A DNA stretch of 64,000 bases, taken from the IMG/VR virus record IMGVR_UViG_3300014204_000161, positions 1 to 64,000 of that record; one strand, given 5' to 3'. This DNA comes from a virus (Duplodnaviria > Caudoviricetes). The translations under genes and the position numbers were made by a program. Under the pieces are notes generated by a model. The model was not told where the DNA came from. It saw only the letters and a program-made list of their open reading frames with translations, and did no database searches. Shown one piece after another: positions 1-64,000 of the stretch (the stretch's first letter is position 1; every line of letters starts with the position of its first letter).

Positions 1-55
1 AAACTTGACCTTGCCGCAAACTTGACCTTGCCGCAAACTTGACCTTGCCGCAAAC
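1..55 (+). repeat. 17-bp tandem repeat AAACTTGACCTTGCCGC x3 (possibly truncated by the window edge)
   Basis: Exact copies at 1-17, 18-34 and 35-51; inverted copy of the core ACCTTGCCG at 78-86. Confidence 0.95.
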
Positions 56-223
56 GTACACTTTGGGCAAGCTCATACGGCAAGGTGGTGGGTGGTCCCA
101 CTGGGGGGTCTCGGGTGAATACTGCGAGAGAGAGAGGCTAGTCCAGGTAGGACAATCGGTCTTATAGACCGTACTTATGGACTAGCCTCTCGCGATGTCC
201 TACTATCGAGAATAAATAGAAAC

Positions 224-910
224 ATGGAAGACCGATTAGACTCGAGAGAGGGGCAGGTTCCCGATACCGTGGAACCCAGGATCCTGCAGCCCGGCCCGGA
301 TGGGTACCCTGGTAGGCTGATGACTCGTAAGGAAGCTGTCAAGTACCTGGGGGTCAGTGCCAAGACGCTCAGAAGGTACGAGCTGGCCGGCGGGATCTGC
401 GCCTATAAGAACCAGATGAACAGGCGAGTCCTATATTCCGAGTCCGAGATCCTGGCCCTACTAGGGAGTAGATTGAAACAGACCAAGCAGGTAGTCTTAT
501 ACTGTCGGTCGGCCGTACTAGGGAGTAGATCGGACAAGGGTAACAGTGCGAGAGAGAGGCTTGCCCAGCAGGTACAGCGCATGTCCCAGTACTGCCTGGC
601 AGCGGGGATCCGGGTCGACCTATGCCTGACCGATGTCGGGCCTGGTACCGGGTCGAAGGACCTTGAAGGTTATAACTTATTGATAGAGAAGGTGTTACGG
701 CGCGAGGTGAGCCTTATAATCGTGGAAACCCCAGACCGGCTGGCCCGCTGGGGCATGGGCAAGGTATTCGAGAAGTTCCTGGCCTGGCACGGTGTCAAAC
801 TACACATGGCCAGCCCGTGCCTTACCCGCGAGGAGTACAAGGAGGAGATCAAGCAGGACCTGACAGAAATCATCTACGAGTCCAAGAGACTACTTGGAGA
901 ACAGGTCTGA
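224..910 (+). CDS. IS607 TnpA-like serine recombinase (MerR-type HTH + resolvase domain)
   Basis: N-terminal 'EAVKYLGVSAKTLRRYE' HTH; 'YCRS' in place of YARVS; 'IIVETPDRLARWG'; ATAAATA at 212-218 upstream. Confidence 0.8.
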   Translation: MEDRLDSREGQVPDTVEPRILQPGPDGYPGRLMTRKEAVKYLGVSAKTLRRYELAGGICAYKNQMNRRVLYSESEILALLGSRLKQTKQVVLYCRSAVLGSRSDKGNSARERLAQQVQRMSQYCLAAGIRVDLCLTDVGPGTGSKDLEGYNLLIEKVLRREVSLIIVETPDRLARWGMGKVFEKFLAWHGVKLHMASPCLTREEYKEEIKQDLTEIIYESKRLLGEQV

Positions 911-1020
911 TTACCAATAAGATAAGTGAATTTCACCCGGCCCCGGAGAGGTTAAGCTACCTGTACTAGGAGTACGGGGCTGGCCACAATAGCAGCTCGT
1001 CAGTAGGCTGCCAGGATCTA

Positions 1021-1383
1021 CTAGGGAGTACCGACCTGGCCGTCAAGCTCGTCCTCTGGGTCCGGCACGTACTCGGTATCGTCCTTGACCTGCTGGGCCC
1101 AGTAGATCGCTTCCTTCAGATGCTTGACCCCTGACTCGATCTCTTCCATGCACAAGCCAGCATTCTTGTAATCGAACTTCTTGCAGTACTCGATCGCTTG
1201 ATCCAACTCAGTCCGGATCGAATAGAGATAGGTACCTAGCCAGGTCTTGTCCACTTCTAGCAGGCCGGCCTGTTCCAGCTTGAACATGATGTACAGGTCC
1301 GGTTTCTTATCGCTGTACTCTAGGACTGGGATACCATTGGTGGTATCCAATTCTTCGAAGATCTTTACGTGCTTTCTGTTCAT
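1021..1383 (-). CDS. hypothetical protein
   Basis: ATG at 1383 overlaps the upstream stop (ATGA); start revised from the ORF track. Confidence 0.7.
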   Translation of the reverse strand: MNRKHVKIFEELDTTNGIPVLEYSDKKPDLYIMFKLEQAGLLEVDKTWLGTYLYSIRTELDQAIEYCKKFDYKNAGLCMEEIESGVKHLKEAIYWAQQVKDDTEYVPDPEDELDGQVGTP

Positions 1384-1769
1384 ATTGCTGGTTCGAATAT
1401 TTCTGGATGTTGGCGACCCCATTCTCTGAGAAAGACTCCTGCTTTACTGTTAGCTTCGTTCTCGCAGTCAGAGCCATCCGCTCCGTCTAACTGGTCTCCT
1501 CTTTCTCTCTGAGCATAGTGTACTAGTTCGTGAGCTAAGCTCCTGTACCAGTCAGCTCTCTGTCTCTTTCCGCGCAGTACCCAGATGAAGTTGTCTTCAG
1601 GTGCAGGGAAATATGCGGCCATTGCCTTTATCTCCACGGCCTTAGCATGGTCGTCGGATACTAGTATTTTGGCTGGCTTCTTGTAGCCTAGATTCTTGCG
1701 GCAAAATGCTATGAATTCCTTTAGGTCAGGATCTTTGACAGGGGTCGTGCTCTCGCTGTTTACGTTCAT
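1380..1769 (-). CDS. HExxH (zincin-like) metallopeptidase-fold protein
   Basis: 'RSLAHELVHYAQ'; ATAAATA (1775-1781) just upstream of ATG 1769. Confidence 0.65.
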   Translation of the reverse strand: MNVNSESTTPVKDPDLKEFIAFCRKNLGYKKPAKILVSDDHAKAVEIKAMAAYFPAPEDNFIWVLRGKRQRADWYRSLAHELVHYAQRERGDQLDGADGSDCENEANSKAGVFLREWGRQHPEIFEPAI

Positions 1770-1888
1770 GAAGTTATTTATCCAATTTTCCAGGGCCAGA
1801 AAATCCTCCAAGACCAGGATGGCTAAAAATACCCATGGCCGAGCGGCATGGCGCATCGGTCCAGATACATAAAATAAACCTACATCCC

Positions 1889-2026
1889 ATGGCAAAGAAT
1901 CCCACTCAGGTGACGAGGTACCGGGCCGTTAGTACTACTAAACGACCTGGCGTGCATGCGAAGTCTAGGTCCTCAAACAACAAACGGTCTAAGAATTACC
2001 GCAAGCCGTACGTAGGACAAGGCTGA
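1889..2026 (+). CDS. small basic protein
   Basis: 45 aa, K/R-rich, ends 'YRKPYVGQG'; followed by a terminator. Confidence 0.6.
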   Translation: MAKNPTQVTRYRAVSTTKRPGVHAKSRSSNNKRSKNYRKPYVGQG

Positions 2027-2083
2027 CTGCCCGTACCTGGGTCATGCATTCATGCATAACACGGGTACGGGTTTACTCATATG

Positions 2084-2120
2084 AAAAAAAGGGACCTCCT
2101 TTAGGGAGTCCCTTTCTTCT
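2084..2120. terminator. bidirectional intrinsic terminator
   Basis: GGGACCTCC/GGGAGTCCC stem flanked by A and T runs between convergent genes. Confidence 0.75.
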
Positions 2121-2137
2121 TGTTAGGCAATAGAGTC

Positions 2138-2920
2138 TTATTGGAACCTCTTCTTCGTCCATGCCTTGAGCAGGCTAGGCTCCTTCTTGAATTCAATCTT
2201 CGCTTGAGTTTCGATGTCTGCCAGGTCCGTGTTGAAGGACTGAGCCAGAGCCTTGGTGGTAAACTTAACCGCCTTCTCCAAATCTCCGCTGAACTGCTTG
2301 CTTAGATCCAAGAACGTCTTCCTGACCTGGCGCCTGACCTTCTCGTCGGTATCCTTCTGCTTGTCGCGAGTCTTCTTTGAAGAAGTGGACATCTTATCAA
2401 GATATTCCTGGTACGCGGTCATATCGGGTTCAGAGTTGATAGCTTCCTCAGCCATTGCTTGGACCTCGGCCTTCTGCATGCTTTCGAACCTGTCGAATAG
2501 GTTGGCCAGTTCCGGCCAAATAACATTGCTCTCTGTTCCTTCCCTTTGACCCTGCAAGAGGAGCTTGAACTTGGATATAGTACGCTCAACTGTTTGGGGT
2601 TTCAGATTCAGGTAAGCTGAAAGCTTTGCTCCACCGATATGCTGCCAGTCTTCGGAACCTTCCTTCGACATTTTAAGAGCATTACGTGTCAGGCCGGTGT
2701 CTCCTCGTCCGCGAGTGTCTTCGGCCCGGCCCAGTGCTTGCACAGCATTGAGGTAACATGCGGCGTACTGCTCGTCGGATAGGATGTCGTCTCCCCTTGA
2801 GATTGCAGCTTTCTGCCCGCCCCTCAGTTCGGGTTTCTTTTCTTCCGACCCTGTTAGAGTCTCGCCCTGCAGGTTCTCATTCACGAAGTCGATAAAGTCG
2901 TTCACATATTTCTTTTCCAT
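2138..2920 (-). CDS. hypothetical late protein with capsid-targeting-like N-terminus
   Basis: 'KYVNDFIDFVNEN'; ATAAATA at 2938-2944. Confidence 0.8.
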   Translation of the reverse strand: MEKKYVNDFIDFVNENLQGETLTGSEEKKPELRGGQKAAISRGDDILSDEQYAACYLNAVQALGRAEDTRGRGDTGLTRNALKMSKEGSEDWQHIGGAKLSAYLNLKPQTVERTISKFKLLLQGQREGTESNVIWPELANLFDRFESMQKAEVQAMAEEAINSEPDMTAYQEYLDKMSTSSKKTRDKQKDTDEKVRRQVRKTFLDLSKQFSGDLEKAVKFTTKALAQSFNTDLADIETQAKIEFKKEPSLLKAWTKKRFQ

Positions 2921-2983
2921 GTAGTAAGTCTTTTGATTATTTATATCCCTGTACTAGGGAGTAAGAACCTATCGAGAAAAAAG

Positions 2984-3003
2984 AATGGGGCCGAAGCCCC
3001 ATT
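2984..3003 (-). terminator. intrinsic terminator (cUUCGg loop)
   Basis: GGGGC-TTCG-GCCCC followed by a T-rich tract on the minus strand. Confidence 0.75.
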
Positions 3004-3020
3004 CAGAGTACCATTGAAGG

Positions 3021-4166
3021 TTACAGGCTAGCGAGTGCTGCATGTTCGAGGTCCCAACTCTTAACGAAGAGGGCACCGCCTTCGACCTTGAACTTTTTAG
3101 GGTTCGTCATCGGGAAGGTTGACTTGTGCGAACCGAGCCAGGTCATGTCGTTCACGAGGTCCCAGATGGTATGCCCGGTCTTGATGAACTTCTTCTGCTC
3201 GAGAGAGAATTCCCTCGGGTTAAATCCCTTGGCGATGATGCGCCTTTCGGTTTCTTCGAGGTGCGGGAAGAGCTTGGCCTTTGCGGCTTTCGCCAGCCAG
3301 ATCTTGCGATCAGGATCTTCTTCAGTCAGCTGAGATTCTACGAGGTCGAATATCTTTGACATTTCGGCAAGGCTGGCCTGGGTGGACATGGCTTTGTCAA
3401 GCTTATCCTTGAAGGAAACCGGCACAAAGCCGTCACGTGCCCAGATGTGGGCCTGATTCAGGATGTCGCGGAAGGCGTTCGGTCCAGAGCCTGCTGCTCC
3501 GCCACCGCCCTTACCGAGGTCCGGTCCGGAACCGGTTGGGGTCTTGCTGATCATTCCATTGGCGCATGCAAGGCGGTACATGAAGTCGTCGATACGCGAC
3601 GTGTTGTAGCTGTTTACTAGGGAGACCCCGAAGCGGAAGACATCGTCCGGTCCCAGCCTTTCAAACCCTGCGTCCTGTGCATGCACGAGGTTGATGCTCA
3701 TGTTACTGTTGCCGGTGTTGTCGATAGATTCCACGCTCAGTCCTGGTACTTCGTTCAGCAGAGTTTCCGCGGTCGCGAAGAGGGTGTCATTGGTCAAGCG
3801 GCTGTAACGGTCTGCCACTACGATGTTCGTGATGACGCGCTGGTCCTGGTCCCCGATGAGGAGGAAGTCCTTGCCACCGTCACGTGATTCTGCGTATGCC
3901 TTAACGGCTTCGAGCAATTTGATCTGGATGCTCTTATCCTCATGCTTCGCCATGCGATTCATGAGGCTGACGTTCAGGTTAACCATCTGTCCAAGGCGGT
4001 TGAAGAAGCTTCTGGACACGGGTACACGGTGGCCATGGATGTGGATGCATCCATTCTCGATCGACTTGTCGTCGAGCTGGATGTCGCGGAGCTTGATCCT
4101 CTTGATCAGCGGGTCGTGCCCACTCAGCTCCTGTCTGATGTTGTTGAATTCGTCGTTTCCGATCAT
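3021..4166 (-). CDS. DUF932-like phage/plasmid protein
   Basis: 'FGVSLVNS...YRLACANGM' resembles the DUF932 RLxCxNG motif. Confidence 0.6.
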   Translation of the reverse strand: MIGNDEFNNIRQELSGHDPLIKRIKLRDIQLDDKSIENGCIHIHGHRVPVSRSFFNRLGQMVNLNVSLMNRMAKHEDKSIQIKLLEAVKAYAESRDGGKDFLLIGDQDQRVITNIVVADRYSRLTNDTLFATAETLLNEVPGLSVESIDNTGNSNMSINLVHAQDAGFERLGPDDVFRFGVSLVNSYNTSRIDDFMYRLACANGMISKTPTGSGPDLGKGGGGAAGSGPNAFRDILNQAHIWARDGFVPVSFKDKLDKAMSTQASLAEMSKIFDLVESQLTEEDPDRKIWLAKAAKAKLFPHLEETERRIIAKGFNPREFSLEQKKFIKTGHTIWDLVNDMTWLGSHKSTFPMTNPKKFKVEGGALFVKSWDLEHAALASL

Positions 4167-4193
4167 TGTCGTTTAAGGTTTAATCGGTTGATA

Positions 4194-5336
4194 CTAGTTT
4201 TCGTCTGCTACTTCTTCGTCGACTACCACGGTCTCTGCGTCGGGATGGGTGACTGAGAGAAAGAGGTCGTTGAACCTTTGGTCGAGCATTGCACGGTTTT
4301 CACCTTCACCAGTCGCCAGGCGATTGGCTTCGATTTCCTGTTGCCATGCTACTTCGTCCCATACGAGTTCCCCGTTTACTAGGGAGTAGTACAGGCGCTG
4401 GTAGATGTGGGAACCTCCACGTCTGTTCTTGGAGAATTCAACGTACCGGCGTCCTGCATCGTCGAACCTCATCTCCATCATTGCTGTTGTAGCATGCTTG
4501 AGGTAGGTCGAACCGACGTACTGGCCACCCTTGGTTAAATGCTGGATTGCGAAGATCGCTTTGTTCTTTTTGTCGGCGGCTTCGATGATGGCATTGGTAA
4601 GCCACGTGGCCGCTCTGTTTGTCTTCCAACCGAGAACGTCCGCCATTTTCACGATGGTGTCCTGGTAAGAGTCGAGGAGGATGATGTCGTAGTCGTCGCT
4701 TTCGATCGTGTTCTTTAAGATAAGATCGAACCGGCCCATGATGTAGTCCATGAGGAGGAGGGTCGGGATGTTGCCAATGATAGGCATCTTAGAATAGAAG
4801 AAAAACAAGTCGTTGCGCGTCATCTCCGAAGAAACGTAGAGGATTTTAGCGTCGGGATTTTCCCGCTTAATCATAGCGAGCATTTGGAGAATTACAGTTG
4901 ACTTGCCGACACCCGACTCGCCAACCACGATGTTCGCGGTACCTGAATAAAGACCGCCATCTTCCGTGTGATCAGATAACAGTTTGTCTACCAACCCATT
5001 GGTCTTATAAAGTCTGAAGTCAGGGAAGTCCATGTTCCCGATTTCAATGACCGTGGGCTTTTCGATAACTGATTCTGCATCCTCACCAAGGTCTGGCCTT
5101 CCACGCTGTACCAGAGATTCTGAACGCGGATCGGAAGGCCTTGTTGAAGTAAATCCTGCGCGAAGTTTCTTGACCACGCCGTTGAACAACCCGTAACTTA
5201 CACTGTAGTTCTCATTGTTAACCATGAACTGACTGTAGAGCTGCTGAACCGTTTGGTCGATAGGAACCTCGCCTCCATGGTGTTCTGTGAAGAACGACCG
5301 GACAATCATTTCCTTCTTTCCGATTTGGTTTTGCAT
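4194..5336 (-). CDS. RadA/Sms-like RecA-superfamily ATPase
   Basis: Walker A 'GESGVGKST', 'LYVSSE', Walker B 'ILLDS', 'QHLTKGG..GSTYLKH', 'KNR'. Confidence 0.75.
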   Translation of the reverse strand: MQNQIGKKEMIVRSFFTEHHGGEVPIDQTVQQLYSQFMVNNENYSVSYGLFNGVVKKLRAGFTSTRPSDPRSESLVQRGRPDLGEDAESVIEKPTVIEIGNMDFPDFRLYKTNGLVDKLLSDHTEDGGLYSGTANIVVGESGVGKSTVILQMLAMIKRENPDAKILYVSSEMTRNDLFFFYSKMPIIGNIPTLLLMDYIMGRFDLILKNTIESDDYDIILLDSYQDTIVKMADVLGWKTNRAATWLTNAIIEAADKKNKAIFAIQHLTKGGQYVGSTYLKHATTAMMEMRFDDAGRRYVEFSKNRRGGSHIYQRLYYSLVNGELVWDEVAWQQEIEANRLATGEGENRAMLDQRFNDLFLSVTHPDAETVVVDEEVADEN

Positions 5337-5464
5337 AGATGGTTTAAGTTAATTATTGATTGATGTAGCTAATATAAAACTAATGTCTGACAGGAAAAAA
5401 TGGTGGTCAAATATTTGTTTTAATTTTATACTGTATAAATGTACTACAGTTCCACTTAAGTTAG

Positions 5465-5590
5465 TCGCAATTACTAAAATAATTGCGTCACTGATGAGAC
5501 TGTCAATGCCGTACTTCAGTGTGTGACGGAGTATACCCTCTGCGTCTGTTAAACGAACCCGTTAGAGCTTGGCATCTACAAGATAACGAG
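5465..5590 (-). ncRNA. candidate early sRNA unit C
   Basis: ORF-less segment below promoter 5611; shares CGCAGAGGGTATACTCCG with unit A; ends in hairpin 5467-5488. Confidence 0.4.
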
Positions 5591-5623
5591 GTAAAAGTAA
5601 TACAAATACTTGAAAGGAAAAAA

Positions 5624-6243
5624 TTAGATGCCGCAATTCGTGTTATTAGACATCAATCCGTTTGCTGCAATTTGTACAGCATATCTCGAGACACCGTCCG
5701 TGATGGTGTAGTATCCACCGTCTCCAACAACTGGTGTTGTACATCCAGAATCAGAGTACAAGGTGTATCCATTAAGGTTCACGATCGAATCGACCGTTGA
5801 GTATCCGGTTTGGGTCATGGTGTCAATTGCGCAAGCTGCTACTGTACCAGGGTTCGAGGAAGCTGAATAACTGAATGCTGTTATTGCTAAGGTGGTTGTC
5901 GTAGTTGTTGGGGCAGCCGTCGTAGTTGTCGTCGTACCGCTCGCAGTAGTTGTGCTAGTAGTAGGAGCGGTTGTACTAGTAGTCGTTGCTTGAGGACCAA
6001 GGTTAGTCAGGATAACTGTTCCAGTACCGCCTGTTCCCAATGCAGCAATTAAGTCTTCTACAAACTGGTCTAGTATTGCTCTAGACGGAAACGTCATGTG
6101 CAGTACCGGATAGAGATTGATTCCTATTCCAATGTCTGAGTGGATGTCTCCGTCCAAAGGATGTCTCTAGACGGGTCAAAAGTAACGAGTTCCTGCATAG
6201 AACCGTTGCTGTAGTTTCTGATCTTGATTATATCGGCTGCCAT
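5624..6243 (-). pseudogene. frameshifted Thr-rich (virion-surface-like) gene
   Basis: Late promoter at 6251-6257 and ATG 6243 open a 39-codon frame stopping at 6124; the long Thr-rich frame 5624-6157 is in the -1 frame with only a TTG start. Confidence 0.55.
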
Positions 6244-6313
6244 ATAAACCTATTTATACAAGAAAGGGGTCCCGCCAAGAACCCCTAACTAATCAACCAA
6301 TAAACCATGTTTG

Positions 6314-6613
6314 TTATGCTTTGCGCAGCGGTACTCGTTCTATCTTTACGATGCTGCCGATTGGAGAGTATCTAGCTTCTTCGTAGCTCGAGAACCTGTC
6401 TAGGTCGAAGATCCATGCTCCCCTTGATCCAGCTTTCTTCATGCCTATTCGGGTCTTTCTTTCTGCCATGGATGGTCTAGCTATCTTTGCCTCGAAGCAG
6501 GCCAGCTTGTATGCAGACCGAAATGTAGTGGCCACTAGAATCGGTACCATTACTTCGTTCTCGAGCTGGTGTACTAGCCATACATCCTTCTTGTTCCTGA
6601 GCAGGCTAGGCAT
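6314..6613 (-). CDS. hypothetical protein
   Basis: ORF in the gene-dense minus-strand block. Confidence 0.55.
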   Translation of the reverse strand: MPSLLRNKKDVWLVHQLENEVMVPILVATTFRSAYKLACFEAKIARPSMAERKTRIGMKKAGSRGAWIFDLDRFSSYEEARYSPIGSIVKIERVPLRKA

Positions 6614-6723
6614 GTTAGAACAAGTTATTTCTTACCCAATGAATCAGCGTTGGGATTCCCCATACGATCAATGCTATTGATCCACCGAACACTAATGCAG
6701 TTATAATGCAGTTTCCCATGGCC

Positions 6724-6984
6724 TTAGTCTTTTAATGATTCAGCTAGCTCCTTAAGCTTAGCACATTTCTCGTATTCTTCTGTATCCTGAAAGTGCTTGA
6801 TCATGAGCCAGAGAGCGTTCTTCTTTTCTGATGCAGGCTTCCCGTCGTTGACCGCGTCCTTGAACTCGCCAACTAGGGCTTCGTACAGCTTGTCCATGAA
6901 CTTGCCGTAGTCTTCCTTACGCAGGTGCATGAGCTCTAGCAACAGGTCCTGATAAGTCTTCTTTTCTGATGAGTTAGTGTCCAT
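6724..6984 (-). CDS. small protein with C-terminal UVR (UvrB/UvrC)-like motif
   Basis: 'EEYEKCAKLKE'. Confidence 0.6.
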   Translation of the reverse strand: MDTNSSEKKTYQDLLLELMHLRKEDYGKFMDKLYEALVGEFKDAVNDGKPASEKKNALWLMIKHFQDTEEYEKCAKLKELAESLKD

Positions 6985-7177
6985 CGTGTGTAGGTCTTTT
7001 TTAGACTTTCTATTACTAATATACTAAAAAGAACCGAACCGGATTAATCTGGATGACTCTTTTTCTTCTGGGTTTATGTTAGAGGCCTAGAATATGACTT
7101 CTTTGTAATGCTTATTGACTTTCTTTAATCCGTTTAAGCAGTCCGTGCAGGTCCTGTACTCTCCATCTACATCCAAA

Positions 7178-7435
7178 TTATTTTGCTTGTCTCTTGAACC
7201 AGTTGAGCTTGCCCAAGAAGTAGTCTATTTGAAGGCGGAGGCCGAAGTTGCTTCCCTGATAAGATCCCAATTGCTTGGTCTTGTATGTCTGATAGTCAGT
7301 TTCTTTCAGGTCTAGATCCTCTTCTTTGATAGCCTCTATCTTGTTCCAGTGCTTCTCCATTGCTGCTACGAATTCGTCAACGTCCTTCATGAGGTCGTCG
7401 TACAGTGCAGCTTTATCTCTCTTAGATAGTGGCAT
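7178..7435 (-). CDS. hypothetical protein
   Basis: Helical, charged ORF. Confidence 0.65.
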   Translation of the reverse strand: MPLSKRDKAALYDDLMKDVDEFVAAMEKHWNKIEAIKEEDLDLKETDYQTYKTKQLGSYQGSNFGLRLQIDYFLGKLNWFKRQAK

Positions 7436-7457
7436 ATCTCTTCATCTTTAGCAATAT

Positions 7458-7760
7458 TTATACGATGTAATGATCAACATTATTGCAGTAAGAATCGTAG
7501 ACCAGTATCATATTGCCGGTCCTGGCACAGAATCCTGATTCAGTAATGGACTGTATCCGATAATCCGTGGGTAACTGGATGTGACCTATGCGATTTCCAT
7601 CGGAGTTATAAGTTACTATTTGCCCACCGAAACGAAGGACCACGAATGCCGAGGAATGACCAAGGAATTCGCCGCCGCCTGTCGATATGGATCCGATCTG
7701 ATTTCCGCTCCTGTCTCGTATGACTAGGAGGTTTCCGTATTGTGTTACGTTCGCGATCAT
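7458..7760 (-). CDS. hypothetical beta-repeat protein
   Basis: Repeated 'D/N-S-x-GN-x-IG-x-I' units. Confidence 0.65.
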   Translation of the reverse strand: MIANVTQYGNLLVIRDRSGNQIGSISTGGGEFLGHSSAFVVLRFGGQIVTYNSDGNRIGHIQLPTDYRIQSITESGFCARTGNMILVYDSYCNNVDHYIV

Positions 7761-7763
7761 GGT

Positions 7764-7901
7764 TCAGTCGATTAGGATTACTTTGAGCTCGCTGGACGGC
7801 GAGATTCTTTCGTGCATCTTTGCCTGTGCAACGATCAGGTCCGTGGCTTGTTCCTCGTGAACGTAACCACTTTTGAAAATTCTTGCTTCTTCGTCATTCA
7901 T
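7764..7901 (-). CDS. small hypothetical protein (45 aa, not in ORF track)
   Basis: MNDEEARIFKSG...VILID; stop lies 3 nt before the next ATG. Confidence 0.5.
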   Translation of the reverse strand: MNDEEARIFKSGYVHEEQATDLIVAQAKMHERISPSSELKVILID

Positions 7902-7944
7902 AATTTTAATTTTTAATAACCGCTATATGGCGGTTAGCGAGTTG

Positions 7945-8211
7945 TTATACGCAACCCAAAGAAACCACAATCTCAGTTTCAGTAGTTTCTATAATTTCAG
8001 GTTCAGCGTTTCTAACTTCTTCCAGCATTGCAATCAATACCATTTCTTCATAATCATCGCCAAACATACACTTATAGTTTTTATCCCTTCCATAAAGCGT
8101 AATGTATTTGCCATCGTATTCCAACCGATACCCACCGCCATAATTAGCCAAAATGGGTATGCGTATAACACGTGGTATAGTTAATAGGGGTTTTTCTACG
8201 TTATTCATCAT
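7945..8211 (-). CDS. AT-rich hypothetical protein, cassette-like
   Basis: Lower GC than its neighbours; stop codon lies within GTATAAC. Confidence 0.55.
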   Translation of the reverse strand: MMNNVEKPLLTIPRVIRIPILANYGGGYRLEYDGKYITLYGRDKNYKCMFGDDYEEMVLIAMLEEVRNAEPEIIETTETEIVVSLGCV

Positions 8212-8230
8212 TTTTTATATTTATTAAGTT

Positions 8231-8295
8231 TATAATATTTTGATAGGTTATCGGTATCTAATCCCCAACTAACCATACCACCAACGTTAGCGGTA
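8231..8295 (-). mobile_element. degenerate attC-like site
   Basis: CGCTAAC right after an ORF stop, then an imperfect inverted repeat (TGGTATGGTTA/TAACCTATCA). Confidence 0.4.
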
Positions 8296-8298
8296 AGT

Positions 8299-8566
8299 TT
8301 AAAAATCACCACTATTCAACATTTCATCAAACATTTTAGATGCCATTTCGTCCTGCTCTTTTGATGCTCTATGCTCAATTTTAAATGATACCACTTTATC
8401 TGCTTTTTTAGCATTAATAAAATCAATCTTCTAATTTTTGATAACTATCAGAATTTGAATAGAGAGTAATATTTGTATCGTTTCGCCAATCACCATCTAC
8501 TTTGAATTTCACAATAAATCTGTGAGTAAATCCGTCAAATTGTTCTTTTGAATACTTAGTTTCCAT
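8299..8566 (-). pseudogene. frameshifted AT-rich cassette ORF
   Basis: METKYSKEQF...QKLED stops at TGA; a +1 shift continues DFINAKKADKVV...NSGDF. Confidence 0.5.
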
Positions 8567-8597
8567 TTGATTATATTTTAAAAGTTTAACAAAAACC

Positions 8598-8695
8598 TAC
8601 CGCTAACAATGTGTATAGCAAATAAGCCATTAAAGTTTGTACTAATTTGATAGTTTTGTGCGTGGCTTACTTGCCATACACCCAACCGTTTATAA
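8598..8695 (-). mobile_element. integron attC-like palindromic site
   Basis: 18-bp arms 8611-8628 and 8664-8681 (16/18 complementary), bounded by ...AAC and GTTAGCG core-like sites. Confidence 0.55.
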
Positions 8696-8736
8696 TGCTA
8701 ACGTAATACAAATGCCTGACAGGAAAAAATTCTAGT

Positions 8737-8961
8737 TCAGCTTAGTTCGACGCACATCTGAAACTGCTCCTCGCTTAAATCGGACGTTTCGTGTTCCAGG
8801 ATGTTGATTAAGATTTGGTTGTACAGGATTCCTTCTGATTCCCAGACCATGTAATACATTCCGGTTTCGTCGACTCTCGTCTGGCCCTTGAATTCTGGAT
8901 TCTTAAGGAGCATGTACTCGGCTCCGGTTATCAGCTTGCATTCATCGAGATTGATTGTCAT
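8737..8961 (-). CDS. hypothetical protein, chimeric; C-terminus duplicates 9144-9377
   Basis: 'LYNQILxNILEHETSDLSE.QF..CVELS' is shared. Confidence 0.6.
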   Translation of the reverse strand: MTINLDECKLITGAEYMLLKNPEFKGQTRVDETGMYYMVWESEGILYNQILINILEHETSDLSEEQFQMCVELS

Positions 8962-8965
8962 AATG

Positions 8966-9142
8966 TTATAAATTATCGTAATATTCCCATAATAATAAGT
9001 CAATATCGGTTTCAGTTAGAGCCTTAATGTTAAAATCGCCAAAAATGAAAACCCCGTCATCGTTATCGTTAGTTACTTTTATTCCATTATTAACTGTAGT
9101 TACGACTACATGGCCATGTTCCGTTTCAAATTCTTTTTCCAT
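8966..9142 (-). CDS. small acidic hypothetical protein (58 aa, not in ORF track)
   Basis: MEKEFETEHG...YYDNL; tightly packed between neighbours. Confidence 0.55.
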   Translation of the reverse strand: MEKEFETEHGHVVVTTVNNGIKVTNDNDDGVFIFGDFNIKALTETDIDLLLWEYYDNL

Positions 9143-9143
9143 G

Positions 9144-9377
9144 TTAATTTATTTTACTAAGTTCGACGCATTTACGGAACTGATCCTCACTCAAGTCCGA
9201 AGTTTCGTGTTCCAGTATATTGCGCAGTATTTGATTGTACAGGTTCTGTTCGAGATCCTCCTTGGATACCTGGCCCTGGAACGGGTCCATTTCCTCGAAT
9301 AAAATGCCTGCTCCTGTTTTTGCCCAATACTTGGCAAGCTCTGCTGTTGGTTCCGGTTTTAGTTTAGGGGCTTCCAT
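9144..9377 (-). CDS. hypothetical early protein
   Basis: Directly below promoter 9415. Confidence 0.7.
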   Translation of the reverse strand: MEAPKLKPEPTAELAKYWAKTGAGILFEEMDPFQGQVSKEDLEQNLYNQILRNILEHETSDLSEDQFRKCVELSKIN

Positions 9378-9435
9378 GTTGTAGTAATTATGGTGTAAAT
9401 ATAATACGTTCCTTCGAAAGGAAAAAATGCAGGGG

Positions 9436-10170
9436 TTATTTTGTTACCCCTGCGAGTTTCCTCATTTTTGCGCGAGCAACTTTCAATGCTCTGTTGACTT
9501 CAGATGGCTTCATGTTAACTCGTTCAGCCACCTCTTTCGTAGACAGGTCTTCACCTTCGAAGCCATAGAAGAGTTCTACTATCTGGCGTTCGGTGGGTTT
9601 AAGGGATGTCAAGAGAACGGCAAGGGTACGAGCTTCGTCTTCCTTCTGAAACGGATCGTTGAAATCTTCGTGAAGCACAAGATCGCCAAGGTTGGTGTCA
9701 TTGTCCTCTCCGACGTGCTGATCGATGCGAACGTTCGTGAGGTTGCGGCTTTCGCCTTTCATTTTCTCCTTGTAAATCTGGTATTCCTGATTCACCGGAA
9801 GCCTGACTGTCCTGCCATGTTCGCATAATGCAAGGTTCAGACGTTTCCTGATCCAAAATTTCGCATAGGTTAGGAACTTGGTGTCCTGTGCTGATGTGTA
9901 GCGCTGTGCTGCCTCGATCAATCCGGCATTACCTTCCTGAATTAAGTCATCGATCGGTAATCCCATCCCAATGAACTTGTTCGCCATGGTAACGACGTAC
10001 TTGAGATTGGCGCTCACGAGCTGGTGCATCGCACGGTCTCCGTCCGGTCCGCCCCTCTGAATCCTGTCGGCCAACTGTCTTTCCTCGTCCTTCGTCATGA
10101 AGTGTGCCACTGCAGTTATTTCCTTGAAATACTGGGGCAGAGTATCTGATGTTTCGAATCTGTTTGACAT
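9436..10170 (-). CDS. phage-encoded sigma70-family RNA polymerase sigma factor
   Basis: Region 1.2 'LPQYFKEI', region 2 'LVSANLKYVV..A.KF...GLPIDDLIQEGNAGLIEAAQRY', 'RTVRLP', region 4 HTH. Confidence 0.9.
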   Translation of the reverse strand: MSNRFETSDTLPQYFKEITAVAHFMTKDEERQLADRIQRGGPDGDRAMHQLVSANLKYVVTMANKFIGMGLPIDDLIQEGNAGLIEAAQRYTSAQDTKFLTYAKFWIRKRLNLALCEHGRTVRLPVNQEYQIYKEKMKGESRNLTNVRIDQHVGEDNDTNLGDLVLHEDFNDPFQKEDEARTLAVLLTSLKPTERQIVELFYGFEGEDLSTKEVAERVNMKPSEVNRALKVARAKMRKLAGVTK

Positions 10171-10240
10171 AGTAGTTTTGAATTATAGGGCAAATATAAC
10201 ACAACTGGCCGACAGGAAAAAATCCTGGTGAAAATATTTT

Positions 10241-10420
10241 TTAGGGAATGTATCCCCAAATCTTGCCGAGCTGGTAGCAAGCATACAGCAGGACGAACAG
10301 TCCGCCGGGCCTGAACAGCACGAACATTACGAACTTGACGAATGCGCTCGTCGCGGTCAGTTTTCCGAACAGGAGGAACAACGACATCAAGCAGACGAGG
10401 ATGTAGAACAGGATTGTCAT
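10241..10420 (-). CDS. small membrane protein (59 aa, not in ORF track)
   Basis: Two hydrophobic segments. Confidence 0.55.
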   Translation of the reverse strand: MTILFYILVCLMSLFLLFGKLTATSAFVKFVMFVLFRPGGLFVLLYACYQLGKIWGYIP

Positions 10421-10432
10421 GGCTTCTGATTT

Positions 10433-10708
10433 TTAAGTGTTTATGAATAAGAAAGTAAAATGTCTTCTCGTACCCTTGTTGTAACCGATGTAGTTAAATC
10501 CGTAGGTATCCTCATTGCTTCCATCCTTATCGTCCTTTAACCATGTCATGGTAACCTCGGTTCCAGTATTGGGATTCTTAACGGTTATCGGTTTGTGGTG
10601 CCAGCATTTGTTCGAGAGCTCGGTGTTGTTAAGATCCGAGAGGTATGCTGAGAACCTTTGGCCCTGCGCGTTCCAGTTAACTGCTTGATGGGTTACGTCT
10701 AATATCAT
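10433..10708 (-). CDS. hypothetical early protein
   Basis: Start revised to ATG 10708 below promoter 10746. Confidence 0.65.
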   Translation of the reverse strand: MILDVTHQAVNWNAQGQRFSAYLSDLNNTELSNKCWHHKPITVKNPNTGTEVTMTWLKDDKDGSNEDTYGFNYIGYNKGTRRHFTFLFINT

Positions 10709-10761
10709 GTTGTTTGGATTATGTAGCAAATATAGAACTATTCCTTGACAGGAAAAAACGG

Positions 10762-11187
10762 TTACCAAAGAGCTGTGAGCATGCTTCGGATTATCTTTTC
10801 CTTCGTTTCCTGATCGAGAGACAGGTCTTCTATTGCGCGTTCGGCTTTTTCCCTGACCTCTTTCTTCTTGTACTCGTAATGTCTTTTCAACACCTCGAAT
10901 ACCAGGTTCGAAAAGTGGATGCTGTTCTTCGCGATCCCATGAACGTCGCTGCAAAGGTAGAGACGGTTAAGGAAGTCTTCGAACGACGAGGAGGTCTCAT
11001 GAATTCCCGGTAACGGCTGGTACTTCTCCTTCAGTTCCTTGAACCGATCCGTGTACTCTCCGTGTCCGTTGAATGCTGGACCTGCATGGATGAGAATGAT
11101 CGGACCCTTTCTCGACCGAGAGGAGAGCTTGTATAAATGATAGACTTGGTCTGCGATGAAGTAAGCGTACTGCGGTTTCTGGTTCAT
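10762..11187 (-). CDS. hypothetical early protein
   Basis: Below promoter 11223. Confidence 0.7.
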   Translation of the reverse strand: MNQKPQYAYFIADQVYHLYKLSSRSRKGPIILIHAGPAFNGHGEYTDRFKELKEKYQPLPGIHETSSSFEDFLNRLYLCSDVHGIAKNSIHFSNLVFEVLKRHYEYKKKEVREKAERAIEDLSLDQETKEKIIRSMLTALW

Positions 11188-11289
11188 AGTTCAGTATTTG
11201 ATGCTAAAGTACCACAAAGTCTTGACAGGAAAAAATCTGGTGAAAAAAAGCCCCATTGCTGGGGCTTTTCGGAGTTGAATGTGATGGTG

Positions 11290-11742
11290 TTAGTCTCCGC
11301 ATCCACAGGATGGACGGCCGGGGCGCACATTCAGGGATCTGGCATCGATCCATGTGTAATTGGTGTTATTCAACTCTTCACGGAAGACCGGGTATGCAGC
11401 CGGATGCCTTTCGCAGAAGGATTTTACCCATTCCCAGTTACGGAAGGTCCATTCCCTGTTCGCGCGCGGGTTCGGGATTTTGATCATACCTTCCTCATCG
11501 AGGATGGGGTACTTCCAGTACAACGGGTCATCGGGTTTGCCAACCAGTTTAGTGTGCTCGATGATCAGATCGCCAAGCGTGGGCAGGCTTTTCAAGCTCT
11601 GAATGTGCTTCCTCAGCTTCGACAATTCCTCAGTGAGATGATCACGAGATTCGGTCATTGCTTCGAGGGCAGCTACTGCTACGTCTAGCGGCAGTTTTGT
11701 AACGTCGTCCGTTACGAAGATTCCTTCAATTTTCGTGTCCAT
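11290..11742 (-). CDS. hypothetical early protein
   Basis: Below promoter 11796; terminator at 11247-11268. Confidence 0.7.
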   Translation of the reverse strand: MDTKIEGIFVTDDVTKLPLDVAVAALEAMTESRDHLTEELSKLRKHIQSLKSLPTLGDLIIEHTKLVGKPDDPLYWKYPILDEEGMIKIPNPRANREWTFRNWEWVKSFCERHPAAYPVFREELNNTNYTWIDARSLNVRPGRPSCGCGD

Positions 11743-11818
11743 GATTTTAATGTTTAATTATTGATTGAATATAGAACAAAATTAATACTCTTTCATGAAA
11801 GGAAAAAATTCTGGAGAA

Positions 11819-12160
11819 TTATTTTTTGCATTTACCTATTCTTTCCAAATCAGAGTACTTGTCTATGATTACATCAGTTACTACCGGAATCTCGGATTCC
11901 AAGCAAGCAGCCTTGTCCAGTAATTTTTTAGCTTTGACCCTACATTCTTGTGCTTTCATCTCGTGTGAATGCTTGACGGCAGCGATAGCTTCCTCAGCTG
12001 TGCGATGATGATAAACGAATATCATTTCTTCGGGGCACGATTGACTGATCGAATCTCTAAAATTATATCGGATCATTCCGTTTTCGTTGGCCAAACAAGA
12101 TCTTTCCAGAACAGTATTCGTCTGTGGATCGGCTATGTAAAATAAATCTCCAGGTTCCAT
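11819..12160 (-). CDS. hypothetical early protein
   Basis: Below promoter 12206. Confidence 0.7.
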   Translation of the reverse strand: MEPGDLFYIADPQTNTVLERSCLANENGMIRYNFRDSISQSCPEEMIFVYHHRTAEEAIAAVKHSHEMKAQECRVKAKKLLDKAACLESEIPVVTDVIIDKYSDLERIGKCKK

Positions 12161-12404
12161 GTTAATTCTTATTAGTTAAACGTAAGCAAATATAATACTC
12201 TTTCTTGAAAGGAAAAAAATCTGACGAATTATTTTTTACAATTTCAGGGTCAATCTCTTCGACAATCTTCAAGAATACTTCTGCGTCAGCTTGTTGGTCA
12301 GTGGAGGACGAGCTCGTCAAGGAATTCCTTGAGGTATTCGTACAGTAATTTCTGTTTTGGTATCATGGTTGTTTCGTTTTAACTGTTAATACTAAAAAAG
12401 GAGG

Positions 12405-12734
12405 TTATATGAAAAACTGGAGATTCTTGGCATTGGCCAGTGGAGGCCAGGTCTCGTACTCGACCTCGTCGTATCCGCCCTTATTCCAGAGGAGATCCAA
12501 ATCGTTGAGATACTCATGTTCGGCTTCTACACTATCGTGCTTGGAATAACAGGTGTTCTTTTCCACGATACGAAGGGCGAACGATCCTTCCACGTAGGGA
12601 TCCGGGCATATCCTCATCTCTTGAACGCCCGTGAAATGTTTGTCTACATACAGATCGGTCAGTTCATCGACTGCGGCTTGCGGCATGCCTATTTCGAGCA
12701 TTGCCTTTGCGAAATTATGTTGTCTCTTTGCCAT
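12405..12734 (-). CDS. hypothetical early protein
   Basis: Below promoter 12775. Confidence 0.7.
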   Translation of the reverse strand: MAKRQHNFAKAMLEIGMPQAAVDELTDLYVDKHFTGVQEMRICPDPYVEGSFALRIVEKNTCYSKHDSVEAEHEYLNDLDLLWNKGGYDEVEYETWPPLANAKNLQFFI

Positions 12735-12787
12735 AGTTGTTTTGATTGATTGATGTAAATGTAATACATTTTACTGACAGTAAAAAA

Positions 12788-13405
12788 TTAGGTCTTGATA
12801 AGTTTTAAGAACTTCCTTAAGAACTTGTCTTTCACCGACATGGCCGTTTCTTTGTCAGCAGCATTGTCTTTCCGCTGAACGCCGTTGGGCGAGGTCGGCA
12901 GCTTCTTGGCATTGTCCTGGTATTCCCGTTGGGTTCGGCAATCTATGTCAGACAAGTCTATGTCGAGAACTCGGGCTATCGTGGCTACATGCCGTCTGCT
13001 GAATGCAGGGTTCCAATGGTCAATTCGATTGATCGCCCTGATGAGAAGGTCCTCATCATGGAAGGTATTGACGTAATCGTATGACAGCATGTTATAGACC
13101 GTATTGCAGTCAACTATCCTCTGTGTGTCCGTCATGTAGTCGTACATGATCAGGCCGACATGAGTGGCTGAGGTCGGCTCCAGCTTGGTAGCGTTCGCTA
13201 GGACTTCAGAGTTCAGCTTGAAGGATTCGGAATCATTATGGCCCATGACGAAGAGGTACGTCATGAAGTTGGAATTGTTCTTCTTGATCCAACGAGCCAT
13301 GGCAAGAGCTGCTATTCCGCAGCCGCCTAGGTTAATGTTTGGAACCTCGTTGATCGCGCGTTGTACGTCTTCGAAAGTTGTTTTGGTCTGAACTTCAACT
13401 GCCAT
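12788..13405 (-). CDS. hypothetical early protein
   Basis: Below promoter 13456; 'NINLGGCG' motif. Confidence 0.75.
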   Translation of the reverse strand: MAVEVQTKTTFEDVQRAINEVPNINLGGCGIAALAMARWIKKNNSNFMTYLFVMGHNDSESFKLNSEVLANATKLEPTSATHVGLIMYDYMTDTQRIVDCNTVYNMLSYDYVNTFHDEDLLIRAINRIDHWNPAFSRRHVATIARVLDIDLSDIDCRTQREYQDNAKKLPTSPNGVQRKDNAADKETAMSVKDKFLRKFLKLIKT

Positions 13406-13482
13406 GACTGGAATTTTTAATGGTTGATTGATGCAGCTAATTTATAACATGTTCTAGACAGGAAAAAATCGGGGCTGAAGAA

Positions 13483-14091
13483 TTATGCGGGTTGTTCTGC
13501 ACTAGGGAGTACTGCAGGCTGGGGTACAGACATGAATCCTTCGTCGTAACCGGCCTGATAGACGAGCTGTTCCGCATGGTTGCTACGAGCGGACAGTTCC
13601 GGTGCAGTCAGTCCCATCTTCGACAAGAACCTGAGCATGGTCTCCTCGTCCATCTCCTCGATGTTCGGGTTGGCTTCGAACTTCCCGTCCGCCTTGCCCA
13701 GCTCGAAGGCTGTCGCGTACTTGGACCGTGGCAGGAGCTCGAGGATCCGATTGATGAACGGTCTGATAACTGCGGGATTGTTGGGATAGACAGCTGCTAT
13801 GGCCTCCATTCTAGGGAGTAACTTACCTGTGTCCGTGATCAGCTTCGCCATCTTCCTGGCGTTACCGATGGTGATTGCTCCACCGTTCGGGTCGGGATCC
13901 ACCTTGCCCTTAATCCCGTTTTTCAGGGTATTGGCACGATAGCGATCCTTCTCGTCAATGTATGGGTTGTCTGCTTCGCGGTAATGATGGCTCCACTTGT
14001 GGCGGCCGCCGCCGTATCTGTGTCTTCCGTATGGCATTTCTAATAAGAGTTGTTCGTTAATAAATTCCGTGAATGATGCGACGTGGGCCAT
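13483..14091 (-). CDS. late protein with capsid-targeting-like N-terminus
   Basis: 'ASFTEFINEQLLLE'; ATAAATA at 14110-14116. Confidence 0.75.
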   Translation of the reverse strand: MAHVASFTEFINEQLLLEMPYGRHRYGGGRHKWSHHYREADNPYIDEKDRYRANTLKNGIKGKVDPDPNGGAITIGNARKMAKLITDTGKLLPRMEAIAAVYPNNPAVIRPFINRILELLPRSKYATAFELGKADGKFEANPNIEEMDEETMLRFLSKMGLTAPELSARSNHAEQLVYQAGYDEGFMSVPQPAVLPSAEQPA

Positions 14092-14135
14092 GGACCGGGA
14101 TGTTTTGGTTATTTATCCCGGTCCGGCCGTCACGT

Positions 14136-14387
14136 CTATTCCCTGAGGAACGCTTGCGTGGTGACCTGCATGGAGCGCCACCCGCCTGCGACGAAGTCCC
14201 AGAAAGGTACCACCTTATGCGAGCTCCTCCGGTCACCCGAGGGATGACCACTGGCAGGGATATGGGTTAAATTAGTCGTGCCAATAACTTCACGCAGGCT
14301 GCCGTCTTTTTTCACGAAGAAGAACTTGACGATGCCTGTGTGGAGGCGCGTACGTAAATCGGATGCGGAAATGGGTTGGTGTGACAT
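14136..14387 (-). CDS. SH3-like beta-barrel (WYL-like/DUF2693-type) protein
   Basis: 'FFFVKKDGSLREVIGT...VPFWDFVAGGWRS'. Confidence 0.7.
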   Translation of the reverse strand: MSHQPISASDLRTRLHTGIVKFFFVKKDGSLREVIGTTNLTHIPASGHPSGDRRSSHKVVPFWDFVAGGWRSMQVTTQAFLRE

Positions 14388-14474
14388 GGCGGAAGTTTTA
14401 ATTGGTTAATGTAGAGTAAAAGTAATACGATTCCGCGACAGTAAAAAATTCTGGTGAAAATATTTGAAACTTTT

Positions 14475-14540
14475 TTCTGGTCGAGGTACCTCGCAGGTCG
14501 GAGTATACTCGGTCCGGGGCTAGCGTACTGAAATCTGTTG
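14475..14540 (-). ncRNA. candidate early sRNA unit B
   Basis: ORF-less unit below promoter 14560; GTATACTCCGACCTG plus palindrome CGAGGTACCTCG. Confidence 0.45.
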
Positions 14541-14605
14541 TAAATATAGAACTATTGCTCGACAGTAAAAAACCGCCGAGCAATATTTTTGAGGAAAGTG
14601 GTGGC

Positions 14606-15115
14606 TTAGATGGCGGCCACCGGCTCGAAGAACTGTGCGATGTCGACGTTCTCGTTCGCTGCCCTCATGTTCTTGAGGCAGACCGGGCCGAGACCCGTGT
14701 ACACCGACTCGGGATGGGTGAGTGGTAAGCCACAGTGGCAGCAACGGTCCTCGTGGAAGAGACCTACGCGTCCTCTCAGGACTTCTGGGTTCTGAATGGC
14801 TCCGACCATCCAGCGGAACACGCGGGCGAGCTGTGAGTTGGCCTCGACATCGCGTCCGAGCTTGATGTGGAAGTTGTCCGAGAACATGGTGCCAGCGAAG
14901 CGGTAGCGCTGTACGCCGTCACCCAGGAGGCTGATGTGGACGTAGAAAATGGGGAGCTTTATCTTGCGGTCCTTCTTGTCACGGAGCTGCTTGATTTTCA
15001 CCGTGAAGTGGGTACCGGATTCGAGGTTACGGAACGTGAGAACTGCGCGTCCGGCCAGGGCCAGGATCGGAAGAGCTCTCGGATTCATGTTCGGGCGGGG
15101 GGCTAAGTTTTTCAT
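14606..15115 (-). CDS. DUF6011-like zinc-binding protein
   Basis: 'CCHCGLPLTHPES...GLGPVC'; start revised to 15115 below promoter 15163. Confidence 0.7.
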   Translation of the reverse strand: MKNLAPRPNMNPRALPILALAGRAVLTFRNLESGTHFTVKIKQLRDKKDRKIKLPIFYVHISLLGDGVQRYRFAGTMFSDNFHIKLGRDVEANSQLARVFRWMVGAIQNPEVLRGRVGLFHEDRCCHCGLPLTHPESVYTGLGPVCLKNMRAANENVDIAQFFEPVAAI

Positions 15116-15199
15116 GGCGGCGGATGTTTGATTGATTATGGTGTAAATATAATACCGTTTCCGTTCAGGAAAAAATCCTGGTGAAAATAATTGAAACTT

Positions 15200-15259
15200 T
15201 TCCAAACTAGTTTGCAGGTCGGAGTATACCCTCTGCGGTTGCTAGCCGAACTGATGTTG
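15200..15259 (-). ncRNA. candidate early sRNA unit A
   Basis: ORF-less unit below promoter 15279; GTATACTCCGACCTG plus palindrome CAAACTAGTTTG. Confidence 0.45.
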
Positions 15260-15309
15260 TAAAAGTATCACGAATTCTTGAGAGGAAAAAATGGGCCGAA
15301 GCCCATTGG

Positions 15310-15501
15310 TCATTCGGTTTTCGCGTAGGCCGGCACCCGCTCGAGGTAGCGGACCATTGCTGCCGAGAGGCGCTTGCCCTTGAGGCCGCATTCCTGGAAG
15401 CCATTGATAATTTCGCCAGCGTTACCGTCGTAGCGTTCGATCATTTCCGCGCGTAGCTCGTTGAAGCTCATGGCGGACAGTTTCTTCTTGTCGTTCGGCA
15501 T
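15310..15501 (-). CDS. small early protein
   Basis: Promoter 15543; terminator at 15290-15307. Confidence 0.7.
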   Translation of the reverse strand: MPNDKKKLSAMSFNELRAEMIERYDGNAGEIINGFQECGLKGKRLSAAMVRYLERVPAYAKTE

Positions 15502-15569
15502 GGTTTTGGTTTTGAATGTAAGGCAAATATAGAACTATTCCGCGAAAGGAAAAAATGGGCCGAAGCCCC

Positions 15570-15755
15570 TTACGGGGTAACTTCGGCCAGGTCCTGTGAG
15601 AGGATCCAATCGTACATCAGGTCCATCTGCCTCTCGAAGGGCAGGTCCTTGACGTAGGACTGCTCCATGAAGGTGAGAAGTTGCTCATCGCTCAGCTCCT
15701 GGATGTTGACGTAGCCGTAGCGGTCGCGGAAGAAATCACGGATTTTCTTGATCAT
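15570..15755 (-). CDS. small early protein
   Basis: Promoter 15804; hairpin at 15556-15570. Confidence 0.7.
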   Translation of the reverse strand: MIKKIRDFFRDRYGYVNIQELSDEQLLTFMEQSYVKDLPFERQMDLMYDWILSQDLAEVTP

Positions 15756-15816
15756 GGCGGTTAGGTTTTAAGTTTAACGTAAGGCAAATATAATCCTAAA
15801 CCGCGAAAGGAAAAAA

Positions 15817-16071
15817 TCAGGAAAGAACTTCGGCGATGAGAGCTCTGACGTGCAGTTCAGCCTCAAGCTCAAGCTCGGCAACTACATGAGCGTCCTCAAC
15901 TGTCCAAGTCTCGTCTGGACCCGGAACCAGCTTCTTGGTCCGGCCGAACAGAGTGTAGACGCCGGTAACCGAGCCGGACCTGTCGGTTCTTAACCAGACA
16001 GGCCCTAGCTTGGTCTCGCCCTTTTGGTGCCGATCCGCCAAGACGGCCCAACTTATCTGAGGATTATCCAT
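15817..16071 (-). CDS. hypothetical protein
   Basis: Start revised to MDNPQ, overlapping the upstream stop region. Confidence 0.6.
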   Translation of the reverse strand: MDNPQISWAVLADRHQKGETKLGPVWLRTDRSGSVTGVYTLFGRTKKLVPGPDETWTVEDAHVVAELELEAELHVRALIAEVLS

Positions 16072-16378
16072 TGATTCCGAGTTCTCTCTTCGCTTCCTCG
16101 TCCCATTCCTCGGGCTGATGAGCTTCAGCGTAATACGCATAGTCACTGGCCTTCGTGTCCTTTTCGTCGAAGGTTATGACAACATCGTAATAGGTTCCGA
16201 GATCGTGAGGATTCGATTTGATTTTGAATTCTGCGCCCGGCGGGGGATCGCCAAACACGCGCTTCATTTGGTTAATGAATGCTCTGCACTCTTTGCGAGC
16301 CTTGTCCCCGTAATCGGGGGTACCCACCTGAGCGCAGTCTTCGCCGAATGGGGTTGGGCCTAAATAGAGTTCGTCCAT
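16064..16378 (-). CDS. conserved-looking phage hypothetical protein
   Basis: 'LGPTPFGEDCAQVG..DY...ARKEC...NPHDLGTYYDV'; promoter 16420. Confidence 0.75.
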   Translation of the reverse strand: MDELYLGPTPFGEDCAQVGTPDYGDKARKECRAFINQMKRVFGDPPPGAEFKIKSNPHDLGTYYDVVITFDEKDTKASDYAYYAEAHQPEEWDEEAKRELGING

Positions 16379-16432
16379 GGTTCATGCATTTAATGTAAGG
16401 CAAATATACCACTAAACTCTGACAGGAAAAAA

Positions 16433-16666
16433 TTAGGCTCGTTTCTTTTCGTACTTGTATCCGTTGGCCATGCAGATCTGTTCGAGCTGAGCAGTTTCGG
16501 TTCTGTTACGGGTCTTAAACACTAACGTGCTCTCGCCGTCAGTAACGGCTACTTCGAACCTAGGCTCGTCTTCGGTCTTAAACCAGTTGGAGATTGCCTT
16601 TGCGCCGGCGGCGTCGATGAGGTCTTCGTTTACGAATTCCTCGCGGGATTTAACGTGCTTCTTCAT
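16433..16666 (-). CDS. small late protein with capsid-targeting-like N-terminus
   Basis: 'MKKHVKSREEFVNED'; ATAAATA at 16672-16678. Confidence 0.75.
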   Translation of the reverse strand: MKKHVKSREEFVNEDLIDAAGAKAISNWFKTEDEPRFEVAVTDGESTLVFKTRNRTETAQLEQICMANGYKYEKKRA

Positions 16667-16705
16667 TGATTTATTTATCGCATGCTGAGCACAAAAATCT
16701 GGCGG

Positions 16706-16897
16706 TTACGATAACCAGCCGGTGGTCCAAACGAAGACAACAGAACAGATCAAGATGATAAGTTCTATTACCGCCCAGACAGTCCAACGGATTATGTCCG
16801 CATGGTCTTGCCTTGGTTTGTAAGCGATCGGATGTTTTAATACCCAACCAAATAGGAACACGAGAAGGGCTGTAAGTAAAATCTTAAGAGCTATCAT
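16706..16897 (-). CDS. small membrane protein
   Basis: Two hydrophobic segments. Confidence 0.6.
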   Translation of the reverse strand: MIALKILLTALLVFLFGWVLKHPIAYKPRQDHADIIRWTVWAVIELIILICSVVFVWTTGWLS

Positions 16898-16910
16898 ATC
16901 TAAAAATTTG

Positions 16911-17001
16911 CGGCAACAGACGGGATCGAACCGTCATTCTCCCGATTGAGTCGGGATTTACCTGTATATTCCAGCCGTGGTTATCTGAACTCTATACTGC
17001 C
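16911..17001 (-). tRNA. non-canonical tRNA-like gene (anticodon loop ACUCAAU, enlarged D region)
   Basis: Acceptor GGCAGTA/TGTTGCC, T arm GACGG-TTCGATC-CCGTC, anticodon stem TCCCG/CGGGA; 38 nt between acceptor and anticodon stems; no encoded CCA. Confidence 0.55.
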
Positions 17002-17149
17002 ATAAATATAGTACCCAAAAAACGAGGCAAGGGACCCGCAAATCAATGGGGTCCCAGCCACTAACCGAGTCTAGGGCGAAACGGTTTCATGTCCCGGAAA
17101 TCTGGCCGGAACTCCAATTTTATTTATCCGAATCTAATCGGTAGTTAGC

Positions 17150-17392
17150 TTACGCGCGACCGGCAGTGTTCTTCTGCCTGCCACGTACCATGTTGTAGGC
17201 AAAGTTCAAGATCCGTTTGTTCTCGTACCTGCCATGTAGAACGTTGGACACGTGCTGTTCGCTGTACCCCGTCCAAAAAGCAATCTGATTACCGTCTCCT
17301 TGTCTCTTGCGAGATGCAATGATAGCTCTCTTTGCTCCGACTGGTAAACAACGGTACTTACTTCCGATTCTGCTCTGATTATCTGTGCTCAT
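17150..17392 (-). CDS. small basic, possibly HTH protein
   Basis: 'GYSEQHVSNVLHGR'; GTAGTATAAT at 17416-17425. Confidence 0.6.
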   Translation of the reverse strand: MSTDNQSRIGSKYRCLPVGAKRAIIASRKRQGDGNQIAFWTGYSEQHVSNVLHGRYENKRILNFAYNMVRGRQKNTAGRA

Positions 17393-17416
17393 TATAATGT
17401 TGGTAATTTTTCGATA

Positions 17417-17671
17417 TTATACTACTTTAGTTTCTGGTCCCTTCTGCTCAATCTTGGTGATGGGAAACATCAGTCTAAATAGGAACATCATACCCCAGGC
17501 CTGAATGGCTGAGAGCTCGCCTAGGCCTGCCAGACCAGGCATTATCCAGTTCCAAAGCCATTTGATCGGAAATGCCAGTAACGCGGACGTTAGGAAGCCT
17601 ATGAAGATCGAGAGAATAACTATCTTGATCTGATTGGTAATCAATTGCTTAGGGGTTAACATTGGATTCAT
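17417..17671 (-). CDS. membrane protein
   Basis: Hydrophobic; 'WLWNWIMP'. Confidence 0.65.
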   Translation of the reverse strand: MNPMLTPKQLITNQIKIVILSIFIGFLTSALLAFPIKWLWNWIMPGLAGLGELSAIQAWGMMFLFRLMFPITKIEQKGPETKVV

Positions 17672-17844
17672 GATATAGTTTCTTTTGTATCTTTTACTTG
17701 TATTTACCTGACAGTTTTAACAAGGAAGGCCCGATTTCTCGAGGCCTTCTCAACTGAGTTTGTCTGCCGGGCGTTCGGCACCCAGTAACCATTGCCGCCT
17801 CGCGACCCGGCTTGCGCCGGACTTTACGGTTGGGTTTCGCTTCT

Positions 17845-18093
17845 TTACACGAGCTGCAAAAAGCGAGTCGTGCCAACGTGGGTGCGTCCCACCTTGAATG
17901 CTTTCGATACGGGCCGGCCCTGCTCGTCGAGGATAAGTCCCTGTGATTTGAACACGAGGAATCCTTTCTGGAGTCGTTCCTTTATGGCTTTGTTGACTGA
18001 CGTGCGCAGCTTCTTGTACTCGTCGAAGGCCATCTTAGCCGGACGAGCGGTTACGGGATCAGGAGCTGCGGGTAATACGGTTGCGTTTTTCAT
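17845..18093 (-). CDS. hypothetical early protein
   Basis: Promoter 18139. Confidence 0.65.
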   Translation of the reverse strand: MKNATVLPAAPDPVTARPAKMAFDEYKKLRTSVNKAIKERLQKGFLVFKSQGLILDEQGRPVSKAFKVGRTHVGTTRFLQLV

Positions 18094-18151
18094 GGTGCGA
18101 GTTTAGATTGTTTGTACGGTAAAAGCAATACAGTTTCTTGACAGGAAAAAA

Positions 18152-18370
18152 TCAAGCGAATTTCTTTTTCAGCGTGGCCTGCAGCCGCAAGCGGTCGTCG
18201 ATCAGGCTCGGCACGTTGAGGATGCTCATTGCTCTCGACAGCTTCTGCCAGTCGGGCCGGCTGTTGAACAATCTTTTCATTCCGTCTTTGTATGCTGCCT
18301 TATGGGTCTTGATCTCTTGATACTCAGGATTATTCCTACGCAGGGTCTTTGTGGGTTTTTGGTCTTCCAT
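18152..18370 (-). CDS. small basic protein
   Basis: GTAGTATAAT at 18393-18402. Confidence 0.6.
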   Translation of the reverse strand: MEDQKPTKTLRRNNPEYQEIKTHKAAYKDGMKRLFNSRPDWQKLSRAMSILNVPSLIDDRLRLQATLKKKFA

Positions 18371-18539
18371 TATGGTTTTTTGATTTGGATGTATTATACT
18401 ACTCAGAAAGAGCTTATGGTTTTTATGTCCGAGAATTGGACAGCACTTTCTTCAGAGATCTTCTCGTCTATGAAGATGAACCTGGGCTTCAGTCCGGAGA
18501 TGCGGCATGATTCTACGATAAGTTCATTTCTGTCCATGG

Positions 18540-18719
18540 TTACTGTGCGATTAAAGAGTAAATGACGAAGCCTACAAGCCACAGGATAAAGAGGCCGAAC
18601 GTTGCGATCAGGAACCAGGTCGAGACGATCAGGTGCTTGGTCTCTTTGGTGGTCCGAACCGGCCTGACTGGTCCGCTCATCATGCGGATGGCCATAAAGT
18701 GGGATACAAAATTGTTCAT
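18540..18719 (-). CDS. small membrane protein (59 aa, not in ORF track)
   Basis: Below promoter 18757; C-terminal hydrophobic helix; followed by a 44-aa ORF at 18403-18537. Confidence 0.5.
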   Translation of the reverse strand: MNNFVSHFMAIRMMSGPVRPVRTTKETKHLIVSTWFLIATFGLFILWLVGFVIYSLIAQ

Positions 18720-18769
18720 GTGGATTGGATTAGAAGGCTAAAGTAATACCTATCCGCGACAGGAAAAAA

Positions 18770-19276
18770 TCAGATGAAAGTCTCTATGCGCATGAATTCC
18801 TCGTCCGTCGGAAGTGGGCAGTCCTCGATCCATTCGATGTTGGACTTTACTTTCCACAAGCTTAGGTCAAGATCGCTCGGTAACGAGACCTCGTCGAACA
18901 CGTTCAGCCTCAGCGAAAGCCCATGATAAGCCAAATTCTTGAGTAAGAACTCGTTAAGGGCTATAAAATCTTTCAGGTCCTTCTGTTCGTGGATGGTTAG
19001 GGTAACTCCATCGACATGGTTAAGGATCAGCTTGACGTTCCGAGCATGCGCGGTGTAGACATAGAGTTCCGTTTGGACGGAGCCCAGAGCCTTGAGGATC
19101 CAAACTGTGTTCAGGATCTTTGAATCCATGAGGGGTTCTCCGCCGGTCAGGATTATCTGATCGTAACAGTCGAAGCTCTTCACGATCGGAAGAGCTTCGA
19201 TGTTCCATTGCTTGTTGCAACATCCTGCGCAGGAGCGATTGCAATCGGGGGTTATTAACAGTCTAAGTATCTTCAT
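18770..19276 (-). CDS. radical SAM domain protein
   Basis: CxxxCxxC 'CNRSCAGC' and 'TGGEPL'; promoter 19300. Confidence 0.8.
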   Translation of the reverse strand: MKILRLLITPDCNRSCAGCCNKQWNIEALPIVKSFDCYDQIILTGGEPLMDSKILNTVWILKALGSVQTELYVYTAHARNVKLILNHVDGVTLTIHEQKDLKDFIALNEFLLKNLAYHGLSLRLNVFDEVSLPSDLDLSLWKVKSNIEWIEDCPLPTDEEFMRIETFI

Positions 19277-19312
19277 GGTGTAAATGTAATACTCTTTCGC
19301 GAAAGGAAAAAA

Positions 19313-20497
19313 TTACCAGTCAAAGTATTTCTTGTAGAAGACTTGAGGAACGTCCTTCGCCATCATCTGAAAGGTCAATGCGCTGACAGGTTGAAAGAAA
19401 CATTTAACGGCCTGTCCATGATGTACTCTACAGTACTCAGTTATCTTATCGATCTGAATGTCAGTCATGTACACGTTCGGTCCGCGATGGACTCTCTCGT
19501 TCATGTGGCCTTCGAAGTTTATTTCGTTACCGTGGATTCTGACCCAGCCTTTGGCTTGTAACCATCCGTCGGGGTTGGTCTTGTTCTCGTCGGACTCTTC
19601 GATCAGTCCTTTTGCATAGAGAGCGTCCGCAATCTGGTTATGGAGCATGTTGGCGATCTCGCCGTTGAGAGCGTAGTAGTCTCCGTTAGGAGCGAGCCAG
19701 CCAGCATCGTAACCGGCCATGATGTCGACAGGTTCGATCCCCTTCTTTATCACTTCGTCGATCTCGTTCGCGGCAGTTATGTACCGATCGAGGTCTTCCT
19801 GTTCCTTGAGAGCTTTGGCGAAGTCAAGGTTCATGAGGTCCTTGATCTCTTCCATAACGCTGGTCATCCACAGGCGTGCGTCTGCAGCATGGTCACTGTA
19901 GTCTTCAGCTTCGAAATCCTGCGGCCATGTACGCTTCATGAAGTCCACGATGGCCATTTCCTCGACCGATTGCTGGATGTATGCTTTGGAAGCACGAATC
20001 AGAAGTTCGAGCTCCGAAACTCTGCTGTCATAGCGAAGCTCGTCGAGGATGGTCTTCTCGTTTCCGTTCAGGAAGTCGAGCACCTGTTCGTAACTGTAAT
20101 CGATGCTTATGCTCCGCCCGGATCTTACCTTCGAGCCCATGTTCTTGACCGCAGCTGTCAGGTCCAAGCCAGTCTTGTAGATCTCCTTGGTCTTTCTCTG
20201 CACGAATTGCGAGCAGTCAAGGCGGGTAAACCCGATCTTGTCATGGATACCTTCCACGAACTCGGTCGCTACGAATTGCTGGTGTCCGGTCTGTTCGTCG
20301 TTCTCAACGAGCAGGACGAGATCGCCGTGCAGGATCTTCATGGCCAAGCCGGTCGGTACCCCGATCAGGGATTCCGTTATGGTCTCAACGGCCTTGCGGG
20401 GATTGTGATTGTATTCTAAATGTTCTTGGGCGATCGTCGCGAGCAGAGCTCCAGCGTTTTCGCCCAAGGTAAAGTGTATGGTTCTTGTTTCTGACAT
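19313..20497 (-). CDS. hypothetical early protein (394 aa)
   Basis: Promoter 20539; 'GWLAPNGDYY...H...A' motif. Confidence 0.8.
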   Translation of the reverse strand: MSETRTIHFTLGENAGALLATIAQEHLEYNHNPRKAVETITESLIGVPTGLAMKILHGDLVLLVENDEQTGHQQFVATEFVEGIHDKIGFTRLDCSQFVQRKTKEIYKTGLDLTAAVKNMGSKVRSGRSISIDYSYEQVLDFLNGNEKTILDELRYDSRVSELELLIRASKAYIQQSVEEMAIVDFMKRTWPQDFEAEDYSDHAADARLWMTSVMEEIKDLMNLDFAKALKEQEDLDRYITAANEIDEVIKKGIEPVDIMAGYDAGWLAPNGDYYALNGEIANMLHNQIADALYAKGLIEESDENKTNPDGWLQAKGWVRIHGNEINFEGHMNERVHRGPNVYMTDIQIDKITEYCRVHHGQAVKCFFQPVSALTFQMMAKDVPQVFYKKYFDW

Positions 20498-20557
20498 GGC
20501 GGTGTTTGGATTATGCTAGCTAAAGTACCCAATATTCCTGACAGGAAAAAGTCGGGC

Positions 20558-20785
20558 TTACCTGAACACGGACACGGGTCCAGTGTCTCCGTTTCCCTGA
20601 ACAATAATGTACGTGTAGCCCTCGCTGGACTTGTACTCGTACACGTTAAGGTTGGAACCGAATCCGCCAGCGGTTTTCTTCAGGGTCGGGGTACCGGCTG
20701 CGGGTCCAGGCTTTGAGCTGGTCAGGAAGATGGTTGCGAATGCCAAGAGGCAGACGGTGAAGCATGCGATCGCTAGTTTTCTCAT
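20558..20785 (-). CDS. small exported/membrane protein
   Basis: Start revised to MRKLAIACF, below promoter 20824. Confidence 0.65.
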   Translation of the reverse strand: MRKLAIACFTVCLLAFATIFLTSSKPGPAAGTPTLKKTAGGFGSNLNVYEYKSSEGYTYIIVQGNGDTGPVSVFR

Positions 20786-20893
20786 GATGTTAAGTTTTAT
20801 GTTGCTAAAGTACCACAAAGTCTTGACAGGAAAAAATGACTGGCCGGAAGCCCCTACTACGGAGTCCGGCCAGTTCATGGTGTATGTCGGGTT

Positions 20894-21094
20894 TTAGCCG
20901 ACGAGCAGGCCAACGAAGGCTAACAGCTCGGACATCAGGCCCAGCAGGGCCACGGCTCCGATGGCCGTCAGGAAGGCTCCACCCACCCGTTTCCAGTACC
21001 GATCGTACAGTTCCCGCTCTTCAGCCGTCAGGCCTGTGCGGTAACGATCTGCCCGTTCCCGGGCCGTGCTGAAGTGCCGTGCGTGTCTGCTCAT
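20894..21094 (-). CDS. small membrane protein
   Basis: Promoter 21135; C-terminal TM helix. Confidence 0.65.
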   Translation of the reverse strand: MSRHARHFSTARERADRYRTGLTAEERELYDRYWKRVGGAFLTAIGAVALLGLMSELLAFVGLLVG

Positions 21095-21153
21095 GCTTAT
21101 GGATTACTTAGGTTGCAAATATACCACAAACTCTTGACAGCAGAAAATTGGGC

Positions 21154-21462
21154 TTAAACTTTCTCGGTTTCAAGTACCGAAAGCTGGGCTGAGACATCGG
21201 TCTTTCGTAACTGCAAACGAGCGGCCCATTCGTACTCTTCCCGTTCAACGGCCTGTCCAAGGGCAAGGCCCAATGCTTGGTCAAAGCTCTCGAGAAGAAA
21301 GAGGTAGTACTCTTCCGTCCATTCGGTAGACTTCGGACCCGTCTGCTTCTTCAGCTCGTCCGCAAGCCTGTCCAAAGCCCGGTCTATTTTCCTGCGGTTA
21401 CGACCTGCCCGTTCGAGGGCTGCCATTACTTTACCGTGCATTGCTTCCACTTGTTCCCTCAT
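21154..21462 (-). CDS. protein with UVR-like C-terminal motif
   Basis: 'AVEREEYEWAARLQ'. Confidence 0.65.
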   Translation of the reverse strand: MREQVEAMHGKVMAALERAGRNRRKIDRALDRLADELKKQTGPKSTEWTEEYYLFLLESFDQALGLALGQAVEREEYEWAARLQLRKTDVSAQLSVLETEKV

Positions 21463-21968
21463 AGTATACTGATAGTCAATTAGTTGGGCGAGACAGACTC
21501 AGTCGGTCTATCTTCTTGTATTATCTATCGCAGTAACGGTTCTCAAAACGATTCTCGTTACCGTGAGACCACATGTACCAGAAGTACCAGATGTTCCACT
21601 TGTACCCAGTAACGAAAGCTCTTATCAAGAGATAAGAAAGACCAGTACTGGTTCTTCAGCTTCTGAAGCCTGGGTCCTGGCCTTTAGGCCAGGCCCAGGC
21701 CGGGCGGGTACGTTGACACGGCCGCGCGAGCAAGCCGCTCATATTAACTTTCGTTACTGTGTGATTTGGATTACTGTACTTCAGAACTTGCTAACTTAAC
21801 CAAAACTCTTGACAGTAAAAAATGGGATTATTTTTGCCTGCCATTTTTTCCTTTCGCGGATAAGTATTACTTTTACCTTACATTCAAGCTGCAGATCCAG
21901 CCACAAGCCGCGAGGCCGGTGCACGAGCCAGACGGATGAAGCGGACATAGCCGGCACGAATGACAGAC

Positions 21969-22118
21969 CCAGGGACCGGCCCGGCGACGGCCAGGCTAGC
22001 CCTGGGTTACTGCATCGGGAGTCCTGGACAGTGCCCAGGGTTCACTCCTGGAGGTGCCCTGGGTTAGCCCTGGATGACTCCCGGAGGTGTGCCAGGGTCA
22101 CTCCTGGAGGTGCCCCGG
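21969..22118. repeat. phased CCNGG array, ~11-bp period
   Basis: CCNGG at 21969, 21980, 21991, 22001, 22023, 22035, 22047, 22058, 22069, 22080, 22092, 22103 and 22114. Confidence 0.85.
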
Positions 22119-22383
22119 GGGCACTATTAGCAGCTATAAATAGTTTACCAGGAGCAATTGCATTGCCTTTTTCCTTTTTTCCCTGGTCCCCCTAGCCAGC
22201 TGGCCGATCCCGGACCAATGCGGTCTGGGTATCCCGTGTTTCAAGATCTTTCTATAGGGTTTTGGGGTTCAATTAAGTCTGTTTGTGAGCTAGAATGCGA
22301 TTCCGAATGAGCCACATTTCCTAGTTTAGAATTCTCCCCCCGGGTTTGGGGTGTCGGTAATTAAGGTGGGTAGTTTGGTATAC

Positions 22384-22791
22384 TTATTTCTTTTTCTTGG
22401 CATTCTCTGGAAAGTGTAATTTTCCCGTGGTTTCATTGAGCCATACGTATCCAGGCTTGCCGGCTTTGAATTCCTTTTCAGTAAGGACTTCCTGACCAGG
22501 CCCAATCTCTTTCGCTCTTTCTACGTAATTGAGGGTAAGCGGTTTCTTGTACCGATTTATGTTGGTATCTATGTTCAGAGCTTCTTCTATAGTATGGCCC
22601 ATGTCTTCTAAGACTTTCTGGGTTAGCATGAAGATCTCTTCTGCTTCATCATCTCCCTTTTTTAGTATACCGATCAGGACTCCCAATGATTTTGGTTTTC
22701 CTTTACGTATAGCATCCATTGCTGCAAGCTTATGATTGTCGGACCTTACTGTTATATTCAGGTCTCCGGACTTGACTAGGTATTTGCTCAT
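22384..22791 (-). CDS. hypothetical protein
   Basis: ATGA overlap with the upstream gene. Confidence 0.7.
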   Translation of the reverse strand: MSKYLVKSGDLNITVRSDNHKLAAMDAIRKGKPKSLGVLIGILKKGDDEAEEIFMLTQKVLEDMGHTIEEALNIDTNINRYKKPLTLNYVERAKEIGPGQEVLTEKEFKAGKPGYVWLNETTGKLHFPENAKKKK

Positions 22792-23057
22792 TTCTCTCCT
22801 TTCAGTATTTGTTCTATGCGACCTTCTGGGCTTACTCCAGGCCCAATGATCTCTATGTTCTTGAACCCGTTCTCCTCAGTTATTATGGAATCCTTTTCAT
22901 CGATTGCTCCTGGATGCTTTTCACCATAGTGTCCGGTCAGCTTCTTGGAAGCCGGGTCTAGGTCTCCCCATTTGGTTCGGTTTCCGATCAGCGGTTCTAT
23001 GCAGAACTTTCGTCCAGTCTTTTGATCTACAATGAAGTACCGTCCAGTATCGCTCAT
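22788..23057 (-). CDS. hypothetical protein
   Basis: ATGA overlaps on both sides. Confidence 0.75.
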   Translation of the reverse strand: MSDTGRYFIVDQKTGRKFCIEPLIGNRTKWGDLDPASKKLTGHYGEKHPGAIDEKDSIITEENGFKNIEIIGPGVSPEGRIEQILKGEK

Positions 23058-23431
23058 TTTAATTTCTTTGAAAGCTTTCCGCGTTCTATGTCAGCCACTA
23101 CTACCGGGTTCTTTGGGTCGGTCCATGCATCCAAGTTGACCAGCATGAACCGTCTCTGGAAGAACGGATCGTTCTCGCAAATGATGTCCAGCAGCCTGGT
23201 ATTGCTTGAATAAGCGGAGACCAGGGAGTCTGGGCTGCCCTTGATACGACAGATCAGTTCGTCATGGCCCTGGACCCCTAGCCTGCGTATGACGAGCTTG
23301 GGCTTGCTGTACCATTTAGTCGGGTAGTACGTGACCCGATATAGCCTACGACTTGTGGTGACCTCCTCGGTCATTTTTACGTCTTCCATGCTGAGCTTAA
23401 GTTTTGCGTTGAGAAGTTTTTTACTACTCAT
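23054..23431 (-). CDS. hypothetical protein
   Basis: First gene of a coupled trio. Confidence 0.7.
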   Translation of the reverse strand: MSSKKLLNAKLKLSMEDVKMTEEVTTSRRLYRVTYYPTKWYSKPKLVIRRLGVQGHDELICRIKGSPDSLVSAYSSNTRLLDIICENDPFFQRRFMLVNLDAWTDPKNPVVVADIERGKLSKKLK

Positions 23432-23543
23432 TGAACCTGCGGTTTTCAGGAGAATTCACTAGTCGGCACACCGGTAGAAACCCCCACGACCGGGCGAATG
23501 AGTTCCAGGAAGTCAATGATAAATAACCAGAAAAGAACACGGA

Positions 23544-23684
23544 ATGAGCCAAGCTTGCTTAGCGATCGCTGGCCTTCTGGTGGTTCTCGCTTTCTTTCTC
23601 TTCACTAGGTGCATGCACAAATGCAAGAAAGAAAGGAAACGATTGATAACTGACAGGGATGCCAGTCCCACCATGGGTGCGTAA
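23544..23684 (+). CDS. small membrane protein (46 aa, not in ORF track)
   Basis: ATAAATA upstream; TM helix then a basic tail. Confidence 0.55.
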   Translation: MSQACLAIAGLLVVLAFFLFTRCMHKCKKERKRLITDRDASPTMGA

Positions 23685-23778
23685 TTTGTAAGGGATCCCA
23701 TACCTAGCCCCTATTTTAAGATGAAACTTCCCATCCCAAGGCAAGCTCTGTGATAAATAACTAAAACCCTGAAGCCCC

Positions 23779-23919
23779 ATGACGCTCCTCATAATTTTTA
23801 ATTCGATAGTTGGAATTTCGATATTAGCCTGTGCCTACTTGCTGTACAGGCAAATGAGGCTGGAAGGGGACAGGGACTGGATCATGAGAGTCACGAACAA
23901 AAAAGGAATCACAGACTGA
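23779..23919 (+). CDS. small membrane protein (46 aa, not in ORF track)
   Basis: ATAAATA at 23753-23759; TGATG overlap with the next gene. Confidence 0.6.
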   Translation: MTLLIIFNSIVGISILACAYLLYRQMRLEGDRDWIMRVTNKKGITD

Positions 23920-25295
23920 TGCCGAATTACGAACTTGTCCTGTTTCCTACTGGAACTAAGTACCTTGAACTTGATACTGTCCTTACCTCTCCGTCCAATT
24001 GTATACTTCTAAATCCAATCGGAGGCGGTGGACCTACCATTACTTTTGAACTTATTCCAACCGGCAGCACGTCAGACCTAGGTACATGCTTTTACTTGAC
24101 CGGAACTACCGGTAAAACTGTCTACATTGACTGGGGAGATTCTAGCACGGACAGCACCATCTCACTGACGGGAAGCAGCCAGCAAATGACTCATGCCTAT
24201 GCTTCTGGCGGAACGTACACCGTGACCATAACCGGAGACACCAATTACCTTTCAGCTTTTTTCCTAAACAGCATATCCACCATAGGGTTTTCGCTAGGAA
24301 TCACGGCACTTCCGTCAAACATCACAACTTGGGACATTTACGATTATTCTGGAAATTCAGCATTCACCGGAGCTATCAGCAGCTTTCCAAGCGGACTGGT
24401 AAGGCTCTATCATATTGAAACTTCGATGCAACTTACTGGGTCGATAGAAAATTTCGGATCGTCGCTAGCTAACTTAATTATGTTCAATGGATCGTCCACG
24501 TTAACTGGATCTATAGCGAACCTGGCATCGACTACTGCTCTTACTTCTATTGACTTAAGGTATCACACTAGCTTAACTGGTAGCATAGAAACTTTCCTAA
24601 CGAGAAGCACTAACTTGACGAGCATGTACATCGACGGATGCACCAGCATGTCCGGCAATGTCACGTCCTGGCCAAGCTCATTAAACAGTGCAATATTACT
24701 TAACATGTCAGGAGTCACAGCTTCAGTAAACGGGCTTGGAGGAACTCAGCTGCACCTTGCCTTGAAAAACCTCGGGACTTGTACTGGGTCAATAGCGAAT
24801 CTGCCGTCTGGAACGTATTCGATTGACTTGGCCGACATAGGTACCAGCATCACCGGTTCGGTGAACAGCCTACCTTCGTCGGTTCGCGAAGTCACATTAG
24901 CTTGCAATGGAGCAGGTTTCACATGTTCATGCGGCGGAACATTTCCAACTTACTTGTACTCACTTAAATTAAAATACGTTCCGATTTCGGGTGACATTGG
25001 AGCCTTGCCAGACTTACTGATCTTATGGATAGAGGAAAATTCTTCTACTCTTTCTTACACTGGCGGAAGCACATGGAAAAGTTTAATGAATGATGTCAAG
25101 ATCCTTCCAGCTACGAGTTATGGGTTAACTTCAACACAAGTGGATAATATCCTTATTGATTTGAACACCTATGTTACTACTTGGCAAACGCCAAAGACTA
25201 TAAATTTAGCTGGAAATAATGCAGCACGAACTTCAGCTTCGAACGCAGCAGTCACGTCCCTTCAAGGAAAGGAAGTTACCGTAACTACTAACTAA
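23919..25295 (+). CDS. PKD-like domain + leucine-rich-repeat protein
   Basis: 'IDWGDSS...HAYASGGTYTVTITG'; repeated 'LTGSIxNL/LP' units. Confidence 0.7.
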   Translation: MPNYELVLFPTGTKYLELDTVLTSPSNCILLNPIGGGGPTITFELIPTGSTSDLGTCFYLTGTTGKTVYIDWGDSSTDSTISLTGSSQQMTHAYASGGTYTVTITGDTNYLSAFFLNSISTIGFSLGITALPSNITTWDIYDYSGNSAFTGAISSFPSGLVRLYHIETSMQLTGSIENFGSSLANLIMFNGSSTLTGSIANLASTTALTSIDLRYHTSLTGSIETFLTRSTNLTSMYIDGCTSMSGNVTSWPSSLNSAILLNMSGVTASVNGLGGTQLHLALKNLGTCTGSIANLPSGTYSIDLADIGTSITGSVNSLPSSVREVTLACNGAGFTCSCGGTFPTYLYSLKLKYVPISGDIGALPDLLILWIEENSSTLSYTGGSTWKSLMNDVKILPATSYGLTSTQVDNILIDLNTYVTTWQTPKTINLAGNNAARTSASNAAVTSLQGKEVTVTTN

Positions 25296-25340
25296 TTTTA
25301 TCGTAAAGTCACACTATAAATACGATAAAACCATCCGTAA

Positions 25341-25736
25341 ATGTTCGTCCCAAATCACCTCCATCTAATAGTTAGGGCCCATGTTGACAAGCCCCCATCC
25401 TCAGAAAAAGAGCTCAATGACTGGCTTGAAGAGCTGGTAGGCCTGGTAGGCATGAAAGTTGTCGCCGGGCCCACTTCCACGTATGTCCATGATGAAGGTA
25501 ACGAGGGAGTCACAGGAACTATCACTCTAGCAACATCGCATGCCTCGGTTCACGTATGGGATCATGATAAGCCTTCCCTTGTCCAGTTCGACATTTACTC
25601 GTGCAAGGAGTACTCCATCGAGTCAGTGTTCGCTCACCTAAACAAGTTCGAAATGGTGTCGTACCAATGGCTGTTCATCGATAGAAATGACGGCATTCAC
25701 ATTAGTTCCGGCGGTCGGTGGGACAGAGCAGATTAA
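25341..25736 (+). CDS. speH: S-adenosylmethionine decarboxylase proenzyme (SpeH/SpeD-like)
   Basis: 'GVTGTITLATSHASVHVW...FDIYSC'; TATAAATA at 25315-25322. Confidence 0.8.
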   Translation: MFVPNHLHLIVRAHVDKPPSSEKELNDWLEELVGLVGMKVVAGPTSTYVHDEGNEGVTGTITLATSHASVHVWDHDKPSLVQFDIYSCKEYSIESVFAHLNKFEMVSYQWLFIDRNDGIHISSGGRWDRAD

Positions 25737-25776
25737 TGCTAACCTTGCGAATAAATAATCCAAATAAGCTATTTGC

Positions 25777-25950
25777 ATGGCAGTTCATACGCATCCAAGC
25801 ATACCTTGTCCAATCTGCGGATTCGGGTCGAAGGCCGAGCCCAAGATACTATCCTTTCATAAATTCATGAATGAGAACGAGGAATCCGAAGAGGAAGATT
25901 GGACTCAAATGCTAGAAACGGTTTCACGAAAAGGACAGGGACGATCCTGA
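25777..25950 (+). CDS. small acidic protein (57 aa, not in ORF track)
   Basis: ATAAATA at 25751; CPIC; 'LSFHKFMNE'. Confidence 0.55.
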   Translation: MAVHTHPSIPCPICGFGSKAEPKILSFHKFMNENEESEEEDWTQMLETVSRKGQGRS

Positions 25951-26004
25951 CGAGATCGACCTGTTGGAATGGTATCTCATCACTCAATAAAAACATAATG
26001 ACAC

Positions 26005-27603
26005 ATGATCAAAGGACCGATTAAGTACTTCAACGATTGGAAATTATTCGAAAGCGAACAGGGTGATCAGCCAGTTCAACCGGTGGATCCTAATTCAGCA
26101 GCATCTATCCTTGCCTCAGTAAAGGCTGAGGACGAAAGAACTGGAGTATCTACTGTTCCTGGGTACGATGCAGTAATGAAATGGTGGAGTGATGGTCACG
26201 GACAAAGCACGTTCTGGGCATCATTCATTAAGTCTCATGCTGAAAGCAAGTACGATAAAATACATTCACTATCTTCTGCTAAGTACTGGGCAGGACAAGG
26301 ATCTAACCCACAAGCGGAACAGAAGTTCAATAGTTTCATTAAGGTCGTGGACGCTCTGATCGCAAAGAAAGCTGATCCAACTCTAGCTCCATACCAATTC
26401 CTTAACGATCTGGTGGAAGTGAAGAGACAGTTGGAAGAAAAAAGAAAGGCTGGAGTTCTAATTAGCCAGTATTCTGGAGAGTTCGGAAAGTTCATTCCGG
26501 CTTACTTTATGTCTCAACCTGGCGGAAACGTGGATCCTATCGTTCAGACCATACAGAATGGAACTGCTCAGGACCAGAAGTACATGCAGTACGTTGCCCT
26601 TATTAAGAACTTCCAGGCAAGAATAAATGCTAAACAGTCACCACCTCTCACCCAAGCTTTGTCGGAACTTACTGCTAAATTTCAAAAGGGTCCTGGAGAA
26701 TTCGCAAAATGGACAACGTCCACTACCATTAGTTCGGAAGAAAAGAAACAGTTGCTCGCTAGCATTTCTCAAAAGGCTACCGCGTACTTGGAAAGAATGC
26801 AGAAGTACTCTCCAGAATCAAAGATCACAAATTTGAACTCGGCAATACTTGCGGCTACTGACTTATCGATAGCTCCAAATGGAGACAACATCACAATCAT
26901 GCCAGCAGCAAAACCGGTAATTACAACGTCAATAGTGACCGGCCAGTATCCAGCAGTTCCAATAGTCGATGGAGCTTTTGATTCTCATTCAGAAGAGATG
27001 ACTAAAGCTAAAGCCCTTTTTCAGGATAACGTTGCTGTTCTAAAACCAGAGAGCATTTCTGCTATCCAGCAATCAGTTGACGAAGCTGTGAAGCTAATAA
27101 CTGAGCAGGGCGGAAAAATAAAGAATGTGACTTTATTTGGAGCAGCAAGCACGAGCAAAGTTCCAACGCAGTCGTACGCTGGCGGAAATAAGAAATTAAC
27201 TACAGATCGTTTCAATGCTCTAATTGAAGCATTTAAGAAAGCATTCGAAGGAAAGGCTGAGGCCATAACGGTTGACTCAAGTCGGAGTAAAATAACTCCG
27301 GAACAGGGACCAGACTGGAACGATCAAGCTAGAGCAAAGTACATGCCAAACGGTCAGAAAACCCCTGAATACGAAACGACTTTCGGTCCATATCGATATG
27401 CTATCGGGTATTTTGAAATCCAATACGTTATAGAAACTCAAGAAGAAAAAACTTTCGAACCTTCAGTTCTTGCGGTTGGAAAATGGAAAGCTTTGATTGG
27501 TTGGAGAGGTGAGGGTATCAAGCTGAGAATTCCGCCAATCCTCACTATTAAATTACGGAACGGCAGCACACCAAGCGTACCAGGTAAATGTTCTCCATGG
27601 TAA
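26005..27603 (+). CDS. large hypothetical protein with OmpA-like C-terminal region
   Basis: 'KYFNDWKLFES' N-terminus; 'VTLFGAAST...NKKLTTDRFNAL'. Confidence 0.6.
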   Translation: MIKGPIKYFNDWKLFESEQGDQPVQPVDPNSAASILASVKAEDERTGVSTVPGYDAVMKWWSDGHGQSTFWASFIKSHAESKYDKIHSLSSAKYWAGQGSNPQAEQKFNSFIKVVDALIAKKADPTLAPYQFLNDLVEVKRQLEEKRKAGVLISQYSGEFGKFIPAYFMSQPGGNVDPIVQTIQNGTAQDQKYMQYVALIKNFQARINAKQSPPLTQALSELTAKFQKGPGEFAKWTTSTTISSEEKKQLLASISQKATAYLERMQKYSPESKITNLNSAILAATDLSIAPNGDNITIMPAAKPVITTSIVTGQYPAVPIVDGAFDSHSEEMTKAKALFQDNVAVLKPESISAIQQSVDEAVKLITEQGGKIKNVTLFGAASTSKVPTQSYAGGNKKLTTDRFNALIEAFKKAFEGKAEAITVDSSRSKITPEQGPDWNDQARAKYMPNGQKTPEYETTFGPYRYAIGYFEIQYVIETQEEKTFEPSVLAVGKWKALIGWRGEGIKLRIPPILTIKLRNGSTPSVPGKCSPW

Positions 27604-28140
27604 CTATTCGACAGTAGTTAACTGACTACCTACCTTCGTTCCAGCAACCATCGTTGCTACGACCAAGTAGCCAATCCCGTTGTTTACGTATTCGCCGCCA
27701 ATATCGAAGCCTACGCTAGTAGTTTCAGGAATAGTCATTGCCATGTTATGACCAGGCGAAGATTTCCAACCATCGAATGCGCACTTAATATCTTCGTCAG
27801 TTACTCCGCTAACTCCGGAGGCTTTTGCATTACTGTGTAAGTCCCCGTAACAATTTTCGACTACTGAATACTGTCGTATCTTATCTCTGTAAAACGGGTC
27901 GATGATTTCTAATCTCGAATGAACACCAATGCCATGGCTGATTTTTTCGAATCTTTTCATCCAAGTAGATTGGACTTTCGCAGCCGAATCAAGAAGCGGA
28001 TCGTACTGAACTGGTGTTAATCCCAAACTAATACGATAATCATTGATCAGCTTGAGAAACATTAGATCGTGCTTGTCCTGCGAAAAGGCTAACGATATGC
28101 TAGCCAAGACTAAGATGATTATAACGAGCGCTTTCTTCAT
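27604..28140 (-). CDS. CAP/SCP domain protein with signal peptide
   Basis: 'LINDYR...L...A', 'EN', 'GWKSSPGH'. Confidence 0.8.
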   Translation of the reverse strand: MKKALVIIILVLASISLAFSQDKHDLMFLKLINDYRISLGLTPVQYDPLLDSAAKVQSTWMKRFEKISHGIGVHSRLEIIDPFYRDKIRQYSVVENCYGDLHSNAKASGVSGVTDEDIKCAFDGWKSSPGHNMAMTIPETTSVGFDIGGEYVNNGIGYLVVATMVAGTKVGSQLTTVE

Positions 28141-28165
28141 GTGATTATTATACTACTACTTAGCC

Positions 28166-28192
28166 AAAAAAAGCCGGATATCCGGCTTTTTT
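28166..28192. terminator. bidirectional terminator
   Basis: A7-GCCGGA-TA-TCCGGC-T6. Confidence 0.8.
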
Positions 28193-28205
28193 CGTTACTG
28201 CGAGT

Positions 28206-28916
28206 TTACTTTTTAACCGGTGGAATTGGTTTTTCGGTTACCTTTCCTTTTTGATCAGTTTCAGCCATCTTCTTTATGTTCTTCTTGAAAAGTTCTGTCT
28301 TGGAAACTGGTTTTTCCTGTTTAACTGGGGCTTTTCTTGCTACCTCTTTTATTTTCAGGTTAGGAAATCCGCCAGTCTGTTTCTTTTTGCGACCTTCGAA
28401 CAGAGGATCTTCTTCGTCGTCCGGTTCAGCTCTGAACGTCTTATCGACGTCTGCTAATGCTTCTGGCTCTTCAGGCACATCTCCGAATTCGTCCTTAGGC
28501 TCATTTTCGTACTGATCTACGAAATCATCTTCTTCCGTTTCGGTTTTTGATCTTCGAGCTTCCTTAGGTTTGAACTCGATTGAGTACGAAGCTTCCTTGG
28601 TAGTAGGATCGGCATCGTCCAGCGTTAAATTAACGTCATACGGTTTTCCGCTCCATGTTTCAAAACCGAAGTCCCTTAACGTTAGCTTGTCCGGTGCATA
28701 CTGGAAGTCCTGATCGCTCAGCTTTACTCGAATGGTATTTCCTTCAACTCCGAGAATCTTGTGACCTTCAAAGTTTCCGTTGACTATTCCTGCTGCAATT
28801 TTGGAAACTTCTTCCGGCATTGCGGTTCCAACCTCAGCTGCTAAATCAGTACCAATTTCTTCATTTGCAAAATTTTCGTTTACGAATCCTTTGAAGTCGA
28901 GAATGAAAGTTTTCAT
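28206..28916 (-). CDS. acidic/basic protein with capsid-targeting-like N-terminus
   Basis: 'MKTFILDFKGFVNEN'. Confidence 0.8.
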   Translation of the reverse strand: MKTFILDFKGFVNENFANEEIGTDLAAEVGTAMPEEVSKIAAGIVNGNFEGHKILGVEGNTIRVKLSDQDFQYAPDKLTLRDFGFETWSGKPYDVNLTLDDADPTTKEASYSIEFKPKEARRSKTETEEDDFVDQYENEPKDEFGDVPEEPEALADVDKTFRAEPDDEEDPLFEGRKKKQTGGFPNLKIKEVARKAPVKQEKPVSKTELFKKNIKKMAETDQKGKVTEKPIPPVKK

Positions 28917-28943
28917 GTGTATCAATGTAATTTTATGGAGAAA

Positions 28944-29318
28944 TTATTTCTTTTTGTCCAAACCGAAGTTCTTTCTAGCTTGTTCGCTTTTTGACAGCTT
29001 AGGACCAGTTTTTCCAGCAGGTTTAGCAGGGTCCTTTTCGTCCTTACCGTTTGGTTTTCCGAATGCGAAAGGCTTACCTTTTTCTGTTGGTTTCTTTGCT
29101 CCCTTTTCAAAAGGCTTTCCGAACGGAGGTTTCTTTGCCTCTGTAATTTCGGGAAACTCGCTAGGCTTATCGAATTCTTGGGCAGCAGCAGTTAACTCTT
29201 CCTGTTTGGCGCCGCATTCTGCGCAAGTGCCATCTTCCATTATTGCTCCGCCACATTCACATGTAGGTTCTAGCATTTCATTTACGAATTGACCGAAGCC
29301 TAATACAAACTGTTTCAT
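28944..29318 (-). CDS. K/P-rich protein with capsid-targeting-like N-terminus and Cys cluster
   Basis: 'MKQFVLGFGQFVNE'; 'CECGG...CAECG'. Confidence 0.8.
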   Translation of the reverse strand: MKQFVLGFGQFVNEMLEPTCECGGAIMEDGTCAECGAKQEELTAAAQEFDKPSEFPEITEAKKPPFGKPFEKGAKKPTEKGKPFAFGKPNGKDEKDPAKPAGKTGPKLSKSEQARKNFGLDKKK

Positions 29319-29333
29319 TATCGATTTATTATT

Positions 29334-29780
29334 TTACGGCTCTACGTCCGAATCTTCTGATGTTATTCCGAGCATCTCGTCATTGAACTTATCGTATTCG
29401 GCCACAGTGTCCTTCATCGTTTGATTAAGGGTGGTCAATTCTGCCTTCAACTCTTCAATTTTTTGCGTGTCCTCTTCGGATACTGAGTTTTGCCGAGTTT
29501 CAATAGGGATTCCCATGTACTCTTTCTGTTTCTCCTTGAATGCTTTTATTGCTTCCTTTCTGGCCTTATCAATTTCATCGAATCGATCGGCTTCGGAAGC
29601 AGGCGATTGAGAAGCATCTTCAACTGGTGGAACATCAGTAGGTGATGCATCCGATACTCCAGTGGTGTCTGTGACTGGTTGTTCTATTGGAGCAGCAGGA
29701 GGCGGAGCGACAGGATTAGTCGGATCGACCTGTTCTGATTCCTTTATCCACTCATCGTACATTTTAACTGAAACTGACAT
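29334..29780 (-). CDS. late coiled-coil protein
   Basis: 'KMYDEWIKE'; ATAAATA at 29801-29807. Confidence 0.8.
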   Translation of the reverse strand: MSVSVKMYDEWIKESEQVDPTNPVAPPPAAPIEQPVTDTTGVSDASPTDVPPVEDASQSPASEADRFDEIDKARKEAIKAFKEKQKEYMGIPIETRQNSVSEEDTQKIEELKAELTTLNQTMKDTVAEYDKFNDEMLGITSEDSDVEP

Positions 29781-29835
29781 GTCGGTAACTCATTTTGTTT
29801 TATTTATCAGAGAGCCGAGAATAAATAACTGTACG

Positions 29836-30186
29836 ATGAGCATTTTACTATTCGAACAGTGGGTCAATGAAAACTACCGACCTTTGCGTGTGCTTGACGA
29901 CCTTGACATCAACCGTCGTTACAAGGGAACCAGGTATGAGTACGAGCTTTTTCCAAGGTTCAGGAGATTGCAATCAAGAATAAAGCAACTGGACAAAAAA
30001 CCTGGAATAGAAGAATGGTTCAAAATGATGCAGAACTCGGACAACGAATTCTACTCAATGGTATTGACTGGCGCATTGGGTCAGCCGGACGTACGGGAAC
30101 TATGGCGAGATCTAACTGGCCAGAGATCCTCAAGAATGAAGAAATACAATTTAGCTGAAAGCAATGAAACCTCGCAATCCACATAG
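29836..30186 (+). CDS. late protein with capsid-targeting-like N-terminus
   Basis: 'ILLFEQWVNEN'; ATAAATA at 29821-29827. Confidence 0.8.
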   Translation: MSILLFEQWVNENYRPLRVLDDLDINRRYKGTRYEYELFPRFRRLQSRIKQLDKKPGIEEWFKMMQNSDNEFYSMVLTGALGQPDVRELWRDLTGQRSSRMKKYNLAESNETSQST

Positions 30187-30595
30187 AAAACCGTTACCTC
30201 CAGTGAAGAACGACAGACGGTTATTTTTTGGATGGAAAAATACCAAGTGGTTCATCACAGAAGTGGGAAACATGTACTCGAGCAAACCGTCGTACTTCTC
30301 AAAGAAGAGAATTGAATCTGGTGTGGCCTTTATCATCGGTCAAGCTGGTATGATCATGTTCTTACTGTTTAAGTACAAAACTCTGGACATGACCGATTTC
30401 ATAATGTGGGCTTCTTTGGAATTCGCAGTTGGCGGATACATCACTTACCAAATTCAGAGACAGAGGCGATACGATTCGGATAACGGGTATGGAGATTATT
30501 ACAATAACAATGGTTACTCTGACCAATCTAACGATCACGAACATCACGATCAATACCAACAGGATAATGATGGAACTACGAACGGCCCAATTTAA
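30164..30595 (+). CDS. membrane protein (holin-like possible)
   Basis: Two TM segments, polar C-tail. Confidence 0.55.
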   Translation: MKPRNPHRKPLPPVKNDRRLFFGWKNTKWFITEVGNMYSSKPSYFSKKRIESGVAFIIGQAGMIMFLLFKYKTLDMTDFIMWASLEFAVGGYITYQIQRQRRYDSDNGYGDYYNNNGYSDQSNDHEHHDQYQQDNDGTTNGPI

Positions 30596-31305
30596 GGCTG
30601 TTTAGTCAGCAGAATCCTGTCCAATTCATCAATCCAAGCGAACATTTCTTCTATGAGCATCGGCCCACTGTGAAGGCATGAGTCATCTTTTGCTTGCAAA
30701 GATTCGGTTACTTGCATGGAAAGTGATACCTGAGAAAGAATGCAATGAATTACTTCGAATAACATCCACTTCATCACTCCGTCCAACAATATTTCTTCGT
30801 TCGTTATGTCAGTGTATTCCATGAAAAAGTCAATGCCGAAAGGTAGGGAACACCAGGCTCTAACGTCGAACGAGGTCAAATGGTAAACTGATTCTTCTTC
30901 TATCTCATCGTCGATTTTCAATCCCATCATTACTGGGTAAACGCTAAGGAAGTCAGTATTATCGTCCTTTATTGGAGTTACTTCGCCTATTTTGAAAAGG
31001 TAAACGCAATTCATTGGAACCTTTGGTTTCTTCTCTAGCGGTTTTTGTAAGACAGCATATATGTCCTTTAACTGTATACCTGCTAAACTATTAGAGAATA
31101 TTTGTTGCAACTGGTCAGCGTACGGTTCAAGCAATCGTAGTATGTCGCAAGTGGATAGTTCGCCTTCGATTTGAACCGAATACGGTAAGTACCAAGATAT
31201 TGGCAACTGGGCTTCAGCAATCTCCTTATCGATCCATGAAGCTGACTGTTCGTCCCAGAAGGAAAAGAAGATCCCCTCCTTTTTTAGAGTTATCTTTTGC
31301 ATCAA
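30592..31305 (-). CDS. hypothetical late protein
   Basis: TATAAATA upstream (31309-31316). Confidence 0.75.
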   Translation of the reverse strand: MMQKITLKKEGIFFSFWDEQSASWIDKEIAEAQLPISWYLPYSVQIEGELSTCDILRLLEPYADQLQQIFSNSLAGIQLKDIYAVLQKPLEKKPKVPMNCVYLFKIGEVTPIKDDNTDFLSVYPVMMGLKIDDEIEEESVYHLTSFDVRAWCSLPFGIDFFMEYTDITNEEILLDGVMKWMLFEVIHCILSQVSLSMQVTESLQAKDDSCLHSGPMLIEEMFAWIDELDRILLTKQP

Positions 31306-31349
31306 GTTTATTTATAAGATCGAATAAATAATCAGAAAGATCAGACCTA

Positions 31350-33269
31350 ATGATCAATTCCTTTATTCAATTGGTTCATGAATCAGCAGAAGTTAGTGAA
31401 ATGGGGCTAAAGAATATCGAAACTCTTACTAACAGTGAACTTGGTCCAATACGAAAATTCACGTTAGTGTTAAAAGAGCTTCTCACCGCAATGCGAGCAA
31501 TGAAAGGTTCCGACATCGTAATGGAACAACAATCAAACCAAAGAAGATACTATCCAAGGTTACCACAGAATGTAGTTGCTCTGATGAGAGAGCTGCAATC
31601 AGTTGATCAAGGAAAGACCGATGCCACCATCGGTAATTGGAAGGACTTAGACCCAGATAATTGGGACACAATCTATTTCAAAACGGACGCACCTGATTTG
31701 TATCAGAGAAGCCATTTTCCAAATGGTGGAATTCCAGTTAGTTTGCGTGGAATAGGACTCGGTGGAAAATTATATCGAGCCTTAGTAAAAAAAGTCGGAT
31801 ACATTTCTTCTAATACTAGCGGTACTCGAGAGAAGGATAATGCATGGGGAACTCTATTATCATTCAAGGGAAATCCAGACGGAACTCCTTCTAGCGAAGA
31901 TGTTCATGGAATAGTCGGGCCTAGCAGTTGGATGGCAATTGATAGGAGTTTGCCTGATAACAAGAAAGCTGAAATTGCCATGAATTTCATAAATGGATCA
32001 ATTAGGCCTCGCAATACTGACCCAAACGAATTCGACATGGACGATGATTTGCTGGATGTTTTACCTGACGATTTTTTATCCGGCCTGAGTGGAGCTTATT
32101 TAAGATCTTTGGTTACTCGCGGTAGGCTTACCCAGGAACGCTTGCACCAAATTGAATCTTCACGTGGAGAAGCAGAACGTCGTGAACGCGAAAGAATGGA
32201 AACTGCCGCTGCTGCTGAGAGGGAAAGATTGGCTAGGGAAGAACGACTGACACGAAAGAGACTCATTGCAAGGATTGCACGGTTCGGTGCTGATCCGGAC
32301 GCCGATTGGGATCTTAGGGATTACATTGTCGTGAAGCAGTACCTGTACCAAGCAGATTACGAACTGTTGCCAATTCGAAGAGTTGAGGCTATCCGTAATG
32401 GCGAGTATGTTGCAGTTAGTATCAAAGACGCGATTAGACTTCAAAATAACGAAATAACTCTTGACCAGTGCGGTGATACTCGAACTACTCGCGATAAAAC
32501 GCGTTGGGTAAAAGTAAATCTTAACGAAATTCCAGATCTTGACAATGTAAACTTGAGTCCACCAGAAAAGAGATACATTGAATCTCAATTGAATCCTGAC
32601 GTAGCTGCAAGAATACAAGCAGAAAGAGACGAAGAAGAAAGATTAAGAAGGGAAAGAGAGCGCGAAGCAAATGCTCCTAGAGTTACTGCGAATAGACCTG
32701 CTGAAACTTTTGGAATGGTTCCATCTGGCGGAGCAGAAATTAAAGATTGGTTAACTGATCGCCCAAATCATTCAACTTACCAGAACACATTGAGACTGTT
32801 CAAGGATCCAAGGTTCGTTCGTGAAATGCGATTCATTGTTCTTGGCCCTCCACAGAGAGCCGCAATGCGAAATTCTTGGGGAATTCCGGTGTTCATCCCT
32901 TGGATAAGAAACGGAAGAAACGGAATGCGGCCTATCATGACGATCGACGAATTGAATGGGTCAGCTCATCCGCATCTCACGAATGCAGTTACAGGATTCG
33001 AACTGGAAGGACCTTTTTCTGGATTGGGACTGACTGCTTATCCTTTAGCTGAAGTAACGATTGCTGATAAATTGGGAGCTAGAGCTGGAGAACACTTCTA
33101 TGTCGCTGCTCATCAGAACACGTACGGAATAATTGCTAAAAGCGATTATGGAGCAGTCAATACGAATCGTCAGAGATTCATCTACATAAAGGCATACGGT
33201 TTTGCCGGTCGTAGCGTATCGGTTAGGCTCGATCTCCTGAGAAAGCTTGGAGCCCCTGTTGAAGTGTAA
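31350..33269 (+). CDS. large late protein with GNAT-like motif
   Basis: 'SLRGIGLGGKLYRAL'; ATAAATA at 31324-31330; 'NSFIQLVHES'. Confidence 0.7.
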   Translation: MINSFIQLVHESAEVSEMGLKNIETLTNSELGPIRKFTLVLKELLTAMRAMKGSDIVMEQQSNQRRYYPRLPQNVVALMRELQSVDQGKTDATIGNWKDLDPDNWDTIYFKTDAPDLYQRSHFPNGGIPVSLRGIGLGGKLYRALVKKVGYISSNTSGTREKDNAWGTLLSFKGNPDGTPSSEDVHGIVGPSSWMAIDRSLPDNKKAEIAMNFINGSIRPRNTDPNEFDMDDDLLDVLPDDFLSGLSGAYLRSLVTRGRLTQERLHQIESSRGEAERRERERMETAAAAERERLAREERLTRKRLIARIARFGADPDADWDLRDYIVVKQYLYQADYELLPIRRVEAIRNGEYVAVSIKDAIRLQNNEITLDQCGDTRTTRDKTRWVKVNLNEIPDLDNVNLSPPEKRYIESQLNPDVAARIQAERDEEERLRREREREANAPRVTANRPAETFGMVPSGGAEIKDWLTDRPNHSTYQNTLRLFKDPRFVREMRFIVLGPPQRAAMRNSWGIPVFIPWIRNGRNGMRPIMTIDELNGSAHPHLTNAVTGFELEGPFSGLGLTAYPLAEVTIADKLGARAGEHFYVAAHQNTYGIIAKSDYGAVNTNRQRFIYIKAYGFAGRSVSVRLDLLRKLGAPVEV

Positions 33270-34011
33270 TGGGTGGATGTAATTCGTAGAATTTCGTTAA
33301 CCTATCTTTGAATTGTAAGTAGTAATCCCTAATGTCACGAGCTTGCATTACGAAAGTTTGAGGCTCGTGAGTCTTTTCGTTAGAGATCAAAATTCGACAA
33401 ACTGTTGTTTTTATTTTCATCCTATCCCAAACTGCAATGGCATATGCTGCAACTTGAAGCTTGTAATCGGTGATCCATGCTTCATCCTTTGGTTTCTTTG
33501 CAGTCTTGAAATCTATGATAGAGTATTCGTTCGTAATTAGTTGGGATAAATTATCGAGAGTTCCTGCATATCCTCCATCTCGAGCAGTCCATAGGAATTT
33601 TTCCTGAGCGATCACTACGTTAATATCGTTGAACGATCCGGCCCTAATGTAATTGTAAAAGAGAGCTCCACCAACAATCTTTGCACGATTGTCGAATTTA
33701 TCGATCTCATCGTCCAATCTTGATAGGGATAGGGTTTCGTTTAATCGGTCAGCAGTGGATAGTGATAAAGGTAGGTTCAAGTAGATTTCACAAAGCCTGT
33801 GCATGACAGTTCCGCGTTTAGTAGCATCAGTGCTTACTTCATGAGCTTTCTTCTCGCCGATCCTGCCCTTCCATTCTTCTAGCCATTCCTTATCTGCAGT
33901 CTCTCCGAGGACCGAGGTCACACTCGGGAACGTTCCGATATATGTATCTCCATCCTTTACTTGATAGTACCTGAAACCATTAAGGGTGACTCTTTTTATT
34001 GTCTCACTCAT
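33223..34011 (-). CDS. PD-(D/E)xK exonuclease
   Basis: 'PSVTSVL', 'RGTVMH', 'E', 'YAGTLD', 'IIDFKT', 'QVAAYA'. Confidence 0.85.
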   Translation of the reverse strand: MSETIKRVTLNGFRYYQVKDGDTYIGTFPSVTSVLGETADKEWLEEWKGRIGEKKAHEVSTDATKRGTVMHRLCEIYLNLPLSLSTADRLNETLSLSRLDDEIDKFDNRAKIVGGALFYNYIRAGSFNDINVVIAQEKFLWTARDGGYAGTLDNLSQLITNEYSIIDFKTAKKPKDEAWITDYKLQVAAYAIAVWDRMKIKTTVCRILISNEKTHEPQTFVMQARDIRDYYLQFKDRLTKFYELHPPITLQQGLQAFSGDRA

Positions 34012-34069
34012 TCAAATAAATAATTTAGTTAGCAAAGATTCTAGTACAAAAAATAGAGAAATAGTTTAC

Positions 34070-34996
34070 ATGAGCAATCCCTTGATCGAAAAAGAACAGA
34101 ACAAAAGCTTCGTTGACTGGCTTACTGGTAAGAAGGAAGTTGGCGAACCTGCACAAGCCGAACAGGGTAAACCTTCTGGCATGATGGGCGATAACGTAGA
34201 GCAATTTTACAAGGACCTCGAAGATTTCGCAAGCTCAGGAAAAGCAATGACGGTTCAGAGCAAGGGGCAAATGACCTATTCTAAATTAGTGGAAGAGATT
34301 CAGTTGGCTTTGGAATTATTAGGTTACAAGCTGCAAAGATTCGGAGTCGATGGGTTATTCGGTCCTGAAACTGCTCAAGCCATTCAGAAATTCAATGAAG
34401 ACACCAAAGCTAATCCAGTAGACGAAGCCATCATTAACTTCAAAGATTTTACGTCTCATATTTACGAAGCGACGGAACCAGAAGTAACTGTCATTGACTC
34501 CGATTTAATTCGTAGATTGATCGTCAACTTAAAGAATCGCAATTTTTCGCAGGCAGCAATCCAGAAACACGCTAGGCCACAGGGAGTTACTTTGACTTCT
34601 GAAGAAGACGAAGAATTTTACAAGGCAATTCTAAAGGGAATTGGAGCAAATGAAACTCCAGAAAAGATAAAGTTCCTAAAGGCTTGGAGACAGGGCGAAG
34701 GTGGAAAGGCCAAGAACAATCCGTTCAACACGACTAAGGACGTGAATGCCGGCGGAGTTTCGAATTACAATTCCGTTGGGGTAAAGAACTACCCAGATAG
34801 GCAGACCGGATTGAATGCTACCATTTCGACATTACTTCTTCCTTACTACAAGAATTTGGTAGCCTTATTGCAGAATGATAACGTAACTGCTGATCAATTA
34901 GCAGCATGCCCAGACCTTCATACTTGGGGAACTGGCGATAATGCTAGAAATGTTTTGGCTTCACGGAGTATCAATCCTCCGCCAATTTATGCCTGA
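34070..34996 (+). CDS. peptidoglycan-binding + lysozyme-like protein
   Basis: 'IQLALELLGY...GVDGLFGPETAQAI'; 'AWRQGEGG...NNPFNTT...NSVGVKNY'. Confidence 0.7.
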   Translation: MSNPLIEKEQNKSFVDWLTGKKEVGEPAQAEQGKPSGMMGDNVEQFYKDLEDFASSGKAMTVQSKGQMTYSKLVEEIQLALELLGYKLQRFGVDGLFGPETAQAIQKFNEDTKANPVDEAIINFKDFTSHIYEATEPEVTVIDSDLIRRLIVNLKNRNFSQAAIQKHARPQGVTLTSEEDEEFYKAILKGIGANETPEKIKFLKAWRQGEGGKAKNNPFNTTKDVNAGGVSNYNSVGVKNYPDRQTGLNATISTLLLPYYKNLVALLQNDNVTADQLAACPDLHTWGTGDNARNVLASRSINPPPIYA

Positions 34997-35679
34997 GACT
35001 CGACAATAATATCGTCGAAAACTACCGGAACCCTTTTCTTTACTTCGGCCAAAAGCGGTATCATTACCTCTCTCATTTGTGGGTGTGCAGCAGTGGCAGT
35101 CCTCTGCTTAAAAATAGTTCGCCATTCACGGAAATTAGCAGTGACAACGATCTCAGTTTTTAGAGAATTCGGAAGAACTGCCCTAGCTTGCTGAGGTTGC
35201 CAACCGGCAGCTATCAATTCTAAGTAAGTTTTTTCGCTTTCGAGCAACGATTTTGCCCATTTGAGATCAAGGAGATTGGAGAATTGAACGTCCTTATTCC
35301 ATTCGAAATTTTCCAATGTGACTGAACCTTCCTGAGTATTCGGCATCCAACATGGAATGACGAACGTTATTTCGTTGTCGAATTTATCCTTTGAGTAATT
35401 GCAGTACCTCGTACTTTCCTGGGAAAATGATGCAAGACGATGACGAACGATTTCGTGAGATACTCCACGATCGATTATGAATTTTACGGTCATTGATGCA
35501 TGTTCTATCACCGATTCGTGATGCCTTCCCAGAATCATCTTTATGAAAGCTTTTGCAGATTCTTCGGTCATCTTATCCTCGCTCTTGTAACAGGTTCTTC
35601 CTGCCAATTCGATAAGCTTAAGTAAGTACTCAGTGTTCAGATCGCTGAGGATCTCGTACGATGGTTTAACTAATTTCAT
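34987..35679 (-). CDS. thyX: FAD-dependent thymidylate synthase
   Basis: 'HESVIEH', 'RGVSHEIVRHRLASFSQESTRY'. Confidence 0.95.
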   Translation of the reverse strand: MKLVKPSYEILSDLNTEYLLKLIELAGRTCYKSEDKMTEESAKAFIKMILGRHHESVIEHASMTVKFIIDRGVSHEIVRHRLASFSQESTRYCNYSKDKFDNEITFVIPCWMPNTQEGSVTLENFEWNKDVQFSNLLDLKWAKSLLESEKTYLELIAAGWQPQQARAVLPNSLKTEIVVTANFREWRTIFKQRTATAAHPQMREVMIPLLAEVKKRVPVVFDDIIVESQA

Positions 35680-36094
35680 TAGGGTTCTGGCTATTTTTTA
35701 GACCTATGAATTTGAAGGTCTTTCCTTTATTTTCGTCGAAGTTCAAGCTTCTGAACGGTTCGCTATTTCCACCAAATTCCCAGATCTCTCCGTCCTTTGG
35801 CGCTGGTCTATCGTATTCTGCTCTCAGTATTTCTAGCTTACGATTTAGAAATGCAATATCGTGCTGCAATTTCAGAGATTTCCATTCTGCATCCAATTGA
35901 TCAATTACTGGGTCGTTGAAATTCTTGGTGACTCCCGTCTTATCGAACATGATCCAGTGATTGGAATTCATTATGTTCCATCTGGTTCCAGTAGTAAGTT
36001 GGTAAAGAAACAGAAGACGAGATTCTGTTATTTCACCGTGATCAGAAATTAGACGATTGAAGACCAGGTTTCCCAGATCGATTAAGTCCTTCAT
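35666..36094 (-). CDS. hypothetical protein
   Basis: Between the phosphoesterase and thyX. Confidence 0.6.
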   Translation of the reverse strand: MKDLIDLGNLVFNRLISDHGEITESRLLFLYQLTTGTRWNIMNSNHWIMFDKTGVTKNFNDPVIDQLDAEWKSLKLQHDIAFLNRKLEILRAEYDRPAPKDGEIWEFGGNSEPFRSLNFDENKGKTFKFIGLKNSQNPNEIS

Positions 36095-36701
36095 TGTTCT
36101 CTTCGATTTTTTTCTTCAACCAATCGTACTGAACTGGTTTGTAATCAGTTAAACACGCTGCAGCAGAGTAAGCATTCTTGATTGGGTACACGTTCTTGTG
36201 AGTGTGCCCATAAATGTGATAAGTATCTCGGAAAGCTCCGTTATGTTCAGCTATTGGGTAATGAAATAGGACCAACTTACGAAGGTAATCGTAACCGATT
36301 GGATAGTTGGTAACTTCCTTGCACTTCACAAAGATTTCCTTGTAAGAAGAGAACTCGATTATGTTCGCTACTCTCTTCAGTTCTCGTTGCCAGGCTTCAT
36401 CCACATGATAATCGTGATTTCCCCAGATCCATACTATTTTTCCAGGAAGATCCTTGAAACATTCCTTGACGTAACTCAATTTGGTTCGTGGCATTGCTGC
36501 ATCTCCCAAAAAGAATACTGTGTCAGTTGGCTGAACTAGAGAGAACCAGTTACCAATGATAGTCTTATCGTGTTCTTCGATGTTAGCAAATGAATGACGA
36601 CCTTCTTCAAACTTCAAAACGTTATCGTGTCCGAAGTGGAGATCGCTAATGAACCAGGTGTCGGCTGGTTCGAATACTTGATTTTCGTTAAAATGTGACA
36701 T
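36042..36701 (-). CDS. calcineurin-like metallophosphoesterase
   Basis: 'SDLHFGH', 'LGD', 'GNHD', 'HYP', 'GHTH'. Confidence 0.9.
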   Translation of the reverse strand: MSHFNENQVFEPADTWFISDLHFGHDNVLKFEEGRHSFANIEEHDKTIIGNWFSLVQPTDTVFFLGDAAMPRTKLSYVKECFKDLPGKIVWIWGNHDYHVDEAWQRELKRVANIIEFSSYKEIFVKCKEVTNYPIGYDYLRKLVLFHYPIAEHNGAFRDTYHIYGHTHKNVYPIKNAYSAAACLTDYKPVQYDWLKKKIEENNEGLNRSGKPGLQSSNF

Positions 36702-36815
36702 AATACTAACCTTATACTCGGATTTTAGAAATCGGTTTATTGGGATAAATAATATTCCGGTCTAAACCTAGTCAATTAGGCCGAGTAGAATAACAAAATT
36801 ATAAAAACGAACGAC

Positions 36816-37013
36816 ATGTATTACTTAGTGAAAATCAGGTTCGAAGCGGACCAAGAAAATGGAAAGATCAAAAAAATTCGCGAACAGCATTTGATTCATG
36901 CTGAATCGGTTGGTGCTGCTGAAAAGAGCGCTCTGTCAAGGTTCGGTGGTGGAATCTCTCCGTGTTACATCGAGAGCGTCCAGGAATCGAAGATCATGAG
37001 CGTGATAGAATAG
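36816..37013 (+). CDS. DUF4494-like protein
   Basis: 'YYLVKIRF...KKIREQHLIHAESVGAAE...ES.IMSVI'. Confidence 0.75.
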   Translation: MYYLVKIRFEADQENGKIKKIREQHLIHAESVGAAEKSALSRFGGGISPCYIESVQESKIMSVIE

Positions 37014-37144
37014 ACTCTTCGCAATGATCTAAGTTGGTGAACCTGCTTCCATCGAGAAGCTTCTACCCAAAAGCCGGATATTTGCAAGTAAATCAGTTTA
37101 CTAATGAATCCGGCTTTTTTTGTGTGTGCCGGCTCGAGTGACAT

Positions 37145-37176
37145 AAAAAAAGGTCAGCCTCACGGTGACCTTTTTT
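37145..37176. terminator. bidirectional terminator closing the ncRNA candidate
   Basis: A-run GGTCA...TGACC T-run. Confidence 0.75.
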
Positions 37177-37181
37177 AATAT

Positions 37182-37606
37182 CGTTCAGCAGAACGTACGG
37201 AAGGAATAGGGTTTACCTCCAGTTTGATACTATGCTACAAGTTTACGACGACCTTCAACTCCCTCTGTCGAGGGCGACTCAAAACAGGTTAGCTGCCAGT
37301 CTGAATCGCTGTCGTGTCACCACAACAAATTGAGTGCCTTATCCCACACAGCTGAGAATTATTCGGCCACAAGACGGGGGTCTTGTATACCCGTACGTCG
37401 TTTGCAAGATACCATTGGATTATGCATCCAGTATATCTAAATCAAAACCTCGAGTTCCGATGGTTAGTCGGTTCACGGCGACCGCTTAGTCACTGTCTTC
37501 ATGCGGGGCATCCCCCTAACTCGAACCGTTACTCACTTTTGCAATATGAGTTGTTCCAGCACGCACTAGGACCAGATTCATGACTCCCTGATCCCTCTGC
37601 CAAACG
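37182..37606 (-). ncRNA. large structured ncRNA candidate (~425 nt), family not recognised
   Basis: 11-bp terminal helix (37596-37606 with 37182-37192), many internal hairpins, upstream promoter, downstream terminator, no credible ORF. Confidence 0.65.
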
Positions 37607-37691
37607 CAATAAAATAAATAACTTAAAAATGTATTTGAAGTATGTTCGGAAGTAATTATACCCAGCTTTTAGAAAACGGTTTTGAAAAAGT

Positions 37692-37919
37692 TTAATTTTT
37701 TGTTGGGTAAGGTGAAGTATCGCCGCGTTCCTTTCTGCGAAGGACTGCCATTTGACGGTCTGATGCTCTACCGTGCTGCTTCTTCATGATCGTGTCAAGA
37801 ACTTCTCCTAAGTACTTATCTCCGTAAACTATGGCGCGCCAGTACTTCTCAGATTTTATTTCATGAGGAAACTTGTTCTCGTTCAAGAATTCTTCTACGG
37901 ATTTAACTGGATTTCGCAT
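37692..37919 (-). CDS. small protein with capsid-targeting-like N-terminus
   Basis: 'PVKSVEEFLNEN'. Confidence 0.75.
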   Translation of the reverse strand: MRNPVKSVEEFLNENKFPHEIKSEKYWRAIVYGDKYLGEVLDTIMKKQHGRASDRQMAVLRRKERGDTSPYPTKN

Positions 37920-38163
37920 GCTCTTCTTCTTTTTTGAGGCGCTTAACGTTTACTCTATACCGATAGCGAGAGTAAAACGATAGTCCAAAGAACAGCCCCG
38001 CTATACAGTACATAATGAAATTGGCGTACCAAAGACTCCCAGTCTGAACGTAGAACCAATACTGAACGGCATCGAACCCAAATGGATTGAAGAACAGACC
38101 GATCATCATCGCCCAGTTCGCTAGATTGCCCAGTCTCTTTATTTTCTTTTCTTTCAAGGTCAC
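37903..38163 (-). CDS. membrane protein
   Basis: 'FFNPFGFDA' and two TM segments. Confidence 0.7.
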   Translation of the reverse strand: MTLKEKKIKRLGNLANWAMMIGLFFNPFGFDAVQYWFYVQTGSLWYANFIMYCIAGLFFGLSFYSRYRYRVNVKRLKKEEEHAKSS

Positions 38164-38243
38164 TATCCATGGCTAATTACGTTTTCAGAGCTTCCGAAAT
38201 TTACGGGCTAGGGAGATCCATCTCTTGATCTCAATGTTATTTA

Positions 38244-38486
38244 TCACCACTTGCGTTCGCCTTCGTCTAATGCGCAATGAAATCCCTGAAGTCTTGTCTT
38301 AGCTTCCAAGAAACATCCGCATATTTTGCACTGAACGAAGGTCGCATTGTAATGCTCGCAGGTTTTGCAAATGTTCAGCCTACGAGTTTTCTCCGTTTCG
38401 GAAACAAAAACTTTATCGAGAATTCGACTTAGGAAAGTTGGTTGAGGTTGGGGTTTTCCGGCTCCTCCGCAGCAGTGATCTGACAT
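38244..38486 (-). CDS. DUF6171-like Cys-rich protein
   Basis: 'RLNICKTCE...CKICGCFLEAKTRL...C...W'. Confidence 0.7.
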   Translation of the reverse strand: MSDHCCGGAGKPQPQPTFLSRILDKVFVSETEKTRRLNICKTCEHYNATFVQCKICGCFLEAKTRLQGFHCALDEGERKW

Positions 38487-38863
38487 CAGTATTTGGCGTA
38501 CATTTTTTCTTCTACTAGTTGTGAACCAGTATCTTTATTTATAGCTCTTTTGATTGCAGATCTATCATCATTTGTGAAATAAACTGATCTTGCCAATTCG
38601 ATGAATTCATTGTCGAATTCTTGCTTTGCTTCCTTCGTCCTGATCGCATCTTCGATGTCCCATAACTTTTCGTTCACCACCATTAGCTGTATGTAGAACT
38701 CGTATATGTCAGGCTTGTGCCAAAATGGTTTAGCTGATTCCAATAGAAGATCTCTTTCGACTTCGGTATTTTTTAACTGATCAGGATTCGTAAGTTTCTT
38801 GAGTTTTAATTCGAGAATGCTGAGCTTATCAAGCAATTCTCCATTGGAAATTTCGACTAACAT
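38486..38863 (-). CDS. DUF6165-like protein
   Basis: 'EISNGELLDKLSILELK...LWDIEDAIR...ARSVYFTND.R...EEK.Y'. Confidence 0.75.
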   Translation of the reverse strand: MLVEISNGELLDKLSILELKLKKLTNPDQLKNTEVERDLLLESAKPFWHKPDIYEFYIQLMVVNEKLWDIEDAIRTKEAKQEFDNEFIELARSVYFTNDDRSAIKRAINKDTGSQLVEEKMYAKY

Positions 38864-38866
38864 TGT

Positions 38867-39748
38867 TTACAACCATTTTTTTATTGACTCCATGACTTTC
38901 TCTGGAGTTATTGACGTGTGACATTCGAATTGACGTGGCGTGCCCTTATACACTGGACACCAAAACCAGTCCTTACTGACGAAATCGAAATCAACTCCAA
39001 CTCTATTCCAACACCCATGGCATACGGCCCTATTGATTATTCTAACGTAAGTATCATCAGCTAAATCGAATTCGTACCAATCTTCCGAAAAATTAGAAAT
39101 CATCGCAACTCGTTGCCCAAGACCGTGAGCCAACCACGCTAAACCAGAAGAAAGTCCTACGAAGAATTCTGCATGCTCGATGTAATTTATCGTGTCGAGA
39201 AGCGAAAGGCCAAGTCTTTTCACCGATTTTTTCGGTATTCCATTGTAGTACGGAGGATTACCATACAGTTCGTCCTTTTCCGTGACCACTGGTGTGATGC
39301 CAGCCTTGCGTAACATATCACATAAGGCGTTCCAATTTGGCGCTTCCTGCATCACCTTTGTACCACCTGGATGATTCCAGTACTTCAGTTGAGATGTTGA
39401 ATGCACACCGATTACTGCGTACTTGCCCTTAATTGGTCTATCCTTCTTGAAACTGTCTACTTTCGGGTGAATATAGACAGGATCAGAATAACCTAGCTGT
39501 TCCGCGAAATTTTGCTGAATTGGTTTGGTCCAACTGTGCATAAGGTTTATTATGCGATCTATGCCAGACGGTATTTCATTCACGTACTTGATGTTAGGAA
39601 ACGACCTAGCAAAAAGGTTCTGGTGATAAGAATTTCCAAGCAAAGTTAGAACCTCATCACCAGATTCGATCGTGTACTTATTAACATAGGGCATTGCAGC
39701 GATAGCATCGCCCAATGGGTACCCCATGTTTATCAAAGTTTTGCTCAT
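38867..39748 (-). CDS. GT9-like glycosyltransferase (autotransporter heptosyltransferase-like)
   Basis: 'FFVGLSSGLAWLAH', 'VCHGCWN', 'WCP...FEC'. Confidence 0.75.
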   Translation of the reverse strand: MSKTLINMGYPLGDAIAAMPYVNKYTIESGDEVLTLLGNSYHQNLFARSFPNIKYVNEIPSGIDRIINLMHSWTKPIQQNFAEQLGYSDPVYIHPKVDSFKKDRPIKGKYAVIGVHSTSQLKYWNHPGGTKVMQEAPNWNALCDMLRKAGITPVVTEKDELYGNPPYYNGIPKKSVKRLGLSLLDTINYIEHAEFFVGLSSGLAWLAHGLGQRVAMISNFSEDWYEFDLADDTYVRIINRAVCHGCWNRVGVDFDFVSKDWFWCPVYKGTPRQFECHTSITPEKVMESIKKWL

Positions 39749-40668
39749 TACATATAGAGACGTTTTTCGTAGTTGTCAGTTGCTGCACGAATTACTCTGA
39801 TCACGTCAATTGCATCCTGCACTGCATCGTGCGTTACTTCTCCGCTCAGTCCAGCCCTGCGAATGCATTCGTTCAGGTTCGGAAGTCTTTCGTCTTCTTT
39901 CCAGTGAGTGAAGAATTCGGCTGGGTCAATGATGCGCTGAGCGAACTGAATGTAATTCGACCAGCTTGGAAGTTTCTCAAGGAACTTCTTGTCGAACGAT
40001 GCGAAGTTCTTTCCGGCAACGTTTACCGTTATCTGCTCAGTCCTCGATCCATGGTTCGGATAGATTCCATTTGCTGTGAGCCATATCCATAGGGATTTTG
40101 CGACCATTCCCTCTCCCATGATGTGATTGGTCTTACGGATCTTTTCGCGATCTTCTTTCCTTGCAGTTTCAAGAGAAGCCAGGATTGCGATAATCCAGTT
40201 GTTCATGTTGAGAGCGAACGGTTGACCCTGATAAAGCTGGTGTTCGACTATGCAGGAAAATCTTGGAAGTTCTTCTAGCGGTTTCAAATCCAGGGTGTCC
40301 TCTATCACAGCTCCAACTTGGAGAATCTGACAGGTTTCGGGATCCAATCCAGTACTTTCAATATCAATCGATACATATTTCATTGTTCTGTAGTTTTTTA
40401 TCAGTTCGACAAGGATGTCTCCATGACACGATTTCGGTTTGCACCAACAGCCAAGAGTCTTTCCTTCCAATTCTTTAAGATCTTGCAACAGTTGAGGTTG
40501 GTTTAGGATCCAATTCCGATACGCTTCTATTGCTTCTTCCCGAGTTTCCACCCTGAATTCTGCACGAGTGCTATCTTTCAGATGAGTGAACGGATTCCCC
40601 CATTTACTAGGGCGCCCTATGTAAACATCATAGGGCTCCTTTTTGCAGTGTACTACTCGAGTTTCCAT
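39748..40668 (-). CDS. DUF4326-like domain fused to DEDDh 3'-5' exonuclease
   Basis: 'VYIGRPSKWGNPF...LGCWCKPKSCHGD' then 'SIDIESTG...HDAVQDA'. Confidence 0.8.
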   Translation of the reverse strand: METRVVHCKKEPYDVYIGRPSKWGNPFTHLKDSTRAEFRVETREEAIEAYRNWILNQPQLLQDLKELEGKTLGCWCKPKSCHGDILVELIKNYRTMKYVSIDIESTGLDPETCQILQVGAVIEDTLDLKPLEELPRFSCIVEHQLYQGQPFALNMNNWIIAILASLETARKEDREKIRKTNHIMGEGMVAKSLWIWLTANGIYPNHGSRTEQITVNVAGKNFASFDKKFLEKLPSWSNYIQFAQRIIDPAEFFTHWKEDERLPNLNECIRRAGLSGEVTHDAVQDAIDVIRVIRAATDNYEKRLYM

Positions 40669-41063
40669 TAGAAAGGGAGGTCGTCCTCCGGTTCAGCTGG
40701 TGCGATTGCTTCCTCATTCGCTTGGACCGGATGCGCTTTGTCAGGAAATAAATCCGGATCTTCGAACACGTCGGTAACTTCGGGAGCTGCTTTCTTTTCG
40801 CGGAAGATTCTCCATGCTTCGAGAGCATTGAAGTACTTTCCGTTCCATTCACGGCCCTTCACTTCGAAGGCAACACGAACAGTGTCACCAACGCCGAATG
40901 AATCAATCATATCACACTTGTCCTGAACGAGTTGGAAGATAATTTTTTGCGGGTACTTGCCATCAGTTTCGATGACGAACTCGCGTTTACGGAATCCTTT
41001 GTTGAAGGACTGGGCCGGAAATACTTCAAAGAGAATCCCGGTTAATTCAAGTTGATCTGCCAT
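40668..41063 (-). CDS. DUF3127 (OB-fold, SSB-like) protein
   Basis: 'FRKREFVIET...YPQ.I.F...GREWNGKYFN.LEAW'; acidic tail ending DDLPF. Confidence 0.8.
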   Translation of the reverse strand: MADQLELTGILFEVFPAQSFNKGFRKREFVIETDGKYPQKIIFQLVQDKCDMIDSFGVGDTVRVAFEVKGREWNGKYFNALEAWRIFREKKAAPEVTDVFEDPDLFPDKAHPVQANEEAIAPAEPEDDLPF

Positions 41064-41066
41064 AAA

Positions 41067-41240
41067 TTAATGTTTTTTCCAAATGAAAGTGTACGCTTGT
41101 TTACGAGAGCCTCGTAAACAAGCAGAAATGTTAGAAGACCATGATGGATGAATTTCTCTACGTTCCATCATATCTTTCCATGTTTTTATTAAAGTTCCAT
41201 CTATTAAAAATTGATCTATTCTTTATTATTCTCTTATCAT
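41067..41240 (-). pseudogene. NUMOD1-like homing-endonuclease DNA-binding remnant
   Basis: 'IDQFLIDGTLIKTW...SNISACLRGSRKQAYTFIWK' with two TAA stops after codon 4. Confidence 0.55.
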
Positions 41241-41242
41241 GA

Positions 41243-42367
41243 TCAAAAATCACTATTACAGATGCGTACATCGTAATCTGTGAAGTTCTTGAAGTCAAGG
41301 TCATCTGCTTCTAACCTTCTTTGCACGGTATCGCCCGGCATTGCGCGTTTTTCGAGTCGTTCCTTACGAACTTCCCAAGGAATATCCAAGTAAATGACTA
41401 GGCTCTGTTTTCTGTCCTCCGGTTTTACGTGAGACAGTCCAGCAGGAGTCATGATGAATATGTCGTCCGTATTGAACTGATCTTTTGTTGTTCCGTAAAG
41501 CCAGTTATTGAAGTATACGTACTCGTAAAAGTCTCCGTGGTCAATCATCCTCTGAGCAAGCTCGTTATTGATGAAGTAATAATCCTTTCCGTGAACTTCA
41601 CCGGGTCTTGGAGGACGAGTGGTCATGCTGATAGACTGTTTGAAACCTCTCTCAATGAATTTTTCGCGCAAAAAATCTTTTCCTGAAGCCGCTCTTGCGA
41701 CTAAAATAATTCTCTTGTGCATTGACTGTGACGAGATATTTTTTACGAACTCATCGAGTTCCTGTATTCTCTGATCAAGATAGTGATAGTAACGTTTCTG
41801 TGCCCAATCCGTATGGAAATGCATGGACATCATGAACGCTCTCTGCTTCGGAATAAATTCTAGAAGTGGAATCCCAAGTTCTACAGACAGGCCTTTAACA
41901 ACATGGTCAATGAACGTATCCTCCGTCCACTGAAGCAGATCAGCATCTCGGATGATTTGCTGACACTGATTCAGGTCGGAATCGTCAATGACATAAGGGT
42001 ATTGAGTTGCTGAGATTATGGTTTCGACCGCTTCCACATCAATCGGCACTGCACATAGAGGTTCAGTGTTCTTTGTGAATAACGTATGAACTCTGAAAAT
42101 CTGTTTAGCTTTGATGACGTTAAGGTGGTCATTGGTTCCAAAATGCCCGAAGTCATGGTACATCGCCGCAAGCAATAATAATCGAGTATCAGATTCACCC
42201 AGGTTAACGGATTTTGCTATTTCATAGCAATACTTTACCATACAGTGAAGGTGAAACAGGTTATGATACGGTTTCTCGTTTGACGGGTTATTGGTCTCGA
42301 CCATTTCCCAGTACTTCTCGATTCCGTACTCTCTTGCTATTGTTGGTATGTTGTACTTTAGTTTCAT
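41243..42367 (-). CDS. HD-domain phosphohydrolase fused to guanylate kinase
   Basis: 'PYHNLFH...AAMYHDFGH...DAD' then 'ARAASGKD...MTTRPPRPGEVHGKDYYF'. Confidence 0.85.
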   Translation of the reverse strand: MKLKYNIPTIAREYGIEKYWEMVETNNPSNEKPYHNLFHLHCMVKYCYEIAKSVNLGESDTRLLLLAAMYHDFGHFGTNDHLNVIKAKQIFRVHTLFTKNTEPLCAVPIDVEAVETIISATQYPYVIDDSDLNQCQQIIRDADLLQWTEDTFIDHVVKGLSVELGIPLLEFIPKQRAFMMSMHFHTDWAQKRYYHYLDQRIQELDEFVKNISSQSMHKRIILVARAASGKDFLREKFIERGFKQSISMTTRPPRPGEVHGKDYYFINNELAQRMIDHGDFYEYVYFNNWLYGTTKDQFNTDDIFIMTPAGLSHVKPEDRKQSLVIYLDIPWEVRKERLEKRAMPGDTVQRRLEADDLDFKNFTDYDVRICNSDF

Positions 42368-42627
42368 TATGCTCTTGGCTGTGTTTCGATTTGTTCCATT
42401 GCTGCAACACCCATCGTTGTGATCTTGCGAATGATTGTCATAGCTCTTTCTTCATATTCAGGGAATGATTCCCTTGTGCAGATGTGAATGCCTTCGGTCA
42501 GGTAATCCTGCATGTAAAGCAGCCATTCTTCCGGCGAATGCTGATGATTGTTAACGTCATTGACCCATCTTTTATCCTAGTATACTCTTTCACCATCGAT
42601 GAGTTCGTAAACCTTACTCCTTTCCAT
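42367..42627 (-). pseudogene. 86-codon ORF with one in-frame TAG (codon 17)
   Basis: MERSKVYELIDGERVY*DKRW...HSPEEWLLYMQDYL...IRKITTMGVAAMEQ; TAATG coupling to the next gene. Confidence 0.65.
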
Positions 42628-42641
42628 TGGTATGGATTATT

Positions 42642-43934
42642 TTAGACGGTTCTCTCTCCGTCGTAAATCGCTTTGACAACCGGGAACCTGAGAGAATTTT
42701 TTCCGTTCTGGTCCACCGTTTCTTCAAAGTACTGAACGGTAATTGTTTTACCTATAAGTTCGTTCGGGTTTTGGAAATAGTGACGTCTTTGTTCGAGCGA
42801 CCATCCTGAACCGACGTCCACCGGACAACCTTTATGCAAGATCTTGGCGTTCTTAAGCATTTCTTCTTCAATTTCTTGACCTTCTACGATTACCCGGCAG
42901 AATGCCATTTCGCAATCGATGACCTGGTACTCAGCATCGTGCATCTTTTTTACTTTGAGGAGGTTACGTGAACGTTTTCCTTCGTAACCGACGTTCTTAC
43001 GAAGCATGATACCTTCGTATCCCATGGCTGCGGCGTCCGCAACGAGAACTTCGAAATGATCCTGGTTCTCAACGAGAATCTGCGGAAGAACTTCGGCATA
43101 CTTGAGTTCAGCTCCGAACATCATGCCGTTCAGCATTACTTGGCGGGCAACGAATGTCGTGTCTCCGAATCCGCGTTCGAACTCGTCAAGTGGAATGAAA
43201 TCGAACATGTAGTACTTCGGAGCTTCGATCGTATGATCTTTCTTTCCGATCTGCTTGAGGATTCCCTGGAAGTCTTCATTTCCATTTTCTCCAATTAGAC
43301 AGATTTCTCCATCAAGAACTACATTGCGAAGGTTGAGTTTCTTGAGGTCCTCAGCAAGTTTTGACAGGGTGAAGAACTCTTTTCCTTGACGTGAAAAGAA
43401 CCGAATGCCTCCAGCTGCATCGATCACGGTAGCGCAACGACAACCGTCGAGCTTACGAGAAGCCCACCAAAGTCCCTCGTAAAAGTTGACTCTCTTTTCG
43501 TTTCCTTTGTACTTCTCAGCCAAAGCGACTTCGAATAGTGGAACGGTTCCGGGCATGATCTCATTGATGATGGTTGCTGTGGCCCTCGTTTTGAGGTTGC
43601 GATCGAACACCTGGTAGATGACGTCAGCGAATTCCGGATAAGAGTTGATGAAACCATTGACTGCTGCTACTACGTCATGCCCTGTGATGCGGCGTGCGCT
43701 CAGGTCATTTAAGAGGGTGAACAGATCTGTGTACCCTGCAGTTGACATGTGGTTGTTCTTGCGGAGGTTGTCCGAGCTGACATAATACTTCTTGAATGGG
43801 GTGTAAACGTAATTGAAAAGGTTTCTCAGGAAAGGAGTGTCGTACTTTTTGAGAATTTCTTTCTTGGCGTTTGTCGATGATGTGGCCTTCATTTCATCGA
43901 TGAAGTTCGCCACGTGTCTGAGGTCGTTTTGCAT
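42642..43934 (-). CDS. lig: ATP-dependent DNA ligase
   Basis: 'SRKLDG.R', 'LDGEI', 'FD', 'YEGIMLR', 'LLKVK', OB-fold C-terminus. Confidence 0.92.
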   Translation of the reverse strand: MQNDLRHVANFIDEMKATSSTNAKKEILKKYDTPFLRNLFNYVYTPFKKYYVSSDNLRKNNHMSTAGYTDLFTLLNDLSARRITGHDVVAAVNGFINSYPEFADVIYQVFDRNLKTRATATIINEIMPGTVPLFEVALAEKYKGNEKRVNFYEGLWWASRKLDGCRCATVIDAAGGIRFFSRQGKEFFTLSKLAEDLKKLNLRNVVLDGEICLIGENGNEDFQGILKQIGKKDHTIEAPKYYMFDFIPLDEFERGFGDTTFVARQVMLNGMMFGAELKYAEVLPQILVENQDHFEVLVADAAAMGYEGIMLRKNVGYEGKRSRNLLKVKKMHDAEYQVIDCEMAFCRVIVEGQEIEEEMLKNAKILHKGCPVDVGSGWSLEQRRHYFQNPNELIGKTITVQYFEETVDQNGKNSLRFPVVKAIYDGERTV

Positions 43935-44005
43935 GTAGGTATTATACTACAAACCGTTCCTTTGAGCACAAAAAAGCCGCATTTTGTGCGACTGATTTGT
44001 AAAGT

Positions 44006-44758
44006 TTATAGAGATTGGAATTGGCTCCCAATTCCATTCGATTTTAATAATGTATTCAAATGAGCAACTTCGTCTCTATCTAATTCCTGGCCGATCCAGT
44101 AAGCTAATGAACAATCATTGGTGTATTTTCTGTTTGCTGCTTCGGATTTGAATTTTGCAAAATCTGTTACGTTTCCTGCGCCGTACGTGTTGTACCCCAT
44201 TTTCAGGCTTCCAAAGTACTTTGCAAACTTCGTGAATTCATCCTGACTCTTTATTCCAGTGAATACATCAATTATTCCTTCTTCGTCTGTTCCCATGTCC
44301 TGCATAGCTTTCAAAAGTTTAAGAGTCAAATCGTCAAACTTTGCTGGATTTGCAGGTTGCACTGCTGGTTTTGGAGCGGCAGGTTTTGCTTGGCCACCGG
44401 CTGCTGGAGTGGCTGGAGCTCCTTTGCTTCCAGTTGCAGTGAATTTCGTGGCAGTATTCGTGTAAGAAACAATCCCAGTATCTTCAGCAACTTTCCATTC
44501 GACTGGAACCTGTGCGCCCTTTATTGTCAAAGTCAAAGTCCCCGTGTAAACTGGAGGATTAGCATTGACTTTAGCAACAACATCATTTTTCAATTGGTTC
44601 CAAGCAGTAGTAGCTTCTTGGTTGGTTCCTGTTCCGGACTTGGCTGCCAGAACTCCCGATAATGGATCAGCATCTTCTGTGATCATCTCAGAAGATTCGT
44701 TTATGAGAGCGAATCTTTTTAATTCAATGTCTCTGGCATAAGTGCTCATGTTTATCAT
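44006..44758 (-). CDS. late protein with annexin-repeat-like segment
   Basis: 'LLKAMQDMGTDEEGIIDVF'; 'FALINES'. Confidence 0.65.
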   Translation of the reverse strand: MINMSTYARDIELKRFALINESSEMITEDADPLSGVLAAKSGTGTNQEATTAWNQLKNDVVAKVNANPPVYTGTLTLTIKGAQVPVEWKVAEDTGIVSYTNTATKFTATGSKGAPATPAAGGQAKPAAPKPAVQPANPAKFDDLTLKLLKAMQDMGTDEEGIIDVFTGIKSQDEFTKFAKYFGSLKMGYNTYGAGNVTDFAKFKSEAANRKYTNDCSLAYWIGQELDRDEVAHLNTLLKSNGIGSQFQSL

Positions 44759-44775
44759 ATTCGTGTCGTATGTTT

Positions 44776-45825
44776 TTAGAAGTACAAATTCGGAACTTTA
44801 GGGTTATTCGTTTTTACCGAAACTACCTGAGCAACCGGAGCTGCCGCAGCGACTGGACCAAGAGCAGCATTTAACTTATCTGAAATTTCCTGAGTGATTG
44901 CCGTTATTGGAGTATCCGGAGTTCCTATTACTTGTGCGATAGCCTTAGCAGTATTGTCTCCGAATTTACCGTCAGCTCCGCCTCTTTGTTTTAGCGTTTC
45001 AGCAGCAGGTCCGCCCTTAGTAATGATTCTCTGTTGCAATTCTTGAACAGATTTGTTGAACTGCAAATTCTTTGCGATGTTGGCGTAAGATGGGCCAGTC
45101 GCAGGAGGAGGTGTTGCAGGCGGTGGAGTCGCAGGAGGAGGTGTTGCAGGTGGTGGAGTAGCCGGAGGCGGAGTTTCCTGTTTAGGTTCTTCAATTTTAG
45201 AAGATGCATCGAGCATGGATTGCAAATCGGCTTTCACTTCTGCACTGCCTATTGTCGATGCATCGTAAATCTTTAGATCTTCAAATAGAGGCATCGTAAC
45301 TTCTTCCTTTACTGTTGGCACTGGTTGATCAGGAGTTGCGTTTGCTGCAGGGGTTGGAGTTCCATCAGGAATAGTAGCGATCGCAGTAGCCGATTGTAAT
45401 TGATCCGGCGTGAAATGATTTCCCTGATAGAACGAAACAGCACCCGTGTAAACGTAATCACCAACTGCTCTTGTCTGATCCTTCTTAATGTCGATAACCC
45501 CAACCATGTCAGATTTCAATTGACCACCAGTTACTTGGCTGCTAATCATTGATGTGAGTTCATCGATAGCTTTCCTTTTTGCAGCAGTAGGATCGATTTC
45601 TTCCGAGTTCACGTACTTAAAATCGAATTTCAGAACCTCGCCCTTATTCGTGTCAGGTGTGCCCATTGCGATCTTAATCTTAGTATTGTCTGTGACCTGT
45701 TTACCGCGATTGTCATTGTACACGGTCTTTTCTTTGTGACGATCCTCTTCCACCGTTGAATTATCAGTCGATTCGTTTAATGACCTCTGATATTCGGCGA
45801 AACTTTTTATCTTAAACTCGCTCAT
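44776..45825 (-). CDS. late protein with (TPPPA)x5 linker and PG-binding-like domain
   Basis: 'KIKSFAEYQRSLNES'; 'VQELQQRI...GADGKFGDNTAKAI'; ATAAATA at 45855-45861. Confidence 0.75.
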   Translation of the reverse strand: MSEFKIKSFAEYQRSLNESTDNSTVEEDRHKEKTVYNDNRGKQVTDNTKIKIAMGTPDTNKGEVLKFDFKYVNSEEIDPTAAKRKAIDELTSMISSQVTGGQLKSDMVGVIDIKKDQTRAVGDYVYTGAVSFYQGNHFTPDQLQSATAIATIPDGTPTPAANATPDQPVPTVKEEVTMPLFEDLKIYDASTIGSAEVKADLQSMLDASSKIEEPKQETPPPATPPPATPPPATPPPATPPPATGPSYANIAKNLQFNKSVQELQQRIITKGGPAAETLKQRGGADGKFGDNTAKAIAQVIGTPDTPITAITQEISDKLNAALGPVAAAAPVAQVVSVKTNNPKVPNLYF

Positions 45826-45890
45826 GTATGTTTAGTATTTTTGAAGTTCAGAATTATTTATTCGCGCGAAGTTCGAATAAATAATAACCC

Positions 45891-47003
45891 ATGAACAAGT
45901 ACATATTCGAATTCGCACAGTACGACAACCGACCTAAAGTTGAACAGTCATTTGGGATCCTCGGTGATATAGGCAGACGCTCCAAGTTTGGAGAACAAAC
46001 TAGCTACTTCAAACGTTTGCTTGAACAAGCAGATAAGCTAGGAATAGATGCATTCGTGTTCACGGATTTCAATTCTGCTGGTGTTACTGGTTGGAAACTT
46101 CAGCACGGCCAATGGGTCGCAGAGCAGAGAGCTCTTCCAAAAGTTTTTTACAATCGAAGCTTTAGTAGGAGAAAGAATCTCGGAGGTAAGTCAAGCACAC
46201 AGTACTTGACAGAAATGGGATGCATTCCTTTGAATTCAGCAGGTTTCAGGAAATTAGCCCTAGACAAGCACATGACTTACTCTAGCTTGGTGAGCGAAAA
46301 ACTTGGAGAACTAGGTCTTCCGTACACTGAAAAATTCAAACCGGAAAGTTTAGTTCCATTTATGACTGAACGAGCTAATGCAATACTTAAGCCAAGATTC
46401 GGTTCTGGAGGAAAGGGCATTATTAAGCTTAGCAAGAACGGCAAAGGTTATGAGCTTCAGTACAAGGATAACGTTCTTACTTGTCCAGAAGACCAACTGC
46501 TCGAAAGAATTGAATCCATTAGGCAGAAAATGAAAACAGCGGACCGTCTCTACATAATTCAAGAGTACATTGCCCTCCCTAAATTCCAGGATTCAGTTTT
46601 TGACGTTCGAGTAATTTACCAGAAAGGGCCAGATGGAAAACCGTATAGGACCGGAATGGCAGCCAGGGTTGCTGCTCCTAACCGAGTGACTGCAAACTTA
46701 CATCAGGGCGGAGGAAAAGCTCCATTGAGCTCAATATTAGAAAGTCTATTCAATCAGGACATGAACGGCCCAATCGCAAATTCTATTCGTGAGTATTCAA
46801 AAAATATCTTCGAGATCCTCGATAAAAAAGTAGGTCCAATCGGAGAGGTCGGAATAGACTTTCTGATCGATCAAGCAGGAAAGGTACACCTAGTGGAAGT
46901 AAATTCCGTTCCCGGGCGGAATCTGTTCAAAATATTGCCGAAAATTCGAGAGGCGGCCATCCGCCGCCCGGTCGAGTACGCTAAGTACTTACTGACCAAA
47001 TAG
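45891..47003 (+). CDS. YheC/YheD-like ATP-grasp protein
   Basis: 'LKPRFGSGGKGI', 'IIQEYI', 'FDVR', 'NLHQGG', 'GIDFLID', 'EVNSVPG'. Confidence 0.8.
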   Translation: MNKYIFEFAQYDNRPKVEQSFGILGDIGRRSKFGEQTSYFKRLLEQADKLGIDAFVFTDFNSAGVTGWKLQHGQWVAEQRALPKVFYNRSFSRRKNLGGKSSTQYLTEMGCIPLNSAGFRKLALDKHMTYSSLVSEKLGELGLPYTEKFKPESLVPFMTERANAILKPRFGSGGKGIIKLSKNGKGYELQYKDNVLTCPEDQLLERIESIRQKMKTADRLYIIQEYIALPKFQDSVFDVRVIYQKGPDGKPYRTGMAARVAAPNRVTANLHQGGGKAPLSSILESLFNQDMNGPIANSIREYSKNIFEILDKKVGPIGEVGIDFLIDQAGKVHLVEVNSVPGRNLFKILPKIREAAIRRPVEYAKYLLTK

Positions 47004-47030
47004 AAAAAGAGAGCAAGTTGCTCTCTTTTT
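47004..47030. terminator. bidirectional terminator
   Basis: A5-GAGAGC-N5-GCTCTC-T5. Confidence 0.75.
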
Positions 47031-47061
47031 CTGTTTGAACTGGATGTTCGAACTATCTTCA

Positions 47062-47283
47062 CTATAGAATTTCAATAGCGTCTCCGCTTTTCAGCTTCGT
47101 GTGTGCCTGCTTTCTCTCATTCATGTCCATATCAACGTACTTTTTCCAGTACTTTTCGCAGACATCATTCATAAAATAATAAGCATCGCTGTTGGTCATG
47201 TAAAGGTTGAAGGATTCAAAATCGGAAATCTTCGCCATGTGACAAATACTTTCCAGTGTCAAGTATCTCTTGTTGAATCCCAT
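47062..47283 (-). CDS. small hypothetical protein
   Basis: 'MGFNKRYL' N-terminus. Confidence 0.65.
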   Translation of the reverse strand: MGFNKRYLTLESICHMAKISDFESFNLYMTNSDAYYFMNDVCEKYWKKYVDMDMNERKQAHTKLKSGDAIEIL

Positions 47284-47288
47284 GTTCC

Positions 47289-47912
47289 TTATTCTTCTTT
47301 TTCAGCAGGGGCTTCCATTGTCTGAGGAGTGGTGTCTGGATTGTGGTCCAGTTTAGCATTCGCTTTTTCCATTTCGCGAAGCATGTTGATCTGTTCGTCA
47401 AGCGACCTCAGTTCCATCATGACATTGTTCATGTTCATGGCGATACGGAAGAGTCTCTGTGCGGCTTCGAGGCCGGAACAGGTATGACGGTTGATGAAGA
47501 ATGCGCAAGCTTCGATTGCTGCGGCCTGGACAACGATTGCGTCTGTCTGCTTTTCTGCTTCCTGACGGGCAACTGCTGAAGAGAAGCCGAGGAAACAATT
47601 CATGAGCATGAAAGCTTCGTTCGGTCCGGTAACTTCGAATTTTCCCTGACAAGCATTCTTAATCCACTTGGCATCGGCTGCTTCCATTTTGACCTGCCAG
47701 AAACCGGTTCTGCGAGCGATTATTTTTTCGAGTTCGGTCTTTCCTTCATCGGGATCGACTGCTTCAGTTGGAGGAGCATCTCCTGGGTCGGTTGGTAAAA
47801 TTTCTTCGGCAGAGTTCTCTGAACCTGGAACGATTTCTGGAATAGTCGCGGTTTCGACAGTATCTTCCTGATCGCCAACTGGAATCTGGTCAGTAATAAG
47901 TTGTTCGGACAT
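47289..47912 (-). CDS. hypothetical protein
   Basis: Acidic termini, helical core. Confidence 0.75.
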   Translation of the reverse strand: MSEQLITDQIPVGDQEDTVETATIPEIVPGSENSAEEILPTDPGDAPPTEAVDPDEGKTELEKIIARRTGFWQVKMEAADAKWIKNACQGKFEVTGPNEAFMLMNCFLGFSSAVARQEAEKQTDAIVVQAAAIEACAFFINRHTCSGLEAAQRLFRIAMNMNNVMMELRSLDEQINMLREMEKANAKLDHNPDTTPQTMEAPAEKEE

Positions 47913-47964
47913 GTTGATTTGAATTTATAAGTTTGTACTTAGAAATGAATTCAAAGTTTTCGAA

Positions 47965-48699
47965 TTACAGCAAGTAAGGACACTTTTTACCGAATTCGTC
48001 ACGGTTAATGTACTCTGTCAAGTATGGAATTAGACTATTGGTTTCGATATGGTGTTTGAACCATTCCGGCATGTGTCCTATAAAATTCTCGTACACAGTA
48101 AAGTATAGGTGAGCTAGTTCAGGCTTCTTCAGTTTGAAGTTTTCCATTGCCAATAGTACTGGCCCGTTACTAGTAGTACCAACTCTGAACCGTAATAGGT
48201 CGGATTTAAGTGAACTGTGTAATGACTCAGCTACTTGCTGTAAGTTACTTAGTTCAGGCAATCTATTCAGATTCAAGTGAACTGCTTTTCCATCAATGAT
48301 CTTTCTTACTCCGAATACTTTCCCCTCATGACAAGCGACCTGGTATTGGTCCTTTATTTTTGGACGATTGAAGTAAAGAGATCCCTTTTGCAAAGGAGCA
48401 GCATTGATGTGCCGGTGAGTTGTGAAAGTCTTGATTTCTGAAACCGGTGAAAGAACCGTAATTGGGGTGCTCAGTCGATTAGTGCTCAATCTGTTCGATA
48501 CGTATTTTGGAATGAATGACGACCCAGGAAAGCGATTGAACACCTGATAAGTTGAGAATGCATTGTCTTTTATTTCGATAACGACCTCAGCTGACCTATC
48601 TCCGAACAGTTCAGGCATGTCATTAGACTCACCAACCATTCCAATTTTTTTCGAAAAGGTCTCGATAGTCGGTTGAAATGTTGCGAAAGTTTCTATCAT
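47965..48699 (-). CDS. hypothetical protein, possibly degenerate ATP-grasp
   Basis: ATGA-coupled to 48696-51059; 'DQYQVACHEGKVFGVRK'. Confidence 0.6.
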   Translation of the reverse strand: MIETFATFQPTIETFSKKIGMVGESNDMPELFGDRSAEVVIEIKDNAFSTYQVFNRFPGSSFIPKYVSNRLSTNRLSTPITVLSPVSEIKTFTTHRHINAAPLQKGSLYFNRPKIKDQYQVACHEGKVFGVRKIIDGKAVHLNLNRLPELSNLQQVAESLHSSLKSDLLRFRVGTTSNGPVLLAMENFKLKKPELAHLYFTVYENFIGHMPEWFKHHIETNSLIPYLTEYINRDEFGKKCPYLL

Positions 48700-51059
48700 C
48701 GTATTGTCGTTAATTTTCCAATTTTGAGAAATGACTCGTTTGCTTGTGGAGGAGGCTCGCTAGCATTGATTACTTCTGGCGGCATCGTATTATTTTGCCA
48801 ATGTTCCATTATTCTCTGTTTGAAACCAGGTCGTTCGGCTTCTGTTAATTCTCCTGCTGCTACCATTTTGTCGAGAGTCACGTCTAATCTAGAACTCTTT
48901 TCAGCGTTCGGATCAATTTGACCATCGTACGTTACGATGTCAGAAAAGTAAGCCTTAACCACTGGGCTTTCGCTAGCTAGAGGGTGTTGAGCATCGACGT
49001 TCGTATCCTGTTTCAGTACACTTAGAACGCCCTTCGTGTAGTTATTCAAGTTAGATTGTTCCCATTCTTCAGGATTATGTAAAGGAGTTTCAACTGTTCC
49101 TTTCTTCCAAGCCATGTTATTCGTATCAATGATTGCTCCAACTTGACTCGATTTTACAGTGCTCAAATCCAAGCAAGGATTCTTAGAATCAGTTTTCTGT
49201 TTCAGTTCGTTAGCCGCTCTGTCAGCTTCTTGCTGGGCTTCTATGATCTTCTGGTATGTTGCCGGGTCAGAAGTCTTTAATTGATTCAAATCTTCTTGAG
49301 AAATTGCAGTTTCATCCTGTTCCAAGATAGGAACGGTGCTAAGTATTTCTGAAATAGCTTGCGTTGCTTTTTTCATTCCGACTTGTCCAACTGTACTAGC
49401 CGCATCTCCTAGCGAATCAGCAGAGGACACGTACTTACCGCAATCAGTTCCTTTAAGTAAGCTCTTTAATAAAAAGATTGGAAGCCTACTTTTCACGAAG
49501 CCTATGTGATATAAGCTACCGAATTTTAGGGCTTTCCCAGAAAATGATTTGAATGTATCTGCTCCTTTTATGAGAGCTTCTGGAACTTCCTTGAATAAAG
49601 TAAGAGTCTTTGCTATTTCGGGAGAATTTTTGGAAATCAACTTAAAGAAGGCAGGATCAGCCACCATTTTTTCCATTACCTTTCCGAGTTCCTCTGGACT
49701 TCCTTTCTTTATGGCATTTGCAAGCATTTTATCCGCGCCCTTCCAAGTTTTACCGGAAGCTAATGTTTGCATTAGTTTCTTGTTCTTGGTGATGCTAAGA
49801 AGACCTGTCTTCTTGCTTAGGATGTTTGCTACGAGGTCTTTTGCTGCATCATTGATGATCCAGTTATCTCTTACTGCTTTGTTCGTAACGTTTGGAAATA
49901 GCTTATCGAACTTTGCAGCAGAATTGGCCATAACTTCGGTTTGAAAGTCAGCGATATTTCCAGCCTTTTTTAGTATTCCTTGTTCAGCAGATGTTCTAGA
50001 CATAGCTGCTTGACTTTTGTTTAGAGTACGACCTGCTTGTTTTGCTTTGAGTGCAGCTTGATCAACTGCTGCTTGTCCTACGTCTGTTGCTGCTTTCTGT
50101 ACGGTCTTTTCTGCGCCTACTGCTGCTTTTCCAGAAAGAAGTTCTTTACTAGCAATGTCTGCTTCTTTTCCTAATGTCGTAAGTTTGGCAACCATGTTAT
50201 CGAAAGCTGAAACTAATTTGGTAGAATACTTTGTTAAATCGACAGCTCCACCAGTTATTTTCTTAACCGCATTGATCACGGCAGGGACGATGGACTTCAT
50301 CAGCTTTGCACCGGTTTGCCCGATCCATTTAGCTACAGTAGCAAGCATATTTCCTAGCATCTTTATGACGCTTGGATTCTTTATTTGCGTTTTTGCAACG
50401 TTTGCTGCAGCAGTTCCTCCACCTGCTCTAACTAATAGACTTCCAATTTTCGCAAGAGCCTTACCGAAAGTTTTTCCAGCGATTTTTAACGGAGCAGCAA
50501 ATAGAGCTCCAGTAGGAATTACTGCGACTAAATTTATGAGACCCATTAGGTACTCATTGTTGTAAAAGTAAATACCTGCATTAAGAAGGTTAGCAACGAT
50601 GTCAGTCGGAATTCCTACCAATGAAGCTGGAATCAATCCTACTATGTCCAAGAAAAATTGAAATACTCCCAATGGATTGAATCTATCTTCGCTATTGGTC
50701 ATCTTTTTTAAGAACGACCATATTGAGGTTATGAGGTTTTCGTTAATTACTTTCAAGGAAGCTAACGTGGCTTCGTATGTCTTACTCTCGGTCAGAGCTA
50801 CGGTTGAATAACCTGCTTGAAGAAGTCGATTTTCGTTGACTGTTATGACTTGAATTGAAGGAAAGGCACTAAGCAGATAGACTTGATGGTCATCAACCCT
50901 GTCCTGTTCGCTTTCGGACAGTTCTTTTCCTGGAAATGAAAATGTTGGAATGCGATCTAGAGCTTCCCATGGCATTTTTAGGAAAGCTTCTCTGATCGGA
51001 GCTAGAATTTGGGTATCGTCCTGATTGAAAAACTCCTTTACTGATAATACGTGATTCAT
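48696..51059 (-). CDS. 787-aa late protein with pre-toxin-TG-like hydrophobic hairpin
   Basis: 'FLDIVGLIP...TDIVANLLNAGIYF..NEYLMGLINLVAVIP'; 'LSVKEFFN'; ATAAATA at 51081-51087. Confidence 0.7.
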   Translation of the reverse strand: MNHVLSVKEFFNQDDTQILAPIREAFLKMPWEALDRIPTFSFPGKELSESEQDRVDDHQVYLLSAFPSIQVITVNENRLLQAGYSTVALTESKTYEATLASLKVINENLITSIWSFLKKMTNSEDRFNPLGVFQFFLDIVGLIPASLVGIPTDIVANLLNAGIYFYNNEYLMGLINLVAVIPTGALFAAPLKIAGKTFGKALAKIGSLLVRAGGGTAAANVAKTQIKNPSVIKMLGNMLATVAKWIGQTGAKLMKSIVPAVINAVKKITGGAVDLTKYSTKLVSAFDNMVAKLTTLGKEADIASKELLSGKAAVGAEKTVQKAATDVGQAAVDQAALKAKQAGRTLNKSQAAMSRTSAEQGILKKAGNIADFQTEVMANSAAKFDKLFPNVTNKAVRDNWIINDAAKDLVANILSKKTGLLSITKNKKLMQTLASGKTWKGADKMLANAIKKGSPEELGKVMEKMVADPAFFKLISKNSPEIAKTLTLFKEVPEALIKGADTFKSFSGKALKFGSLYHIGFVKSRLPIFLLKSLLKGTDCGKYVSSADSLGDAASTVGQVGMKKATQAISEILSTVPILEQDETAISQEDLNQLKTSDPATYQKIIEAQQEADRAANELKQKTDSKNPCLDLSTVKSSQVGAIIDTNNMAWKKGTVETPLHNPEEWEQSNLNNYTKGVLSVLKQDTNVDAQHPLASESPVVKAYFSDIVTYDGQIDPNAEKSSRLDVTLDKMVAAGELTEAERPGFKQRIMEHWQNNTMPPEVINASEPPPQANESFLKIGKLTTIR

Positions 51060-51101
51060 TTACAGATGAGTCATTTGTATTATTTATTAGGAGGACCCCA
51101 A

Positions 51102-52169
51102 TTAAAGTGAGCTCGCTATCTGTGATAGGATTTTGAAATAATCGGCTGGGGAACATTCTGCTAAGAACTTGCAGATTTCGAAGAACTCATCAGCTGTTTC
51201 GAATGCCATTGCTGGATGATGTGATTTCTTGTAAGAAACAGGGATCACACCTGCGATGATTGATTCATACACTCTTGCTGGAGTGAAGTTCTTTTCAATG
51301 TACAGGTCCTTGCTCACGTTGACTGATACCAGGGATGATTGTAGCATTGCCCAAATAGCTTCACGATTGGATCTCGGAACCAATTCAACTCTTGGCATCT
51401 TTTCGATCCAATCCTTGAGGTACGGAGTTTCCTTAGCGGCTACCGTCATTTTGAAAGTTGACTGATCGAACATGAAAACGTCGTTCGTACGTTCGATGAT
51501 CTCATTGATGATTGGATTCTTGTAGTGGCCCTGCTTGTAATTTTCGAAGGAAAGGTTTCCGTAGTAAATGATATTTAGACCCTTTTTTGTTGCTCCTTTT
51601 TGGTTGACTTCCATGCACGAGGCAAGGAATTTCTGACCTATTCCAGGAACGTCAATCGATGGAACGATGACAGGTATTTTAAGCTTGAAGATTCTTTCGA
51701 GAAATTGTGGGCTCAATGACATGTCTGTATCGACAATGATGATGTCCGCTGGAGCATAGCCATTCGACAGAGCGTACTGAATTATGGTTTCAAATCGGTA
51801 CGCATCGGTGATTTTCTTTTCGAGTGTTGAGAGATTTCTGAACCTGGCCTTTAAGAAGAGCTTTTGATATACTTTATTGCTGATGTTCTTGAGAACTTCT
51901 GAATAAGTCATTCGGTATTTGTCAATGAGGCGATCAGTATGTGTGGTAAAAATCTGACCGTAAATGCCATCTGGGAATTTTGGTCGGCTGTCAGGTACTG
52001 ATTCGATGTCCAAATAATTGTAGAAATCGAAATTTTCGAATTGATACTTTTCAGCGAGTGCATCCAGTAAACCTACTTGGTAGAATGAATGACCTGGAAT
52101 ATTATTGTTGAAGTAACCGAGCTCACCAAAGTAAGTGTATAAGCATTTAGTCTTGTCAAGTTCAAGCAT
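51102..52169 (-). CDS. GT-B glycosyltransferase, T4 beta-glucosyltransferase-like C-terminus
   Basis: 'NIIYYGN...SVNVSKDLYIEKNFTPARVYESIIAG'. Confidence 0.6.
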   Translation of the reverse strand: MLELDKTKCLYTYFGELGYFNNNIPGHSFYQVGLLDALAEKYQFENFDFYNYLDIESVPDSRPKFPDGIYGQIFTTHTDRLIDKYRMTYSEVLKNISNKVYQKLFLKARFRNLSTLEKKITDAYRFETIIQYALSNGYAPADIIIVDTDMSLSPQFLERIFKLKIPVIVPSIDVPGIGQKFLASCMEVNQKGATKKGLNIIYYGNLSFENYKQGHYKNPIINEIIERTNDVFMFDQSTFKMTVAAKETPYLKDWIEKMPRVELVPRSNREAIWAMLQSSLVSVNVSKDLYIEKNFTPARVYESIIAGVIPVSYKKSHHPAMAFETADEFFEICKFLAECSPADYFKILSQIASSL

Positions 52170-52413
52170 TTGTATTATGATTTTTCTGATGAAACTTCTT
52201 TTCTGGAAACATTCGTCCTGCTAAAAACATGTTTACTAAGCCCTTTTGTAAAAACTTATGCTGAGTTTCATCAGTCACCTGTGCTCTAGTAAGAATGTCA
52301 TCTGCAATTGAATAGAGTATAGTGAACTCGGCAGCTTCTCCAGTTACCTGTGGTGCCAATTCAAAAATTAAGTGTCGAACTCGTTCAACTATTCCAAGTA
52401 AATCATTTTCCAT
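52162..52413 (-). CDS. hypothetical protein
   Basis: Packed between the methyltransferase and glycosyltransferase. Confidence 0.65.
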   Translation of the reverse strand: MENDLLGIVERVRHLIFELAPQVTGEAAEFTILYSIADDILTRAQVTDETQHKFLQKGLVNMFLAGRMFPEKKFHQKNHNTNA

Positions 52414-52417
52414 TCTA

Positions 52418-53218
52418 TCAGATATTTTTGAAAGCAGCGAAGTGAGTAATGAAATGCTTGTGATTCGCAGCTCTTGTGTTAACGTACACCCTTTCGAAAT
52501 TATCGGTCATGATCTGCATGATTTCGGCAAATTTCGATTCGCGATTCTCAAGAAGCCAGCTGTAATGGAAATGGTACTCGACAATGATGAGCTTGATGTT
52601 GCTCCAATCGCGTACGGCTTTGATAGTTTCGTATTCCATTCCTTCGATGTCCATCTTCACGCAATTGACCTTCTTTAGAACATCATTTATGTTCTCGGCT
52701 GGAACGACCATAATTTCACGGCCTTTGACCGGATGCACACTATGTTTTCCGGAATCGTGGGAAAGGAAGAATTCAACATTTGGAGAATCGTCCACAACGA
52801 TTGCTTTTTCGACCAATTCGCAACGACCTTCAACTCCATTCATTTCTAAATTCTGCTGTGCGAACTCGATGTTGTTATGGAAAGGTTCGTATGCGTACAC
52901 CTTACGAATACGTGGAAATTGGGTCAGCATTCTGACTGCGAATATTCCGATGTGAGCACCCGCGTCCAACCAAGTATCTTCCTGATTGAGATCTTCTAGG
53001 GTCAATGATGGAAACCCCTGAGCATAATGAGGTATGAAGAGAGGTTTGAAGTACTCTCCACTAGTTGGCTTGATTGAAATATTCTGTGAAATGTTGAACT
53101 TGATCTCTTCATCCGATCTTACGAGAAAGCGATAGTCATGATATTTAGTACGTTTTTCGTACACTTGGAGAGTTCCTGCTAGTCTAGCCTCCTCTATTGA
53201 GCATAATACGTCCGCCAT
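52418..53218 (-). CDS. FkbM-family methyltransferase
   Basis: 'LDAGAHIG', 'YEP', 'VKMDIEGMEY'; GTAGTATAAT at 53240-53249. Confidence 0.85.
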   Translation of the reverse strand: MADVLCSIEEARLAGTLQVYEKRTKYHDYRFLVRSDEEIKFNISQNISIKPTSGEYFKPLFIPHYAQGFPSLTLEDLNQEDTWLDAGAHIGIFAVRMLTQFPRIRKVYAYEPFHNNIEFAQQNLEMNGVEGRCELVEKAIVVDDSPNVEFFLSHDSGKHSVHPVKGREIMVVPAENINDVLKKVNCVKMDIEGMEYETIKAVRDWSNIKLIIVEYHFHYSWLLENRESKFAEIMQIMTDNFERVYVNTRAANHKHFITHFAAFKNI

Positions 53219-53251
53219 TACAAATAGGTCTTTAGGACTATTATACTACAT

Positions 53252-53548
53252 TTACTTGTCTGGATCTAAGTCGAACGGTGTTCCCTTGATATTTACCTCG
53301 CTTTTGTTCTCTGGGTTGACTCCAGATTCTTGGTACTTGTCATCTTTTGGCTTTTCTACCTCCTTGATGTCTGTTGCTTTGACTGGAATTGCTCGGTTAT
53401 CACTAGTCATAATCTGATACTCATGGTCCATTGGGTCAACGCCAATGATCGTTCCAGATTTTCCGTCTTTAAGGATTACTTTCTGACCAGCTTTGTATTT
53501 CGAAGTCTTTGGATGAACTAAGGTTATGTCCTCAGCTTCATTTAGACT
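53252..53548 (-). CDS. -1 frame extension (~98 aa, KOW/SH3-like) of 53542-55080
   Basis: Open from the A9 run to TAA 53252 with no upstream start of its own; 'YKAGQKVILKDGKSGTIIGVD'. Confidence 0.7.
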   Translation of the reverse strand, partial: SLNEAEDITLVHPKTSKYKAGQKVILKDGKSGTIIGVDPMDHEYQIMTSDNRAIPVKATDIKEVEKPKDDKYQESGVNPENKSEVNIKGTPFDLDPDK

Positions 53549-53556
53549 TTTTTTTT
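53513..53556 (-). other. -1 ribosomal frameshift signal
   Basis: A9 slippery run at 53548-53556, 6-nt spacer, 11-bp stem-loop at 53513-53541. Confidence 0.7.
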
Positions 53557-55080
53557 GCTTTGGTCAAGTGTGATGTAATGATTCTTGAGATCAACGATGT
53601 TCTTTTCGATCGCGCTCTTAAGGTCTCCTAATTGAACTTGGTATTCAGCAGTAAGAGTCTCGTCAGTCAATGCTTCTTCGAGTTGTTTAACTGAACCTTC
53701 CAGTTTTTCGAGGTCCTTATTGATTAGAGCTTTTTCTTCGTCGATATGCTTGATCGTCATGTCACGTTCTTCTAGCTGAATTGCATAGAGTTCGCTAACA
53801 TCATAGTTGAAGTTCTCCATTACGTAACTGTGGAAAGCCAGTCCGTGCATTTTCTTTATGACTCTGGTGTTTCCAAGTTTTTCGAAAACTAACTGCTGAT
53901 CACCTACTGTGAAAACGATTGCATCTTTATCGAGGCGTTCGTTGATGATACGCTTAGCGAATTCGAGGTTTCCGATAAGTTCGAGGCCGTTGAACACCTT
54001 CACTAAGTTAGCTCTGATGTCAACTTGTTCCATCATGAACACTTGAGCAAGGTCGATCTTCGTGAGGTCTTCGATCGTTTTGTTGTTTATCTTGAGCTGT
54101 AGGTTGTTTGCTTCGTTGATTGCGAAAGCAATTTCGAGGTTCCTACCACGGCAGAAAATTTCGTTGTTTCTTTCCTGGAAATTCAATCTTGCGAAAGCTT
54201 CGCACAGTGCATAGAATTCCGGATACTTCTGAGCTTCTTCTACTGGAACGGAAACGGGATCCTGATCTTCAGTTAACTTAACGAATGCATTGTCAATCAG
54301 AACGATTGCAGAAGATTCATCTAACTTGAAGAAAGGAGCGATTACCGGCTTAACTTTTACTTCAGAATTTCCAAGGCCAATGTTGAACTTACCCTGAGTC
54401 TTAGCTTCTACCATGCTCAAGGTATTGACTAATCTTTTTACCACAGGCATTTCAACGTGACCACGCATCTTCATTTTGATGGTATCAGATTCAAACTGCT
54501 GCGCAAGAAGAGTTTCTTCAAGAATAGCAATAGGTTCCTTGTACATCATTCCGCTGGTCTGACGCATTTCGAAAATAGCGTTCATGATTTCCAGCTTTGC
54601 TCTGTTTTCGTTCACGTATTTGGTCAAGTCAGTTAGAACCTGAGCAACTTCTGGCGAATACGAGTACGGGTTGAGTGCTTCATACACCTGGCCAATTGCC
54701 CTGAATTCAGGAACGTTATTGAGCAAGTTATCGATTCCGTTCAGAATGTGAGTGAAAGTAGGATCTTTTGCGACGTTAGCTTCTTTGAGCATGGTCATCT
54801 TCATCTTAATCCCAGCTTCTTTTGCCATGTTCTGAAGACGTTTGGTTGGTTTTTCAGCTAATTTTCTGAAATTCGCAACAACTTCCTTTAGGTCCTCGTT
54901 AACCATAGCAGTAGCGAGATCGTCCAGATTGGTTAGAGCAGTTTCCAATATTTGGTCGGACGGAACTCCAAGGAGAGTGGAATTGTTAATCGATTCGAGT
55001 ATTACTCGTACGACTGCACTATCCTTAAGTTTAGGATTAGTTTTGAGCTCGGTTGTTAAATCTTGTATTAGGCCGTTCAT
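53542..55080 (-). CDS. prohead core/scaffold-like protein (tentative)
   Basis: Late promoter at 55100-55106; helical with a C-terminal coiled coil; many (I/L)xE motifs. Confidence 0.55.
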   Translation of the reverse strand: MNGLIQDLTTELKTNPKLKDSAVVRVILESINNSTLLGVPSDQILETALTNLDDLATAMVNEDLKEVVANFRKLAEKPTKRLQNMAKEAGIKMKMTMLKEANVAKDPTFTHILNGIDNLLNNVPEFRAIGQVYEALNPYSYSPEVAQVLTDLTKYVNENRAKLEIMNAIFEMRQTSGMMYKEPIAILEETLLAQQFESDTIKMKMRGHVEMPVVKRLVNTLSMVEAKTQGKFNIGLGNSEVKVKPVIAPFFKLDESSAIVLIDNAFVKLTEDQDPVSVPVEEAQKYPEFYALCEAFARLNFQERNNEIFCRGRNLEIAFAINEANNLQLKINNKTIEDLTKIDLAQVFMMEQVDIRANLVKVFNGLELIGNLEFAKRIINERLDKDAIVFTVGDQQLVFEKLGNTRVIKKMHGLAFHSYVMENFNYDVSELYAIQLEERDMTIKHIDEEKALINKDLEKLEGSVKQLEEALTDETLTAEYQVQLGDLKSAIEKNIVDLKNHYITLDQSKKKV

Positions 55081-55137
55081 TCAATTAGCTATCTTTTTTT
55101 ATTTATTAGCACTGAGTACGCTAACTTTATTTATCCT

Positions 55138-57108
55138 TTAATCCTGCGCAGTTTGTTGAGAGGCAGGAGGTTTGGTAGCGACTGTCGAATTTATGGTTTT
55201 TGCAGTCTGATTCTGAGTATTTTCTTTAACAGCTATGCCATCGATCTTTTTCGTCACGAGTCCTTCGTTTTCTTTCGTTAAATTAGTCACCTTTTCCTTC
55301 AATCCGGAAATTGTCTTGTCCTTCTTTGCTGAGATCTCTGCATCCTGCTTGGAAGTAAGAACGCTGTTGTAATTCGCAGATGAAATCCATGTCCCAGTGT
55401 AGAACAGAGTTTCAGTTCCGTCAGTTTTTGATACTAGAGTCAGCATGAATAAGTTATCATTAGTCATCTGGAGAATCTGCAGAGCAGTTTCCTTTGGAAT
55501 TCTGAATGCAACTTCTCCTCGGCTAGGACTCGTTAAGGTAGGGTCTATCAAGGAATCGAACGTGAATTTCGAAGTTTGGCCGAAATTCAGCTTGAAAACG
55601 GAACCGTTGTTCAAGTCGATTCGTTTCTGGTTCGTAGAATCTACCGGGTTCGCTTCGTAGGCCGTGAACTTTACGAAATTATCTACTGGGTCGATTGGCA
55701 GAATCAATCTACCTTGCCCATAAACGACAGAATCGGTTTCGTTTCCAATCTTGTTCAAAGCATTACCGTGGCTCAACATTATGTCCATCTGCTTGATAGG
55801 CACGTATTCCTGAATCACCACCTTCTTGATTACTTTTTCGATTATTGGAACCGGCGGAACTGGAGTAACCGTGACCTGCGTTGATTTTGGAGCGAACAGG
55901 TTGGAAATTTCGAAGTTCTTCTGGACGATCTTGTTGTATACTTTCATTGACTGCGGACCTTCCGGGAGGTTGATCTTCGTCAATTTCTTTCCGTACTTAT
56001 TTGGATTTATGACGCTTAACGAAGCGGTCTTTATGACCTGATCTCCATTGAGAGTATTCATTAGTCTCAATGTGTAATCTATTGACATTGAAACTGCAAA
56101 TCCTGCTTCTTTTAGGATTGGTCGATAGGTAAGAACTTCATCGAATTTATCGTCCTGGTAAATTATAGCATTGCCAGTTGGGTAAAGAGTTGAACCGATT
56201 TGCTCGTAAACTTGTAATTGATGTGAGAATATCCAGTTTTGGTCAGATCCGCTTTCGTTCAATGATGCGATTAGTGAATCAGGAAATGCTCCATTCCATG
56301 TAGCAAAGAATTCGATGTAATCTCCATCTGCTGCTTCCGCTATTTGACAACCAAGAGCATCGAACTTATTTACTTGAGCAACTGACCCCTCATAGTAGTT
56401 GACGAACTTGTAACGATCGTAGGTAACATTGTTCGGAGCATTGTACTCTTCGTAATTAGCTTCAGCCAAGAAGACAGTTACTGGTGCGTTCTTGATGAAT
56501 CCAACGCCATTAGTGATAGCGTATTCGAGTGAGGCTGACCCAAATTGATCGAAATCTGCATCCATCCGTGGAATTGCTGGGATTTTTACGTCAATGTATC
56601 GATCGTAAATGGTATTCGCAATGAATAACGGATGATTGTTGTAAGTCAATAGGTCGAGGGAAGTTGCGGCATCTAACAGTATCGTAGCTAACTGAATCTG
56701 CTTGAGATCGTTCATCTTGTGCTTTGCACCAACGACAACGTTCTCGACTTCCGTAAAATTGAAACCTGAAGCAAAATGGAAACGCAGAGTGTCCATCACC
56801 AAGTTTGCGCTTAACGATGGACTTAATTCTGTTTCCGTGATGTTAGGGTCGTAATCCGTGTAAATTGGAACGAGGGTTGTGTCAACGTAAATGACCTTTG
56901 ACCCACCAAGAGACACGACGCTCAGGTTCCTTGAGTTATGAGTGGTAGCTGAAAACCCATCAGTATTGTAAATTTGAGCAGTATTGACATTTTTGTTGTC
57001 CACCAAGTAGAATTCGGTCGACAATACCGTTGGAGACGGATCGCCAAGCGGATTGGCCCGGTACTCAAGGATACAATAGCTAGAAAGGTTTACGAAGCTA
57101 GAATTCAT
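55138..57108 (-). CDS. large hypothetical structural-type protein
   Basis: 656 aa, beta-rich, in the late block. Confidence 0.75.
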   Translation of the reverse strand: MNSSFVNLSSYCILEYRANPLGDPSPTVLSTEFYLVDNKNVNTAQIYNTDGFSATTHNSRNLSVVSLGGSKVIYVDTTLVPIYTDYDPNITETELSPSLSANLVMDTLRFHFASGFNFTEVENVVVGAKHKMNDLKQIQLATILLDAATSLDLLTYNNHPLFIANTIYDRYIDVKIPAIPRMDADFDQFGSASLEYAITNGVGFIKNAPVTVFLAEANYEEYNAPNNVTYDRYKFVNYYEGSVAQVNKFDALGCQIAEAADGDYIEFFATWNGAFPDSLIASLNESGSDQNWIFSHQLQVYEQIGSTLYPTGNAIIYQDDKFDEVLTYRPILKEAGFAVSMSIDYTLRLMNTLNGDQVIKTASLSVINPNKYGKKLTKINLPEGPQSMKVYNKIVQKNFEISNLFAPKSTQVTVTPVPPVPIIEKVIKKVVIQEYVPIKQMDIMLSHGNALNKIGNETDSVVYGQGRLILPIDPVDNFVKFTAYEANPVDSTNQKRIDLNNGSVFKLNFGQTSKFTFDSLIDPTLTSPSRGEVAFRIPKETALQILQMTNDNLFMLTLVSKTDGTETLFYTGTWISSANYNSVLTSKQDAEISAKKDKTISGLKEKVTNLTKENEGLVTKKIDGIAVKENTQNQTAKTINSTVATKPPASQQTAQD

Positions 57109-57109
57109 T

Positions 57110-57931
57110 TCATTTGTTGTGTATTTTAATTGTTAGCCACCTAGGTGACAGGTACGCCGCCACGCCGAGGTACGGCAAAAGCTGCGGTTGTTTTTCTAGA
57201 GTAGCCCCATATCCCACCACGAATGCCAAACCTAAGTACATTGATGGTTTCTTATTGAGCTCTTCCTCTATTTTTGTTATTCCTCCCAAGCTTACTTTTG
57301 CTGGGAATGCAGTTCGAGAAGTTACGCTGGCCATTCCAGTTTTCTTATCTCTACTTACTCCAAGTTCAAGTCCCAATCCTACAGTTGTAGTCAGATCAAC
57401 CTTACCTGCTGTTATCTTATTGTCTTTTATCGAAGTCACAACACATCCGTTCACCGAGTAATAGTTCAATGAGTCGTATTTTTTCCCAACGTCGATGACT
57501 ACTGTTGAATCGTTTAGTATGTAACTTCCCTGTCCAGCAATCCTATCCTTAAGGTACTGAATCATTTGATCCTTAAGAACGATTTGAGCAGTTAAGTATG
57601 CTATGAGATCCTGATTCTTTGCATCCTTACCGAGCAAGCTCTTGTATTTAGCATTGATGTCAGAGTACTGATTCTTCAGCATGTCGTTTGTTGCAGTCAG
57701 AACTGAAATTTCGGACATACTATTACCTGCTTTATCCTTCCAATAACGCATGGTGTCATTTGCCACCTTCAAATTATTCGAAAGAATTGATTCTGTTTGT
57801 TTTAGCTTCTGGTTTTCTCTTGCCAGATCATCATTCTTGCTGCACTGCTGCAAGGAAAAGAGTACGAGTATCACGATTATTCCCAACGCGATGAACTTGG
57901 AGTACTTATTGAACCATTGTAATGCTTTCAT
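57110..57931 (-). CDS. N-terminally anchored coiled-coil protein (spanin-like possible)
   Basis: N-terminal TM, 'QQCS', coiled coil, beta C-terminus. Confidence 0.65.
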   Translation of the reverse strand: MKALQWFNKYSKFIALGIIVILVLFSLQQCSKNDDLARENQKLKQTESILSNNLKVANDTMRYWKDKAGNSMSEISVLTATNDMLKNQYSDINAKYKSLLGKDAKNQDLIAYLTAQIVLKDQMIQYLKDRIAGQGSYILNDSTVVIDVGKKYDSLNYYSVNGCVVTSIKDNKITAGKVDLTTTVGLGLELGVSRDKKTGMASVTSRTAFPAKVSLGGITKIEEELNKKPSMYLGLAFVVGYGATLEKQPQLLPYLGVAAYLSPRWLTIKIHNK

Positions 57932-57952
57932 TTCGATGTGTGTTTAGTGGTT

Positions 57953-58204
57953 TTATACTTGCTTTTGCCCTTCAGGTTCAGAATTCATTGCCTGCATCAA
58001 TGCATAGAAGTCCGGGCTTTCTCCAGTTTCGCTCTTTATTTTATCTATTAGGGTTCTCTCTTCTTCCCTTACCTTCATGAGTTCCAATTCGATTTGCTGT
58101 TTTCTAAGCAATAACAATTTGGTCTGTTCTTCGAGGAGTTTCATGTCCTTGGCGATCTTCGCGTACTTGTCAACGATGATCTTTGCTTCATTTGTGTATT
58201 TCAT
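57953..58204 (-). CDS. small coiled-coil protein
   Basis: TAATG overlap with the upstream gene. Confidence 0.7.
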   Translation of the reverse strand: MKYTNEAKIIVDKYAKIAKDMKLLEEQTKLLLLRKQQIELELMKVREEERTLIDKIKSETGESPDFYALMQAMNSEPEGQKQV

Positions 58205-60351
58205 TAGTACGATTTTATCTTGATTCCTTGACTTACTAAAGCATCGTAAATTTCGTGAAGATAGAATTCTGTCAATTCGTTTGAATTTTGTTTAGGCTGT
58301 TCAGCTTTTTCCTTTTCCGTTTTCTTTTCTTCTCGTTGTTCAGCTTGGGACAATTTGCGATTGTCTTCGTTGTTTACTGTGCTGGTATGATTATTGACTG
58401 TATTCGAATTGTTTGCATTAGTTATTTGGGTTTGACCAATCGTTGATAACGTGCTTTGTACTTTTGCTAAAGTTTCATTGACTGTGGTCATAGCCTTAGT
58501 TTCTGGACTGTTTTGCATGATGCCCTTAGCTATTTCCGGAGTCAATTGCTTTTCGGCTGTTTTTACTTTAACGCCAATAGATTCTTGGTCAGATCCTTTG
58601 TTGGCAATTACATTGTGATCGCCGGTTGGAGTAGTTTTAACCGTTGCTCCAATTTGAGATCTTTCGGCCTTTCCTTCATCGATTATTTTTGCCAACAGAT
58701 CCTTTTTGTCTTTGCTAGGATCATGTGGCTCAGAATCAGCCATTGCCTTCTTATCTACGGTCGGCGATTTTGATAGAATGTTAGTGACTGGAGCAGAACT
58801 TACTTTATTGATCACTTGTGTTTTGTCTTCTGCTTTTTGTTCTTTCGCCTTTTCTTTTTCTTCAACTGCAGTTCCTGTCTGACCTGGCGTAGTTGGAGTA
58901 GCCTTATCCCCAAAATATCCGACCTCTTCTAACATTTGCAATTTGAGCAAGGTTGCTTTAAGTTCGGTGTAATCGTACTTCTGTTCAGGTTTTTCCTTTT
59001 CATCAGCTACGATTTTGGTTGCTGAACTAGGAGTAGTTGTAGCATTTTTATTTACAGTAGTTGCTTCTGGTTTCAAAGCTTTACTTTGATCAGTCGGTAC
59101 TTCCTTTTCTTTTTTAATGACCTTTCCATTTTCGTCAACCTGTTGATAGCTGATTGGTTTGAAATTCGACCCTACTGATTCGATTGCACTTATACTTTTT
59201 TCCTTTGGTACTAAGGACTCGTGTATTACTGCTAATGATGATGCTGCTGGCGAACTGTTTCCAACGTTAGCTTTGTCATCCTTTGCTGAGCCGTCTGGGT
59301 TCAGACCGTGTTCAGCATAGTACTTAGCTAGGGCCAATTCAACAGTCAGGACTTCTCCAGGAAGAGTCGTTTGCTTGTTAGTTTTATTCTCTTCCTTTGA
59401 CTGATCTACTGGGACCTTTGGATTATTTTGGACCACAGTTGCTTCCTTAACCGCTTCCTTCTTTTCTTGTTTGCCTGGATCGACTATCGTTGTACTGGGT
59501 GTAGTATTTTCAGGTTTGCTAGTTATTACTGGTTCAACTTTATCTGCTTGACTAGTGACCGTGCTTCCCGGAGTCAATTCGGTGTTCTTCTCTTTCGTTA
59601 AATCTGTAGTACTGGTCGACTTTTCGATCAGAGTTTCTTTGCCGCCTTTTGATTCTGGAACATTCACGTTAACCGTGACAGTTGGAGGTTCAGTTTTTTC
59701 CTTTAGACTTTCCTTTACTTGATTAACATCAGTTTCCTTAGATCCATCGCCAGACGTAACGTACGGTTCCTTATTTGTTAGAGCTGGATCGTTTTTGGTG
59801 GCTGCACTTTCTGCTAATTTAGCTGGAGTAGGTTCGACCTTTTTATTTCGATCTCCTGCCTTTTCTAAATCTTCAATAGAGCCGCTTATTGAATCTTCTC
59901 CGTTCTTTAATATTTCAGTGATTGCTCGTTCCTTAGCTGCTTCTGGCGAAGTTTCGGCCATTGGCGTTTCGGAATAAAGTTCATTTTCCCAATGTCCCTT
60001 ATTCAAGTTATGGCCAATTTCGTAAAGGTAGAAATTCTTGGTGGATCCATCATCCAATGATATAACTTCGTACTCGTAGGTGTAAGTAGTTGGATTAGAA
60101 TCACCTAGCATAGCATTCTCAGCTTCTGCCTGCTTTTGAAAACTTGACTTCTTTGGAGGTTCGCCAGTGGCATCGATCACATCACGTATCGATTTTTCAG
60201 CATCATTCATTTCCTTCTTTTGATCATCTGCTGTTTTGGCATAGCTTGCGAATTTCCTAGTTGCATTAAGAATAATTTTGCCAGCAGCATCGAACGTTTC
60301 TACGTAAATCGTGTTGCCATCTATCCTACTTTTAACTGTGTATGTTGCCAA
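58204..60351 (-). CDS. 715-aa low-complexity K/E/T-rich late protein
   Basis: ATAAATA at 60371-60377; next to baseplate-like genes. Confidence 0.75.
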   Translation of the reverse strand: MATYTVKSRIDGNTIYVETFDAAGKIILNATRKFASYAKTADDQKKEMNDAEKSIRDVIDATGEPPKKSSFQKQAEAENAMLGDSNPTTYTYEYEVISLDDGSTKNFYLYEIGHNLNKGHWENELYSETPMAETSPEAAKERAITEILKNGEDSISGSIEDLEKAGDRNKKVEPTPAKLAESAATKNDPALTNKEPYVTSGDGSKETDVNQVKESLKEKTEPPTVTVNVNVPESKGGKETLIEKSTSTTDLTKEKNTELTPGSTVTSQADKVEPVITSKPENTTPSTTIVDPGKQEKKEAVKEATVVQNNPKVPVDQSKEENKTNKQTTLPGEVLTVELALAKYYAEHGLNPDGSAKDDKANVGNSSPAASSLAVIHESLVPKEKSISAIESVGSNFKPISYQQVDENGKVIKKEKEVPTDQSKALKPEATTVNKNATTTPSSATKIVADEKEKPEQKYDYTELKATLLKLQMLEEVGYFGDKATPTTPGQTGTAVEEKEKAKEQKAEDKTQVINKVSSAPVTNILSKSPTVDKKAMADSEPHDPSKDKKDLLAKIIDEGKAERSQIGATVKTTPTGDHNVIANKGSDQESIGVKVKTAEKQLTPEIAKGIMQNSPETKAMTTVNETLAKVQSTLSTIGQTQITNANNSNTVNNHTSTVNNEDNRKLSQAEQREEKKTEKEKAEQPKQNSNELTEFYLHEIYDALVSQGIKIKSY

Positions 60352-60394
60352 GGGCTGAGAATCTTTTTGTTATTTATTAGAAAGAGAAAAGGCC

Positions 60395-60571
60395 TTAGTC
60401 TTTCGACTCGGCCCTATCTAATTCCATCTTTTCATTTACCTGCGTTCCAGATTCCTGGATCAGCAAGTTCAAGTAGTAAATGTATTCGTAATACGGTAAT
60501 GCATACAGACTGTCGAAAGATTGATTAAGCTTCACTGCTAGAATCCGGTTAATCTCAAATAAGTTCGTCAA
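60395..60571 (-). CDS. small baseplate-hub-assembly-like ORF (T4 gp51-like, tentative)
   Basis: 'NLFEINRIL...SFDSLYALPYYEYIYYLNLL'; TTG start inside the upstream gene, or reached by frameshift. Confidence 0.5.
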   Translation of the reverse strand: MTNLFEINRILAVKLNQSFDSLYALPYYEYIYYLNLLIQESGTQVNEKMELDRAESKD

Positions 60572-61565
60572 GTCCGCCTGAAATAAAGAAAAGATCTTTG
60601 ATCGTGAAGCCGAACTTTGAAAAAAGAGGAGTTGACACTGGTTTTCCACACTTTGGACACGATGTTCCAACCATGGATAACCTAGCGTCCTCCAGCATCT
60701 TTACGAATTTCGTAACGAATGTGAACTTATTGATGTGCCATGAGTAATTCTCAGTGGCCAAATCCTGGTATTTTTGCTGCGTGAAGTTCTGCCAGTCCTG
60801 AATGAGGTACGGGGCAATCGGAATGAAAGCTTTATCGATCTTCCTGCCGTCTGCTCTAGCTTGAGTTATCCTAGCTCTGAGCTTTTCTACTGCTCCAATA
60901 GTTGGCATGTAAATGTAGAAAGTTTCGTTTAGCTTCTGGGATTCGATCTCGAAGCATTTGTACTGTGGAGAGTAGTACTTCATCACGTCATCCGGAAAAT
61001 CGATGAAACTGAGCATCGGGCTCTTCACCTGAAGTTCGTCGGTCCATTTTTCCTGATCAACGCATGGACCTGGACAAGTGAATCTCACGAAGATTGCATT
61101 CTGGTCGTCAGGGAAAGTAATTTCCTGAATAAGGAAAATGAGAGCAAGACGATCGAGTTCGGAAACATCTCGCCAAGTAAGCCAAGCACGTCCTCCCTTA
61201 ATTTTTATCCTGCAACATTTTTCGATAATGAAGTTCAGGGTATCGTCGACGTCCAATCTGTCGTCCTCGTCCATGGTGGACCATTGCCTGATTTCACTAA
61301 CTCCTGCTGAGCGTATGGTGATTTCTGTTCCGTCTGGGTAGAATAGTCCCCTAGACGGAAGGTTTTCTAACGGAACGTTTTTCCAATGGGAGTCGTTAGA
61401 TCCTCCAATTGTGGATTCTGTCATTGGCGTTATTGCTCTGCCTAGATTGGGCGGAACTTGATTTACGACAGGTTGCGGAGTTTCTTGGTTCTTTCCGAAC
61501 TTCCTGTCCTGTTCTTCCAAAAAATCACGGCCAGCAGATTCCAGGTTATCACCCTTTTCTTGCAT
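60555..61565 (-). CDS. baseplate hub subunit/assembly protein (T4 gp26-like, tentative)
   Basis: 'LPSRGLFY...ITIRS...E', Cys motifs 'CPGPC' and 'CPKCG'; ATAAATA at 61589-61595. Confidence 0.65.
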   Translation of the reverse strand: MQEKGDNLESAGRDFLEEQDRKFGKNQETPQPVVNQVPPNLGRAITPMTESTIGGSNDSHWKNVPLENLPSRGLFYPDGTEITIRSAGVSEIRQWSTMDEDDRLDVDDTLNFIIEKCCRIKIKGGRAWLTWRDVSELDRLALIFLIQEITFPDDQNAIFVRFTCPGPCVDQEKWTDELQVKSPMLSFIDFPDDVMKYYSPQYKCFEIESQKLNETFYIYMPTIGAVEKLRARITQARADGRKIDKAFIPIAPYLIQDWQNFTQQKYQDLATENYSWHINKFTFVTKFVKMLEDARLSMVGTSCPKCGKPVSTPLFSKFGFTIKDLFFISGGLDELI

Positions 61566-61601
61566 GGGACTAAATTATTTTACTAATTTATTTATTAGAT
61601 T

Positions 61602-62054
61602 TTATATCAGGAACTCCAGGAAGGTTTTTGCTCGGTGATTCCTGGACTCGGTGAGTCGGTTCAGGGTCTGAGGATAGACCTCGATAAGCTTTCTGGTTTT
61701 AGGATCCCTAATGAAAGCTCTAATGGTTTGAGTTGGGCGGTCGATTTTAAGGGAATCGAAGATCCCGAAAACTACTGTTGGCTGACTTTTTTCGTTAGTA
61801 AATACTGAGTTCACCTTTACGCCACTAATCCGTGACCCCTTCTTAAACATTTGGCTAAGCTTATTGATCTCATCAGCGAATGAATCTACGTTCACAGGAG
61901 CCACCCTAGAGAGATCTGCGAGTGGCAGGATCTTAATAGCGATGCCATTACTGTAAGGAGACCGTGAAGCAGCAAAATTGAAATTTGATCTTCCGTAAAA
62001 TGGAAGACCTTGCATGGCCTGCTGCCTCTGTCCAAATGTCATGATTGGTATCAT
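61602..62054 (-). CDS. hypothetical protein
   Basis: TAATG overlap. Confidence 0.7.
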   Translation of the reverse strand: MIPIMTFGQRQQAMQGLPFYGRSNFNFAASRSPYSNGIAIKILPLADLSRVAPVNVDSFADEINKLSQMFKKGSRISGVKVNSVFTNEKSQPTVVFGIFDSLKIDRPTQTIRAFIRDPKTRKLIEVYPQTLNRLTESRNHRAKTFLEFLI

Positions 62055-62389
62055 TAGACCATAGTAGGTAAGTTTGTCGTTCCTAGAAGAACGATAGTTC
62101 CATCAACTGCTGCCGTTAACTTAGCAACTTGACAGTAGAAAGTGCCGCCTGCTGGGATCTTGATCGTTACTCCGGTTCCACTAGTTCCCTGAACAACGGT
62201 CCATACTGTAACGTCCTGTGCTGAGGCTGCGCAATTATGAACCCCAAACCAAGTTGGTGACATGGTTCCAATTGAACCAGGAATACCATCATTAAGGATA
62301 GCTCCACTAGGATTCGTGTCAGTAAACACCGGCGTATAGATTGTGGCATTATTTGCGTGTTTCTGTACGTATTTTGCAATTACATTCAT
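62054..62389 (-). CDS. small beta-rich structural-type protein
   Basis: Late block; G/T-rich. Confidence 0.7.
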   Translation of the reverse strand: MNVIAKYVQKHANNATIYTPVFTDTNPSGAILNDGIPGSIGTMSPTWFGVHNCAASAQDVTVWTVVQGTSGTGVTIKIPAGGTFYCQVAKLTAAVDGTIVLLGTTNLPTMV

Positions 62390-62403
62390 TGGTTACAATA
62401 TTT

Positions 62404-63123
62404 TTAGCAAGCGCAATCGCTAACGCTGGCATTGCTCTTAGTATAAACGATCAATCCATTTACTGTAGCACAACCTTTAGTATTGTTCGTTATCTCTATT
62501 CTATTTATCAGTTTGACGGCTGACATACTTGTCGGATTCGAAAAGTGAGCGAAAAATGATTCTAACGGCATAGTATTGACCTGTTCGACATAATTTCCAG
62601 AACCATCATCTTTCATGCAAGTTATAGTCAATGTGCAATTGTTATCTTCTATCAGAGTTTCATCGCCTTCTGAATCAGTTGAAGAATAAGTTACATATAG
62701 TAGGATTCCCCTGGCATAATTCTTGGTGTTCGTCAAAAGGTAGTAAGCCGGTAAACTGGAAGCTCCGCCTGCTCCGATCGGTTCGATGTATTCCGTTCCA
62801 TTTCCCAATGGATAATTAACTGGAGTGTTTGCTGGCTGATAGGTTGGTACAATCGTGTCCAATGAGTTATCGAACAATTGAAGGGTATCACCGGAGCATA
62901 TTTCAAAATTTATCTGATTCTGTGTATCGACCGGGTAAATGAAATTCTGTAGGGCGCACCATGATGCGTCAGTCTGTGCCTGATTGAAGACCATGAAGCA
63001 CTTATCGACCAGCCTAAGTGTCTTTTTTCCACTTGTTTGAGAAGCGCAAAGATTTGCAAAAGCAGCGCTGGTTCTCTTTTTTAATGGGTCGTCATTGTAT
63101 TGAATGTATGCCATGTCAGTCAA
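62404..63123 (-). CDS. hypothetical structural-type protein
   Basis: Late block. Confidence 0.75.
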   Translation of the reverse strand: MTDMAYIQYNDDPLKKRTSAAFANLCASQTSGKKTLRLVDKCFMVFNQAQTDASWCALQNFIYPVDTQNQINFEICSGDTLQLFDNSLDTIVPTYQPANTPVNYPLGNGTEYIEPIGAGGASSLPAYYLLTNTKNYARGILLYVTYSSTDSEGDETLIEDNNCTLTITCMKDDGSGNYVEQVNTMPLESFFAHFSNPTSMSAVKLINRIEITNNTKGCATVNGLIVYTKSNASVSDCAC

Positions 63124-63129
63124 CTATTT

Positions 63130-63876
63130 TTACGGATCGTGAGGCCGTTTTAACACTGGGAAGTGTTCTCCCCTAGCAACTATTTCGTCAACGGTTTTAG
63201 TATGGCGAGTAGTTTCATCTATGTTATTTAATTGCGGAGTGACGGCAAGTTGTTCCGTAGTCGCAGGTATTACTTCCGGTTCGGTGGTAGTTGTGACAGA
63301 TTCTTCAATCGGTTGACTTGGTTCTGGTATTTTCTCTGCGATTGTAGTTGTTGCGGTTTCAAGTTGAGGTAATTCTTCCGGCTCCGAAGGTGGAAGACTA
63401 ACTGGCTTCTCTTCAGTTATTTCAGCCGGTTCATTTTTGGTTTCGTCCGGTTTGATGTAATCGACTAGGGCTTTGATGAAGCCTAATGCTACCATTGGTA
63501 GGATTGCTCCACTGATTAGACCGAGGATTCGTTTCTGATAAATTATATCCTCGTCCACCAGACCAAACAGTTCTATCCATTGCTGGTAATCCTTTGCGTG
63601 AGAGTATGCGAAGTAAGTATTTCCCATTGCCTGCATTGCCGTTAGAACAATGAACAGGGCCCAAACTATAGTCTTATTCATCTTGCGCAATGCAACGATA
63701 GAAGCCAATGAAGCCGCAGCTCCAACTTCGTAAGCCACAGCAAGGCCAATTGCCAACCACATCGGGTTAGTTAACGCGAAAAAATCAACGACGTGAACCG
63801 TTGATATGAGGGAAGTAATTACGTAGAGCAACGTGAATGCACTTATTACGAAATAGTGCACCGTTTTCTTTTTCAT
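63130..63876 (-). CDS. membrane protein (4 TM + P/T/E-rich tail)
   Basis: Hydrophobic N-terminal half. Confidence 0.75.
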   Translation of the reverse strand: MKKKTVHYFVISAFTLLYVITSLISTVHVVDFFALTNPMWLAIGLAVAYEVGAAASLASIVALRKMNKTIVWALFIVLTAMQAMGNTYFAYSHAKDYQQWIELFGLVDEDIIYQKRILGLISGAILPMVALGFIKALVDYIKPDETKNEPAEITEEKPVSLPPSEPEELPQLETATTTIAEKIPEPSQPIEESVTTTTEPEVIPATTEQLAVTPQLNNIDETTRHTKTVDEIVARGEHFPVLKRPHDP

Positions 63877-63879
63877 CTA

Positions 63880-63999
63880 TTATTTGCTTCCAATTTTTTT
63901 AAGCTCCTCGTCAATAGCAGTTTGACGATTAACATCTAGCATTTTTCGATCGGTTGCCTGAATCATACGTTTTTCTGCTTTTAGACCTTCGATCGTGAG
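63880..63999 (-). CDS. 3' end of a gene truncated by the window edge
   Basis: Open frame LTIEGLKAEKRMIQ...KKIGSK*. Confidence 0.6.
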   Translation of the reverse strand, partial: LTIEGLKAEKRMIQATDRKMLDVNRQTAIDEELKKIGSK

Positions 64000-64000
64000 A

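What the first reader, a model, noticed from the sequence alone, without database searches (positions are those of the whole stretch)
37145..37690. ~425-nt highly structured non-coding RNA with its own promoter and terminator
Seen (minus strand): 5' CGTTTGGCAGA pairs with 3' TCTGCTGAACG (11 bp), closing the whole element. Inside are TTCGAGTT/AACTCGAG (37518-25 with 37449-56), TGGAT-GCATA-ATCCA, ACAAGAC-CCCC-GTCTTGT, GTTGTG-GTGA-CACGAC (GNRA loop) and CCCTC-GACA-GAGGG. A TATAAT-class promoter lies upstream (37655-37682) and a terminator 5 nt downstream; there is no credible ORF in a genome that is otherwise fully coding. I could not match RNase P, tmRNA, SRP or group I/II intron signatures. Inference: a large phage ncRNA of unknown class (scaffold, ribozyme, or protein/sigma sponge).
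Basis: partly seen in the sequence, partly recalled or inferred. Interest (0 to 1): 0.8.

Follow-up and report, generated by a model that had tools for sequence, protein, structure and literature searches.

The report
Two-core manA-type phage RNA gene
The flagged stretch is a real gene for a folded RNA of about 425 bases in a giant freshwater phage; it consists of two cores of the known "manA" RNA (reported in 2026 to build RNA-only cages) joined tip to tip, and it behaves as a free-standing RNA, not a gene switch, with an unknown role in infection.

Summary
Observation confirmed. Window 37606-37182 (minus strand) is a conserved, heavily base-paired RNA with its own promoter (AAAACC-N17-TATAAT) and intrinsic terminator. 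It has no ORF.

It is not an unknown class. Both halves match Rfam manA (RF01745) over the full model but below threshold (40.2 and 36.4 bits against 55.2; E 3e-9 and 1.5e-7).

Covariation was tested in two separate alignments: 10 freshwater sequences (121 pairs, 97% paired, 46 compensatory) and 8 marine sequences (109 pairs, 34 compensatory). They show the halves are not side by side. The long P8 arms of two manA cores are fused tip to tip. The second core is circularly permuted, and an extra helix closes the whole molecule.

The RNA is an optional cassette, present in 12 of 32 related loci of ~250-270-kb phages. In the window a convergent gene follows it, so it is not a 5' UTR switch. Whole contigs from four RNA-library studies consist of this element alone.

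Best reading: a free-standing structural RNA that probably self-assembles as manA does. Its function is unproven.

It is a new variant of a known kind. Earlier unchecked notes of this scan describe similar two-core manA-like RNAs on other DNA. I found no published description.

The parts
37678..37683 (-). Upstream promoter box AAAACC, at the -35 position, 17 nt from the -10 box
   Evidence: AAAACC (AAAAAC in L229) lies 16-17 nt from the -10-like box in the freshwater relatives. Which RNA polymerase or sigma factor reads it is not known.
37655..37660 (-). -10 box TATAAT; the inferred start of transcription is near 37648
   Evidence: A -10-like box is present in every freshwater relative (TATAAT in most, TATATT or TATAAA in others). 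The start site is inferred, not mapped.
37614..37622 (-). Degenerate copy (GUUAUUUAU) of the leader motif GUUCUUUAA, which resembles boxA
   Evidence: The motif sits 5-19 nt 5' of the closing helix in the relatives (abutting or overlapping it in the marine clades). It resembles E. coli rrn boxA UGCUCUUUA (PMC2724277). The window copy has 2 mismatches to the family motif. Tentative.
37182..37606 (-). Structured core of the RNA (425 nt), closed by helix P0 (37606-37596 with 37192-37182)
   Evidence: 121 modelled pairs, 97.4% paired, 46 with compensatory changes.
37568..37595 (-). P1 hairpin; its loop carries the invariant self-complementary UCAUGA
   Evidence: 7 of 9 stem pairs are compensatory while the loop does not vary. 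Marine clades have UAAUUA in the loop instead. L261 has a canonical GACG-type loop.
37450..37566 (-). Core A: 5' strand of outer helix O (manA P2, GUGCG 37566-37562), P3 hairpin (37560-37525), and junction P4 (37524-37518 with 37456-37450) holding P5, P6 and P7 (loop CUAACCA)
   Evidence: Rfam manA hit 37364-37594, 40.2 bits. Helix coordinates; covariation.
37396..37446 (-). 5' strands of the fused P8 arm: X (UUUGAU 37446-37441), side hairpin Lx (37438-37407, with a window-specific tip at 37430-37416), Y2 (37407-37402), Y (CGACG 37400-37396)
   Evidence: X and Y are 100% paired with compensatory changes. Y2 and Lx are seen in each sequence but are out of register in the alignment, so they are tentative.
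37253..37394 (-). Core B, circularly permuted: P9' hairpin (37394-37374), P3' (GAAUAA...UAAGG, 37367-37336), and junction P4' (37334-37328 with 37260-37253) holding P5' (GUGGUG type), P6' and P7' (loop GACA)
   Evidence: Rfam manA hit 37192-37395, 36.4 bits..
37195..37250 (-). 3' strands of Y (CGUCG 37250-37246), Y2 (37240-37235) and X (AUCAAA 37228-37223), then hairpin P9 of core A (37220-37200) and the 3' strand of outer helix O (CGUAC 37199-37195)
37146..37174 (-). Intrinsic terminator (GGUCA...UGACC plus a U-run, preceded by an A-run, so possibly bidirectional), starting a few bases after P0
   Evidence: Relatives have different, still-paired stems followed by a U-run.
36816..37013 (+). 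Conserved convergent 65-aa ORF. It is context, not part of the RNA, and it shows that no gene lies downstream on the RNA's strand
   Evidence: 60-100% identical in relatives; PHROG 19572.

Best explanation
Window 37606-37182 (minus strand) encodes a free-standing, non-coding structural RNA of the manA family. It is transcribed from its own TATAAT promoter and ended by its own intrinsic terminator.

The molecule holds two manA cores. Core A keeps the canonical order: P1, outer helix P2, P3, junction P4 with P5-P7, P8, P9. Its P8 arm has no end loop. It runs on, through a small three-way junction, into the P8 arm of core B. Core B is therefore a circular permutation (P9', P3', P4' with P5'-P7') that lacks P1 and P2. 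An extra helix, P0, clamps the two ends of the RNA together.

Shown: the RNA is real, conserved and folded in this way; it is found in RNA libraries; it is an optional cassette; and in the window's phage group it is not a 5' UTR.

Inferred: it acts in trans as a structural RNA. Canonical manA self-assembles in vitro through loop-loop contacts into decamers and 60-mer cages. By analogy, the fused two-core form probably acts as a pre-joined building block of a higher-order RNA, or RNA-protein, particle made during infection. The self-complementary P1 loop is a candidate dimer contact. What the particle does is unknown.
For: Family:
- Two full-length RF01745 matches at 40.2 and 36.4 bits, E 3e-9 and 1.5e-7. 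No other Rfam family matched at E < 0.3.
- Relatives score up to 56.9 bits.
- The manA signature strings are present (GUG-CYGAAUAA, UAAGG, GUGGUG, UAACCA, GGGUAUAC).

Fold:
- RNAalifold on 10 freshwater sequences gives 118 pairs, 46 of them compensatory.
- The nested model has 97.4% of cells paired, against 37-46% when partners are slid, with 0 of 500 shuffles as good.
- The side-by-side P8 stems forced by the Rfam model are at background, 42.9%.
- The marine alignment gives the same topology independently: 109 pairs, 34 compensatory.
- Single-sequence folds of L146, L256 and L261 recover P0 and Y, and L146 and L256 also X, with unrelated helix sequences.

Free-standing gene:
- Promoter and terminator are conserved.
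- Downstream on the same strand lies only the antisense of a conserved convergent ORF.
- The cassette is present in 12 of 32 loci that share that ORF and is cleanly absent in others.

RNA libraries:
- Whole contigs of 377-430 nt from four studies lie inside 37172-37597 at 95-99% identity.

Assembly analogy:
- bioRxiv 10.64898/2026.07.01.735769.
- The P1 loop is self-complementary with different sequences in two clades.
Against: - Both window halves score below Rfam's gathering cut-off.
- No assembly, oligomeric state or in vivo role has been tested for this RNA. The cage report is an in vitro preprint on single-core manA.
- Fusing the P8 arms removes both L8 loops, which form one of the two contacts of the canonical pentamer. 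Any assembly must therefore differ from the published one.
- Lineage L261 lacks the self-complementary P1 loop.
- L5/L7-type loop complementarity between the two cores is not consistent across subgroups.
- RNA-library contigs give neither strand nor ends.
- In the marine clades the RNA lies about 270 nt upstream of a gp32-like gene with no clear terminator between. A cis role there is not excluded.
Confidence: 0.6

Rival explanations
1. It is a protein-binding RNA: a scaffold of a phage or host ribonucleoprotein, a sponge for a host factor, or a decoy against a host defence. The fold would present invariant loops to proteins rather than to other copies of the RNA.
For: - The presence/absence pattern (12 of 32 relatives) is what accessory host-interaction genes typically show.
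- Many loops are invariant while stems covary.
- The boxA-like leader hints at Nus-factor loading.
Against: - No partner gene travels with the cassette: the filled and empty sites differ only by the RNA gene in the window-type loci.
- There is no likeness to 6S, SRP, tmRNA or other known protein-binding RNAs.
- Nothing here tests protein binding.
Confidence: 0.25
2. It is a cis-acting two-aptamer riboswitch, on the model of the tandem glycine riboswitch, that senses a metabolite and controls transcription or translation of a neighbouring gene.
For: - manA was first proposed as a riboswitch candidate because of its complex fold and its position upstream of genes (PMC2864571).
- There are two similar cores in one RNA.
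- The marine members lie upstream of a gp32-like gene on the same strand.
Against: - In the window group the terminator lies a few bases beyond the closing helix and shares no sequence with it.
- The terminator stems change among relatives with no matching change in the RNA.
- The next feature on that strand is the antisense of a convergent conserved ORF.
- In L221-type relatives the next gene has its own TATAAT box after the terminator.
- No ligand for manA is reported in the papers read here.
Confidence: 0.08
3. It is a catalytic or self-processing RNA, such as a self-cleaving ribozyme or a circular RNA.
For: - The RNA is large and ornate.
- An earlier unchecked note of this scan (e1-5392558) reports joined ends for a different manA-like RNA.
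Against: - There is no match to any ribozyme or intron family.
- No joints were seen in the four RNA-library runs laid (table 5).
- The ends are held in a plain helix next to a standard terminator.
Confidence: 0.03

Closest known systems
manA RNA motif (Rfam RF01745; Weinberg et al. 2010, PMC2864571; cryo-EM preprint 10.64898/2026.07.01.735769)
   Same: - Both halves align to the whole model at E 1e-7 to 1e-9.
- The signature strings are shared.
- The cyclic order of helices around the main junction is the same (P2, P3, P4 with three hairpins, P8, P9).
- Both are phage-borne.
- A -10 box lies just upstream, as in 31 of 36 canonical copies examined.
   Different: - It has two cores in one chain, 425 nt against about 190 nt.
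- The P8 arms are fused tip to tip, so both L8 loops are gone.
- The second core is circularly permuted and lacks P1 and P2.
- There is an extra closing helix P0 and a boxA-like leader.
- It has its own terminator and no downstream gene.
- It sits in ~250-270-kb freshwater, non-cyanophage genomes.
- It scores below the Rfam cut-off.
- The roughly 39 canonical copies found here occur singly.
GOLLD, ROOL and OLE large ornate RNAs (Kretsch et al. 2025, PMC12286853)
   Same: They are large, phage- or bacterium-borne, free-standing ornate RNAs of unknown function that form RNA-only homo-oligomers. The proposed mode of action is comparable.
   Different: There is no sequence or structure match: the Rfam scans gave no hit to these families. 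The core fold is different.
Tandem glycine riboswitch
   Same: Two homologous folded domains sit in one RNA and are held together by extra helices.
   Different: The glycine aptamers lie side by side upstream of an expression platform and a gene. Here the domains are nested through a shared arm, there is no expression platform, and there is no regulated gene in the window group.

Membership tests
manA RNA (RF01745) | Covariance-model score at or above Rfam's gathering cut-off (55.2 bits) | tested here: not met
   The window halves score 40.2 and 36.4 bits. They are nevertheless full-length (model positions 1-192) with E 3e-9 and 1.5e-7. One half of relative G106 reaches 56.9 bits.
manA RNA (RF01745) | Conserved sequence signatures (GUGnCUGAAUAA, UAAGG, GUGGUG loop, UAACCA loop, GGGUAUAC hairpin) | tested here: met
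   All are present but shared out between the two cores. GAAUAA/UAAGG, GUGGUG and GGGUAUAC are in core B; UAACCA is in core A; core A carries the variant GGAACAA/GUAACGG.
manA RNA (RF01745) | Helix order around the main junction: outer helix, P3 hairpin, three-hairpin junction P4, long P8, P9 hairpin | tested here: met
   Core A keeps the order. Core B keeps the same cyclic order but is opened at P8 and lacks the outer helix. Covariation.
manA RNA (RF01745) | A single domain of about 190 nt whose P8 is a closed hairpin with an L8 loop complementary to L9 | tested here: not met
   Local P8 stems are at background, 42.9% paired. The swapped stems X and Y are 100% paired with compensatory changes. 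L8/L9 complementarity and its covariation were seen by eye in canonical copies.
manA RNA (RF01745) | Position in a potential 5' UTR (cis-regulatory annotation) | tested here: not met
   The RNA has its own terminator followed by a convergent ORF. The marine clades are inconclusive.
manA RNA (RF01745) | Self-assembly into closed homo-oligomers (decamer or 60-mer) in vitro | not testable with these tools
   Known only from the preprint on single-core manA.
GOLLD / ROOL / OLE / raiA / HEARO and other large Rfam ncRNAs | Match to the family covariance model | tested here: not met
   No match at gathering threshold in the window and none at E <= 10 in 36900-37950.

The most novel reading that the evidence does not exclude
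The two-core RNA is a natural, covalently pre-dimerised building block that assembles inside infected cells into a closed RNA-only particle, with a geometry different from the single-core manA cages. Giant phages would carry it as an optional organelle-like device, for example to sequester or protect a cargo.
Probability: 0.25. Interest if true: 0.85.

Novelty: new variant of a known kind. Interest (0 to 1): 0.6.

Why it matters
manA has had no known function since 2010, and a 2026 preprint reported that it forms RNA-only cages in vitro.

This variant adds three points:
- A manA-type RNA can be an independent gene, with promoter, boxA-like leader and terminator, rather than a 5' UTR element. 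That argues against the riboswitch reading for at least this branch.
- Nature has fused two cores through the arm whose loop makes an intermolecular contact in the canonical pentamer. This offers a direct test of how the assemblies are built and whether assembly is the selected function.
- The family reaches beyond marine cyanophages into ~250-270-kb freshwater, sludge and groundwater phages, where it is an optional cassette that turns up in metatranscriptome libraries of several studies.

It also gives structural biologists a 425-nt target with a secondary structure well supported by covariation.

Tried and rejected
Searches that found nothing:
- Rfam at gathering threshold over the window: no hit.
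- tRNA/tmRNA scan: none.
- blastn of the element against 50,697 phage records: no match.
- The consensus promoter/terminator scanner flagged neither the promoter nor the terminator. I read both by eye and confirmed them by conservation.
- Relatives L003 and L004 have no manA hit. L003's record has the empty site.
- A literature search for a Bacillus-type boxA string found nothing.

Readings rejected:
- L245, from the relaxed junction pattern, is a chance match in coding DNA.
- The side-by-side two-domain model is rejected.
- A kissing contact between the P7 loop of core A (UAACCA) and the P5' loop of core B fits 5-7 bp in one freshwater subgroup. It does not fit in the window's subgroup, where P5' ends in a GUGA tetraloop, so I do not claim it.
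- Other loop-loop pairings (P6 with P6', P9 loop with the P5 stem) do not covary.
- The boxA-like 9-mer is not enriched in the window (22 matches against 26 expected). Its only support is its fixed position in the family.

Limits of the RNA-library data:
- No RNA-library contig covers the flanking genes. That is an absence of cover and is not used as evidence.
- No joints were seen, so there is no sign of circular RNA in contigs.

Full report
**What is there**

On the minus strand, the 75-aa ORF ends at 37692. After it come a promoter-like AAAACC-N17-TATAAT (37683-37655), an AU-rich leader, and a 425-nt stretch (37606-37182) with no ORF of 30 aa or more. A hairpin plus U-run follows at 37174-37146.

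The single-sequence fold is more stable than shuffles (-146.6 kcal/mol, z = -2.87). The window is part of a 78.9-kb viral contig judged 29% complete. Neighbouring genes are phage-like: ThyX, a phosphoesterase and a DNA ligase.

**Family**

Rfam at gathering threshold finds nothing. With E-value reporting, the region gives two full-length matches to manA (RF01745, cut-off 55.2 bits). One covers 37364-37594 at 40.2 bits, E 3e-9. The other covers 37192-37395 at 36.4 bits, E 1.5e-7. They overlap by one hairpin.

manA is a ~190-nt motif from marine metagenomes, T4-like cyanophages and Photobacterium, proposed in 2010 as a riboswitch candidate (PMC2864571). A 2026 preprint reports that it forms RNA-only decamers and a 60-mer cage through kissing loops L5-L7' and L8-L9'. 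That preprint never mentions tandem forms.

**Relatives**

- A pattern built on canonical manA retrieved about 39 canonical copies scoring 89-197 bits, always one per contig. It also retrieved one contig with the same double sub-threshold hit.
- Patterns built on the joint between the halves found more double-hit contigs in viral and metagenome collections.
- A search with the neighbouring 65-aa protein found 32 related loci, several in genomes of 250-271 kb. Twelve of the 32 carry the RNA.
- Four complete ~270-kb genomes have no manA-like hit at all.
- At empty sites the 65-aa ORF and the 75-aa ORF are separated only by one shared terminator. The RNA gene, with its promoter and terminator, is therefore an optional cassette.
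- There are at least four deep lineages: the freshwater group of the window (10 distinct sequences), L261/L262, and two marine groups.
- The marine group sits next to gp32-like and UvsX genes of a T4-like phage.
- A large window protein is weakly like one of Flavobacterium phage MaF61 and of published huge phages. The host is unknown.

**Structure**

RNAalifold on the 10 freshwater sequences predicts 118 pairs, 46 of them with compensatory changes. My model of 121 pairs has 97.4% of cells paired, against 37-46% when partners are slid by 1-3 columns. It has 46 compensatory pairs against 3-9 when slid, and no shuffle of 500 does as well.

The topology is nested, not two domains side by side:
- P0 (37606-37596 with 37192-37182) encloses the P1 hairpin and the manA outer helix (GUGCG 37566-37562 with CGUAC 37199-37195).
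- Inside come the P3 hairpin and three-hairpin junction of core A.
- Next is stem X, UUUGAU at 37446-37441, which pairs with AUCAAA at 37228-37223, about 215 nt away.
- After a small side hairpin comes stem Y, CGACG at 37400-37396 with CGUCG at 37250-37246. Y encloses a manA-type P9 hairpin, a P3 hairpin and a second three-hairpin junction.

X and Y are 100% paired with compensatory changes. The local stems that the Rfam model forces are at background, 42.9%.

Compared with the manA consensus, X is the basal stem of core A's long P8 hairpin. Y and Y2 are the two stems of core B's P8. The two cores are therefore joined tip to tip through P8, and core B is a circular permutation without P1 and the outer helix.

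The marine alignment gives the same topology on its own, with 109 pairs, 34 of them compensatory. Single-sequence folds recover the same long-range helices with unrelated sequences:

| Lineage | P0 | X | Y |
|---|---|---|---|
| L146 (marine 1) | UUUGAAAAUA/UAUUUUCAAA | ACUUUUAG/CUAAAAGU | ACCUCUU/AAGAGGU |
| L256 (marine 2) | not listed | ACUUGAAG/CUUCAAGU | ACCUUAU/AUAAGGU |
| L261 | GUGAAAG/CUUUCAC | not listed | AAUCGUUU/AAACGAUU |

Many invariant G-U pairs fix the RNA strand as minus.

**Transcription unit**

- Every freshwater relative has a -10-like box (TATAAT in most, TATATT or TATAAA in others) with an AAAACC-like box 16-17 nt upstream. The pattern occurs twice in the window against 0.09 expected.
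- The terminator stems differ among relatives but stay paired and are followed by U-runs.
- In the window group, the next feature on the RNA's strand is the antisense of the conserved convergent 65-aa ORF at 36816-37013.
- In L221-type relatives, a new TATAAT box and a start codon follow the terminator.
- A conserved leader motif, GUUCUUUAA, lies 5-19 nt before P0 in the relatives and abuts or overlaps it in the marine clades. It resembles E. coli rrn boxA UGCUCUUUA (PMC2724277). The window's own copy is degenerate, so this stays tentative.

**RNA libraries**

Twelve listed runs recorded as RNA hold 28-41% of the sampled words of a 621-nt query. I laid four runs from four studies. Each gave a whole contig of 377-430 nt lying inside 37172-37597 at 95-99% identity.

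One sludge run also has a 374-nt contig at depth 459 that shares only the joint region, so it is another family member. Contigs give no strand and no ends. I count this as presence in RNA libraries and a weak hint of a discrete transcript.

**How it most likely works**

The gene layout rules out a 5' UTR switch in the window group. The fold is a manA derivative. The one property shown by experiment for manA is self-assembly through loop contacts.

I therefore favour a trans-acting structural RNA that assembles with copies of itself, or with proteins. The fused P8 arm would replace a contact that is intermolecular in single-core manA.

One candidate contact is the P1 loop. It is invariant and self-complementary in the freshwater group (UCAUGA) and in both marine groups (UAAUUA), but not in L261. 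Other loop pairings I tried were not consistent. The function of any assembly is unknown. The presence/absence pattern fits an accessory role in dealing with the host.

**Novelty**

I found no published description of a two-core manA. Earlier unchecked notes of this scan describe similar 'double-core manA-like' RNAs in other genomes, so this kind is recurrent in phages. I class it as a new variant of a known kind.

Noticed in passing
window 53245, 43946, 28152, 18398, 17421 (minus strand): A recurrent promoter-like box (G)TAGTATAATA lies 6-23 nt before the start codons of several genes, including the DNA ligase. L261's RNA gene uses the same box. The class and timing of these promoters are unknown.
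   Followed up: partly
L124-L164 (canonical manA loci): In 31 of 36 canonical manA copies a -10-like TATAAT/TATATT box lies just upstream of P1. In 10 of 36 a U-rich run follows the 3' end at once, and two are followed directly by a tRNA gene. Canonical manA may therefore often start its transcript and need not be a 5' UTR element.
   Followed up: partly
L124, L127, L129, L132, L151 (about 10-60 nt after canonical manA): A recurrent short element, AGACCUAAGAUGCAACU...GGGCAGAUGGUCU plus a U-run, follows canonical manA. By position it may be the abiF motif that was annotated about 100 nt after manA in cyanophage S-CREM1 (PMC9964418). I did not scan it.
   Followed up: no
window 37357-37410, run X14: An activated-sludge RNA library holds a 374-nt contig at depth 459 that matches only the joint region of the element. 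It is a different and apparently very abundant member of the same two-core family.
   Followed up: no
window 36816-37013 (+) and 37692-37919 (-): Two small conserved ORFs flank the cassette, of 65 aa (PHROG 19572) and 75 aa. Related phages differ only by the presence or absence of the RNA gene between them, at a shared GCCGG...CCGGC terminator.
   Followed up: partly
window 55138-57108 (-): The 656-aa protein has no PHROG family. It is 27% identical to a protein of Flavobacterium phage MaF61 and 24-27% identical to proteins of 460-640-kb uncultured huge phages. This is a faint hint of a Bacteroidota host.
   Followed up: no
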